A stretch of DNA of 44,892 nt, the filler included, from Jimgerdemannia flammicorona (lineage: Eukaryota): NCBI GenBank assembly GCA_003990765.1. It is 2 parts of 2 records of this genome, joined end to end, with 100 filler letters (N's around TTAATTAATTAA, not from the genome) between each part and the next. Parts side by side here need not be neighbours in the genome. Positions count along the whole stretch, not along the records: positions 1 to 22,396 come from RBNJ01001286.1; 1 more part is not named here. One strand, written 5' to 3'. This document shows, in pieces, positions 1 to 44,892 of this stretch. Every line of letters begins with the position of its first letter. The stretch's first letter is position 1. Both the position numbers and the translations under genes were made by a program. The notes beneath the pieces were generated by a model. That model was not told the origin of the DNA, searched no databases, and worked only from the letters and a program-made list of their open reading frames with translations.

Positions 1-274
1 AAAAAAAAAAAAAAAAAAAAAAAGCTTATCATTTTTTATACTTAATATTAGTTATCAATTATAAATAAATATAATATAAATAAGATATAAAATAAAATAA
101 AATAAAATAAATTCTATTATAAATTGCCTTTTTATTTATTTATTTATAATCAAATTCTAGAAATTCTATATTTGATTAATTTGTACAGTAAACTGTTTTG
201 AACTGAAAACAAGATGATGTCTGTACAGATGGGGGATTAAAATCAGATTTAGTATTCAGAAATGGAGAATTCAC

Positions 275-1088
275 TTAATGGTGCTTGTGCAGGCTTGCTG
301 CAGGCGTGAGATGAGGAACGGGTCCTTGCTCGGGCAACCCGAGAACAGCCCTCAGACGGACGTCGGACTCGTCGACCTTGCCCTTGCTATCGTCACCCTG
401 CGCGATCGAGATACCGGCCGACGCCATCAAGATGGCGATGGTAAACGCCTGAGCGTACATACGGGCTTGGACGAGCTTCTGCTGGGCGTTCAAATACTTG
501 TTGGAGAACGTGTAGGCTAGCGAGCCAGCCAATGAGGCAACCCATGAGACACCTGGTGAGGATAAGAATCGAAGTTAGGTGGTGGAATTTAAAGCGGGGT
601 GGATTGAATATTCGAAAAGTAGCGTACCGATAATAGTCCACCGATTGTCGTTAAGGTAGTCGAGGACCTTGTCCTTGGTGGTTGGGCCACTTACGTAGTG
701 GCGAGCGGCCTTATCCCCGAACTCATTTTCGTCCATATAGCCCAGCTGAGTCTTTTCATACTTCTCACGCGCCGAGTCGGCACCGAACAGCATGCCAGCC
801 GAGGTACCTGAAGGACAAAGAAAGATCAGGTTTGCGCATAGGTTCGGCCAGTTACAAAGATCTTTGGCACATTGAATTATAGCACATGGTTCCCGAAGTT
901 CACTTACCACTGACGACGAACAAGCTCTTGTATGCGGGCTTCAACGACTGGAATGCTGGGGCCTTGCCGACGGCGATTGTGGCAATCAGACCAAGACCGA
1001 GACCGGCAATGGCACCCTTGAAGCCACCATTGATGGTAGCCTTCATGTGGCCCTCTTCTTGAGCTTTGGTGAGTTGACGGTTGGCCAT
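275..1088 (-). CDS. RCF2: Respiratory supercomplex factor 2-like (HIG1-domain) mitochondrial membrane protein; 3 exons (1088-908, 807-628, 552-275)
   Basis: Spliced translation MANRQLTKAQEEGH...GTSAGMLFGAD...DYLNDNRWTIIG/VSWVASLAGSLAY...QKLVQARMYAQAFTIAILMASA. The QKLVQARMYAQ motif is typical of HIG1/Rcf2. GT-AG introns keep the frame. Confidence 0.85.
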
Positions 1089-1760
1089 GGTAAGTAACGG
1101 GAATGAGGGTTTAGGAAACGGTGTTTTCAGGATGGGGAGGATTGATAATCGGTCAAAATATATGGAACAAAAGTTCGTGACTGGATATTTAGAAATCTTG
1201 GGCAATATGACCTCATCACTCTGAACCGTGCAATTGCGAATCATTGTCGACCTTCCCGCCATAACATCACGCCACACCTCACGTCCTGTGCCATTTTTGT
1301 TGTCCCGTAAAGTTTTCGTTCCTCGGCCCTTTTGGATCAAAAGTTTGAATGCAGCTCTAACCCCCCGATTCTCTTACATGTCGATCTCGTCCACTCTTAC
1401 ATGCATCTCATTAGAACATCTGCCGCAGTCACCAAGAAGGAAGTTTGGATCGAGATTTTCCAAGATTTCAACGGCATATAAGAACCTCTTTGAGGGTGCA
1501 TAAACTGACCAAGAAAATAGCAAGGGGGTACTTTCCGGTCTGTCGGCAAGCTAACCAAATTCGGGCTGGAATCCTCTATGGGTGACGCGGGCGTCCCGAT
1601 TTGGGTAATCGATTACAAAGTAGAGTGCTGCGGGAAAAGATAACGGGGCCTAAAAAAGAGACCAGGGAAGAGTACTCCCACCAGACCAGCATAGCACTTG
1701 GGACCTGGCCTGGTAGGTAGGGCAGGTAGAGTACTGGACAGCGCCGGTATGCTCCGGCTG

Positions 1761-1841
1761 ACTACGTCACGGTGATCCATGCAACTTATATATTAAATTT
1801 TGATAGATTGGGCGACGTCACGCCCACGCGCGAAAACGCGT
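1761..1841. promoter_or_regulatory. Putative promoter elements in the RCF2 / unknown-gene divergent region: CRE-like (TACGTCA, CGACGTCA), GCGCGAAA (E2F/SCB-like) and ACGCGT (MCB)
   Basis: Motifs read directly at 1763-1769, 1813-1820, 1828-1835 and 1836-1841, about 75-150 bp upstream of ATG 1916. Function is inferred. Confidence 0.35.
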
Positions 1842-1915
1842 TTCAAGTATTACCTACCAGGTCAGCCCCACTCCGTGACTCGCCCGCGCCATCCCTTGAC
1901 TCCTTTTGAGGAAAT

Positions 1916-4168
1916 ATGTCAACAACAACCTTCGACACATCGAGAACCCCAATGCCAAAGAAGAGAATGGATCGTATTCTATGGGTCGAGGTGCGCCTTC
2001 TATCCAAATCTCTCGGAATTATCTGCTGTGCCACCCCCTGTCCCCCCCCTGTCTAGACCTCCAACGCATATGTTCGCTTTTAGCCTCCTCCTCCACCCGA
2101 ACAGTTTAGCTTCTTGAAACGAAAGCGCAACGGCACATTGGTCGCCAGAAATATAAAGAAAACACCTTGCTGGGTCCCACCCAAGAATACGAAATTCGTC
2201 GCACTCGTACCCGATGAAGATAACGCGCCCGCAGCAGAGGTCTTGTCTTGCAAGAATAACCCGCAGATCTCGGACAGCACGGAGGTCGCTGGTGGGAACC
2301 TCGTCAACGATCAGCGAAAAGGGAAACAGATACTAGGGGTGAACTCCAAGTCTTTTAATACTAAGGGGAAACGCCAGTTTACCGACGATCTCACGGTAAC
2401 GGTAACTTTCGGCTCCCCTGTCTCGTTATTCTCGATACGACATCTTTGTTAAGTGGCATTCACGTTGTCTTGATTTGTACTAATGCGCATTCCTATTTTC
2501 TAATCCCTTTGCGTCCCCAGGCAGCAACAAATGCCGCCCCCCTTCCCAAGCGAAGACGGAAATCTCAACTGCCGTCGCTCCCCGAAAATCCGGCATACCA
2601 CTCCCCAGACTTCTCTAGGATCATGCAAGCTATGGCTGGCCCGATTGCGTACAGCAACGGCGTCCAGCTACCGTGCAATGGCAGCGGTGACGCCGGTGCC
2701 GTCGACGCGGCCACCAGCGATCCCCGCGGCAGCGGTAGGTTCCTCTCACCTCCGACGCCGATCCACCTCGAGATCGTCGACCATACGCGACCTTATATTG
2801 ACCGCGACGAGATCCGCTTCCCCGTATACAGACAATGATGATGGCAGCCTGATATTCGACTTCACTCGGCTTTTAAGGAGCCCCCCGCGCAAGGATGCCG
2901 CTACCATGAACGGATCGGCGACGTCGGCGAAGGAGGAAGAAACAGAGCCCCAGCCCGTACCGAAACCCGAGCCCCAACCCCAAACCGAACACCAACCCGA
3001 CACCGAATCCGTGATCCCATCGTGGAAGGACATGTACATGGGAGGCGATGCAACGGACGGTGGCTGTGGCGACGTGGGGGTGTCCTCATCAATGCTAGAG
3101 GAGATCTGGGAAACGAGCCAGCTGGAGAGGCAGCGCGCGGACGATGACGAAAGCAGGGAGGAGGATCAGCTTCTGCTGCTGCACGCACTAACCTCAGAAC
3201 TGGGATCACCTCCGCAAGGGCAGGACACCGCCGTACCGGAGTTGCTGGACGAATCCAACAGAACGGGGAGCTCGGCGTCGTCGGGGAGGTCAGACGTTGG
3301 GTCGCCGCCTATCGCGGTCGTGGAGGCGATGGACGAAAGCATGGCGACGGCTGTGATGAAGTGGTCGGATGATATGCTTACGCCTGCGGTATTTGAGGAG
3401 AGTGACGATGAAATAGGCGACGATTGTGAAGAGAGTGAGGGAGCTGAGAGCAGCATCGAGCTCGATTTCGATCGTATCGATGATGGGTTCGACGAGACAT
3501 TCTTGATCTCGCTGCCGCGGCTCGGGGAGCTCGAACTTTTTGGGAATCCGGTGGCAGATCCACGTAATGATTGTGAAGAATACGACGTTACTGCTGAAAG
3601 GATATTGTCATTGCCATGGAGCGAGGCAACGGGTCATCATCATCATCCGACGATCAATCATCAACATTTTAACGTCTTTCCCACTCCGACGGCGACCTTA
3701 CCATCTTCTCAACCATCAACCCCGCCGCGCAATCCGACCTTCTCCACTCTGCCCCCGACCCAGATTCAAGCACAAACCGTCACCAACCTCTTCGCCACCC
3801 CACTGCCCAATCAGATGACCCCGCCCCCGACTTTTGTTACATCCTTCCACGCCCCGTCGCAGATTACCTGGTCATCCCCGTGCTGGAAAGCATCGGCCTT
3901 AACCGTCCTGCACGGCGACGTTGTCTCCGACACGCCCGCCTCGTCCTTGTCCATGGGACGGAAGCGCGTCAATGAGGCCTTTCTCCTCGAGGCGCCACAG
4001 TCGTCGCCAGAGGGGTTGCTAGGGATCCTGCAGCAATGCCAGGGCGGGGAGGAAGTCGGGTGCGTTGTTTCGGCGGACGTGAGCCCCTGTGGGAGCGTGA
4101 TGAGTTTCGGGGGAGGGTCGGTGGGGATGGGATTTGTTGGGGAGGAAGATTGGTTGGTCGGAGTTTGA
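1916..4168 (+). CDS. Hypothetical protein, largely low-complexity/acidic, with basic NLS-like patches; 4 exons (1916-1990, 2105-2401, 2521-2734, 2832-4168)
   Basis: Three GT-AG introns join the ORF-track fragments in frame (MSTTTFDTSRTPMPKKRMDRILWVE/FSFLKRKRNG...; .../AATNAAPLPKRRRKSQ...RGS/DNDDGSLIFDF...). No recognisable domain. Confidence 0.6.
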
Positions 4169-5160
4169 GATGTCGAGGGGGTGAAAATCGACCAGTTTGG
4201 GTTGAGACAGTTGGAAGGGTCTAGCGGAAAAATGGGACCATGGCGGAATGGGACCATGGCTGGAAGGCGTGACGCGGTTTTGGGAGAACGGATGGCTTGT
4301 TCAAACGTGTATATACCAACTTGCTTTGCGTCGTCGGCCAGCATTCATCACCTGGGTTCCCTTATGTTTTCTTTGTTTTTTTTTGTTTTTTGTTTTTTGT
4401 GTTTTGTTTTTGCTCAATACGGAGAGGGCACATTTTGTTGGCTTGTGTAGAGAGATTTTTGACAAACCACGGCACATAGATGGTTGGGTTCTGCACATTT
4501 TCAGATTTTGCCCATTCGATTTTGACTCATCTGCATAGTGTGGAAATACCCTCCATCAATCGATCAGATCATTTTGCCTCTTTTTTTTTTTTTTGGTATT
4601 TTCTCACTTGAGGCCTTGCTCATTCGACCTGGCATTTTCGCATTGTTTATAGTCCGTCTTCATGAATAGTTTCCTCAACGATGCTGATTCAATTGTAATT
4701 TCTTGCAATCGTTCCATATATGTATTGTACATAGCATTGCGTATTAATATCTTTTTCAAAGCTCTCCATATGAACTCAACGCAAATGGATCCTTCTGGTT
4801 GTTCCGCCAGACCAAATGGCTAATTGTCTCGATCTCGCATTGGGCCAACCGCTAAAATTGATGTCAAATGCAGAAACAAAAAGCTTGTGGATTATGCATG
4901 CAGATGCTGTTTTAGTATGTACAACCGCGTATCAAAATACATGTAGACTTTCCTTCTGCACACTTCTCGACAAAAGAAAGGTTACAAGAGAGAGACAATA
5001 ATCTCTAATATAATCCACACCAGTCCCCCATCACAATCGTTCTGAGTATCTCAAAGGCGATTCCCAACAACTCTTTCACGAACCCTCCGCTACTCAGCAA
5101 ACCTCTACCCATCCTCACCAATGGTCGTCACTACCCCCATCAAACAACGACCTGCTCTCC

Positions 5161-6614
5161 TCATAGCTGCCCACAATCGACAATGGTGACTTTCTGGCTG
5201 GGCTTCCCCGATGCCGACCCAAGCTTCTCCATGCGCCGCACTAAGTCCATTCCCTGGGTTACCTGACCAAACACCACGTGCTTGTTGTCCAACCACTCGG
5301 TCTTTTCGGTGCAGATGAAGAACTGCGAGCCGTTGGTGTTGGGACCGGCGTTGGCCATCGAGAGAATACCTGATGAGAGTGATAAGTGAGTGCTGAATGT
5401 AACGCAAGATGCCCTACATAGATGCAAGATAACCGAGAGGAATTGGTCGCTAAGTATGCTCACCAGGACCCGTGTGTTTGAGCACGAAATTCTCGTCGGC
5501 AAACTTGTCGCCATAGATGGATTTGCCGCCCGTGCCATTCCCCTTGGTGAAGTCTCCGCCTTGGCACATGAATTGCGGGATAATGCGGTGGAAGGAACTG
5601 CCCTTGAAACCGAACCCCTTCTCTCCCGTGCAGAGGGCCCGGAAGTTTTCTGTTGGCGCGAGGTGGCGGAGCAAAATCAGTTAGGATGGGGAGTTGCGTG
5701 GGTCTTTACGGTAGACCAGGTGACAATAGACCGGTATTTAAAGTGGTGGCTACTATGGTACCTGCTGTCTTTGGGACGATATCAGCTCGGAGCTGAGAGA
5801 TGGGATGGATATGTGGAATGGAGTAATGTCAGAAAACCAGTTACTGATAATATATGCCACGGAACTCTATACATACTTGAATCAGCCAGCAAATTTCACA
5901 TACCTCTATCACAATCTTTCCCGCCGCGCTATTGCCAATCTTGATGTCCATATACACGACGGGCTTCCCTCCCGCCTTTGGAGCCGACACAAGCGCTCCC
6001 GCTGCCGGAGTCGGGTCGACGACAGCGTCCTCCTCTCCCTCGTCGATTAACCCCACTTGATCCACGTCGGCCGCGGTCTGAGGCATTGCATACTTTTGGA
6101 GCCACGCGTCTTCTGACCAGACTGGATGTTTCAGAGAGAGACGAGGAGAGTGAACGGTGGTTGATACATGTTTCCCCTCATTCGTAGTGCTCAACCATGC
6201 TGCGGAGTAAACATATTAAAAGTCAGGACAATTGGATGGAAACATACCTGCTCTGTTAGAGTTCGAGGAGATGCGTGTCGGTCTGGCCAGGTTTACCTTG
6301 ATGACTTTACCATAGAGTTCTGATTGGTCCATGTTGTCGATGGCGGCAGAGGTATCCTCGGCGGTTTCAAACTCGATGAAACCAAACCCACGATGCTGGT
6401 TGTCTATAGACAGAAGGGTATTATTATCTCATCTCTGGGGCTCTTGAGGTTGGGAGTATTGGGGGGACTTACGCGAGGCCGGGTCGGGGGGGAGCTGAAC
6501 GGAAATGACATCGCCAAAGGGGACAAAGGCGGCGTGTAGAATTTCTTCATTGACCTGCTGGTCGATGCCGCCGACGTATATTGTTGTCTTGTTGTCGGTG
6601 TTTGGTGCGGCCAT
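5161..6614 (-). CDS. PPIE: Peptidyl-prolyl isomerase E (cyclophilin E/Cyp33; RRM + cyclophilin); 6 exons (6614-6473, 6403-6248, 6121-5904, 5792-5762, 5649-5464, 5369-5161)
   Basis: RRM ([34 protein letters not shown]), linker VWSEDAWL, and cyclophilin motifs ([66 protein letters not shown]). Confidence 0.93.
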
Positions 6615-6694
6615 TGTTTTTATTTTATTTTTGAAGTTGGTGGTTGTCGGTGTTTGGTGCGGCCATTGTTTTTATTTTATTTTTGAAGTTGGTG
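6591..6694. repeat. Perfect 52-bp tandem duplication spanning the PPIE start codon and 5' UTR
   Basis: gttgtcggtgtttggtgcggccattgtttttattttatttttgaagttggtg occurs at 6591-6642 and again at 6643-6694. Confidence 0.95.
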
Positions 6695-6798
6695 GCGGTG
6701 TCTCGTTCTATACCGCGTGCGCTGACGTCACCCATCCCTCTCACCCAATTTATTATAACTCCTTCGCCACAACCTCTCCCACTTCTTCCTCCGAAACA

Positions 6799-8043
6799 AT
6801 GCCACGGAGCACCTCCCCGCACTCACGTCCACTCCCCGACCACAACTACCGCGACATCGACCACCCCCGCCCCTCGTCACCTTCGGTCCGTGCGTCCCAT
6901 CCGAGAGAGAGGGACAGGGATCATCGTCGCAGTTACTCACCGGCCGGACGATCATCTGAGAGAGAGCGTGACAGCCGGAGGGGGTACGATGCCAGGGACA
7001 GAGACAGGGAGAAGGATAGGGAGAGGGAAAGAGCTAGGAGACCCCGGTCGAGATCCTCTGACCGAAGAGGTATGTAATCTTGGTTAATTTATGCAACCCA
7101 ACCAGATTACAGTAATGGTATCTCGATTAGTATTAATTGGACTCCTCTTTCAAAGCAGAACGACATGCCAAGGGAAGAAGCCAGTCACCGCATGGTCGCG
7201 ACCGTGACCGTGACCGTGAGCGTGATCGTGATCGCGAAAGAGGCAGGGAGAGAGATTATGGCCGCGAAGGTAAATTATCCATTTTTTTATTTCAGCATTA
7301 TCATCTGTCACCCTATTTCTATTTGTCTCCTTCGGTTCTATATCCGCTCCTCTTTTCCCTCCCCAGCGCACCGGATTTAAAAAAAGAAAGAAAAAAAAAA
7401 AAAACGAACGTATTTTGGAACCATCGCCCACCCTCGCTCCCCCCTCCCCCTCTCTCATCACCAATTCCCACCCCGCAGATGGCAAAGGTTCATCGCGGCG
7501 CTCGCGCTCGGGATCAAGGCAGCGATTCGATGTTCCACGCAGAGATCGAGAAGATAATTACCGTCGCCATGACGGACCTTCGGCGCTCGAGAGCGAGGTC
7601 ATGGAGGAGGACGGCGCGGTCCCGGCGGAGGATGAGGACCCAGAAGCCGCCATGAGGCGGATGATGGGGTTCGGTGGGTTTGAGACAACCAAGGTGAGGG
7701 AGGGAGGGAATGTTGTGATTCATTTTTTCTGCGGTCAAGTGAGTGAGTAAATCGGTACACGCCTGTTATACTCAGTTTATGGATTTTGACGTTTACAAAC
7801 CTATTTTCTAGAACAAACATGTTCCTGGCACGGATGTCTCTGCTGTGAGCATTAAGAAGACGCGGCAGTACAGGCAGTACATGAACCGGCGCGGCGGTTT
7901 CAACAGGTTCGTCTTGGTCAATTGCTGCTCATCGTTGATATTGACCGATCCATCGCGATAGTAATGATCGCAGTCCCATTTGACCCCTTTCTAAACTGTA
8001 ATTCTTTTTACATCTTCGCAGGCCCTTGGACAAAATTGCGTGA
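6799..8043 (+). CDS. SNRNP27: U4/U6.U5 tri-snRNP 27 kDa protein; 5 exons (6799-7069, 7159-7269, 7479-7693, 7812-7906, 8022-8043)
   Basis: RS/RD-rich N-terminus, then the family C-terminus MRRMMGFGGFETTK/NKHVPGTDVSAVSIKKTRQYRQYMNRRGGFNR/PLDKIA*. Confidence 0.92.
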
Positions 8044-8660
8044 ATCGGTGACGTTCTGATGCGCGCCTCTTACGGCAACGATTTAGGTAGAAAGTCTTGT
8101 CTGATATAATTTGGCATGTTCGGCTTCGAGAATTGCGTCGGTTTTCTAGATTTTTGAGTTGTGCGCTATCTGTTCATGGAATTTGTGGTTGTATTCGTCA
8201 CGTCTAAGGGAAGGTCTCGAACGACCAATATCGGCCTTTGGTGGTCAAACTTTCTTTGATCGATCTCTCCTCCCCCCAAATCGTTAAAATTTTATTGGGC
8301 GCAATAATGATTTAGTACTTTCGCCTTTCACTGTCAAACGAGTTTATTTCTTTTCCAATTGCTTGTTTAAGTATCCACCCAATTCCACTACAAATTAATG
8401 GAACACAATATCAGATAAAAGAAAATGTCAAATGTTGAAGACTTCTACCCAGCAGAGAAACTATCATTATCTATGCATTAAGTACTCTCCAATCGTCCCT
8501 TACTCGTGCCTGTTCTTTTGTCACATGAGCTTACCAAGATTATTGTTCAGCGCGTATCCCAAATCCAGTTTTTTTTTTTTCTTTTTTTTAAATTCAAAAT
8601 TTATCTGAAACAGTTTGCCATCATCTGTCAGTTTTCCTTTATATTAGCCAACCACGCACC

Positions 8661-10339
8661 CTACCCAATCGTCTCCCGACCGCCCATCCAACCCCTCAGT
8701 ACCTCTGGTATCACGACAGTGCCGTCGGCGCGCTGGAAGTTCTCGAGCACGGCGATGATGATGCGCGGCACCGCGATTGCGGTCCCGTTCAGTGTGTGCA
8801 CGTACTCGAGGGCCGGGCCTTGCTTCGCCCCCGAGGAGGAGGTGGGGCGGTACCGGATGCTAAGCCGTCGGGATTGGTAGTCGGTGCAGTTTGACGTGGA
8901 CGAAATCTGGGTTGTAGATAGGATTTGTGTATTGGCGATGGTTGATGCGGGCGGAAAGGGTACAGCATGAAATGCAAATAGTGAGATAACTTGAGATTGG
9001 CTCACCTCGCCCCACCCGTTGCGACCGGGCATCCATGCTTCCATGTCATACTTGCGGTATGCGCTCGCGCCGAGCTCTTGAGTGGGCATGTCAAGCACCC
9101 TTTAATTTCGTAATGTATAAGTACATCAGATTGTGATTGAACTCGTCACACGTATTCCAAAAGTGAAATACATTTGGGCACGCCTCACCTAAAACAAAGG
9201 CCCAGCTCGTCAAAGATGTTCTCCTGCAATGTCCTAATCTCCTCCATCATTACCTCGCTCCCCTCCGGTGTCGTCAACGCAAACAACTCGACCTTAGAGA
9301 ACTGGTGCACGCGGTACAACCCCTTCGTATCGGCGCCCCTCGCCCCAGCCTCAGCCCTGAACGCCCTTCCGAACCCCACCATCTTCACTGGCAGCTCCCT
9401 CTCGCCTAATACCCGCTTTGCATACATGCCCGCCAGCGGCACCTCTGCCGTCCCTGCCAGGCACATACGCGATGCCTCAGACCCCTGTGTCGCCGTGCTT
9501 ACGTCGTAGATCTGCGACATCTCCCCTGCCCGCGGCTGGAACCCGCACGCGTGGGTCATCTCTGTCCGCACTACGTCAGGCGTGATCACGGGCGTAAACC
9601 CGCAAGACCGTGCCTTGCTCATCGCGTATTGAACCAGTGCGAGCTCGAGAAGAGCCGCGTCGTTCTTGAGGTAGTAAAAGCTCGTGCCGGAGACGAGCGA
9701 GGCTGATTCCAGATCCAACAGGTCGTGCCGCCGCGCGAGCGTCACGTGGTCCTGAAGTTCAAACCCAGCCGTTTCGTTTGTGTTAGGGGTGCCGACGATC
9801 TTGAGAACTCGGGCGTTCGGTTCAGGGCCGATGGGTGCTGATGAGTGGGTGTCGTTAGGGATCTGAAGGCCCTGGCGTAGCAAGAATTCCTCGGTGGTGG
9901 CGAGCTCGGCCTCGGCGGTCTGAATCGTATCCTTGAGACGCTTGCCTTCCTCGATGAAGGGTTGACGTTCTTCGGGTGAGGGGGCATTTTTAGAGAGTGC
10001 GGAGAGCTCGTTACGACGACTGCGTAGGCCGTTAAGCTCGGTGACGAGGGAAGTGTATCGGGCGTGGAGCTGAACGACAGCGCGTATGTCGACACCCTTG
10101 AAATTGCGGTCACGGATGTTGAGGGCGATGGCATCGACGTTCTCGGCGAAGTGTCTGTAATTGAGGTGGGGCTTCAGGAGGGCGTGGCGAGGTAACGGTG
10201 GCGTGGGTTCCTCGTGGTGGCTCTTTTCGGTGCAGTTCGCGCGTCTCGAGGACGTAATGGCGGGCTGAATGATTGTTCTTGAGTATGAGAGGCCAGCGAG
10301 GCTTTTGGTTGTGAGGCGATATGCCGACGCGTTGAACAT
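8661..10339 (-). CDS. Seryl-tRNA synthetase, mitochondrial type (DIA4/SARS2-like); 3 exons (10339-9189, 9099-9006, 8906-8661)
   Basis: Basic N-terminal presequence, coiled-coil arm, and class II motifs [15 protein letters not shown]...[53 protein letters not shown]. Confidence 0.92.
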
Positions 10340-10396
10340 TTGTCGTCTTGTCGCGTGCTCGCGTGCGGTGGGGATGAGTAGATGACGTCACTCGGC

Positions 10397-10435
10397 ACAA
10401 TATCTCCAAAGAGACGACAATATCTCCAAAGAGAC
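10397..10435. repeat. 20-bp tandem duplication in the SerRS / MATH-BTB divergent promoter
   Basis: acaatatctccaaagagac(g) occurs twice, directly after TGACGTCA at 10383-10390. Confidence 0.85.
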
Positions 10436-10483
10436 AATGTGACTGATTGTTTGTGTGGCTTAGCATCAAAGGTCCTCCTCGCG

Positions 10484-12152
10484 ATGGAACACAACTCCGG
10501 CCCTTTCTACACAAACTCCGTCCTAGATACTTTCAGGTTTGTTCTTCATTTTCAATTTCCCCCCCACCTGCTGCCCCCATTATGTCACCCCCCAACTAAT
10601 ATGTCCTGTCCGAAAACAGTTACACATGGTCCATCAAAAACTTTCCCCTCGTGCGCAAGATATACCCCACCGGGAAGGATCTGCTCAGCAACACCTTCTG
10701 GTGTCCGCCTCCGCCCGAGAACGAGAAGGGAGATCAGGGATCGGGGTTCAATCACGGAAGGGTGGATCGGAGGAGGCCGTTTTCTTGGGTGTTGAGGTAT
10801 CTCGTCATGTTTATCCCATGTGTACATCGACCAGGATCTAGCTCATGCAGCCGATATCCCTTATTTCCTCTAGTCTCTATCCATCTGGCAACACACATGC
10901 AGGCGACCACGTCGCCTGCTACCTCAAAGCGATTCCAACCGATGATGAACAAAGCCGCCCCTGGAAACGCGACAACATCAATCTCGTCCTCGAAGCCTAC
11001 GCCGTCGTCCCTTCCTCTTTTGAAACCGCCACCCCCCTCGACAATTACGGCGAGGACATCCCCGCGGACTCGACCTGTCTCCCGAACCGGAAAACCTCGC
11101 TGACCGTTGGCAGCATGCGCAACAACGCCGTCCGATTTCGCCCGCTCCCCAACGACGGCCAGATACACACCATTCTCATCGAGCGGTGGTCTGGCGGTGA
11201 GATTGCTTGGGACAGGCAGATCCTCGACTGGGGGCGAAGAAGGTTCTTCCACCAGAGCCGGCTGCCCAAGAATCCTCACTCGGACGGCCGAATCGAGCCG
11301 TACGACCTCCTCATCCGTGTGCACATCCTCATCAATTCCCCGCTCTCGGATGCTCAACCTGAGCAAGATCCCCTCGCCAGTTACGACATCTCAAGCCCCT
11401 CCCGATCGCCTACCCCTATCTCCGAAATCCCTGCCCACCCAGCCATGACCACACTCATCTCCGCAACCAACCTTCCCACCACCGTCCCTCCCACCCCCAC
11501 CCCTACCCCCACGCCCGTACCCCTAACTCTCGACCTTACACCTGCAGTCGACGACCCGCGCTTCAGCGATATCATCTTTGCCTTCGACGCGGATCCGCGT
11601 CCCCTCCGCGCGCATCGCGTCATCCTCGCCTCCCGCTCCAACTACTTCTCCAACCTCCTCTCCACCGCCTGGGCCGAAGACACGCGCGCCACGGTCCAGA
11701 TTGGCGGCGGGATGCGCTACGAAACCTTCCGCTCGGTCCTACACTACCTCTACTCGGGCCGTCTCCGCGAGGGCGAGGACGGGTGGGACGCCTCGCTCCT
11801 GCACGACGTATACCGCGCAGCGGATATGTACGGGATGGAGGGGCTGATGACATGCGCGGTGGAGCGACTCGCACGTGTGAGAGTCGATGAAGAGAACTGG
11901 GAAGGGCAGATGGTGTTTTCTTTCGAGTGGGGGGTTGAAAGTGTCAGGAAGAATGTCGTGCGATGGATGGTGGAGAATTGGGGAATCGTCGAGAGTGGGA
12001 ACGGGTTAAGTAGGGTGTTGGCCACGGGGAATGTCGCGTGGTTAAAGGAGGTGTTGGTCCAGGTGGGCATAGTAGGGAAGGTGAATAGGGGACCTGAGGA
12101 TAAGAGAAGGGAGAAGATGGTGAAAGACGGGAGGAGAAATACTTTTGGGTAG
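10484..12152 (+). CDS. MATH-BTB/POZ (SPOP-like) cullin-3 adaptor; 3 exons (10484-10536, 10620-10796, 10874-12152)
   Basis: MATH-like strands FSYTWSIKNF...SNTFW...WVLSLYPSGN...DHVACYL. BTB motifs FSDIIF...LRAHRVILASRSNYF...FRSVLHYLYSG...AADMYGMEGL. Confidence 0.8.
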
Positions 12153-12984
12153 CACGGTAAGTGGTTCTACCCGAGCTGTTCAATGGGCAATTGACGGAAA
12201 GAATGCTTTATTTTAATGGCTTGAATCAATAGGTGTATACATTCTGTTTAAATCCAAAACTTAAAGACTTATCCTGGCGATCTGAATCAGATCGCCTCTA
12301 GAGCATTAATTCGCAGTCGCGATATTTTTGCCTACAAAAATGTATTTTTTTTATTTAGAAGTCCGAAGCTCGCACTCGAAGTAATTATATTCAGCTTAGC
12401 AAGTTTAGCGTCAATGTTCTTGGCAAATCTTGTATATCTTTTAATTATACAAATGTATTGGCCCGTGTTCATGCAAATATACCCTCCACTTCCCCCAGAT
12501 CCATCAGCCTCGCCCCACCGGTTGATCGACGGCCCATTGATCCCTCAACTCCACACCTCCACTTATCTTTCACTCAAACCCCTCTCCTCTCCATCTATTC
12601 AGTGCTATTGCCTTTCCATCATGCATCCTTTTTTCTGGGATATAGTCATACAGACCAAGGATATCCCCCAAACAGGTGGGCCAACCGCATCCGGTTGTAT
12701 TGTTCTCAGCGTCGGCGGGTTGCTCTTTTTTTTTTTTTCTTTTTTCCTATTCACGACGATTACGCGCACTCCTCCTCGTCATCACACGGACAATGGAGAT
12801 TAAACCACCCGCGTGCATTATCGACATATGGGGCCCGAAACCAGATTTCAAAATTCATGCGCATTTTTTTCACACAAGCAATCCGATATGATTTCGGGGG
12901 GCTAGGACAAAGATCCCATGGGAGTCAACATTACGTGACAACTAAGGCTTTGTAAATACTGGAATCTCGGGTTCAAACTATGGG

Positions 12985-13280
12985 GCATGATCGCATGGCC
13001 CATCGGCGTACCATCCGCAGCTAGCTCCCTATCCCACATATGGCCAAACTCCGAAGCGTCAATCTTCCCATATAGCGGCCTGCCCAGCTTGATGTGCTGG
13101 GCACAGCCATCCGGGTACCCGCGTCAGCCGGTCGGGGTGCGATCAGGTTTGGCGGTCAGCTTTGTTCTTGGATTCGGACAACCGGTGCAGATCGCGGGTA
13201 ATGTTACAGACGCTGTGTACGTTGTATATTCAGTACAGGTTCGACGGGAAGGTTGGAGTCGGGGGTACCGCGCATGATGG
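12985..13280 (-). pseudogene. Degenerate F-box-like gene fragment (paralogue of 22050-22260)
   Basis: SNLPVEPVLNI followed by stops and frameshifts. The nucleotide block gcacagccatccgggtacccgcg...gtcgggg...tttgttcttg is shared with 22097-22180. Confidence 0.45.
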
Positions 13281-13731
13281 TGAGTTCGTGACAATGAGAT
13301 ATTTGTAAAATGGAGAGAACAGGTATTATGTAAGGGCGTGGAGAATTCATAGAAACGAGTGTGGTGTCGCAGCTCGTAAAATTGGGTAGTGGCATTTCCT
13401 GTTTGGTCATGAGATTGGGTCAATTACCTTTTCCTCCTCCCCTTTTTCCTTTGTCGCATTGCCCTTCGCTCCATAATACCTTTTCTTGTAAAATGATTGG
13501 TCAATTTCACTGTTTTATCCGCCTCCGTTAAGTCCTCCTCCATCCCTAGTATCCCAACATGGAAACTGCAAATTCGTGACCCAAACAATTGTACTCCACC
13601 CAGTGATGTGAATCAAATGTAAATAGAAATAAAATATCTGAATTTTGAAAGGCGACAAATGCTACATTTAACAGCAACTGAGAATAAAACGGGCGGAAAA
13701 GTGATATTTTGTATATATGCGGGGGAGTCGA

Positions 13732-16700
13732 TCAGGTCGCCCTCGCATGGAATTTAATCACAACGGATTCCCTTACCCCAGATCTCTCGACAAAGGCATC
13801 CGCCGACACCTCCGTCGCTCCAAATTGCATGTCCAACTTGATGGCCTTGTTTTGTAGCGAATGGTCACCTTTAAGAAGTTGTACTTTCTGCTCCATCTTG
13901 ACGTACGCCTGCCTGATTCCATCGCTGGAGTCGGCGACATTGAAGACCTCGCAGTACGTATTGCACTCATCCGATTGACACAGCTTTACGAGCTCTGCGT
14001 TTAGATCGACGTTCCCCGCAATCGCCAGGATCATGCGGAAGTTGGGGACACTTGGGTTCTTGAGGATAGTGGATAACGTGGAGAATTCGATTTTGGAGTC
14101 GTTATCTTCGCCGTCGGTGGACACTAGGAGGATGTTCTGATATTCTTGCTGGTCCGAGCTGTCATCGCGCGATCGAAGACACTGGATTCCTTCAACGATG
14201 GCGTCATTCAAGGCGGTGAAGCCGGACATCTTGATTAGTATTCGATTTGTATCCGTGTCGTGAGATAGGCCAAAACCAATGGGTGTAACCGTAAAATCGT
14301 CAATGTGCATTTCGATGTCATTTGAATACGGTTGAATGGAGCTATGATTGTAAAGGGGTGGGTATGAATGAGTGGGTTGTTCAGCGTTTAGTGGAGTGCA
14401 ATGTATACAAATGGAATTCAAGTAAACCTGAGTGTTTCGACAGTCGATGAAAATTTGATGAGACCGACTTCATCGTTCTGTGAAAGTTTTTCGCACACCA
14501 ATTTCAGCCCTTCTTTGGAACTGTCGATCTTGTCGTCCTCGCTCATGCTGGCGCTTACGTCTTGAACAAACAAGATTCGTACAGGGAGTTGTATGGTGTC
14601 GTCTTCGGCGGGGGGTTCTGCATTTCTGGAGAGCGGCACTTGTAACGTAGCCGCAGGTCGCATATCAGGAAGCATGTACTTCTGATTTGGTAAATCGGTT
14701 GTGTACAGTTCCAGTGTGGCATACTCTTGCGCCGTGCTGATTGGAATGAATCTATTCGCACGAACAACAAAAATGACGTAAGGAGTCACTTCGATATCGC
14801 AATCAGGAGACGGTAGACAAGAGATATATGAAGTCCACATACACGGTCGATATAACTTCCTCGATGCCCACTTGTTGATCCACATTGACAACAGCGTGAA
14901 ATAAATTTTCCGCATAATACTTTTGTGCATTCTGATATATCGAGTAAACGGGTGGTCAAATTAGCGATATGTAGATACGGTTTGATTGCTTCAACAAATT
15001 CCACATGTATTAAGAGAATCCACAAGCGTGGCGATATCGACCGTTTCGCCATTTATGATAATGACGAGAGCTGAAAACTACGAACCTCGTTCCATTTCTT
15101 TGCAGCTTCTCCAGCCGGATTGTCAGGAGTCCAAGGACCGGAAGTTTTGATCCCATAAGCGAGGCGAGAACGACGGCTACAGATGAATCTATTGATTTTT
15201 GTTTTCGTGGTTATTGCTTGTTTACATGTTTTTGGGACAAATGACTAATTGATACAGTTCTGAATTCTGTGCATAAATTGAACTTAACTACTTACTGCGG
15301 AAACTTTCCGTACAACGCAGCGCCCTTGACAACAGCTCCACCGGCATCACTGGGTCGAAACATCTGCACACGGGACTCGAATCTTTCCTTGGCCTTTGTC
15401 CACAGGTATGCGCTATCTGAGAACCCTCCGACGAAGAACATCTTGTCAATCTTGCAATCGCCGACATTATTGGAGCCTCTTTGCCTAGCTAGGGCCTTAG
15501 CGCTGCGGTCCAATTGAAGTTCGACCAAGTCCAAGGTAGCGTCAACGACGGTATTGAACATGCTGAAGAAATCTGTGGCGGTTAGATCGATTTGGTCAAG
15601 ATCTTCATCCTCATCACTGTCACTATCAAAGTTCGGGTGGTAGCTGGAAGTGTCGTTCTTTTTCATCAATCGGCGCAATTTAATCGGAGTTTGGATGGAT
15701 TCGTAGGTGTCAGGATTTCCAGTGAAATTACGCTGTGAGGTTGAGGTGCCAAAATTCGAAGGACATGTATAATTAACAAATACGTTGCCAAATGTTTCGT
15801 TTTTTTTTTTTATAGCAAAAATCATCGTTATATATACCTTGAGTTCCTCCCAACATTTCATTACTTTCAGCCAATCCGCCGTGTGCAAAGTGCGAAGTTC
15901 ATCTATGTTTTGCCTACCGCACTTGGTGTTTAGAAATTTAATGAAAGCATCATCGATAAATGTGGATCCACAAGATTTGCCACTGCCATGAGATATCTCA
16001 CGCAAGCGTTGAGCGCCGGAATCTGGGTCGTGAAGGACTTCATGAGCAGTCTTCAAAATGGCAAGGTCAATTGACCAGGAATTAATAGTCGTTTTCAGTA
16101 TTCCATATAGACGAGAGAAGCAGCGATCATCTCTTACCAGATCGATAGTTCCGCCACCGGCATCTACCACCATGAAAGTTTGCCCCGGTACCAGCAAGTT
16201 CTGCTGTGATTGTTGGCAACAGTACATAGCCGCGGCTTCCGGCTCCAAAACGATATTCAGTCGATCCGAGTTATTTTTATCCTCTTCAGAAACCTGGCAC
16301 ACGGTTTGGGCATTTTGACGATTAGTTGACTGTTATTTCGTTAGATTCTATAGTTTAACCAAATAGGAAAAGCCCCTCTTCCTTACCAGTTTCGCTATTA
16401 CCGCGGCCTCTCTCATGTCTTGCTTCGCCTTTTCTGACCACATCGCAGGTACGGTCAAGAACCATACCACGTTCTCCTTACTCACAGTGTCACCCCACTT
16501 CGTGTCGATATCCTTCAAAATGACCTTATATATATGGTGCAAATAATCACCGATTACTTTCAATGCATCGAGACCTTGCGGAAGGGGTGGCAAAGTCGGT
16601 GCAACCTCCTCGTCAAGATAGAGCTTAAAGCGATCAAGATATTGATGACCTGGGTCAGCCCTATTGCTCATACTGTTTTTCCTTGCTGTATCGCGTGTTG

Positions 16701-17158
16701 GGTAATGGTGATAGGATGAAAACCGATTTGTAAAGAGTTTCGAGGGCAAAGTTAAACCATAGGACAAAAACGAAGTGTATAAATAGTACTGATTATATAC
16801 CACTATAGCCCCAGCTCTGAACGGAAGGACTTGATGTGTTGGAATCACACTTGTATCGGAGAGCTGTAAGATTCTTGGGGTATTGGGCAGGCTGGTCCGG
16901 CCATGAATACTTGGACTCGATGATGTTGGAGGAGTCTCCAATATGCACCTGTTTATGTTGAGGCGTTAGTTGCATTTTCTCGTATGATGAAATGAAAATG
17001 TTCGCCAAGTAAAACCACAGCCACGATGCTCCGACGCTTACCATCCCGTACCCCGAGTGAGTAGTTCCAAAATCAATCGCGACGATAAGTCGTGCTTGGA
17101 GGCCGAAAACTGGCTGGGTATGCGTCTGGCTTCCCTGAGACGGCATGAAGCTGGCCAT
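13732..17158 (-). CDS. HSPA12-type atypical Hsp70 with an inserted von Willebrand factor A domain; about 10-11 exons
   Basis: Actin-like ATPase motifs IVAIDFGTTHSG, FLTVPAMW, LEPEAAAMYC, VVDAGGGTIDL, CGSTFID, FVGGFSDS, AVVKGAALYG, SRRSRLAYGI. vWA motifs ILFVQDVSASM, GFTALNDAI, ILLVSTDGEDNDS. C-terminus LDMQFGATEVSADAFVERSG. All segments can be joined by GT-AG introns in frame. Confidence 0.8.
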
Positions 17159-18157
17159 ACTGTATGGATTATCTCCTAAACTTTGGAGGATACAAATGAA
17201 TATTTCCGTATGTATCATGATGGCTTCTCCGCCGGTCTAGTCTTGGCAGCATCCTAGAATACTGGACTATACTGCCGATGATAATACATACGTAGTTTCT
17301 GAATACTCGAGTATAGGTCGTCAAAAGGTTATTCCGAGTAATACTGTGTTGTAAATGAAGGGCGAACTTGGTGGGCAACAAACTACAGGAAGAGATATGC
17401 AACGGATTGGTATCTTTTCCCACCACTTTGTTTGTACATTCCACCAATGTCAGATGATTGATTGCATGAACAAAGCCTTTGTCAACATTTTCGCGCCAAA
17501 CCGGAAACTGCCAAACCAAATATACAACTTTACTTGATTTGAACTATTGCGATCACAACACAGATGCTGCGAGGCACGGTTCTATCATCACATCATTATT
17601 ACCACAAAGCATGAGAATATTTGGTGTTGGGCACATTGCTAGCGTTGAAATGTTGGATTGCTATGCATGGGGATCATCGGCAAGGATCGGGGCTTCTGCA
17701 GGTGCAGGGAGTCTCCTTTTAAGGTTCGTCGAATGCGGGGTAGTATTCCCAATCTGGAATATGGAATATCGCAATCGAATCCCTCAACTTCGGACCGCCG
17801 CAGTTTCTGCTTGACTCCGAGTAAGGATTCTTACTGAACTGTTCGTGTCAGTGTGCGCGAGTTATCGTCTTGGCTGAACACAATTCTTGAACACATATCT
17901 TTCCTATTATAGGTGCAAGCAACCAACTGCCAAACCAATTCAGTAAGCCACGAGCTCTTACTGCTGCGCCGCCGCCCGTGCCAAATGTATGACAATGATC
18001 TCCTCCTATCCTGACCCCGCAGACTCGTCACCCGCCTATTATTGTCGGAGGACAAGATTCAGGTTTGTGGTGGATTAGGACATACCTCAATACTTGGAAT
18101 CCACTTTTTCTTTTCGTACGTTATTGTTCATCACACCCCAAACGCGAAGCTCGTAAA

Positions 18158-20215
18158 ATGTCATCTCTATTGAATAACAGGCAACAAGAAGCATCTCGGG
18201 GAACAACCGACAAGAGGAGTCAGTCAGCGACCAAGACCGATTCGCAGAAAGGAGGGCACGGCAAACCGTCTAGAAGCAAGTCGGAACAGCCCGATGTCGG
18301 CGCTTCGATCTCGGGTTCACCTTCTCAAGACAGGCAAAGCCGAATGCAAAATTTTTTCGCTCTCGTCAACGTATTCGTTTTCAGCGAAAAGAGGTCTACA
18401 GCCAAGATACCAGTTTTTTTGGCCATCGTCGACGTATTCGACTTCCACTATTTGGGAAAAGAACCTCGAACCGCCACAGGCATCTCAACGACAATTCCTC
18501 CAGATCCAAAATATGGAAACATTACGAAGCATCAAGGTCAGCCGGGCCATCAGAACAAGGGACCCTCCAATCCTAGCCATTCCACCGAGTCGAGAGTTGA
18601 CGTTGATCAAGAAATTCTCGACGCGCTGGAAGCTCAGAATTCATTGCCGAGAGGCAAGACGAAAGAATTTTTCAAGCGGATCTCAGACTGGGCCAAGATA
18701 TACAAAGAAAATAGTCGTTTAAAGGGACTATTCTATGACGTATCCGATGTTCTACAGCAACAGAGGGAGAATTTCAAAGAAACCGTAGCTAACTGGGAGC
18801 GCGAAAAGGCGGAATGGCAGAAGCAACTTGCGGAAATGGAGGCCGAGCATGTAAAAACACGTGAGAACATTAAAGACGAGGGCGCTCATAAAGCCGCCAT
18901 CGAGGATGTGCGTCACGATTGTGAAACACGTTTGGTTGAACTCGAGATGGAGCACCAACGCTCGATACAAGAGATCGAACGCTTGAAAAACGTCATCCAG
19001 CTTCAGTTCGAGCCCGAGCATCACCACCGTCTCCGCGAAGAGATCAAGATCGAGTTCCAACAGGAGCTATCGAAAGCCGAGCAGCAGATTGCGCATCTGA
19101 CATATGAAAAGGATCGGCACCGCGAACAGAAGGAAGACTATCTAAACCGCATCGAAAAGATGAACATCGAGCGATCGGAGATCTACAGCAAGATCATGGA
19201 CCTGGAGAAGAAGTTAGTCCTCGAGATGAGCTTCCGTCCGCAAGAAAACCAAGCGGCCACCGGTATTTTCGCGATGGACGGCGCTAATCCCATGACGCTC
19301 AACCAGACCTGGCCAAAGGTGTACATGACGATGCGCAAAGCAGTGGAGAACATGTTCAAACAAGGCGCGCTGCGGACCGATGTCATTCACGCGCGATACG
19401 ACGAACTGCTGCGACACGCGACGATTCCGACCGATCGAACCGGGAAGCCCGGCAAGTCCGTGCAGAAGCGCTTGGTCGAGCACGCCATCAGCGTCAAGCT
19501 CGCCGCCATCTGGGACGTTATTCTACTGGACGAGGGCGGGAGGGTGGAGCGTAGTGCGGGCGAGGCCATCTTCCCGGAGATCGAGAAGGCGTTCAAAGAA
19601 TTGGGGTCACTACAGGATGGACAAGTGTCGGAGATGAGCGTGCTGGTAGGACGCATGAAGGCCGAGCTCGCCAGGCAGCTGCTGGGGAGGCTGCCCGTGC
19701 CGACGGATGTGGAGGTGGAGAAAAAGTTCAAGGAACAGCCGGATTTCAACCCGTTCGTCGGGCTCGGGTCCCGATATGGCGAGCAGATGCGCAAGTTCTG
19801 GCGGCAGATGGCCGAGACCGTGATTCAGACACTGGCCGAGTTTACTGGCGAGAGCACGCTGGAACAGTGGATGTTGAGTGTGTACTTTTTGGTATACACG
19901 TGCATTCATGTGCGACTGCAGATGGAGGCCATTGGGAGTGGGGGAATGATGGTGTTTTTTGCGGGGAGCACTATTGACTGTCTGGCCATCTTGAAGGAAG
20001 AGCAGAGAGGGAAGTCCGGGTCCAGTGTCGTGTTAGAGAGCGAGCTACATGATGCCGTTGAGTCCATCAATCGATCGAAAAGGGGCGAAGAGTGTGAGGA
20101 GGATAAGATGGTGTTCTTGACCGTCTTTCCCGGTGTCGCCAATGTGAAGATGAATGATGGGCGGATTACGATCGATGAGCAGATTCAAAAACAATGTTTG
20201 GTCTTGAGCTGTTAG
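18158..20215 (+). CDS. Intronless 685-aa protein: disordered N-terminus, long coiled coil, helical region and GrpE/MIEAP-like C-terminal motif
   Basis: Uninterrupted 2-kb ORF with an E/K/Q/R heptad-rich middle. The end reads LESELHDAV...MVFLTVFPGV...IQKQCLVL. The ORF is secure; the domain call is by eye. Confidence 0.7.
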   Translation: MSSLLNNRQQEASRGTTDKRSQSATKTDSQKGGHGKPSRSKSEQPDVGASISGSPSQDRQSRMQNFFALVNVFVFSEKRSTAKIPVFLAIVDVFDFHYLGKEPRTATGISTTIPPDPKYGNITKHQGQPGHQNKGPSNPSHSTESRVDVDQEILDALEAQNSLPRGKTKEFFKRISDWAKIYKENSRLKGLFYDVSDVLQQQRENFKETVANWEREKAEWQKQLAEMEAEHVKTRENIKDEGAHKAAIEDVRHDCETRLVELEMEHQRSIQEIERLKNVIQLQFEPEHHHRLREEIKIEFQQELSKAEQQIAHLTYEKDRHREQKEDYLNRIEKMNIERSEIYSKIMDLEKKLVLEMSFRPQENQAATGIFAMDGANPMTLNQTWPKVYMTMRKAVENMFKQGALRTDVIHARYDELLRHATIPTDRTGKPGKSVQKRLVEHAISVKLAAIWDVILLDEGGRVERSAGEAIFPEIEKAFKELGSLQDGQVSEMSVLVGRMKAELARQLLGRLPVPTDVEVEKKFKEQPDFNPFVGLGSRYGEQMRKFWRQMAETVIQTLAEFTGESTLEQWMLSVYFLVYTCIHVRLQMEAIGSGGMMVFFAGSTIDCLAILKEEQRGKSGSSVVLESELHDAVESINRSKRGEECEEDKMVFLTVFPGVANVKMNDGRITIDEQIQKQCLVLSC

Positions 20216-20513
20216 GAAGCGATTCATGGTAATTTTATTCTCTCAGTTTTTTTCTCTTCGATGTTTATGTAAGTCGACATTCACTCACTCATCGCGCGAA
20301 ATTTCTATTCATAGATAATCATGTTTTTTTTTTTACTTTCTTTTTCTTACCTGCACATGACAGGTGAACAGCACATACAGTGAGTATCGCGAGTGTGGCG
20401 ATATTATTATGGCAATGCTCACCTCGACCTGATTGCTTATTTTTCCTCTCTTTCGTAAGGCGGGTAGTGGAGTTTGATGTTTCAATGAAATAGCTGAAGC
20501 TAGGGATCTTGTC

Positions 20514-22258
20514 TTATCTGGCTTGATTTCCTATTGCATGTTGTTTGGCCATGTGTAAATACATATGTCTATAAACTTGACTTCGCAGATCTAGTCGGTT
20601 GATGATGGGATTTAACAAGAGGAAAGGGGAGTGATGTGTTAAGCATCGCCCAAGCTTCGTGATGATGTCACCGGTAGGAAAGTCATCTCGATACCTCGCT
20701 AACGCCCAAACTAAGGATTGCATGTGAGTTTGCAGATCCCTTTTTTAGACCCTTTGCACCTCGTAAATATTATAAACGAAACCAAGTTTCACAAGCTGTC
20801 GGTGTTCACCCTGTCCTAACGCTAGCGCTCTGGGTACTCGAGGAGTAGGACACCGGGTGGGTCGAGATGAAGACGCGTCGTTAATCGGGTTATCGAAGCA
20901 GGGAACAAAGATATAAATATGAGCACATCGCATTCTAAAGCAGACTGAGCCGAACGCATATCGTCTTCACGGACCAGCAGCACGCTCGACGAGTTGGGGC
21001 TGAAGTCGATGCAAAGGCAGGATCACATACTACTCTACCGATTCGAAGGGAATAGGATGGCGCATCCTACTGGGCCGTCTCCCCCGCTCTATTGAACAGG
21101 GTCGTCGAGTTCGAGATTACAGATGAATGCCATGATGCCAGCGGCCATGTACAATTGTTGTGTGTGCTGAAGAGTGTGCTGCGACAATCCGCGCATAGTC
21201 TGTGTGGAGGAGTTGATATCACGGATGGTTTGGTAAGGGGCGATGAGTTAACGATATGAATGGTGGGTTCTTTTTTGCGCTGTGTCGGTTTGCTGTAACC
21301 TTTTTTGGGGGGAGGGGGGAGGGGGTCAACTTGGACCTTTCACCACTGTCGGCTTTAAAACTGTTGAAACCACTGAACTACACAGCAAACCAGTTTGGCA
21401 GCAGATATATTAGATTCATATTTTATTTTCATATGAAGTAGTAAACTCCGAGTTTCCACTTTGCTGCACCGTTCTCAATGTCACGAAACATACCTGTCAT
21501 TACCGGCGGGGTTCAATTGCCGACACACGTCGACCATGAGTGACTGCGAAGACCGTAGTCCGGCGAACCCATCAGGATCCGGGAGAAAGCTGCGCGCTCT
21601 TGCGGAGTGAAGCCGGTGGTTCTTGGGATGGAGTTGAGATGTGGTAGGTTGCGAAGGATGAGAAGATGTCGATAGATCGGCGCAATTAGAAGGAAGAGGG
21701 TAAATAAACGAATAATGGAGGAGATGGGGAAGGATAACATATACTTTTCGTTCCCCTTCAGCTTTCGCGAGGTTGTTCTCCTTATGCGCAACGTTCAGAT
21801 CCCTGATTTTCAGGTTGAAAAATGGGAAAGCCATGTCAGAAAAGAATAACGTGTTCCTCAATCAACCCTGTCTGCAGACCTCGTCATCAGCTCACTTCTT
21901 TTCCAAATCCCAAATCGCTCTCCCCTGCTCCTCTCCTCAAGAAAACGACATACCCACCCCCCTCCCTTCCAGCTCTCTTAACCACTTCTCCGAACACGCC
22001 ACGCTCGCCCAGCCGCGACAAGTCCTGACCGGCATTGAGCACGTAGCAGGGGCCGGATGACCCATCGGCGCGCCGTCGTCGCCTGGACGATTTCATGGCA
22101 CAGCCATCTGGGTACCCGCGACGGCGGGTCGGGGACGATCGGGTTTGGTGGCCCCAATGACGCGTCAGTTTGTTCTTGTATTTGGGTCGACGAAGAAGGG
22201 AAAGTATAAGCTCGACGGGTAGGTTGGAGTAGGGGGCACGCGTGAGAAAGGGCATTGA
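20514..22258 (-). pseudogene. Decayed F-box(/LRR-like) gene
   Basis: MPFLTRAPYSNLPVELILSLL is an F-box-like start. Downstream broken fragments include LLILRNLPHLNSI and a CP-LEY-like segment. No continuous frame; the 3' extent is uncertain. Confidence 0.4.
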
Positions 22259-22396
22259 ATATGTTTGGGAGTTCAAGGGGAATATTGGGTCGCAGCCGTG
22301 CCAACAGCGGTGTAATGAAGCTTGTGGAATGGGTATCGTTTGTGTTGTAGGATATAATAAAATTAGATAGTACATTTCCTATTTTTTTTTTTTTTT

Positions 22397-22496
22397 NNNN
22401 NNNNNNNNNNNNNNNNNNNNNNNNNNNNNNNNNNNNNNNNTTAATTAATTAANNNNNNNNNNNNNNNNNNNNNNNNNNNNNNNNNNNNNNNNNNNN
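22397..22496. other. Assembly gap/linker (44 N + TTAATTAATTAA + 44 N)
   Basis: A symmetric N pad around a 12-mer with stops in all six frames; artificial. Confidence 0.95.
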
Positions 22497-23057
22497 CACC
22501 GAAGCAGCACCCGCCCCAGCCCCGACGACCGCCCCCAGCCTGGCACCCTACTGGTTCACCGTAATCGCCCTTCCGCCTATCTGTGACGGCCATCTCCCCT
22601 CCCATCCCGACAACACCCGAAAAACAGTCACCTACGCCAGAACCGCGCTCGCCGGGAAGCTCGCCAAAGCCAGAGGGCCCCACCACAGGCACCGAAGACC
22701 TGCAGGTAACCTACACTGAGCACTTGACGCCCAAGGTCGGCCGACTCCCTACGCAGCCCGAGACACACCGAGACAACTCCTTGTTGGCGACGGCAAAAGG
22801 AAGAAGGCGCCGCACCAAAACGGGTACACCCCAGACGCAGCCGAAGGCACCAGAATCCGCGAAAAAGTGGAGAAGACACCGATCCGACACCGATAAAAGG
22901 GCAACTCATCACCATTGCCTCCCTCCCACTGCCCTGCAACAGGTACAGCAAACCAACCCGAGGTAGAGGGGGTAATAATTGTGGAAAGTGGACTCGGAAG
23001 GTTGCCTACCAAACCATTGTGACCGGTAAGGTAGTGGAGAAAGGGGCGGTCGGACAC
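22497..23057 (-). mobile_element. Probable 5' end (UTR + ORF1 start) of a LINE
   Basis: G-rich on the minus strand with CpG retained. It begins with ttaccggtcaca...ggcaac, similar to tcaccggtaaca...ggcaac at the 5' end of the LINE at 39240, and encodes a Gly-rich peptide. Confidence 0.4.
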
Positions 23058-25042
23058 TGATTCAGTCTTGATGTTTACTCCTTTGTAGATCAGACTGGTC
23101 AGTAAGACTACAATAGTAGAGTATTCTTAGATAAACCTTTGGTAATATTCTGTAATATCCAGAAAGTGCTGAAGTAGCTTTATAATAGTAGAGATAGAGA
23201 TATCCTAGACAGCTGATACCTTTTGGGGGTCTACATTGATTCCTTCAGCAAAGATGATATGTTTGAGGTACTCAATCTGGTCTTAATAGAACTTGTACTA
23301 GCTCATCTTGGCATAGAGCTGGTGTTCTCACAGAAGGATCAGTATCTATCTGAGATAGGTATAGTATAGTTTCATAGTCTCACTGTAGATTAGTATATCA
23401 TTAATATACATGAGGATACAAATATTGAGTAGTGGTCTAAAGATATCATTCATCAGGTATTGGAATGATACTAATATATTAGCCAAATCAAAAGGTATGA
23501 CTTGGAACTAGTAGTGTCTAAACTATATTTGGAAAGCTGTCTTTTCAACATCCTTCTCATCAATGAGAATCTGGTGGTAGCCATTTAGGTCTAGTAGGGA
23601 GAAGGTCTTGATCTTGAAGATCTAGTACAATAGCTTGTCAATCCTAGGCAAGGTATACCAGTTCTTAATGATAATCTTATTGAGAGCTCTATAGTTAATG
23701 AATATTTATAGAGAGCTATCCTTCTTCTTAATAAACAGAATAGGGGCTCCAAATGAAGAAGAGCTGAGTTCAATATATCCTTGGGCCAATAGCTTGGTCA
23801 ACTCATCTTTGAGGATCTTGAGCTTAGGTTGGATAAGCTGGTAGATACTTTTGTATGGGGGTTTAGATCCTAGAATAAGATCAATTCTATGTTAAATTTG
23901 GTTCTTGAGGTTCTTGGAATATATCTTGGAATTCCTCAAATAGTTCTTGAGCTTCTAGAGACATAGGGCCACTCAAGACTTCAGAGACTTCTTATATAGT
24001 GCAGATGAAATATGTATATATTCCTCTTTTTATAGGAGAGTCTCTTTATCTGAATGGTAGAGATGATCTTGATTTCTTAATAATTAGTGTCTTTTTGAGA
24101 TATCAGGGTGAGCTTCTTGCCCTCATGAGTCAGATTAATCTCATTGGTCCTTCAGTTGATGTCTGGGTTGTACTAGATAAGCCAGGCCTTTCTTAGGATA
24201 ATATTCTTTTCTGGAAGGTCTATAATACTAAAGTTCAAATTTTCTTAGTATTTGCCAATCTTGAGCAATAGGTCTTCACAAATCTTAGTCAAAGGTGTAG
24301 TCTTGCCATCACCAAAGGTAACACTTCTCTTTTCAGTGGCTGGTCTGCTTTGAGCTCTAAGTCTTTTGACAGTCTTAGTGCTGATATAGTTTCCAGTAGT
24401 GCCACTATCTAGTAGGACATTGATATCTTACCTATAGACTTAGCCTGTGAACTTAATGCAACTGTCCTCCTTCTTAATAGTATTGAATTCTTCATCATTA
24501 TAGTTCCAATTACTGTCAGTCTGCTTGAAATCAGTCTCTTCTCATTCTTTACAAAGAGGGTGGTCTTGTTTGGATTCCTCAGTCTATTGGTATCTTTCAG
24601 ATTAGATTTTGAAAACTTTGGAGAGGTATGCATGGTATTCATCAATATGTTCTATATAGTATATTCCAATAGAATGAGGGCATTGTCCATATGGTACATA
24701 ACTATCTACAATTCTCTTATACCAGTTTTTATCATCTTCCTTCATAGTAGTAATTTTTTAACTAGGGGGTTTGTTGGTAGATCCAAACTCTTTCTTGCTA
24801 TGGTCTATCTGAGAGAGCTCAGAAACTTCTTGAATAGTGAGATCTTGATAGATTTCCTTGATGATTACTTGGGCAATACTTTAGCCTATCTTGATTTTGA
24901 ATGAGGTATCTCTAAAATTTTGCAAGATAACTTGGATTTTACCATTGAAGTCTTGGTCAACTACTTCTCCTTCTAGCCTGATGTTGAATTCTTTAGCCAG
25001 GCTGCTTCATTCAGTAAGACAGATATATGTTCTCTTAGATAC
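23058..25042 (-). mobile_element. Heavily mutated Ty3/Gypsy (chromovirus-like) gag-PR-RT fragment
   Basis: Protease LLDSGTTGNYIS near 24400. RT remnants SSSFGAPILFIKKKD, NYRALNKIIIKNWYTLPRID, GYHQILIDEKDVEKTAF and YINDILIYS (decayed YxDD), with many TAG/TAA stops. Confidence 0.85.
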
Positions 25043-25411
25043 TGTCACATAGTGGTCGCTGAGTCCTTCAAATATGTCAGATTCTCTTCAAGGTGTATCT
25101 CTTAGACTAACTCAAGTTTGTTATAAGCAAGTTCTTATTGGAGTGCCTTCCCAAGGTCTTATAGTCCTCAAACTTCTTATCTTTAAACTGTCTTGTTATC
25201 TCTTTAGATTTCTTGCAAGGAATTGTGTATATTATACTGAGAGGAACTGACTTTATTTTAGAGGAAATAAGAGAGGTATTTATAAAATATAATTCAATAG
25301 TTGCTAAGATATAAAGTTAAATATAAATTCCAATAACTAAAATAAAATGCCAGGACAGGAAAAACTACTAAGTTCCAGGATCGACACTGATAGTTGTATA
25401 GGTTCAGGATG

Positions 25412-25568
25412 CTGGTATAATTCAGTATCACATCAAATACTGGTACTGGAACAATTCCGTGTCACCTCAGAATGCCGGTACTGGTATTATTCAGTGTTAT
25501 ATCAAATGCTGGTGCTGGCATTATTCAGTATTACATCAAATGCCAGTGCTGGCATTATTCAGTATAAC
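25412..25568. repeat. About 4.5 copies of a 34-bp tandem unit containing a palindrome, in the Gypsy terminal region
   Basis: Units start at 25412, 25446, 25481, 25515 and 25549; consensus approximately ctggcattattcagtattacatcaaatgccagtg. Confidence 0.85.
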
Positions 25569-28500
25569 CAAGGGACTTAGAGCAGAATGTTCAGAACTAT
25601 GGGGGCTTTATCATCAGAGGTCAGAATGTCTTCAAAGGAGATGAGGTTCACGAATTTGTCATCATCATTGTTGTCATCACATAGGTCATGTGTCTCATGT
25701 ATGTCATGTATTTCGCATGCTTTGATGTCATGTGGGATGACATCATCACTGATGACATCATCACGTTCAGCGGCGGAAAGGAGGTCTGGAGCTCTCCAGT
25801 CTATGAGGTTCTCTTCCACAAAATAGTGGGGTCTTGGGGAGGTCTAACCTGGATGCTTGGGCCTTAGAATACTGAGATCAATCTTTACAGGAATTGGTCT
25901 GAGTTGTCCTGAAGGATAGGATGCCAGAAGTCTTCTACTTTATCACTATTGAGGGTGATAGTGGACTGGGCTTCTGTAGCCACCCTGGCTTCTAGTGCAT
26001 TGATACAGCAGGATGACAGGTCTCTGAAGTCTGAGACTCTAACATACTCCAAGTTGGGGATTGACCATGGTACATGCCTGAAGATCTGATGGATCTTCTT
26101 AGCTGTCCTCATTTCACATATATCTATGGGAGTGACATCTTATAGCTCTTGAGTGCTGGCCTGTGGGAACTCCTGGTAGAGGAGGTTTCCTATTTCATAC
26201 TCCTGCCACATTTGGAGGCATTCAGTAGCAATGGTGATCCTTGTTTCCATTTTACAGTGGTAGAGGATATAGTGATAAGAGTCACCAGTACTCAGGTTGA
26301 TACTAGGAGTCCTTCTTAAGCAGGTTCTCATGGCTCTTCTGATGTCTTGGAACATCTTTTCTTCAACCAAGGTGCCTTAGTGATTCCTTGACCTTGAGGT
26401 TTGGCAGGTAGCAGGCATTTCATTGGTAGTGAGTCTTTGAGCTATTTTGGGATTGGTGGGTCTTGTTGATTGCTGTTACTGCAGTTCTTTGATTCTTCTT
26501 TTATATTTCTCAAGATGCTTATACTGTGGTCACAATGACTCACAGTTGGTCATTGTTGCTCATCTCATATACTGTATGATCTTCTTGTGCTCCAATCTAG
26601 TAACTTACAAGGAAAGACTGTCTCCTGTACTGATGTCATCATTCTGGGATCACTATTACATCTTCCTTCTGAATAAGGATCTTCTCGAGCATCTTTATTC
26701 ATTAGTCCAGTCTTGAAAAATTTGCTGATCCCATAACCTCTGGCAAGGGGTCAAAAAGTGGTGTTTATGGGCTGACATCTTCTCTTTGTATTTTGGCATG
26801 ATGGTGAAGGGTCACTTCCTTCATATAGAGTAAGGGCCTGATTCTGATCTTGACCAATCAGTTGATGGTTCAAACTCCTCTGGCTTCGAAAGTCTCATAG
26901 ATGAGTAGTTGCTGGTGCCATATCTCTTAGAGAATGGTCCAGACAGATAGCCTACTGGTTATGGGACATGCTGTTATGATTCATGGACTAGAACCTTGCA
27001 GGTGGTCATCATGTTTTGCTTCTCTTATATAGGTTTGTGGTACTTCTTGAGTCTGTTCCTATGTATCATGATAGGCAGTATAGTCCCTGAGATTTTTCTA
27101 AGCCAGAAGGTAGTTCTCTTGATATCTTGCACATAGAAGGGTCCTTCTCATTTGGGCTCCAGTTTTTGCAACCATGAGGCTTCTACCATATTTCGATATA
27201 GTAGAACCTTTTCTCCAATTCAGATGGGTTCTAGGGTCTTGTGATTTTTTTCTGCATTCTTCCTTATCAGCGCTTATGACTTGATAATGTAATCTTCTGC
27301 CTTCTTTCTGATTTAGTGTAGTCTCCGGGTTTCTGCATCGACCCATCTCCAAGTTAGATCTAGATTTGTGGCTGAGGTTCCATCAGAATCTTCTTCTCCA
27401 AAGAGCAGTTCTCTTGGGGTAAAGTGTGTGCTCTGTGACCATATGTCTTATAGGATAGAGAGGGCAGTTGGGAGATAGTTATCCCAATTCTCATATGTCT
27501 CTGAGATCTTTGCTAGGATGTTCTTGAGGGTCTTATTGATTCTCTCTGTCTGTCCATTTCCTTGAGGGTGGTACATGGTAGTCTTGATGTACTGGATCTT
27601 GTATTTCTGATATATTATCTCATGGAATCCATTGACAAATTCTGTGCCATGGTCTGTTGTGATTTGCTTTGGTGTCTTGTAGTGACAGATAATTTCTCAG
27701 TACAAGAAGTTAGCTATAGAGAGGGCATTGGCTTCTTGTAATACTCCTGCTTCTATCCATTTGGTGAAGAGGTCTACAATAACTATAATATAGTAGTTTC
27801 CTGATAGTGTTACTGGTAGTAGCCCAATGATATCCATTGCAATGTGGTGGAAGGGGATAGGCTCAATTCTTGATGACCTGGGTGCCTGGTCTTGCTGATC
27901 TTATTTCTGTTTTTGGTACTTGTCACACTCTTTGACAAATTGGCATAGGTCTTCTTCTATCTTGGGCCACCATATGGTTCTTCTTGCTTTGTTATATGTA
28001 TTGGTTCCTCCTAAGTGTCTTTGCTCGTGTACTTCCTTCATTACTTGATACTTCTTGTGTTCAGGTATTACTAGCTTTCCTCCTTTTCTGAGTGTAGTAT
28101 TGTCTAGTTCAAACTGTTTCCAAGTCCAGTTGATGATGGTGATTGTCCAGGGTTCGAGGTGGTTGAGTATCTTCTGCTGCCCAAGGTAGCTGATTAATCC
28201 ATAATATAGCTCCTTATTCATGTTGAATAGTCTTGATGGGGTGTGTTTTGGGGTATCCTTGAGAGTGTATCAGCATTGGTGTTAGTTCTTCCTGAGCAGT
28301 ATTTGATAGTACAGTCATACTCTTGCAGCCTGTAGATCCATCTGATATATATTCCTTTAGAGTTCAGAGTGTGGAATAGCCAGGCAAGAGCAGAATGGTC
28401 TGTTTGAATAGTGAAGTGTTTCTCAGCTAAATAGAGTGGAACTTGTCTACTGCCCAAACTACTGCTAAGCATTCAAGCTTGTATGACTTGTAGTTCTGTT

Positions 28501-29734
28501 CTGCTCTATAGATACCTCGGCTTGCATAGGAGATGACATATTCATGTCCATCTTTCTTCTGAGCTAGGACTGCTCCAAGTCCTATGGCACTTGCATCTGT
28601 CTGCAGGATGAATTCTAGATTCCAATCTGGTCTTCTGAGGATAGGTACTTGGATCAACCTGGTCTTGAGTTTATTGAAGATTTCTTGGCATTCCTTAGTC
28701 CATTCGAATTTTGTTTTCTTCTTCAGTAGCTCGTAGATAGGTACTATAATGTTGGAGTATCCTTTGATGAATCTTCTGTAGTAGCTGGCCAGTCCAAAGA
28801 AGGCATGGACTTCTGTGGTTGTTCTGGGTCCCAGGTAGGCTGCAACAGCCTCAATCTTCATGGGGTCTGTCTGGATTCTGGTCTGATTGATGAGGTGTTC
28901 TAGATAGGTGATTTCTTGAGCTACAAACTTGCATTTCTTGGGTTTGATGTAGAGGCCATGCTCCTTGAGCTTCTTGAGGGCTAGCTGTATGTGATTGACA
29001 TGTTCTCGTACAGTATTGCTGAAGATGATCACATCATCAATATAGACAAAGAGCCATTTTCCAATTTCATTGCTAAAGACTCTGTTCATCATTCACTGAA
29101 AACTTACTGGGGCATTGCACATTCCAAATGGCATTTGCAGGTAGATATAGGTGGCATCAAGTGTGATGAAAGCTGATTTCTCACTAGCATCTTGAGTGAG
29201 ACCAATCTGATGGAAGCCTGAGAACAGATCCAAGGTGGTGTAGTATTTGGCTTTGCTTCCAAGAGTGGTAAGGATTTCTTGAATATTTGGCAAGGGCTGC
29301 CTATCCTTCTTGGTGATGGTATTGAGCTTCCTGTAATCAATACAGAGTCTTGGTGCAACTCTCCAAGCTTGCTTCCTTTCTTCAGGGCAAGGACAATGGG
29401 TGAAGCCCAGGAACTGATAGCTTGCTTGATGATTCCAGCTTCTTCTATTTCCTTGAGTTCTGCTCACAGCCATTCTCTGTAGGCAGGTGGTATGGGTCTG
29501 GCTTTCTGATAGATGGGCTTGGTATCACCAGTGTCAACTTTGTAGTAGTACTTGGGTTCTTGATTGTGGATATCCCTAAAGTCTGTAGCAAGTACTCCTT
29601 CATTCTGGTGCAGGATCTTGAGAAGTTGTTCCTCCAGGGGAAAGTTTTCTCCAATGGTATATGTGTGCTTATTCTGGTCCTTGTCTTTCTTGTGCTTAAG
29701 TTCAGTAATCTTGGTGGCAGTATAGGCTCCTCTT

Positions 29735-30150
29735 CCAGTAGATCCAAAGCCTTGTTCTTCTCTCTTAGTCTTGATAAGTTTGATGGCTTCTATGATCTTG
29801 GGCTTCTTGACTTCATGGATCATCATCTGGCCAATCCTGTCATACTTCTTGACTTTGAATGGGGTGGTGGGGTTGTAATTTCTGACTATGAGGAAGATCT
29901 CACCAGTGTAATCAGGGTCAATTACTCCTCCTTTAACTGAGATTTCACTTTTGGCCAGACTGCTCCTGGTCTTGATAATTCTGGTATGGTTTTCTGGCAA
30001 CTTGACTCCAATTCCAGTGCCAAGTAGGGTGGTAGTCTGTGGTTCAAGAGTAGCATCTTGAATGCTGGTAAGGTCTATTCCTATGGCTCCTTCAGTCTTG
30101 TATTCTGGGATCTTGGCTTTAGGGTGAAACTTCTTGACCTTGAGGGTTAT
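29735..30150 (-). CDS. Retroelement-encoded trimeric dUTPase domain (within pol)
   Basis: Motifs GAIGIDL, RSSLA, GVIDPDYTGEI, DRIGQM and REEQGFGSTG, in the expected order. Confidence 0.92.
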
Positions 30151-31544
30151 GTCTGTTTCTTGTTCCTCCTTATCATCACTGTCAGCCTGAAGCTCTGGGG
30201 GCTGGTCATCTTCTTTGGCTTTCCTTTTTACTTTAGCAGCTTCTTGCTCATGTTTCTGTTGGCAGATTTTCCTGACTTCACTGATAGGACCAGCAGTCAT
30301 TCAGGTATTCAGAGCAGTACATCCTAGTACCATGGGGGCATCTTTCTTGAGGGGTATAGCCATCAATGATCTTGTTGTACCACTGCTCATCTGTGAGCTT
30401 GGGTGTCTTGTTCTTGTTCTTATTCACTGAGTGCATGAAGACCTCTGTGTCCTCTTCATCTCCTTCTTCTATGTCTAGTAGGGCTTCTTTGTGGACATTG
30501 ATAGAGACTTGTACCTTTCTTCCTCTATAGTTGATCTGTATCTTCTAGGCATTGAGATCAATGATGGCCTTGGTCTTGTGAAGCCATTGGTTGCCAATGA
30601 GGATGTCATAGTTGGTGGTGCTTGTAACAATCATGTCTACTGGGATAGTAGTTCCTTCTATCTTGATGGGGACTTCTCATATTTTGCCAAGAGGGGTAGC
30701 TCATGTACCATCTGCTGTGACATAGACCATCTTAGTGGACTCTTCAATGTCCCAACCTAGGTAGTCAATTGTCTTCTTGCTCATGAGACATCCTCCAGCA
30801 TCAGTATCAATGATGGCATCAAAGATACAGTCTTCAATCTGACATGGGGTATAGGCTGATGTCTTGTGCTCGTCTTGGATGCTTTATCTGAGTTTTCAGA
30901 TTCTTCCTGTGTATTGTGAGCTTCTACAATCTTGTACTCTTGATTTTTGGTAGTAGTTGTAAGTCCTACTCTCAACTGCTGTCTGAAGGCAGGGACTTCG
31001 GCTAGTTGTCCAAAAGTAGCATTGACCTTCTGTTCCTTGAGATCCTTGTAGATATCATACTGGTGAATCTTGGTCTTGCACAGCTTCTGTTCCTTCTTGC
31101 TTTTGCTTTCTCCTGAGACTGGAGTAGTGCCTTCAATGATTTGGCAGGCAGCTTCATCTAACTCTATGTCTTGATCAATCTCCTCAGGTTGAGTCTTACT
31201 TTGAATAGTGATAGCTGGGGTCTTCTTTGGTCTTCCAACTGGCTTGCTGTTACTCTTCTTATCATAGGGCTTGGACCAGGTTCTGGTACCTTCAGTAGCA
31301 GGGTAGAATTCAAGCTCCTTGTAGTATTCTTCATCATCAGTATCACCAATCTCCTCAATGACTACTGCATTGATTTGTTCTCTGGTTCTGCTAGCATTGC
31401 TTGGTTGAGCTTTATGTCTTGTTTCAGTCATACAATTTTTTGCATAGTGGCCTTCTTCTCCACATCTAAAGCATGTGATATTGTATTCTTCTATAGTGGC
31501 TGCAAATCTCTATACTGGTCTCCTGTTGGCACTTTGGACTTCTC

Positions 31545-32848
31545 TTTTTTTTTTTTCTTTTTTTAGTCTCTTGGACTGCTCTTTATTACCGAAGTCTATA
31601 GTATTAACAATATAATGACACCCACCCCTTCAACCAATGCCCCGGGGGCCCAACCCCCCACCCTCAACCTCCCCCTGCCCAAGCACCACCCAATCACCCA
31701 CGACCCGAACCCTCCCACCACTCTTCTGGGAGATACACTGCACCAAACCCCTGTGGTACCCCCCACCCAGACCCCAACTCCGCCACCAGATGTTTAAAAT
31801 GTCCAACAGCAACCATTCCCACCGTGCCACCTTCTCTCCAACTCCAACCCGATACCTGTCCTCAAATACATATACCCAATGCTCCACCAACCCAACCCAC
31901 ATAGCCAAGGCCCAGCTAAGGGTCAGCCATTCATCCCCGACCCCACTCACTAATCGCCGGTGAAGCTCTCCCCATCTCCCCCCCCCCTCCCCTCCCCCAG
32001 CCCCCAACCCTAACCTGTCCATTATATATTTCCAGAACTCCCCCAAAACCTCACACTCACCAAGCCAATGTTCCGGCGTTTGTACCACCCCTCCCTCCTG
32101 ACTAATATTGAAACAATCCTCACACTCGAAAACCCCACCGTCCACCAAGTGACCAGACCAATAGTTCAGCATCACATTCTGCCAAAGAACCCACCACTAT
32201 GCCAACCAGAACTTGGGGGGCAGCCACTGCCTCACCCGTTTGCTCCAAAGCCAGAGCCCATTCCAATCCCACTCTTCTCTGATTCCAACCCTCTGCCAGG
32301 CTTCAGGCCACAGGTCTCCACCTAGGCCTCACAGGCACTCCAGACCCTCGCCAAGCTGAAAGTCCTCTACCAGGGCACCACCCAATAGGAGCCTGTCCCA
32401 TCTCCACATCTGCAGTCCCCAAACCTCCTCGGCCTTGTCACCCCACCACCGAAGGCCGATTTTCTTAGCACCATCCACTGCTCCCCACCAAAAGCCTGTA
32501 AACTGCATCCTCCAGCTCTCTTTCATGGCCACCATTGCAAGCAGGTCGCCGGAGCCACCACGTGGGGAGTATCGAACCTCCCACAGCCTCTGCATGAGTG
32601 GCACCCACTCCCGACCTCTAAGCTCACTCACCCTCCTTAGCCACCAGGTTCTCAGACATAAAAGCCGCTTAGTAAAGTCCACTAAGCCCAGTCCACCACT
32701 CTCCAAGGGCAGTGTGAGTACCTCCCAACCAACCTGGCTCTGTCGCCCTCCCCAAATCCATGACCTCGCCATCTTCAGCAACCTCATAACCACCCGCGGT
32801 GGAAAATCCAAATGATATCCAATATACCACAGCTTCAGCATCCAGTTC
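31545..32848 (-). mobile_element. 5'-truncated L1/Tx1-like LINE (ORF2 3' end + poly(A))
   Basis: KLWYIGYHLDFP...GGLGLVD and ECEDC...PEHWLGEC, homologous to 43730-44890. Poly(T) at 31545-31564, preceded on the minus strand by AATAAA. Confidence 0.9.
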
Positions 32849-35342
32849 CATGGTGTAGTACTTGTAATAGGACCCCAGGGTGGTGCAGCTTCTGGTGAAG
32901 GGGGTTCTCATGGTGACTAAGGAGGAGACTAGGAAGAGGGTGGAGGAGGTGATGATTGAGTATGGTGATGTGGTGAACATTGGCTTTCAGGTGTGGGAGG
33001 GGATGACAATCAGAACAGGCGATATTGATGTCAGGATTCGGCTGGTGGGCAAGGAGGCCATGGGGAAGGCAAGTGACTGGCCTTCTGTACTGATGTGGGG
33101 GGCATTTGTCTGTAAAGTGTTGAGGGTGAAGGGGAGTGAGAAGGAGGAAGAGGACTTGTTGGAGGCACTGGAGGAGATGAGTGGAGCTGTGGAGAGGAGG
33201 GCAAGGGCTTGGAAGATGTATGAGGGACAGGAAGATAGTGACTAAGGTAGTTGTTGCAAGGTTGCAGAAGGTTGCCCAACAGGTGCTGGGAGGAGGAGCA
33301 GTAGGGCTTTGTTGGAGGCAGACTTATAAGAGATGAGACTGCTTGGGTGCATGGTGTCATTGAAGGGGCCTGGACTTGTGGTCTGGATGGAAGGTTGGTC
33401 TTTTTGGACCTGGAGAAGGCCTATGATCGGGTCTGGTGGGTTTGGCTGGACAAGGTGTTGGATCATATTGGTGTTCCTCCAGGATTTTGAGCTTCTATGG
33501 TGAATCTGCTTGAGGGCAGTTGGGCAGTGCTAATGTGTAATGGTCACTGTTTGGGTGTTTACCTTGAGAAGAGGGGTTTCTCAGGGGGACCCCTTGTCCC
33601 CTATTCTCTATGCTCTCTCATTGGAACTATTAATAGATAGGATTTGCCAGAAGGTGGTGGGGCTCTCTATCTATGGCATAGTGTGGAAGGTGAGAGCCTT
33701 TGCAGATGATATAGTGGTTGGCCTTGGGTCTGTGGTAGATGTCGAGGCACTTAAGGAGATGGTGGAATGGTATGAGGATCACTCTGGGGCAAAGCTCAAC
33801 TGGCATAAGTGTGAGACTATAGTGTTAGAGAATGGACTGGTGGGTGGGAATGTCATTGGAACAATTGTCTCTACTGGTGAGGTAGTACAGTATCTGAGCA
33901 TCTTCCTCTCTGTGTATGGTTCTGTCTTGCCATGAGTGTGGTGGGAGAGCAGAGTGACTATTTCGGGGGAGGCTCTTTGAGGTTGGGGAGGTCGCCATAT
34001 CTCTCTAGCAGGGCGGGTATCAATTCTGAATACATACTGGTTCCCCAAGCTGTGGTATGTGGCATACCACCTAGACTTCCCAGCTTGGGTGGTAAAGAGG
34101 CTGACAAAGGTGGCTAGGGATGGGATTTGGGCAGAAAGGAGGTCCCAGATCAGTTGGGATACTCTTGCAATATCAGTGGACAGGGGAGGTCTTGGCCTTG
34201 TGGATTTCCCTAAGAGGTTGCACTGCTTGTAAGCCTGGTGGTTGAAGAGAGTGATGGAACTACAGGGAGGGGGATGGGTACTTCTGATGCAGAAGGTGTT
34301 GGAGATGAGAACCTCTCCCTGAGGGTCCTTGGGAGATCTACTTCCATTGGTAGGGCTCAATGGAATTTGGCGGCTGCAATTTAGGGACTTTTGGTGGGGA
34401 GTGGTCGATGGAGTATACAGAATTGGTCTGTGCTGGCAAGGCAATAAGGGGGAGGTGTTGTGGGGTCCTTGTTTATAGTGATGGGATAGACTGCTTCTGA
34501 GGGGTGCTCCACTTGCTACTTTGATATTGGGGATGGAGTGGAGTATCAGCAGGGTCTTGGCCAGGACCTTTGGCCAAGCAGTTGGCAGGCAGTCAGGATT
34601 GGCAAGGAGTGGGACTGGGCAGGTATCTGGTCTTAGAGTGCTGAGGTGTGGCAATGGCTTCCCCCCAAGTTCTGGGTGGTGTGGTGGTGAATACTGCAGA
34701 GAAATGTCATACTGAATTTCCACACTAGGCATCTGGTGGATGGTGGCTGTTTCGATTACAAGGAGTGTTACAATGTAGGGCAAGCTGAGGGTTTGGTGCA
34801 GATACCAGAACATTGGCTGGGGGAGTGTGAGGTTTTGGGGGACTTTTGGGTTGAAATAGGGAATAGACTAAGTGTGGAGCACAGGCCAGTGGGTGAAGGG
34901 GATCACTGGGAGGACTTGAGGTCTCAGCTAGTGGGAGGGGTGGGTGATAGTTGGCTCACTGTTGGGTGGGTGTTAGCAGTTTGGGTGGGATTGGCAGGAC
35001 ATTAGCTATTTCTGTTTAAGGAGGAGCAGTAGATGAGTCTGCAGAAGAAGGTTCTAAGGTGGGAGGAGCTGTTGGGGGATCTGATGACTGGATGGTAGAT
35101 AGGTTGGGGTCCTTCAGGGGTGCAGCGGTGAGGTTTGGTGGTGAGGATATGTGAACAGAGTGGTGGGAGGGTAGAGATTGCATTCAATAGAGTGGTGTTT
35201 CATCAAGAAGAGGTAGGGGGGAGGGGCCCCCCTAGGGGGATTGGATAGGGGGTGGGTTCACTGTACTTATATAGAATAGATGGGTGTAATAAAGGAAGAG
35301 TCCAAGTGACTATAAAAACAAAAAAAAAAAAAAAAAAAAAAA
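32849..35342 (+). mobile_element. Degenerate L1/Tx1-like LINE with an internal deletion (ORF1 fragment fused to RT), ending in poly(A)
   Basis: 32880-33230 matches ORF1 (EYGDVVNIGFQVWEG), then FLDLEKAYDRV, GVSQGDPLSP and FADD. AATAAA at 35288 and poly(A) to 35342. Confidence 0.9.
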
Positions 35343-38300
35343 GAGTGAATCTTTTCTGATAAAATAGTACTTAAACAGGGTATCTACCCATATAACTATA
35401 AGATGCTCTAGTTTGATACTATTATAATTGGTTTACTGCTGATTAGTAGCTCAGCTTATATAAACTATGATATGATACTACTGGTTAGATCTTCCTTAAA
35501 CTAGAACTATCTTTGAAGACATATATATACAAAATAAATGACTTCTGCAGATTGAGTCATATAAGGATTATTGCTATAGTCATTGTAACAGTGATCTCAG
35601 AATGATGACATCATCACAGAAGACAGTCTTTCCTTATAAACCACCAGATCAGAGTATAAGGAGATCATATGGCATGACTCAACCAGGCTATAAGATGAGT
35701 AATAATGACCAACTATAAGTCTTCATGACTACAAGATAGACATCTCAAGGAATATAAAAGAAGGACCAAGGATCTGCAGCAGCAGTAACTCAAACAAGAC
35801 TCACAAAATCCAAAATAGCTCAAAGACTCACTATAAATAAAGTGCCTACTGTCTGCCAAATCTGAAGGTCTAGGAATTACTAAGGATTCTCAGTTACAGA
35901 AAAAATGTTCCAAGATATCAGAAGAGCCATGAGGACTCAATCAAGAAGGACTCCTAGCCTCAACCTGGGTACTAGTGACTCATATTATTTTATCCTCTAT
36001 TACTATGAAATGGAAACAAGGATCACCATTGCTACTGAATATCTCTGAATGTAGTAGGAGTATGAAATAGAAAATCTCCTCTGCCAGGAATTCCCTCAGG
36101 CTAGTTCCCAAGAGATACAAGATGCCACCCTCATGGATGTATATGAAATAAGGACAGCCAAGAAGATTCATCAGATCTTCAGATATGTACTATAGTTAAT
36201 CCTCAACTTGGAGTATACTAGAGTCTCAGACTTCAAGGAACTTCAGCCTGCTGTACCAATATACTGGATGCCATAGTGGTCACTGAAGCCCAATCTACTA
36301 TTACTCTCAATAGTGATGAGATAGGAGAGTTCTGGAATCCTATCCTTGAGGACAATTCTGATCAATTTCTGTAAGAATTGATCTCAGCATTCCAAGGCCC
36401 CAGTATCCAGGTTAGACCTCCCCAAGACCCCACATTTGTCTCTTATTTTGTGGAAGAGAATCTTATAGATTGTAGAGCCCTGGATCTCCTTACTCTCCCT
36501 GCTGCTACTAAACATAATGATGTCACCAGCAATGACATTATCTCATACAATATATGTAAAAAGGACAAAACATTCATAGACCTCATTTTCTTCAAAAACA
36601 TCCTAACCTCTGATAGTAATGAAGATGAAGCCCTCAGGATCCTGAACATTCTGCTCTGAGTTCTTTATATAACTGTTATTCTTCTGGCATTCTGATCTTG
36701 CATAACTCAGAAATTCTTCTAGCATTCTTTTCTTGTATAACTGAAATCTACCAGTATCCTGAACTTATGCAACCATTTGTACAGGTACTTGAATTTATAC
36801 TTATAACTGAAGTTTTCTGTGTTCCAGTATTTTATTTAGTTATTAGAATTTATATTTAGCTTTATATCTTAGCAACTATTGAATTATATTTTGTATAAAT
36901 ACCGCTCTTATTTCCTTTGAAATATCATCAGTCAAGTTCACTTATACTCAATTCTATGCAAGTAATCTAAGAGATAACAAGACAGTTTAAAGATAAGAAG
37001 TTTGAGATCTATAAGACCTTGGGAAGGCACTCCAATAAGAACTTGCTAATAACAAACTTATGGTTAGTCTAAGAGATATACCTTGAAGAGAATCTGATAT
37101 ATTTGAAGGACTCAGCACCCACTATGTAACAACTTAATATCCATTGGCTGGTGATTCAAGATGAATCCCTCGCTTTCAAGCTGAAAAATGAACAACTATC
37201 ACAACAACTACCTTGACTACAAGAGTCACCTCTGTAAGAATTCAAGATAAGATAGAAATACATTTTCTGAAATTCTATGGATATACTACTGAAGAGTCAA
37301 TCCTGATCTTTATTGAAGACTTTGAACAATTTCTCACCAAATGAGCCCTCAATGTAGATATACAATTAGTGCTACTACCTGTTAGCCTCAGAGGATCTGC
37401 CAGAGATAAGTTCAATGCAGTCATCATTGCTGATGCTGGTGCAGCCAATCTTATCAACTAGAAGAACTTCCTCAGAACTATATACTATACTGGAGAGATC
37501 AAGCAAGCTCTAAAGGATTAACTCAATACTATCTGTCAAGGACTTAGTGAAGACCCCAACTCATTCTACACCCAAATCTACCACCAGATTGTCTTGCCTG
37601 GCTATGATGACTGCCTCAAGAAATAGAAGATTAATGCTACTTTTGGACAACTAGCTGAAGTCTCTGCTTTCAGACAGCAGTTAAGAGTAGGACTTGCAAC
37701 TACTATCAAGAACTAAGAGTATAAGATCATTAAAGCTTACAATATACAAGAAGAATTCAAGAACTCAGATAGAGAATCTGAAGATTAGTGCAAAATATCA
37801 GCCTATACTTCATGTCAGTTTGAAGATTGTATATTTGATACTAGCATTGATACTGGTACTGAGGGATGTCTTGTGAGCAAGAAGGCAATTGACTACCTAG
37901 GCTGGGATATTGAAAAGTCTATCAAAATGGTCTATGTTACAGCAGATGATATATGAGCTACCCTTCTAGGCAAGATCTGAGAAGTCTTTATCAAGATAGA
38001 AAGAGCTACTATCCCAGTAGATATGATTGTTATAACTGCCACCAACTATGATATCCTCATTGGCAACCAATGGCTTTATAAGGCCAAGGCTGTAATTGAT
38101 CTTAATGCCTAGAAGATGCAGATCAACTATAGAGAAAGAAAGGTATGAGTCTCTATTAATGTCCATAAAGGAGTACTATCAGACATAGAGGAAGAAGATG
38201 AAGAGGATATAGAAGTCTTCATGCACTCAGTATATAAGAACAAGAGCAAGACAGCTAAGCTCACAGATAAGTAGTGATACTACAAGATCATCAATGACTA

Positions 38301-39236
38301 TACCCCTCAAGAAAGATACCCCCATAGTACTAGGATATACTGCTCTGAACATCTGAATGGCTGCTGGTCCTGTATCAGTGAAGTCAGGAAAATCTGTTAA
38401 CAAAAGTATGAGCATGAAGCTGTTGAAGCAAAATGGAAAGCCAAAGAAGATGACCAGCCTCCAGAGCTTGAAGCTAACAGCAATGATGAGAAGAAACAAG
38501 AACCAGACATCACTCTCAAGATTAAGAAGTTTCATCCTAAAGTCAAGATCCCAGAATACAAGACTGAAGAAGCTCTAGAAATAGACCTTACCAGTATTTA
38601 AGATACTATCCTTGAACCACAGACCACCACTCTACTTGGTACTGAAATTGAAGTCAAGTTGCTAGAGAACTATTCTGGAATTATCAAGACCAGAGGCAGT
38701 CTGGCCAAAAGCAAAATCTCAGTTAAAGGAGGAGTAATTGACTATTATACTTGCAAGATCTTCCTCATAGTCAGAAATTACAACCCCACCACCCCATTTG
38801 AAGTTAAGAAGTATGATAGGATTAGCTAGATGCTGATTCCTGAAGTCAAGAAGTATGACAGGATCAGCCAGATACTGATTGCTGAAGTCAAGAAGCCTAA
38901 GATCACTGAAGCCATCAAACTTATCAAGACTAAGAGAGAAGAACAAGGCTTTGGATCTACTGGAAGAGGAGTCTATACTGCTACAAGATTACCAAATTTA
39001 AGTACAAGATAGACAAGGACCAGAATAAGTACATATATACCATTGGAGACTCCTTTTCTCTAGAAGAACAACTTCTCAAGATCCTGTATCAGAATGAAGG
39101 AGTACTCACCACAGACTTTAGGGATATCCATAATCAAGAATCTAAGTACTATTACAAAGTTGACACTAGTGATACCTAGCCCATCTACCAGAAAGCCAGA
39201 CCTATACCACCTGCTAACAGAGAATGGCTACAAGCC
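35343..39236 (+). mobile_element. Ty3/Gypsy copy B of the dUTPase family: 3' ORF region and terminus (to TGTAACA at 37131), then deleted gag, PR and dUTPase; truncated by a LINE
   Basis: About 35600-37131 is homologous to the reverse complement of 25043-26680. 37625-39236 is homologous to 29465-31030 (IDTG protease, GFGSTG dUTPase). Confidence 0.88.
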
Positions 39237-39410
39237 ATCTTTCACCGGTAACATTCAGGTGACACAAGATTTGGGCAACACTTTCTGCGAAGTTTTTGGT
39301 GAAAAGCTACTATCAACATGGCGAGCAACGAGTAAACTGGTGGGCAGGTCGGCCAGGGGGGCAGCCGGGCCTTCGACTGGCAGCAGGTTGGGAGGAAACG
39401 AGGAGATGGT

Positions 39411-41237
39411 TTGGGGATGCCTGGGCCGTCTGTAGTGGGCGGTGGTGCTGGAGGTGGAGGAAGAGGTGGACTGAGGCAGCGAGGTGGGGGGAGGGCGACC
39501 TTTGCTGACAAGGTCAGGATGGGGAAGATGGCCACAGGGCTGGATGGTTGGTTGGGACTGGGGAAGGCGATGCCGGGTTCAGAAGGAGGGCAGGGAGGAT
39601 CCCCTATGGGAGCCTCAGTCAGTATGGGGGGAGGGGGAGTAGGGGTTGGAGATGTGACTGCTGATGGGGCTGTGACGGGGAATCTGGAAAAAAATCCAGA
39701 TGTGACAGTGGTTGGCGGATCCGGTCAGAAGGTGGGCACGAGGCCCGGGGACCTGGCTGATGGAGTGACAGGCATGGTGTCGGCACCGTTACTCAAAAAG
39801 TCGAGGTCTGAATTCATGGTCACATTGTGTTTCCGAGGCTTGGCAGTGACTGCGAGGATGATCCTGGGGCTAGTGGCGCAGGAGGTGAAGGAGGCAGCTA
39901 CGGTCAAGTTCATGAAGGGGAAGGAGGGGATTGAGGTTGGGTTTGAAGAAGAGGTGTCAATGCTGGAGGCTATGGAGAAAGGGGTAGTTGTGGGTGGAGT
40001 GGTAGTTCCTATGGCGAGGTGCATGCACTGGGACCCGAGAGTGGTGCAGTTGACAGTGCTGGATCTTCCTATGGTGTCGCGGGAGAAGGCTAGGGAGTCG
40101 ATTGTGGAGGTGGTAAAGGAGTATGGGGATGTCATTGATATCGGGTTCAAAGTCTGGGAGGGTACGGAACTTAGGACTGGAGACATTGATGTAAGAGTAT
40201 GCTTGTTCAGTCGGGAGAACACGGGGAAGGTGAGGGACTGGCCGGCGATGCTGAAGTGGGGACCAGTTGAGTGCAGGGTCTCTCGGGTGAAAGGGACACT
40301 AGAGGAAGAGGAGGATTTGCTGGAGGCTCTTGAGGATCTGATGGGAGCTGTCGAGAGGAGATGATTGGCTTGGAAGGAGTATGAGGCCAAGACGGTGGTG
40401 GAAATTGTAGAAGGGAAGAAGATCAGGATGGACCGAGGAACTTGGGAGAAGATGCAGGGGAGGCGTATTCAGAAGGAGCTGCTGGAGAAATTGGGAGGAG
40501 GCATGGTGGAAGGTAGAGAGGGAGGAAGTGGCATAGGATCGAGGGAAAGTGACTGGGCTGGGGAGCCCAGAGTGGATCAAAGGGTAGCCCAAGAGGTCCG
40601 TGGGGAAGGAGGGCAGGGTGGCGTGGTGGAGGACGCTGAGATGAGCGTAGAAGTAGAGCCACAGTACGGGGTCCCGGGAGGAGTCGGAGGTGAGGAGGAG
40701 CTTCTTGATGTCCTGGAGGAGGAGTGGGATGAGTCGGGAAGGAGGATCGCAGTGGTGGACCCAGTGGTTGGGGGGGAAGGGAGTGCCCAGGGTGCCGAGG
40801 CAGTGGTGGAGGAGGAGAAGTGGCTGTGGAAGACTCTGGAAGGGGTGGCAGCTGAGGAGCTGGGAGGTGAGGACTTCTGGGTTATGAGTGATAGGCACTG
40901 GGAGGAAATTCTGCATGGTGAGGAGGTGCCAACGAAGGTCCGGAATGAAATCCTGGCAGTGCTCCTGGAGTCGGTGGAGTATCAAGTCGATGATCAGCAA
41001 GAGGAGGAACTTCGAGTAATTGCAAATGATCGAGCAGCTTACCTGTGGAACTCGAAGAAAGGGTTGGAGAAGTGGGGAGTAGTGTGCAGGGAGTATCGGA
41101 CCGAATTCGAAGTAGTTGATGGAGCAGAGTGCCAGGAAATCTTGGAGGCACTGGATGCGCAGGAGGTGATAGAGGATGAGTTGGAGGCTGAGCGGCGCCT
41201 GGATATGGAGGGGGACAGGAGGAGCATGGAGTTCTAG
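39411..41237 (+). pseudogene. LINE ORF1, interrupted by one in-frame TGA at 40362-40364
   Basis: Two abutting in-frame ORFs. The sister copy reads ERRARAWK across the position of ERR*LAWK. Confidence 0.75.
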
Positions 41238-41267
41238 ATTGTGATATCCCTACCAACATTATTCAAT

Positions 41268-44200
41268 ATGAACAGTATGACTAGAATCTTTTCTTTGAAT
41301 ATCAATGGGCTAAGGGGGGCAAAACGGCGTAGAAACATTTTTAGCTGGTTGAAGGGTCTGGAGGCAGATCTCTTCCTATTGCAGGATGTGCAGTATGAGC
41401 CAGATGTGGACCTACTGGACTGGACTCGGGAATGGGGTGGGGCGGCTATATGGACAGGGCAGGTGGGCATCCTGGTTAGAAAAGGGATGGGGGACATTGG
41501 GGATGTTGGACATTGGGAGAGTAGGCTGGTATGGGGAGTGTGGAGGAGGCCTGGTTGGAATGCTTTGACTGTTGGGTCGTGCTATTGCCCAGCTGAGAGA
41601 GGGGAGTGCATAGGCTGGATCAAGGACTTGCGTGAGGCAGGGGTCTTGGGGGAAGCTGGGATTAACTGTCTGGGGGGTGACTTCAATATGGTGTGTGATA
41701 ATGTGGTAGATAGGACTGATGGGGGGAGAGGACTGCGAGGTAGAAGTGGAGGGCGGGAGGATTGGATGGAGGTGGAGAGGTTGAGTTCATTGGTGGACTC
41801 AGGGCAACAGTTCTGGGGGGATCGCCAAATCTATACTCATTGGGTGGCAGGACTTGGATCCAGGATCGACTGGGTGTTAACAGCAGAGTGCTGGGGAGTG
41901 GATGTCTGGGCTATGCTGGAGGTGGTTTGGTGCCCATGGTCCGATCACTGGGGGCTAATAGGGAGTGGGAGATTTGGGGGAAGTGGGGATGGGCCAGGGC
42001 ATTGGCTGCTCAACTCGTCTCTATTGGAGGATGGTTCTCTATGGACTGATTGGGAGGTGGAGGTTACTGAGAAGATTATTAGATGGCGGGAGCAGGGATT
42101 GGTCATTGGAGATCGATGGAGGAGGCTGAAGTCAAGTGCTCAGCGGTTCTGGGGGGAAGCAGGGAGAGGGAAGAGTGCACAAAGGTGGAGGCGGGTACAA
42201 TGGGCTTCACATAGATTGGGGACACTTTTGGAGAAATGGGCAGGGTGGATAGAAGGTGAAGGAGTAGTGGAGTGGCAAATTCAGCGGATAAGGAAGGAAG
42301 TAGAGGAGCTGAAGGAGGTGCTACAGAGGGAGGAAGAGAATCGGATAGAGGGAATGGTGGCGAGACTGAGGTGGCAGGGACTGGAGGATGGGGAGCATCC
42401 TACTAAGTTTCTCTCCAGGCTGCTCCAAGCACGGAGGACCAGGCAGCGGTGGGATAGTATCTTGGACAAGGATGGGAAAATGGTGGGGGGTATGCCAGGA
42501 ATACTTGGATTGTTGCGTAATCGCTGGGAGTGTTTGTGGAGCGAGGAGGATGGAGGTGAGGATGCACTGAACATTGAAAGGCAGTTGGAGGACTGGCATC
42601 CGGACCTGGCCCTGGGACTGGGGACACTGGGAGAACCAGTACGAGGAGAGGAGGTGTGTAAAGTTCTGGCCGTGACAAGTAGGGGGACTGCTCCGGGAGA
42701 GGATGGACTCACCTGGGACTTTTGGAAGAGGATGGTCAAGGTGGAAGGGGTCTTGGAGGAGATGACTGCAATGTGTGATGAAGTTATTCGATCTGGTGTC
42801 TGGATTGGGGGTCAGCGCCTGGGACTGGTCTCCCTGCTCTTTAAGGATAAGGGGAGGAGGGAGGATTGGAAGAATTGGCGACCGATCATGCTCCTGGACA
42901 TGGACCGCAAGTTGGTGATGAAGATCTTGGTGAATAGACTGCAGGGTATCGCTCAGCATGTTCTGGGAGTGGAGCAGAGAGGATTTGTTGGGGGTCAGTT
43001 GATCCGAGATGGAACTGCATGGGTCCATGGAGTGATTGAAGGAGCTCGGGCGGCTGGGGTTGATGGCCGGTTGGTGTTTTTGGACCAGGAGAAGGCATAT
43101 GACAGAGTTAGGAGGGTCTGGCTGGAAGGTGTATTGAGGCGTATTGGCATCCCGCTGGAGTTTCGGAGGTCATTAATCAGCCTATTGGAGAACAGTCAAG
43201 CAGCTTTGGTAGTGAATGGGCACTGGGGACTGGAGTTCCTGCTAGGTCGCGGAGTGCCACAAGGGGATCCTTTGTCACCTATTCTATATGCCCTATCCTT
43301 GGAGCCCCTTCTGGACAGGATCCAGCACCATATAGGGGGTTTGGACATTTTGGAGATTAACTGGAAAGTTGGAGCCTTCGCAGATGACATGGTGGTTGGT
43401 CTGGGTTCGTTTGCTGATGTGGAGGAACTGCGCAGGACTGTGGAGTAGTATGAGAGGGGCTCGGGTGCACGACTCAACTGGCACAAATGTGAGACTATGG
43501 TGCTTGGCGAAGGAATAGTTGGCAGCGAAGTAATTGGAACTGTGGTCCCTGCTGGAGAACCTGTCCGGTATTTAGGGATATATTTCTTGGTGTATGGGTC
43601 TCTCCTCCCCCGTGCATGGTGGGAACTGCGGCTGCTGGCGTGGGGGAACATTCTCCTGAGGTGGGGTGGTCGGCATATACATATCCTTGGCAGGAAGGGT
43701 GATGGTGCTGAACCGGTATTGGCTGCCAAAGTTGTGGTATATGGGGTATCATCTGGACTTCCCCCCCTGGGTGGTCAAGCGGCTTCTGAAAATGTCACGC
43801 TCATGGATCTGGGCAGGACGGCGGAGCCAAATTGGCTGGGAGGTTCTGTCACTACCAGTTGACCAGGGTGGGCTGGGCTTGGTAGACTTGGCCAAGCGTC
43901 TACATTGCCTGAGAGCTTGGTGGCTGAAGAGGGCTAGTGAGCTGCGTGGAAGAGAATGGGTGCCACTTATGCAGAGAGTATGGGAAGCTCGGTACTCCCC
44001 CCGTGGCACATCCGGTGATCTGTTGGCACTGGTGGCTCTGGATGGCAGTCGAAAGATGCACTACAAGGGTTTTTGGTGGGGAGTGGTGGATGGTGCAAGG
44101 CGAATAGGGCTGCGATGGAGGGGAGATGAGGGGGAGGAGGAGTGGGGTCCGCGGATGTGGAGATGGGACCGGCTGCTGCTGGGAGGTACTTTGGTGGAGG

Positions 44201-44892
44201 ATTTCCAACTTGGCGACGGTATGGAATGTCAGATAGGTCTTGGGGGTGATGCATGGCCTGAGGCTTGACAGCGGGCTGGGATTGGAGAGGAGTGGGATTG
44301 GAATGGGGTCTGGCTTTGGAGCAAACAGATGTCGCAGTAGCTCCCCCCCAAGTTCTGGGTGACATGGTGGAGGTTCTGGAGGCGGAATGTGATGCTGAAC
44401 TACCGGTCAGGGCACTTAGTGCCTGATGGTATGTTTGAGTGTGAGGAATGTTTGAATGTAGGTCAGGAGGGGGGAGTGGTGCAGATGCCTGAACATTGGC
44501 TTGGTGAGTGTGTAGTAATGGGGGACTTTTGGAACATTATTGCTAGTCGGTTGGGCCTACGGCCTTTGTTGGAAGGGGAGGGAGGGAGATGGGGGTGCTT
44601 TAGGCGGAGGTTAGTGGGTGGGGTAGGGGATGAACGGTTGACCCTGGGTTGGGCCCTGGCAATCTGGATAGGGATGGCTGGTCATTGGTTGAGTGTCTTT
44701 GAGGAGGGTCGGGTGACTACCATTACGGCGAGGGTAGCGCACTGGGAATGGTTAACACTAGACACTTTGAATGGTTGGTGGAGAGGGTGGGGAGAGGGTG
44801 GGGGGAGTCACCAGAAATTGGTGGAATGTATCTGCAAGAAGAGTGAGGGGAGAATTAGGGTGGTGGGTGGGTGGGTTGTCCTTCGGCAGGGG
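41268..44892 (+). pseudogene. LINE ORF2 (APE endonuclease + reverse transcriptase), with a stop at 43446-43448 and a frameshift near 43690
   Basis: APE motifs SLNINGL, GGDFN, SRIDWVL and SDH. RT motifs APGEDGL, WRPIMLL, FLDQEKAYDRV, GVPQGDPLSP and FADD. Confidence 0.92.

Follow-up and report, generated by a model that had tools for sequence, protein, structure and literature searches.

Two genes of Jimgerdemannia flammicorona, a root-associated fungus of the Endogonales, are arranged head-to-head: one encodes an Hsp70 with a von Willebrand factor A (vWA) domain, and the other a coiled-coil protein. Do they form a dedicated pair of chaperone and nucleotide-exchange factor, as a first-pass annotation of this DNA proposed, and how else might their association be explained? 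The locus lies in a stretch of 44,892 nucleotides (filler included), which was analyzed as a whole and is called the window.

The locus and its transcripts

Both genes are intact and diverge as initially described, with start codons at 17158 (minus strand) and 18158 (plus strand). The main features are:

13732-17158, minus strand: coding span of the HSPA12-type Hsp70-vWA gene, 831 amino acids in 10 coding exons (exon model, RNA-type joints and colinearity with P0003)
17158-17042, 16948-16801, 16685-16387, 16293-16138, 16050-15838, minus strand: exons 1 to 5
15732-15296, 15188-15086, 14931-14843, 14751-14428, 14341-13732, minus strand: exons 6 to 10
17181-17291, minus strand: 5' UTR intron of the Hsp70-vWA gene (GT..AG; joint from 17180 to 17292 in X1, X2 and X4)
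13213-13427, minus strand: probable 3' UTR intron (13212 and 13428 are contiguous in an X2 contig that reaches the coding end at 13797)
17159-18157, no strand assigned: spacer of 999 bp between both start codons (ATG positions)
18158-20215, plus strand: intronless partner gene, 685 amino acids (ORF open for 685 codons; unspliced RNA-type contigs)

The Hsp70-vWA gene runs from its ATG at 17158 to a stop codon ending at 13732, and all nine coding introns are GT..AG. Its product is colinear with the 783-amino-acid Endogone protein P0003, with 54% identity over 839 columns. RNA-type contigs cover both genes. Joints in these contigs are present for eight of the nine coding introns and for the 5' UTR intron, and support for coding intron 16949-17041 consists only of loose contig ends whose letters continue into the adjacent exon. 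The 13213-13427 intron is GT..AG in the direction of the gene (CT..AC as read on the plus strand). Splicing of the Hsp70-vWA gene is also visible in two root metatranscriptome runs. On the partner gene, the contigs are unspliced (18023-19144 and 19266-19919), and among the indels listed, all five within the ORF are multiples of three, versus two of seven outside it. Several gene variants (90-99%) are present in the runs.

The spacer is probably a shared divergent promoter. X2 contigs leave its bin 17577-17857 uncovered and provide cover on both sides, and no heat-shock element was found in it. The decayed F-box-like remnants that had been reported around the pair were not recovered: eight flanking ORFs lack any Pfam match at E<=1, and no F-box was detected by Pfam in the window's 17 larger ORFs. 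Likewise, no J-protein gene was seen among the window ORFs examined. The locus is surrounded by retroelements.

An HSPA12-type Hsp70 with an inserted vWA domain

The description of the first gene as an atypical Hsp70 with a vWA domain is well founded, as the nucleotide-binding motifs are complete and Pfam VWA_2 is matched above its cut-off. Three parts can be placed:

15412-17080, minus strand: motifs of the nucleotide-binding (actin-like ATPase) domain, mapped on the spliced product
13879-14582, minus strand: vWA domain with a complete MIDAS, split by intron 14342-14427 (Pfam VWA_2 and VWA)
13735-13851, minus strand: terminal HSPA12 beta-hairpin, after the vWA domain (alignment to C-termini of vWA-less chytrid proteins)

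The ATPase motifs are phosphate-1 AIDFGTTHSG, TVPAMWS, EPEAAA, phosphate-2 DAGGGTIDL and adenosine VGGFSDS, and their columns are invariant or nearly so across 30 HSPA12-like proteins. The spliced product carries all of the Hsp70 nucleotide-binding signatures D-x-G-T, E-P-x-A-A-A, D-x-G-G-G-T-x-D and G-G-x-x-x-S. Its nearest relatives are named HSPA12A/B-like, "actin-like ATPase" or "Hsp70 family", and not DnaK or HSPA8. A phmmer search of PDB with P0003 found no canonical Hsp70 at E<=0.01. Pfam assigned no family to the nucleotide-binding exons of the window, and P0003 scored 14.7 bits with Pfam HSP70 (PF00012; cut-off 20.6), a cut-off that the more distant relatives P0127 and P0138 exceed. 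The DnaK-type substrate-binding domain and lid are absent, and a short beta-rich C-terminus takes their place. Apart from the vWA domain, the product has no further Pfam match.

The vWA domain carries the MIDAS pattern D-x-S-x-S ... T ... D as DVSAS, the T in GFTALND and the D in STDGEDN. Pfam VWA_2 (PF13519) scores 33.3 bits on exon 14428-14930 (cut-off 27), and Pfam VWA (PF00092) scores 23.7 bits on the last exon (cut-off 23.8, E 6.3e-5) and 46.6 bits on P0003, whose MIDAS motifs align with the vWA domains of ITIH1 and ITIH4. The chytrid proteins P0005, P0006 and P0007, which have no vWA domain, match the last 37 amino acids of the product at their very C-terminal ends (z 6.2-9.2; no score as high in 200 shuffles). 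Because this HSPA12 hairpin lies C-terminal to the vWA domain, the latter is an insertion before the last hairpin.

The partner protein and its linkage in Endogonales

The coiled-coil protein is divided as follows:

18158-18646, plus strand: disordered N-terminus, amino acids 1-163 (pLDDT <50; relatives unalignable here)
18650-19231, plus strand: long coiled-coil stalk, amino acids 165-358 (predicted helices 165-183, 189-283, 290-336 and 342-358)
19268-19957, plus strand: conserved helical domain, amino acids 371-600 (domain model pTM 0.79)
20024-20212, plus strand: C-terminal tail resembling the GrpE/MIEAP beta-wing, amino acids 623-685 (hhalign to the bacterial partner tail)

Pfam and fold searches with the stalk return coiled-coil matches only. 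The helical domain has no detectable known relative, with no Foldseek hit at E<=0.001 and a best VIA Z of 5.8. The tail reads L-H-x-A-V ... T-V-F-P-G-V ... R-I-T-I ... C-x-V-L-S, and is preceded by an acidic stretch, E-E-x-E-E-D, that is conserved in most family members. The tail is poorly modelled: residues 235-282 and 309-315 of the domain model have pLDDT <50.

The partner family is small, with only seven proteins among 1.84 billion representatives, the window copy and six relatives. All six members with a named source or locus, the window copy counted, are from Endogonales. Partner P0024 (RUS16016.1) and Hsp70 P0030 (RUS16017.1) are both on a 6979-bp contig, and partner P0027 (RUS33172.1) and Hsp70-vWA protein P0004 (RUS33170.1) are both on a 21526-bp contig. 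By locus tag and accession, P0024 is next to P0030, and P0027 is two away from P0004. Accession order and contig sizes therefore indicate that P0024 and P0027 appear to adjoin Hsp70-vWA paralogues. For P0002, P0025 and P0026, no neighboring Hsp70-vWA protein occurs among the best 120 of 904 matches (430-1371 amino acids). The order of divergence is concordant between the two genes: relative to the window copy, Hsp70 identity is 55% and then 49%, and partner identity is 38% and then 30%. With two further partners apparently beside Hsp70-vWA paralogues, the pair looks as if it is inherited as a unit. Accession neighbors on contigs of the same size make the two genes look like a conserved pair, which supports this part of the earlier interpretation, and the Hsp70-vWA and partner genes likely constitute a linked module.

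Bacterial HSPA12-like loci

A comparable pairing is found in bacteria, whose ATPases are 26-34% identical to the fungal one. Among 80 bacterial HSPA12-like loci, 75 carry an ORF of the partner family no more than 3 kb away, as detected by an HMM whose training set included 50 of these 75, and in 73 of the 80 this ORF is directly downstream on the same strand. The bacterial pair is accompanied by an AAA+ ATPase, a patatin phospholipase, a DUF4231 protein and a second Hsp70. One of the 80 loci has a vWA-like ORF nearby, which is a weak match.

In hhalign, the tail of the bacterial partner aligns with canonical GrpE at Prob 96.4% and E 1.2e-9. Of 19 bacterial members, 6 match Pfam GrpE and 8 match Pfam MIEAP (best 28.2 bits, cut-off 27); the MIEAP matches span the final 60-110 positions of that model and in every case extend to position 195 of 195.

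Is the fungal tail of GrpE type?

The partner's C-terminal motif had been called GrpE-like. What survives of this claim is a weak match, in the same register, to the bacterial GrpE/MIEAP-like tail; direct comparisons with GrpE, by Pfam, PDB sequences and fold, are negative. Fungal and bacterial tails align over 30-37 columns (hhalign Prob 51-60%, E 8.4e-5 to 1.5e-4) and remain colinear up to the last residues. At this same probability, the fungal tail shares the bacterial motif [FL]-x(3,4)-H-[ED]-A ... T-[VI]-[YF]-P-G-[YV] ... [AC]-x-V-x-[TS]. Controls gave E>=0.1 for 13 other neighbor families, 0.22-0.48 for reversed alignments, and 0.16 at best for 30 column shuffles. The bacterial form that matches is cyanobacterial only; the actinobacterial form (clusters 1 and 7) does not match the fungal family (Prob 0.4-0.6%, E 0.1-0.15). 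Searched with an HMM of the fungal domain, the 80 bacterial loci gave no significant match (best E 0.83).

Neither Pfam GrpE (PF01025) nor MIEAP (PF16026) matches any of the seven fungal family members at E<=10, and a profile search of PDB sequences with the fungal partner returned coiled-coil noise only. Fold searches with its model, in which the tail is poorly modelled, retrieved no solved GrpE. Compared directly with canonical GrpE, the fungal family gives hhalign Prob 1.2% and E 0.044, on the equivalent segment. The indirect route leads from the fungal tail to the bacterial partner at E about 1e-4, and from there to GrpE at E 1.2e-9. For residues 540-685, Atlas rows comprise MIEAP, GIL1_IRKI_C and GrpE clusters, all below the tool's bar; the GrpE rows have TM 0.39-0.45, and the MIEAP leads have a score of 0.79-0.80 and a structure TM of 0.58. 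A 2025 review, in the passages available, gives the architecture of GrpE-like proteins as a disordered head, long helical stalk, helices and beta tail (PMC12987570). The order of elements in the partner (helical stalk, helices, beta tail) agrees with this architecture and with the GrpE fold of a long paired helix, a helical bundle and a C-terminal beta-wing, with the caveat that the tail is poorly modelled.

From this weak profile similarity, we infer that the fungal tail is homologous to GrpE/MIEAP-type tails. By analogy, a GrpE-type exchange function of the partner is plausible.

Possible functions of the pair

The explanation that we favor, to which we give about even credence, is that the two genes form an old unit, present here as a lineage-specific copy, that encodes an HSPA12-type Hsp70-vWA protein and a partner with a very diverged GrpE/MIEAP beta-wing. 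The first gene supplies an ATP-binding actin-like domain that lacks the canonical substrate-binding domain, with a metal-dependent (MIDAS) vWA docking domain inserted near the C-terminus. The second, diverging from the same spacer, would encode a dimer-prone coiled-coil protein with the beta-wing at its extreme C-terminus. In the manner of GrpE on DnaK, this tail might dock on the nucleotide-binding cleft of the Hsp70 encoded next to it and so set the ADP/ATP cycle of that Hsp70. Through its MIDAS, the vWA domain could hold a client or an anchor, which would couple the ATPase cycle to binding or release of the ligand.

Alternatively, the functional pair may be real and the partner not of GrpE type, but a coiled-coil scaffold, adaptor or client whose tail likeness reflects chance or convergence. 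Such a partner would contact the ATPase either at the MIDAS of the vWA domain or by means of its own helical domain, and the acidic stretch before the tail could be a MIDAS ligand. This possibility, which we rate as a minority one, accommodates the conserved linkage, the uniformly negative direct tests for GrpE and MIEAP, and the lack of known relatives for the helical domain, which is the most extensive conserved region. However, the tail match is about three orders of magnitude better than all controls and is in GrpE register, and in bacteria a GrpE-like partner almost always accompanies the relatives of the ATPase.

The module might instead serve in conflict or surveillance (immunity, allorecognition or the control of symbiosis) and not in folding, with the vWA domain doing the sensing and the ATPase the switching. 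We consider this unlikely, and the immunity reading is speculation. According to parts of two sources (PMC7159879, PMC11090510), prokaryotic conflict systems join Hsp70-like, coiled-coil and MIDAS-vWA proteins, and the genes that accompany the bacterial pair are in keeping with such a role. The family is also lineage-restricted and fast-evolving (partners are 30-38% identical where Hsp70s are 49-55%), and both the 90-99% variants and the retroelement surroundings would fit. On the other hand, fast evolution and transposon neighbors are common for orphan genes, PADLOC models match neither the fungal proteins nor the bacterial pair, and Pfam detects no effector domain in the fungal pair.

Accidental sharing of a bidirectional promoter region by unrelated genes is very improbable: although adjacency in other genomes comes from accession order and contig sizes rather than from DNA, and three partner paralogues have no Hsp70-vWA neighbor among the best 120 of 904 matches, two more apparent adjacencies join paralogues diverged to 30-55% identity, and bacteria show the pairing in 75 of 80 loci.

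Returning to the GrpE/MIEAP-type unit, a broader and more tentative proposal, on balance doubtful, is that HSPA12-type Hsp70s and GrpE-derived "MIEAP-like" coiled-coil proteins are one ancient two-component machine, operon-coupled in bacteria and gene-linked in Endogonales. On this view, animal Mieap/SPATA18 would carry, in its MIEAP domain, a regulator of GrpE type for the orphan chaperones HSPA12A/B, and MIDAS-vWA domains, added repeatedly and independently, would mark an arm of the machine that docks clients. The fungal pair could make the role of HSPA12-type Hsp70s testable.

Comparison with known systems

One close counterpart is the HSPA12-like operon of cyanobacteria, actinobacteria and other bacteria, which also encodes a coiled-coil partner with the tail motif at its very end. 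The bacterial genes are co-directional and often overlap, whereas the fungal genes are head-to-head across 999 bp, and similarity between the partners is weak and confined to the tail. Parts of PMC7159879 present a related theme, in which HSP70, GrpE and an NBD-only HSP70 occur in GTPase-centered systems.

Like the fungal pair, DnaK-GrpE has an Hsp70-type ATPase encoded next to a protein with a disordered head, a long helical stalk and, as predicted for the fungal partner, a C-terminal beta tail, with the tail motif in the same register. Unlike DnaK, the fungal ATPase is HSPA12-type, has a vWA domain and lacks the DnaK substrate-binding domain. Unlike GrpE, the fungal partner is 685 amino acids long, with an extra helical domain of 230 amino acids that has no GrpE counterpart. 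Direct Pfam and fold matches of the partner to GrpE are also lacking, and no J-protein gene was seen in the window.

The MIEAP domain (PF16026) is C-terminal in animal Mieap/SPATA18, and the partner likewise joins a coiled coil to a C-terminal domain that is conserved, but the fungal family has no Pfam MIEAP match. In the portions of PMC11036304 consulted, Mieap is presented as a protein of mitochondrial quality control and not as a cofactor of Hsp70.

Heterolobosean proteins (P0127 of Willaertia magna, and P0138) also fuse an HSPA12-type domain to a vWA domain, in about 780 amino acids. Their vWA domain follows the terminal hairpin, whereas that of Endogonales is inserted before it, so the fusions are probably independent.

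Finally, machines that combine an ATPase with a MIDAS include MoxR-vWA pairs such as RavA-ViaA, and midasin. MoxR-vWA pairs are described in part of PMC7159879. By analogy, the fungal Hsp70-vWA protein may likewise couple an ATP-driven domain to a MIDAS-type vWA domain that holds a protein ligand, although its motor is an actin-fold Hsp70 domain rather than an AAA+ ring.

The gene pair and its transcripts

The window holds an intact, expressed ATPase-vWA gene (Hsp70-vWA) and an intact, expressed coiled-coil gene (the partner) that share a common spacer. The pair and its surroundings comprise the following features.

Features of the window
9185-10384, minus strand: seryl-tRNA synthetase fragment
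10842-12149, plus strand: BTB-domain ORF
17158 (ATG) to 13734-13732 (stop codon), minus strand: Hsp70-vWA gene
Residues 578-783 of Hsp70-vWA, minus strand: vWA domain (Pfam matches and a complete MIDAS motif)
18158-20215, plus strand: partner ORF, 685 amino acids
28427-31506, minus strand: LTR-retroelement pieces (RT/RNase H, dUTPase, zinc knuckle)
41238-43445, plus strand: LINE-type endonuclease/reverse transcriptase ORF

The nearest protein relatives of both genes are found in Jimgerdemannia flammicorona and Endogone sp. FLAS-F59071 (Endogonales, Mucoromycota). Transcript evidence comes from contigs of four sequencing runs on 12800-21200, two from "organism A", whose RNA type is a guessed label, and two that are root metatranscriptomes. 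In these contigs, eight coding introns and a 5' UTR intron (17181-17291) of the Hsp70-vWA gene are marked by joints with CT..AC ends, and a ninth coding intron (16949-17041) is supported by loose contig ends that read on into the adjoining exon. The gene model has 831 codons in ten coding exons, with nine GT..AG introns, and its product aligns colinearly with P0003, a 783-amino-acid protein from Endogone, at 54% identity across 839 columns. Unspliced contigs cover the partner gene at 18023-19144 and 19266-19919. Among the indel rows listed (two more exist), all five inside the partner ORF are multiples of three, versus two of seven outside it. The first-pass annotation had proposed two intact divergent genes with start codons at 17158 (minus strand) and 18158 (plus strand), and the 685 open codons, the 831-codon spliced model and the contigs over both genes bear this out. 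Its decayed F-box-like remnants beside the pair were not recovered: none of the 17 large ORFs of the window gave an F-box match, and eight small flanking ORFs match no Pfam family (E ≤ 1).

The spacer contains no heat-shock element, even with one mismatch allowed, and matches to this element across the window are at the level of chance (14 versus a mean of 14.6). Repeats within the spacer are short and two-copy. A run of N lies at about 22380-22500. Contig identity to both genes is often 90-99% (runs X1 and X2, 12800-21200; in X1, 151 are at ≥99%, 51 at 95-99% and 29 at 90-95%), so several alleles or close paralogues of the pair are present in the organism or sample. Region 13213-13427 is a probable 3' UTR intron of the Hsp70-vWA transcript, the alternative being a separate downstream minus-strand transcript that overlaps its end.

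An HSPA12-type ATPase with an inserted vWA domain

The N-terminal 480 residues of Hsp70-vWA carry the nucleotide motifs of the Hsp70/actin fold (AIDFGTTHSG, EPEAAA, DAGGGTIDL and VGGFSDS), in columns that are invariant or nearly so across 30 aligned HSPA12-like proteins. The names given to its relatives are HSPA12A/B-like and actin-like ATPase. The Pfam HSP70 model does not match the window's exons because the HSPA12-type branch is so diverged.

The final 37 residues align with the extreme C-termini of chytrid HSPA12-like proteins that have no vWA domain (z 6-9; none of 200 shuffles reaches the score), which indicates that the vWA domain was inserted before the terminal hairpin in Endogonales. 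In the window, the hairpin is encoded at 13735-13851 and the vWA domain at 13879-14582, whereas in the Hsp70-vWA proteins P0127, from Willaertia magna, and P0138 the vWA domain follows the hairpin. From this difference in placement, the two architectures are probably independent fusions. Within the vWA region, the in-frame 60 nucleotides at 14230-14289 (minus strand), a candidate intron, were counted as coding because they are retained in contigs of runs X2, X3 and X4. This segment has intron-like ends (GT...AAG) and a TACTAAT-like branch site, and encodes 20 residues that P0003 lacks. It represents either an insertion in a loop of the vWA domain or an intron that is seldom spliced.

The partner family and its linkage in other Endogonales

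Among 1.84 billion representatives, phmmer retrieved seven partner proteins in all: the window copy, four from J. flammicorona, one from Endogone and one 253-amino-acid fragment. The family is confined to Endogonales, and a metagenome scan with a narrower partner alignment, in which 109 patterns matched, found no relative. The AlphaFold model of the whole partner (mean pLDDT 56) has a disordered segment (residues 1-163), helices typical of coiled coils (165-358) and a folded C-terminal part. Modelled alone, residues 371-685 form a well-modelled helical domain with a short terminal beta-hairpin (pTM 0.79) and one badly modelled loop (domain residues 235-282).

Two further pairs can be inferred from accession numbers, locus tags and contig records. 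Partner relative P0024 (RUS16016.1, locus tag ending 91693) and Hsp70-clade protein P0030 (RUS16017.1, ending 91694) are both recorded on a 6979-bp contig, and partner relative P0027 (RUS33172.1, ending 472786) and Hsp70-vWA protein P0004 (RUS33170.1, ending 472784) on a 21526-bp contig. These near-consecutive numbers and equal contig sizes suggest that the partner adjoins an Hsp70 paralogue in both cases. The order of divergence is identical in the two families: the window's Hsp70 shares 55% identity with P0030 and 49% with P0004, and its partner shares 38% with P0024 and 30% with P0027. The first-pass reading of a two-gene module gains from these two inferred pairs. For partner relatives P0002, P0025 and P0026, no Hsp70-vWA neighbour occurs among the best 120 of 904 proteins of 430-1371 amino acids. 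P0003 sits on a 3980-bp contig, too small for both genes.

A candidate covariation between the short vWA domain of P0004 and the non-acidic loop of P0027 was dropped because P0143, a 797-amino-acid form with a full vWA domain from the other J. flammicorona assembly, shares the 90% cluster of P0004. Two ordinary HSPA12-like paralogues of J. flammicorona without vWA domains (P0101/P0145 and P0144/P0146) are numbered consecutively by accession in each of the two assemblies and are therefore a tandem pair.

Most bacterial HSPA12-like genes have a nearby GrpE-like partner

Scanning prokaryotic genomes with an HSPA12-like alignment yielded 80 loci, chiefly in filamentous cyanobacteria and actinobacteria. 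Clustering of neighbours revealed two ORF families that lie a few bases past the Hsp70 gene, one in 25 loci and the other in 23. The cyanobacterial partner combines a coiled coil with a helical middle part and a tail that is conserved. An alignment of 19 tails matches canonical GrpE drawn from the same genomes (hhalign Prob 96.4%, E 1.2e-9). Pfam GrpE matches six of the 19 and Pfam MIEAP, the C-terminal domain of animal Mieap/SPATA18, matches eight; all MIEAP matches end at the last model position (195 of 195), and the best, from locus L006, is the sole one above the cut-off (28.2 bits versus 27). The match of the tails to both models suggests that the animal MIEAP domain is itself derived from GrpE.

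The actinobacterial partner belongs to the same family as the cyanobacterial one (Prob 97.7%, E 2e-12), and a third bacterial cluster, judged by profile similarity, probably does too (Prob 55%, E 1.2e-4). An HMM built from the three clusters together finds a partner-family ORF within 3 kb in 75 of 80 loci, 50 of these 75 being training sequences, and directly downstream in 73. Suspected natural fusions of Hsp70 and partner were rejected, as the long ORFs were upstream extensions in another frame and contained no Hsp70 motifs. Larger conserved neighbourhoods include an AAA+ ATPase, a patatin-like phospholipase, a DUF4231 protein, a second Hsp70 and a radical-SAM protein.

Bacterial ORFs
L006:8306-8770 and L009:8831-9286: example partner ORFs matching MIEAP/GrpE
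L013:2178-4760, L071:9148-10926, L078:11688-12233, L009:9436-11058 and L012:12167-12820: neighbourhood ORFs

The fungal tail resembles the bacterial tail

The fungal partner alignment matches the cyanobacterial partner family (hhalign Prob 60.5%, E 8.4e-5, 37 columns) and its tail alignment (Prob 51-57%, E 1.1-1.5e-4). The matched segment is the tail, where L-H-x-A-V, T-V-F-P-G-V, R-I-T-I and C-x-V-L-S of the fungal family align with H-E-A, T-V-Y-P-G-Y, R-V and A-x-V-x-T of the bacterial one; at relaxed settings, the alignment is colinear up to the final residue of both. In GrpE, these motifs lie in the segments that contact DnaK. Among the controls, the 13 other neighbour families did not exceed Prob 0.6% (E ≥0.1), reversed alignments had E 0.22-0.48, and the best of thirty column shuffles had E 0.16. 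The fungal partner has no hhalign match to the actinobacterial forms, reaches E 0.044 against canonical GrpE, and matches a merged bacterial and GrpE profile with Prob 27% (E 6.7e-4).

Direct searches with the fungal partner retrieved coiled coils. Pfam at E ≤10 on seven members found coiled-coil families alone and nothing on the C-terminal domain, a PDB-sequence profile search gave only coiled-coil noise, and the whole model retrieved only coiled-coil rows in a fold search. The C-terminal domain model has no Foldseek match at E ≤0.001, with GrpE, BAG and HspBP1 not listed; its best VIA-align match has Z 5.8 over 43 residues. In the protein Atlas, residues 540-685 score 0.80-0.83 for GIL1_IRKI_C and 0.80 for MIEAP by features, and by structure TM 0.58 for MIEAP, 0.55-0.60 for GIL1_IRKI_C and 0.39-0.45 for three GrpE clusters, all under the tool's bar. 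By features, the closest named family is the C-terminal domain of plant GIL1/IRKI (PF24994, with DUF641), which the structural rows also include; it may belong to the same GrpE/MIEAP-like group. No MIEAP or GrpE domain was found in the long HSPA12-like proteins P0013, P0031, P0033, P0041 and P0096.

The C-terminal motif first described as GrpE-like has a weak counterpart in the bacterial tails (E ~1e-4, controls ≥0.1) and none in the Pfam, PDB-sequence or fold searches. On this moderate evidence, we consider it more likely than not that the fungal tail is a diverged GrpE/MIEAP-type wing.

Possible function and relation to known systems

Given the weak homology and the near-constant bacterial pairing, the partner might dock on the nucleotide-binding domain of the Hsp70 and tune nucleotide exchange. 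By analogy with known domains, the vWA MIDAS could hold a protein ligand, so that ATP turnover would be coupled to its holding or release. A complex prediction for P0004 (15-667) and P0027 (262-602), run without family alignments, scored 0.00, which speaks neither for nor against binding. A role in immunity or allorecognition is speculative: the bacterial neighbourhoods, whose operons also carry the AAA+ ATPase, patatin phospholipase and DUF4231 protein, look like a conflict system, and Hsp70-like, coiled-coil and vWA components occur together in published conflict systems (PMC7159879, PMC11090510), but neither the fungal proteins nor the bacterial pair match a PADLOC model, and the fungal pair lacks an effector domain.

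According to the accessible text of a 2026 review, HspA12 has an unknown function and an untested mechanism (PMC13580251), and HSPA12, Mieap and SPATA18 are all absent from that of a review on GrpE-like factors from 2025 (PMC12987570). Open papers and preprints yielded none joining Mieap with HSPA12, and their titles and abstracts no evident link of Mieap, DUF641 or HSPA12 to GrpE. A dedicated, gene-linked partner makes this orphan Hsp70 branch testable, for binding and for altered nucleotide turnover. The fungal pair places Hsp70/partner pairing within the opisthokonts, to which animals also belong, and the vWA insertion suggests a way to aim such an ATPase at a target.

The window pair differs from known counterparts. 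Bacterial partners mostly lie directly downstream of the Hsp70 gene, whereas the fungal genes are head-to-head; the vWA domain is appended in the Willaertia protein but inserted in Hsp70-vWA; and the fungal partner is far more diverged.

What the first reader, a model, noticed from the sequence alone, without database searches (positions are those of the whole stretch)
13732..14760. vWA domain nested inside the Hsp70 C-terminal beta-domain
Seen: after ...ATLELYTTD...AATLQVPL the protein enters a full vWA domain with a complete MIDAS set (DVSAS, T of GFTAL, D of STDGED). It then returns to IKLDMQFGATEVSADAFVERSG, which resembles the last strands of HSPA12-type proteins (FGxxEIxxxA...TG). Inference: this is an insertion in a loop of the substrate-binding sandwich, not a terminal fusion, placing a metal-dependent ligand-binding module under ATPase control. 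I do not know this architecture as described. The ORF track splits it into unrelated pieces.
Basis: partly seen in the sequence, partly recalled or inferred. Interest (0 to 1): 0.8.

Follow-up and report, generated by a model that had tools for sequence, protein, structure and literature searches.

The report
Lidless Hsp70 with nested vWA domain
A fungal gene encodes an HSPA12-like (lidless) Hsp70-type ATPase in which a complete metal-binding vWA docking domain sits inside a loop of the peptide-binding beta-sandwich, a domain layout seen so far only in Endogonales-type fungi and not described in print.

Summary
One minus-strand gene (CDS 17158-13732, 10 exons, 831 aa) encodes an Hsp70-type ATPase domain and an SBDbeta-like sandwich interrupted by a vWA domain with a full MIDAS (DxSxS, T, D). 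It then returns to a 38-aa tail. The tail matches the C-terminus of 51 vWA-less relatives (21.2 bits; 0 of 2000 shuffles reach it).

The Hsp70/vWA junction lies inside one exon.

A family profile aligns to DnaK residues 4-512. This places the insertion in outer loop L5,6, the loop that latches the alpha-lid in DnaK and that this lidless family leaves free.

The same nesting occurs in Jimgerdemannia and Endogone proteins and one metagenome fragment. It was not seen in 93 other relatives whose tail could be scored, nor in 72 bacterial ORFs. Willaertia relatives carry vWA terminally. This scan had noted such terminal fusions in Naegleria, and bacterial Hsp70+vWA clusters exist. The domain pair is therefore recurrent and only the nesting is new.

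ATPase-to-vWA coupling is inferred, not shown.

The parts
13732..17158 (-). Whole CDS, 10 exons, 831 aa plus stop: 17158-17042, 16948-16801, 16685-16387, 16293-16138, 16050-15838, 15732-15296, 15188-15086, 14931-14843, 14751-14428, 14341-13732
   Evidence: Model built from the sequence. All nine introns are seen as CT..AC joints (GT..AG on the minus strand) in RNA contigs. The RNA corrected my first acceptor for intron 3: the intron is 93 nt, not 57.
15325..17158 (-). Hsp70-type nucleotide-binding domain (aa 1-447): DFGTTHSG, LEPEAAA, DAGGGTIDL, VGGFS
   Evidence: The motifs are nearly invariant in 110 relatives. Family profile vs DnaK: E 2.2e-29. Orthologue model vs Hsp70 NBDs: Z about 30. 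The window's own NBD piece gave no Pfam hit.
14628..15324 (-). Interdomain linker and SBDbeta-like strands beta1-beta5 (aa 448-562), ending ...LELYTTD (beta4) ...ATLQVPL (beta5)
   Evidence: CTD profile positions 3-150, E 1.9e-29. Aligned to DnaK beta4/beta5.
14583..14627 (-). N-side connector in loop L5,6 (aa 563-577)
   Evidence: Alignments. It is 8-13 residues longer than in three of the four homologues (P0159, P0160, P0151) and about as long as in P0152.
13873..14582 (-). vWA domain (aa 578-785). MIDAS: DVSAS at 14561-14547, T of GFTAL at 14217-14215, D of STDGED at 14115-14113
   Evidence: Pfam. MIDAS is conserved in all full-length nested homologues. The fold of fragment P0160 has pLDDT 90-95 over the vWA and Foldseek matches to vWA structures. 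Coordinates.
14230..14289 (-). In-frame 60-nt GT..AG segment (20 aa, VTPIGF...ILIK) inside the vWA
   Evidence: Kept in contigs of X1, X2 and X3. Absent from all four nested homologues. Status open: retained or alternative intron, or a lineage-specific loop.
13849..13872 (-). C-side connector (aa 786-793) from the last vWA helix to beta6
   Evidence: The equivalent connection in the P0160 model is 7 residues long.
13735..13848 (-). Tail = SBDbeta strands beta6-beta8 (aa 794-831), KAIKLDMQFGATEVSADAFVERSGVRESVVIKFHARAT; stop at 13734-13732
   Evidence: CTD profile positions 142-184. Shuffle control. Aligned to DnaK Q471-K502 through the family profile. pLDDT 82-89 in the P0151 model.

Best explanation
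This is one expressed gene of an Endogonales-like fungus. It encodes an HSPA12-like, lidless member of the Hsp70 superfamily.

SHOWN:
- The layout is an ATPase domain, then the interdomain linker and beta1-beta5 of an SBDbeta-type sandwich, then a vWA domain with a complete MIDAS, then beta6-beta8, where the protein ends.
- The vWA is therefore nested in outer loop L5,6. In DnaK this loop carries latch residue R467, which binds the alpha-helical lid.
- The layout is conserved, with the MIDAS intact, in at least three full-length proteins of Jimgerdemannia and Endogone and in one metagenome fragment.

INFERRED:
- The vWA is a metal-dependent docking site for an acidic residue of a partner protein.
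- It is held at the rim of the cleft by two short connectors, in the place that the missing lid occupies in canonical Hsp70s.
- Nucleotide-driven docking and undocking of the sandwich on the ATPase domain would move beta5 and beta6. Through the short link to the last vWA helix, this could change MIDAS affinity or the access of the bound partner to the cleft, as in inserted integrin I domains.
For: - Gene and splicing: nine GT-AG joints in contigs of up to four runs. The domain junctions lie inside exons 9 and 10.
- vWA: (orthologues score 38 bits against a cut-off of 23.8). MIDAS alignment. The fold has pLDDT 90-95. Foldseek gives ITIH1 at E 6e-13 and integrin alphaX/alphaM I domains at TMt 0.74-0.76.
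- Nesting: the profile splits, at 15.1 bits for the tail part, and 0 of 2000 shuffles reach the tail's score. In the same alignment the vWA-less relatives run straight through.
- Loop identity: the family profile matches DnaK 4-512 in one stretch. The loop between 'lgeltidl' and 'kvevsmyFG' falls on DnaK I462-P470, by my count on the alignment printed. The passages I read in review PMC8215388 say that L3,4 and L5,6 are the outer loops latched by the lid, with an R467-D540 bond.
- Structure: the P0151 model (NBD and sandwich pLDDT >90, tail 82-89) aligns 455-466 residues with full-length DnaK/BiP, model range 22..796 against DnaK 2..506. NBD-only chains stop at model residue 445. The rmsd is 3.8-4.6 A to ATP-type docked states and about 21 A to undocked ones.
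- ATP-binding motifs are kept.
- Short connectors: 5 and 7 residues in the P0160 model.
- Conservation. The Endogonales clade has SH-aLRT 98.
Against: - Nothing here measures ATP hydrolysis, metal binding, a partner, or any coupling.
- The column aligned with DnaK's catalytic K70 is not conserved in this family (R 17, L 13, K 12 of 110 rows; Arg in the window protein). Hydrolysis may be weak or work differently.
The structures are of orthologues.
- In the full-length model the vWA had pLDDT <50. Its position relative to the cleft and the NBD is therefore unknown.
- HMMER's confidence over the SBDbeta part of the DnaK alignment is only moderate, and VIA-align gives only first and last aligned residues.
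- Terminal vWA fusions in Willaertia show that the pair can work without nesting.
- A vWA-less paralogue (P0122, a partial model) falls inside the nested clade (SH-aLRT 90). The insert can apparently be lost.
Confidence: 0.55

Rival explanations
1. Passive tether. The architecture is as described, but the vWA is only an autonomous docking module that brings the ATPase to a partner or complex. It sits in L5,6 because vWA termini lie close together and this exposed loop tolerates insertions. There is no allosteric link and no lid-like role.
For: Willaertia relatives carry the vWA after a complete tail. Other relatives carry unrelated C-terminal modules such as SH3 (P0138). Bacterial clusters pair HSP70 with VWA. 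The window protein's N-side connector is 8-13 residues longer than in three of the four homologues.
Against: The nested layout with short connectors is kept across paralogues only 37-59% identical to the window protein. The C-side connector is only about 7-8 residues long.
Confidence: 0.35
2. Annotation artefact. The vWA is a separate gene or a chimeric assembly, and the resemblance of the tail is chance.
For: Six-frame ORFs are broken into pieces. Several database models of relatives are truncated or skip exons (P0001, P0002, P0006).
Against: Spliced contigs from four runs cover the junctions. The beta5/vWA junction and the vWA/tail junction each lie inside one exon. None of 2000 shuffles reaches the tail's score. 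The same layout occurs in independent genomes.
Confidence: 0.03
3. Decaying or non-functional copy. The insertion disrupted the sandwich and the gene is drifting.
For: The catalytic-Lys column holds Arg. A 60-nt segment absent from the homologues is kept in the RNA.
Against: The 831-codon frame is open and the gene is spliced and expressed. The ATP motifs and the MIDAS are intact and conserved across paralogues. The Lys column varies in the whole family, not only here.
Confidence: 0.05

Closest known systems
HSPA12-type atypical Hsp70s (animal HSPA12A/B and HSPA12-like proteins of fungi, protists and bacteria)
   Same: The same ATPase motifs, the same SBDbeta-like C-terminal domain ending in the MxFGxTEI...F tail, and no alpha-lid. 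A Branchiostoma 'HSPA12A-like' protein is among the hits. The name HSPA12 and the lidless character are partly recalled.
   Different: Of 155 sequences examined, 93 run through L5,6 without an insertion over 25 aa. Only the window protein, P0151, P0152 and P0002 are split there by about 200 aa.
Heterolobosean HSPA12-like proteins with a C-terminal vWA
   Same: The same two domain families on one chain, with a complete MIDAS.
   Different: The vWA follows a complete tail: CTD profile 1-185 is continuous at residues 391-575 and the vWA lies at 597-759. They sit in a different clade of the tree, so the acquisition was independent.
Canonical Hsp70 (DnaK, BiP)
   Same: NBD, linker and eight-stranded SBDbeta. 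The orthologue model matches the ATP-type docked arrangement at Z 31-34.
   Different: No SBDalpha lid and no disordered C-terminal tail. L5,6, which latches the lid in DnaK, carries a 200-aa domain instead. The K70 column is not conserved.
Inserted vWA domains of integrins (alpha I domain, beta I domain in the hybrid domain) and ITIH1
   Same: A vWA/MIDAS domain nested in a loop of a beta-rich host domain. ITIH1 and integrin I domains are the top Foldseek matches. That the last helix relays MIDAS state in integrins is recalled, not tested.
   Different: The host domain is unrelated and those proteins are extracellular. Here the host is an ATP-driven chaperone-type sandwich.
Bacterial 'Hsp70 family protein' clusters with PF00012+PF00092 (676-721 aa)
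   Same: The same Pfam pair in clusters of at least 50 members. The best cosine score is 0.92 with only 128 shared features, so this is a lead only.
   Different: Their domain order was not examined, because no sequences were available. None of the 72 bacterial HSPA12-like ORFs I could score has a vWA or an L5,6 insertion.

Membership tests
Hsp70 superfamily ATPase domain | Phosphate-1 (DxGTTxS), phosphate-2 (DxGGGTxD), EPxAAA and adenosine (VGGxS) motifs | tested here: met
   AIDFGTTHSG, LEPEAAA, DAGGGTIDL and FVGGFS are present. The columns are 90-100% conserved in 110 relatives.
Hsp70 superfamily ATPase domain | Significant match to the Hsp70 model or to solved Hsp70s | tested here: met
   Family profile vs DnaK: E 2.2e-29. 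P0152 vs PF00012: 30.8 bits against a cut-off of 20.6. P0151 model: Z about 30-34. Against this, the window's own NBD piece gave no Pfam hit and only chance-level PDB hits.
Hsp70 superfamily ATPase domain | Catalytic lysine (DnaK K70) | tested here: inconclusive
   The aligned column holds Arg here with Lys one position on. Across the family it holds R 17, L 13, K 12 of 110 rows. The alignment is local, and the role of K70 is recalled.
HSPA12-type lidless Hsp70 | C-terminal domain ending in the MxFGxTEI...F strands with no alpha-helical lid after it | tested here: met
   The tail matches the profile at 15.1-21.2 bits. The protein ends a few residues after the last matched strand.
HSPA12-type lidless Hsp70 | Closest relatives are proteins named HSPA12-like | tested here: met
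   P0123 (Branchiostoma 'heat shock 70 kDa protein 12A-like', an automatic name) is hit at E 2.3e-13. Orthology to animal HSPA12A/B was not tested.
vWA domain with MIDAS | Match to Pfam VWA/VWA_2 | tested here: met
   (halves: 34.8 and 23.5 bits). (orthologues: 38.1 and 38.6 bits against a cut-off of 23.8).
vWA domain with MIDAS | DxSxS ... T ... D metal-site residues | tested here: met
   DVSAS, the T of GFTAL and the D of STDGED. They are conserved in P0151, P0152, P0159 and P0160.
vWA domain with MIDAS | Rossmann-like alpha/beta fold | tested here: met
   P0160 (56% identical to the window protein) has pLDDT 90-95 over the domain. Its best matches are vWA structures at E 6e-13 to 1e-9. The window's own protein was not folded.
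vWA domain with MIDAS | Metal-dependent ligand binding | not testable with these tools
   Needs purified protein.
Hsp70 SBDbeta sandwich | Eight strands alignable with DnaK 393-502 | tested here: met
   The profile alignment runs through DnaK 512. The structural alignment reaches model residues 791-797 and DnaK 502-506. The P0160 model has three strands after the vWA.
Hsp70 SBDbeta sandwich | Hydrophobic peptide-binding cleft | not tested
   The cleft residues were not mapped.

The most novel reading that the evidence does not exclude
The vWA acts as a functional substitute for the missing Hsp70 lid. It would be an integrin-like, MIDAS-bearing gate mounted on latch loop L5,6. Its open or closed state, and the delivery of its bound partner to the cleft, would be switched by the nucleotide state of the ATPase domain. 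This would be a new way to couple an Hsp70 engine to a specific client. It would also give a first handle on what the SBD-like domain of the enigmatic HSPA12 proteins does.
Probability: 0.2. Interest if true: 0.75.

Novelty: new variant of a known kind. Interest (0 to 1): 0.52.

Why it matters
HSPA12-type proteins are widespread and are expanded in some animals, but to my recollection their mechanism is unknown and no client-binding mode is established.

This family has recruited a vWA docking domain at least twice: nested in Endogonales and terminal in Heterolobosea. Bacterial Hsp70+vWA families also exist. Together these point to partner-specific, metal-dependent docking as a recurring job for these ATPases.

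The nested form puts the vWA on the loop that latches the lid in DnaK. That marks the cleft side of the sandwich as the working face. It also offers a compact natural construct for testing whether an Hsp70 engine can drive an inserted I-domain-like switch.

The orthologues are so far only 'hypothetical' or automatically named 'VWFA domain-containing' proteins.

Tried and rejected
- Searches that found little. The word-based search with the last exon, lengths 'longer', gave no hit at E<=0.001. The search with P0151 residues 455-797 returned only its own cluster. No whole genome is held for this window. Notes near this place: none.
- NBD piece. Pfam found nothing and the PDB search found only chance-level hits. 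This piece holds two in-frame introns.
- My gene model.
- The 60-nt GT..AG segment at 14230-14289. I had taken it for an intron. The RNA contigs keep it, yet all four homologues lack it. It is left open.
- First fold. The vWA of P0151 came out at pLDDT <50, so the model says nothing about how the vWA sits on the sandwich.
- Bacterial relatives. The best 80 loci of 185 confirmed gave 91 ORFs. Of these, 72 have a CTD continuous to the tail, with no vWA, no L5,6 insertion and no extension over 60 aa. Seven were truncated or otherwise irregular. Twelve were neighbouring ORFs without a CTD.
- Neighbouring long ORFs with a GGGT motif. They are YjcZ-like, patatin or a second Hsp70. None is an Hsp70-vWA protein.
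- Literature. Searches for HSPA12 + von Willebrand + fungi (1 paper, irrelevant, listing only), Hsp70 + vWA + conflict systems and Hsp70 + VWA domain + fusion/architecture gave no description of this layout. In PMC7159879 and PMC11090510 I read only the passages around the search terms. They treat Hsp70 and vWA as separate components of bacterial systems, not as this fusion.
- Not run: complex prediction was not used, and no partner was sought.

Full report
THE GENE

The region lies in a eukaryotic, intron-rich gene on the minus strand. I built the exon model by hand from GT..AG sites and reading frames and then tested it against public RNA.

Fifteen runs hold part of the stretch. I laid four of them. 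X3 and X4 are root metatranscriptomes. X1 and X2 are only guessed to be RNA.

Their contigs carry joints whose skipped parts read CT..AC on the plus strand, which is GT..AG on the gene's strand. The skipped parts are 14342-14427, 14752-14842, 14932-15085, 15189-15295, 15733-15837, 16051-16137, 16294-16386, 16686-16800 and 16949-17041.

The RNA corrected my acceptor for intron 3, which is 93 nt and not 57. That removes 12 residues which no homologue has.

A tenth candidate, an in-frame 60-nt GT..AG segment at 14230-14289, is not spliced in contigs of X1, X2 and X3. All four nested homologues lack these 20 residues. Its status stays open.

The resulting CDS is 17158-13732 and encodes 831 aa. Contigs show presence, not absence, and none spans the whole gene. 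However, the beta5/vWA junction lies inside exon 9, and the vWA C-half and the tail lie together in the last exon.

THE DOMAINS

ATPase domain. The N-terminal 447 residues carry the Hsp70 phosphate and adenosine motifs. These are nearly invariant in an alignment of 110 relatives.
- The window's own NBD piece, which contains two in-frame introns, gave no Pfam hit and only chance-level PDB hits.
- A full HMMER search of 1.84 billion representatives gave 1418 hits at E<=0.001, of which the best 150 were listed.
- Most of the 35 hits that I scanned match PF00012.
- One hit is named HSPA12A-like by NCBI.

vWA domain. Pfam finds vWA in both exon pieces and, above its cut-off, in the orthologues. The MIDAS residues DxSxS, T and D are all present and conserved.

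NESTED, NOT TERMINAL

I built a profile from the last 190 aa of the 51 representatives that are 555-600 aa long.
- On the window protein it matches in two pieces: positions 3-150 on residues 423-574, and positions 142-184 on residues 786-828.
- The last 50 aa alone score 21.2 bits. No shuffle of 2000 reaches this; 1474 were scored and the highest was 7.3.

I examined 155 sequences: the 150 representatives, four cluster members and my model.
- 93 are continuous to the tail with no net insertion over 25 aa.
- 16 are split. Four of these (the window model, P0151, P0152 and P0002) are split at this point by about 200 aa. The others are tandem duplicates or minor splits.
- In 38 the tail is not matched; most are truncated.
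- 8 have no hit.

Twelve sequences have extensions of more than 40 aa after the tail. They include three Willaertia proteins with a terminal vWA and one protein with an SH3 domain.

WHICH LOOP

The profile of the 110-sequence alignment matches E. coli DnaK in one stretch, residues 4-512, at E 2.2e-29.

Counting on the printed alignment, the correspondences are:
- The family's 'vsielystd' falls on DnaK AVTIHVLQG.
- 'lgeltidl' falls on LGQFNLDG.
- The following loop falls on I462-P470.
- 'kvevsmyFGrtei' falls on QIEVTFDIDADGI.

The vWA therefore sits in L5,6.

In review PMC8215388 I read only the passages around the search terms. They state that the lid latches onto outer loops L3,4 and L5,6, with R467 bonded to D540.

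HMMER's posterior values in this part of the alignment are moderate, so I looked for structural support.

STRUCTURES

The tool cannot take a spliced window protein, so I folded orthologues.

P0151 (797 aa, 49% identical to the window protein), folded with the 110-row alignment:
- pLDDT is above 90 for the NBD and the sandwich, 82-89 for the tail and below 50 for the vWA.
- VIA-align placed 455-466 residues on full-length DnaK/BiP. The model range is 22..796 against DnaK 2..506, at Z 31-34. NBD-only chains end at model residue 445.
- The rmsd is 3.8-4.6 A to ATP-type docked states and about 21 A to undocked ones.
- These ranges give only the first and last aligned residues.

P0160 (249 aa, a natural fragment covering beta5, the vWA and beta6-8; 56% identical), folded with a 10-row alignment:
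- pLDDT is 90-95 over the vWA, with 5- and 7-residue connectors and three strands after the domain.
- The best Foldseek matches are ITIH1 (E 6e-13) and integrin alphaX/alphaM I domains (TMt 0.74-0.76).

DISTRIBUTION

Nested forms:
- J. flammicorona RUP50017.1 (P0151) and RUS32257.1 (P0152), each with a truncated twin model.
- Endogone sp. FLAS-F59071 P0159 (783 aa, 59% identical) and the truncated P0001.
- One JGI fragment.

The sources name these proteins 'hypothetical' or 'VWFA domain-containing'.

I built a quick tree of 63 rows.
- The rows were 55 representatives of 480-700 aa taken in id order, plus 8 chosen rows.
- Tandem duplicates and very long proteins were left out, and the inserts were cut out.
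- The Endogonales proteins fall in one clade (SH-aLRT 98).
- The Willaertia protein falls elsewhere.
- The vWA-less partial model P0122 sits beside P0151 (SH-aLRT 90). This suggests loss of the insert or an artefact of a poor gene model.

Among the best 80 bacterial loci of 185 confirmed, 72 ORFs are continuous, with no vWA and no L5,6 insertion.

The ESM Atlas lists several bacterial clusters with PF00012+PF00092. The scores are 0.76-0.92 with low shared-feature counts, so they are leads only. Their domain order could not be examined.

This scan had already noted terminal HSPA12-vWA fusions in Naegleria. One of those notes says the pair is confined to amoeboid protists. The Endogonales proteins contradict that.

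MECHANISM

Shown: the architecture, its expression, its conservation, and intact ATP-binding and MIDAS motifs.

Inferred: the vWA docks an acidic residue of a partner in a metal-dependent way. Because it is held by short connectors on the latch loop of a lidless sandwich, nucleotide-driven movement of the sandwich may gate that binding or hand the partner to the cleft.

The plainer rival is a passive tether. Three things keep the coupling hypothesis modest:
- the catalytic-Lys column varies across the family;
- terminal fusions exist;
- there is no confident interface model.

VERDICT

This is a new variant (nested in L5,6) of a recurring but undescribed pairing. Interest is moderate.

Noticed in passing
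window 17180 and about 17291-17320 (minus strand): Contigs of X1, X2 and X4 end at 17180 with loose letters. By eye, these match the window about 110 nt further upstream. This hints at an intron in the 5' UTR, outside the stretch that was laid.
   Followed up: partly
window 14230-14289 (-): An in-frame 60-nt GT..AG segment with a TACTAAT-like site near its 3' end. RNA contigs keep it, but all four nested homologues lack it.
   Followed up: partly
window about 13960-14000 (-), peptide LCQSDECNTYC: A C-x5-C-x3-C motif late in the vWA. It is kept in P0151, P0152 and P0160; in P0159 the first Cys is Tyr. It could be a small metal or disulfide site.
   Followed up: no
window 41238-43448 (+); 28430-31509 (-): Retroelements: a LINE-like ORF with endonuclease and reverse transcriptase, and an LTR-type element with RT/RNase H, dUTPase and a zinc knuckle. 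Strong positive GC skew at 33-35 kb and 39-44 kb.
   Followed up: partly
window 9185-10387 (-); 10842-12152 (+): The neighbouring genes are a seryl-tRNA synthetase and a BTB/POZ protein. They have no evident link to the Hsp70-vWA gene.
   Followed up: no
window 22397-22440 and 22453-22496: Two runs of 44 N each.
   Followed up: no
L023, L034, L037 (Parabeggiatoa, Methylococcaceae, Thiotrichaceae): Bacterial HSPA12-like ORFs with an insertion of about 60 aa in a different loop of the sandwich, between profile positions about 55 and 66.
   Followed up: no
P0021, P0124, P0029, P0090, P0087; P0138; P0035: Some relatives are tandem duplications with two C-terminal domains. One carries a C-terminal SH3 domain and one an N-terminal glycosyltransferase-61 match.
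   Followed up: no
P0002 (J. flammicorona RUS33170.1): The precomputed domain list names PF27033.1. The local Pfam copy reported only VWA_2 for this protein at E<=0.001. I could not find out what PF27033 is.
   Followed up: no
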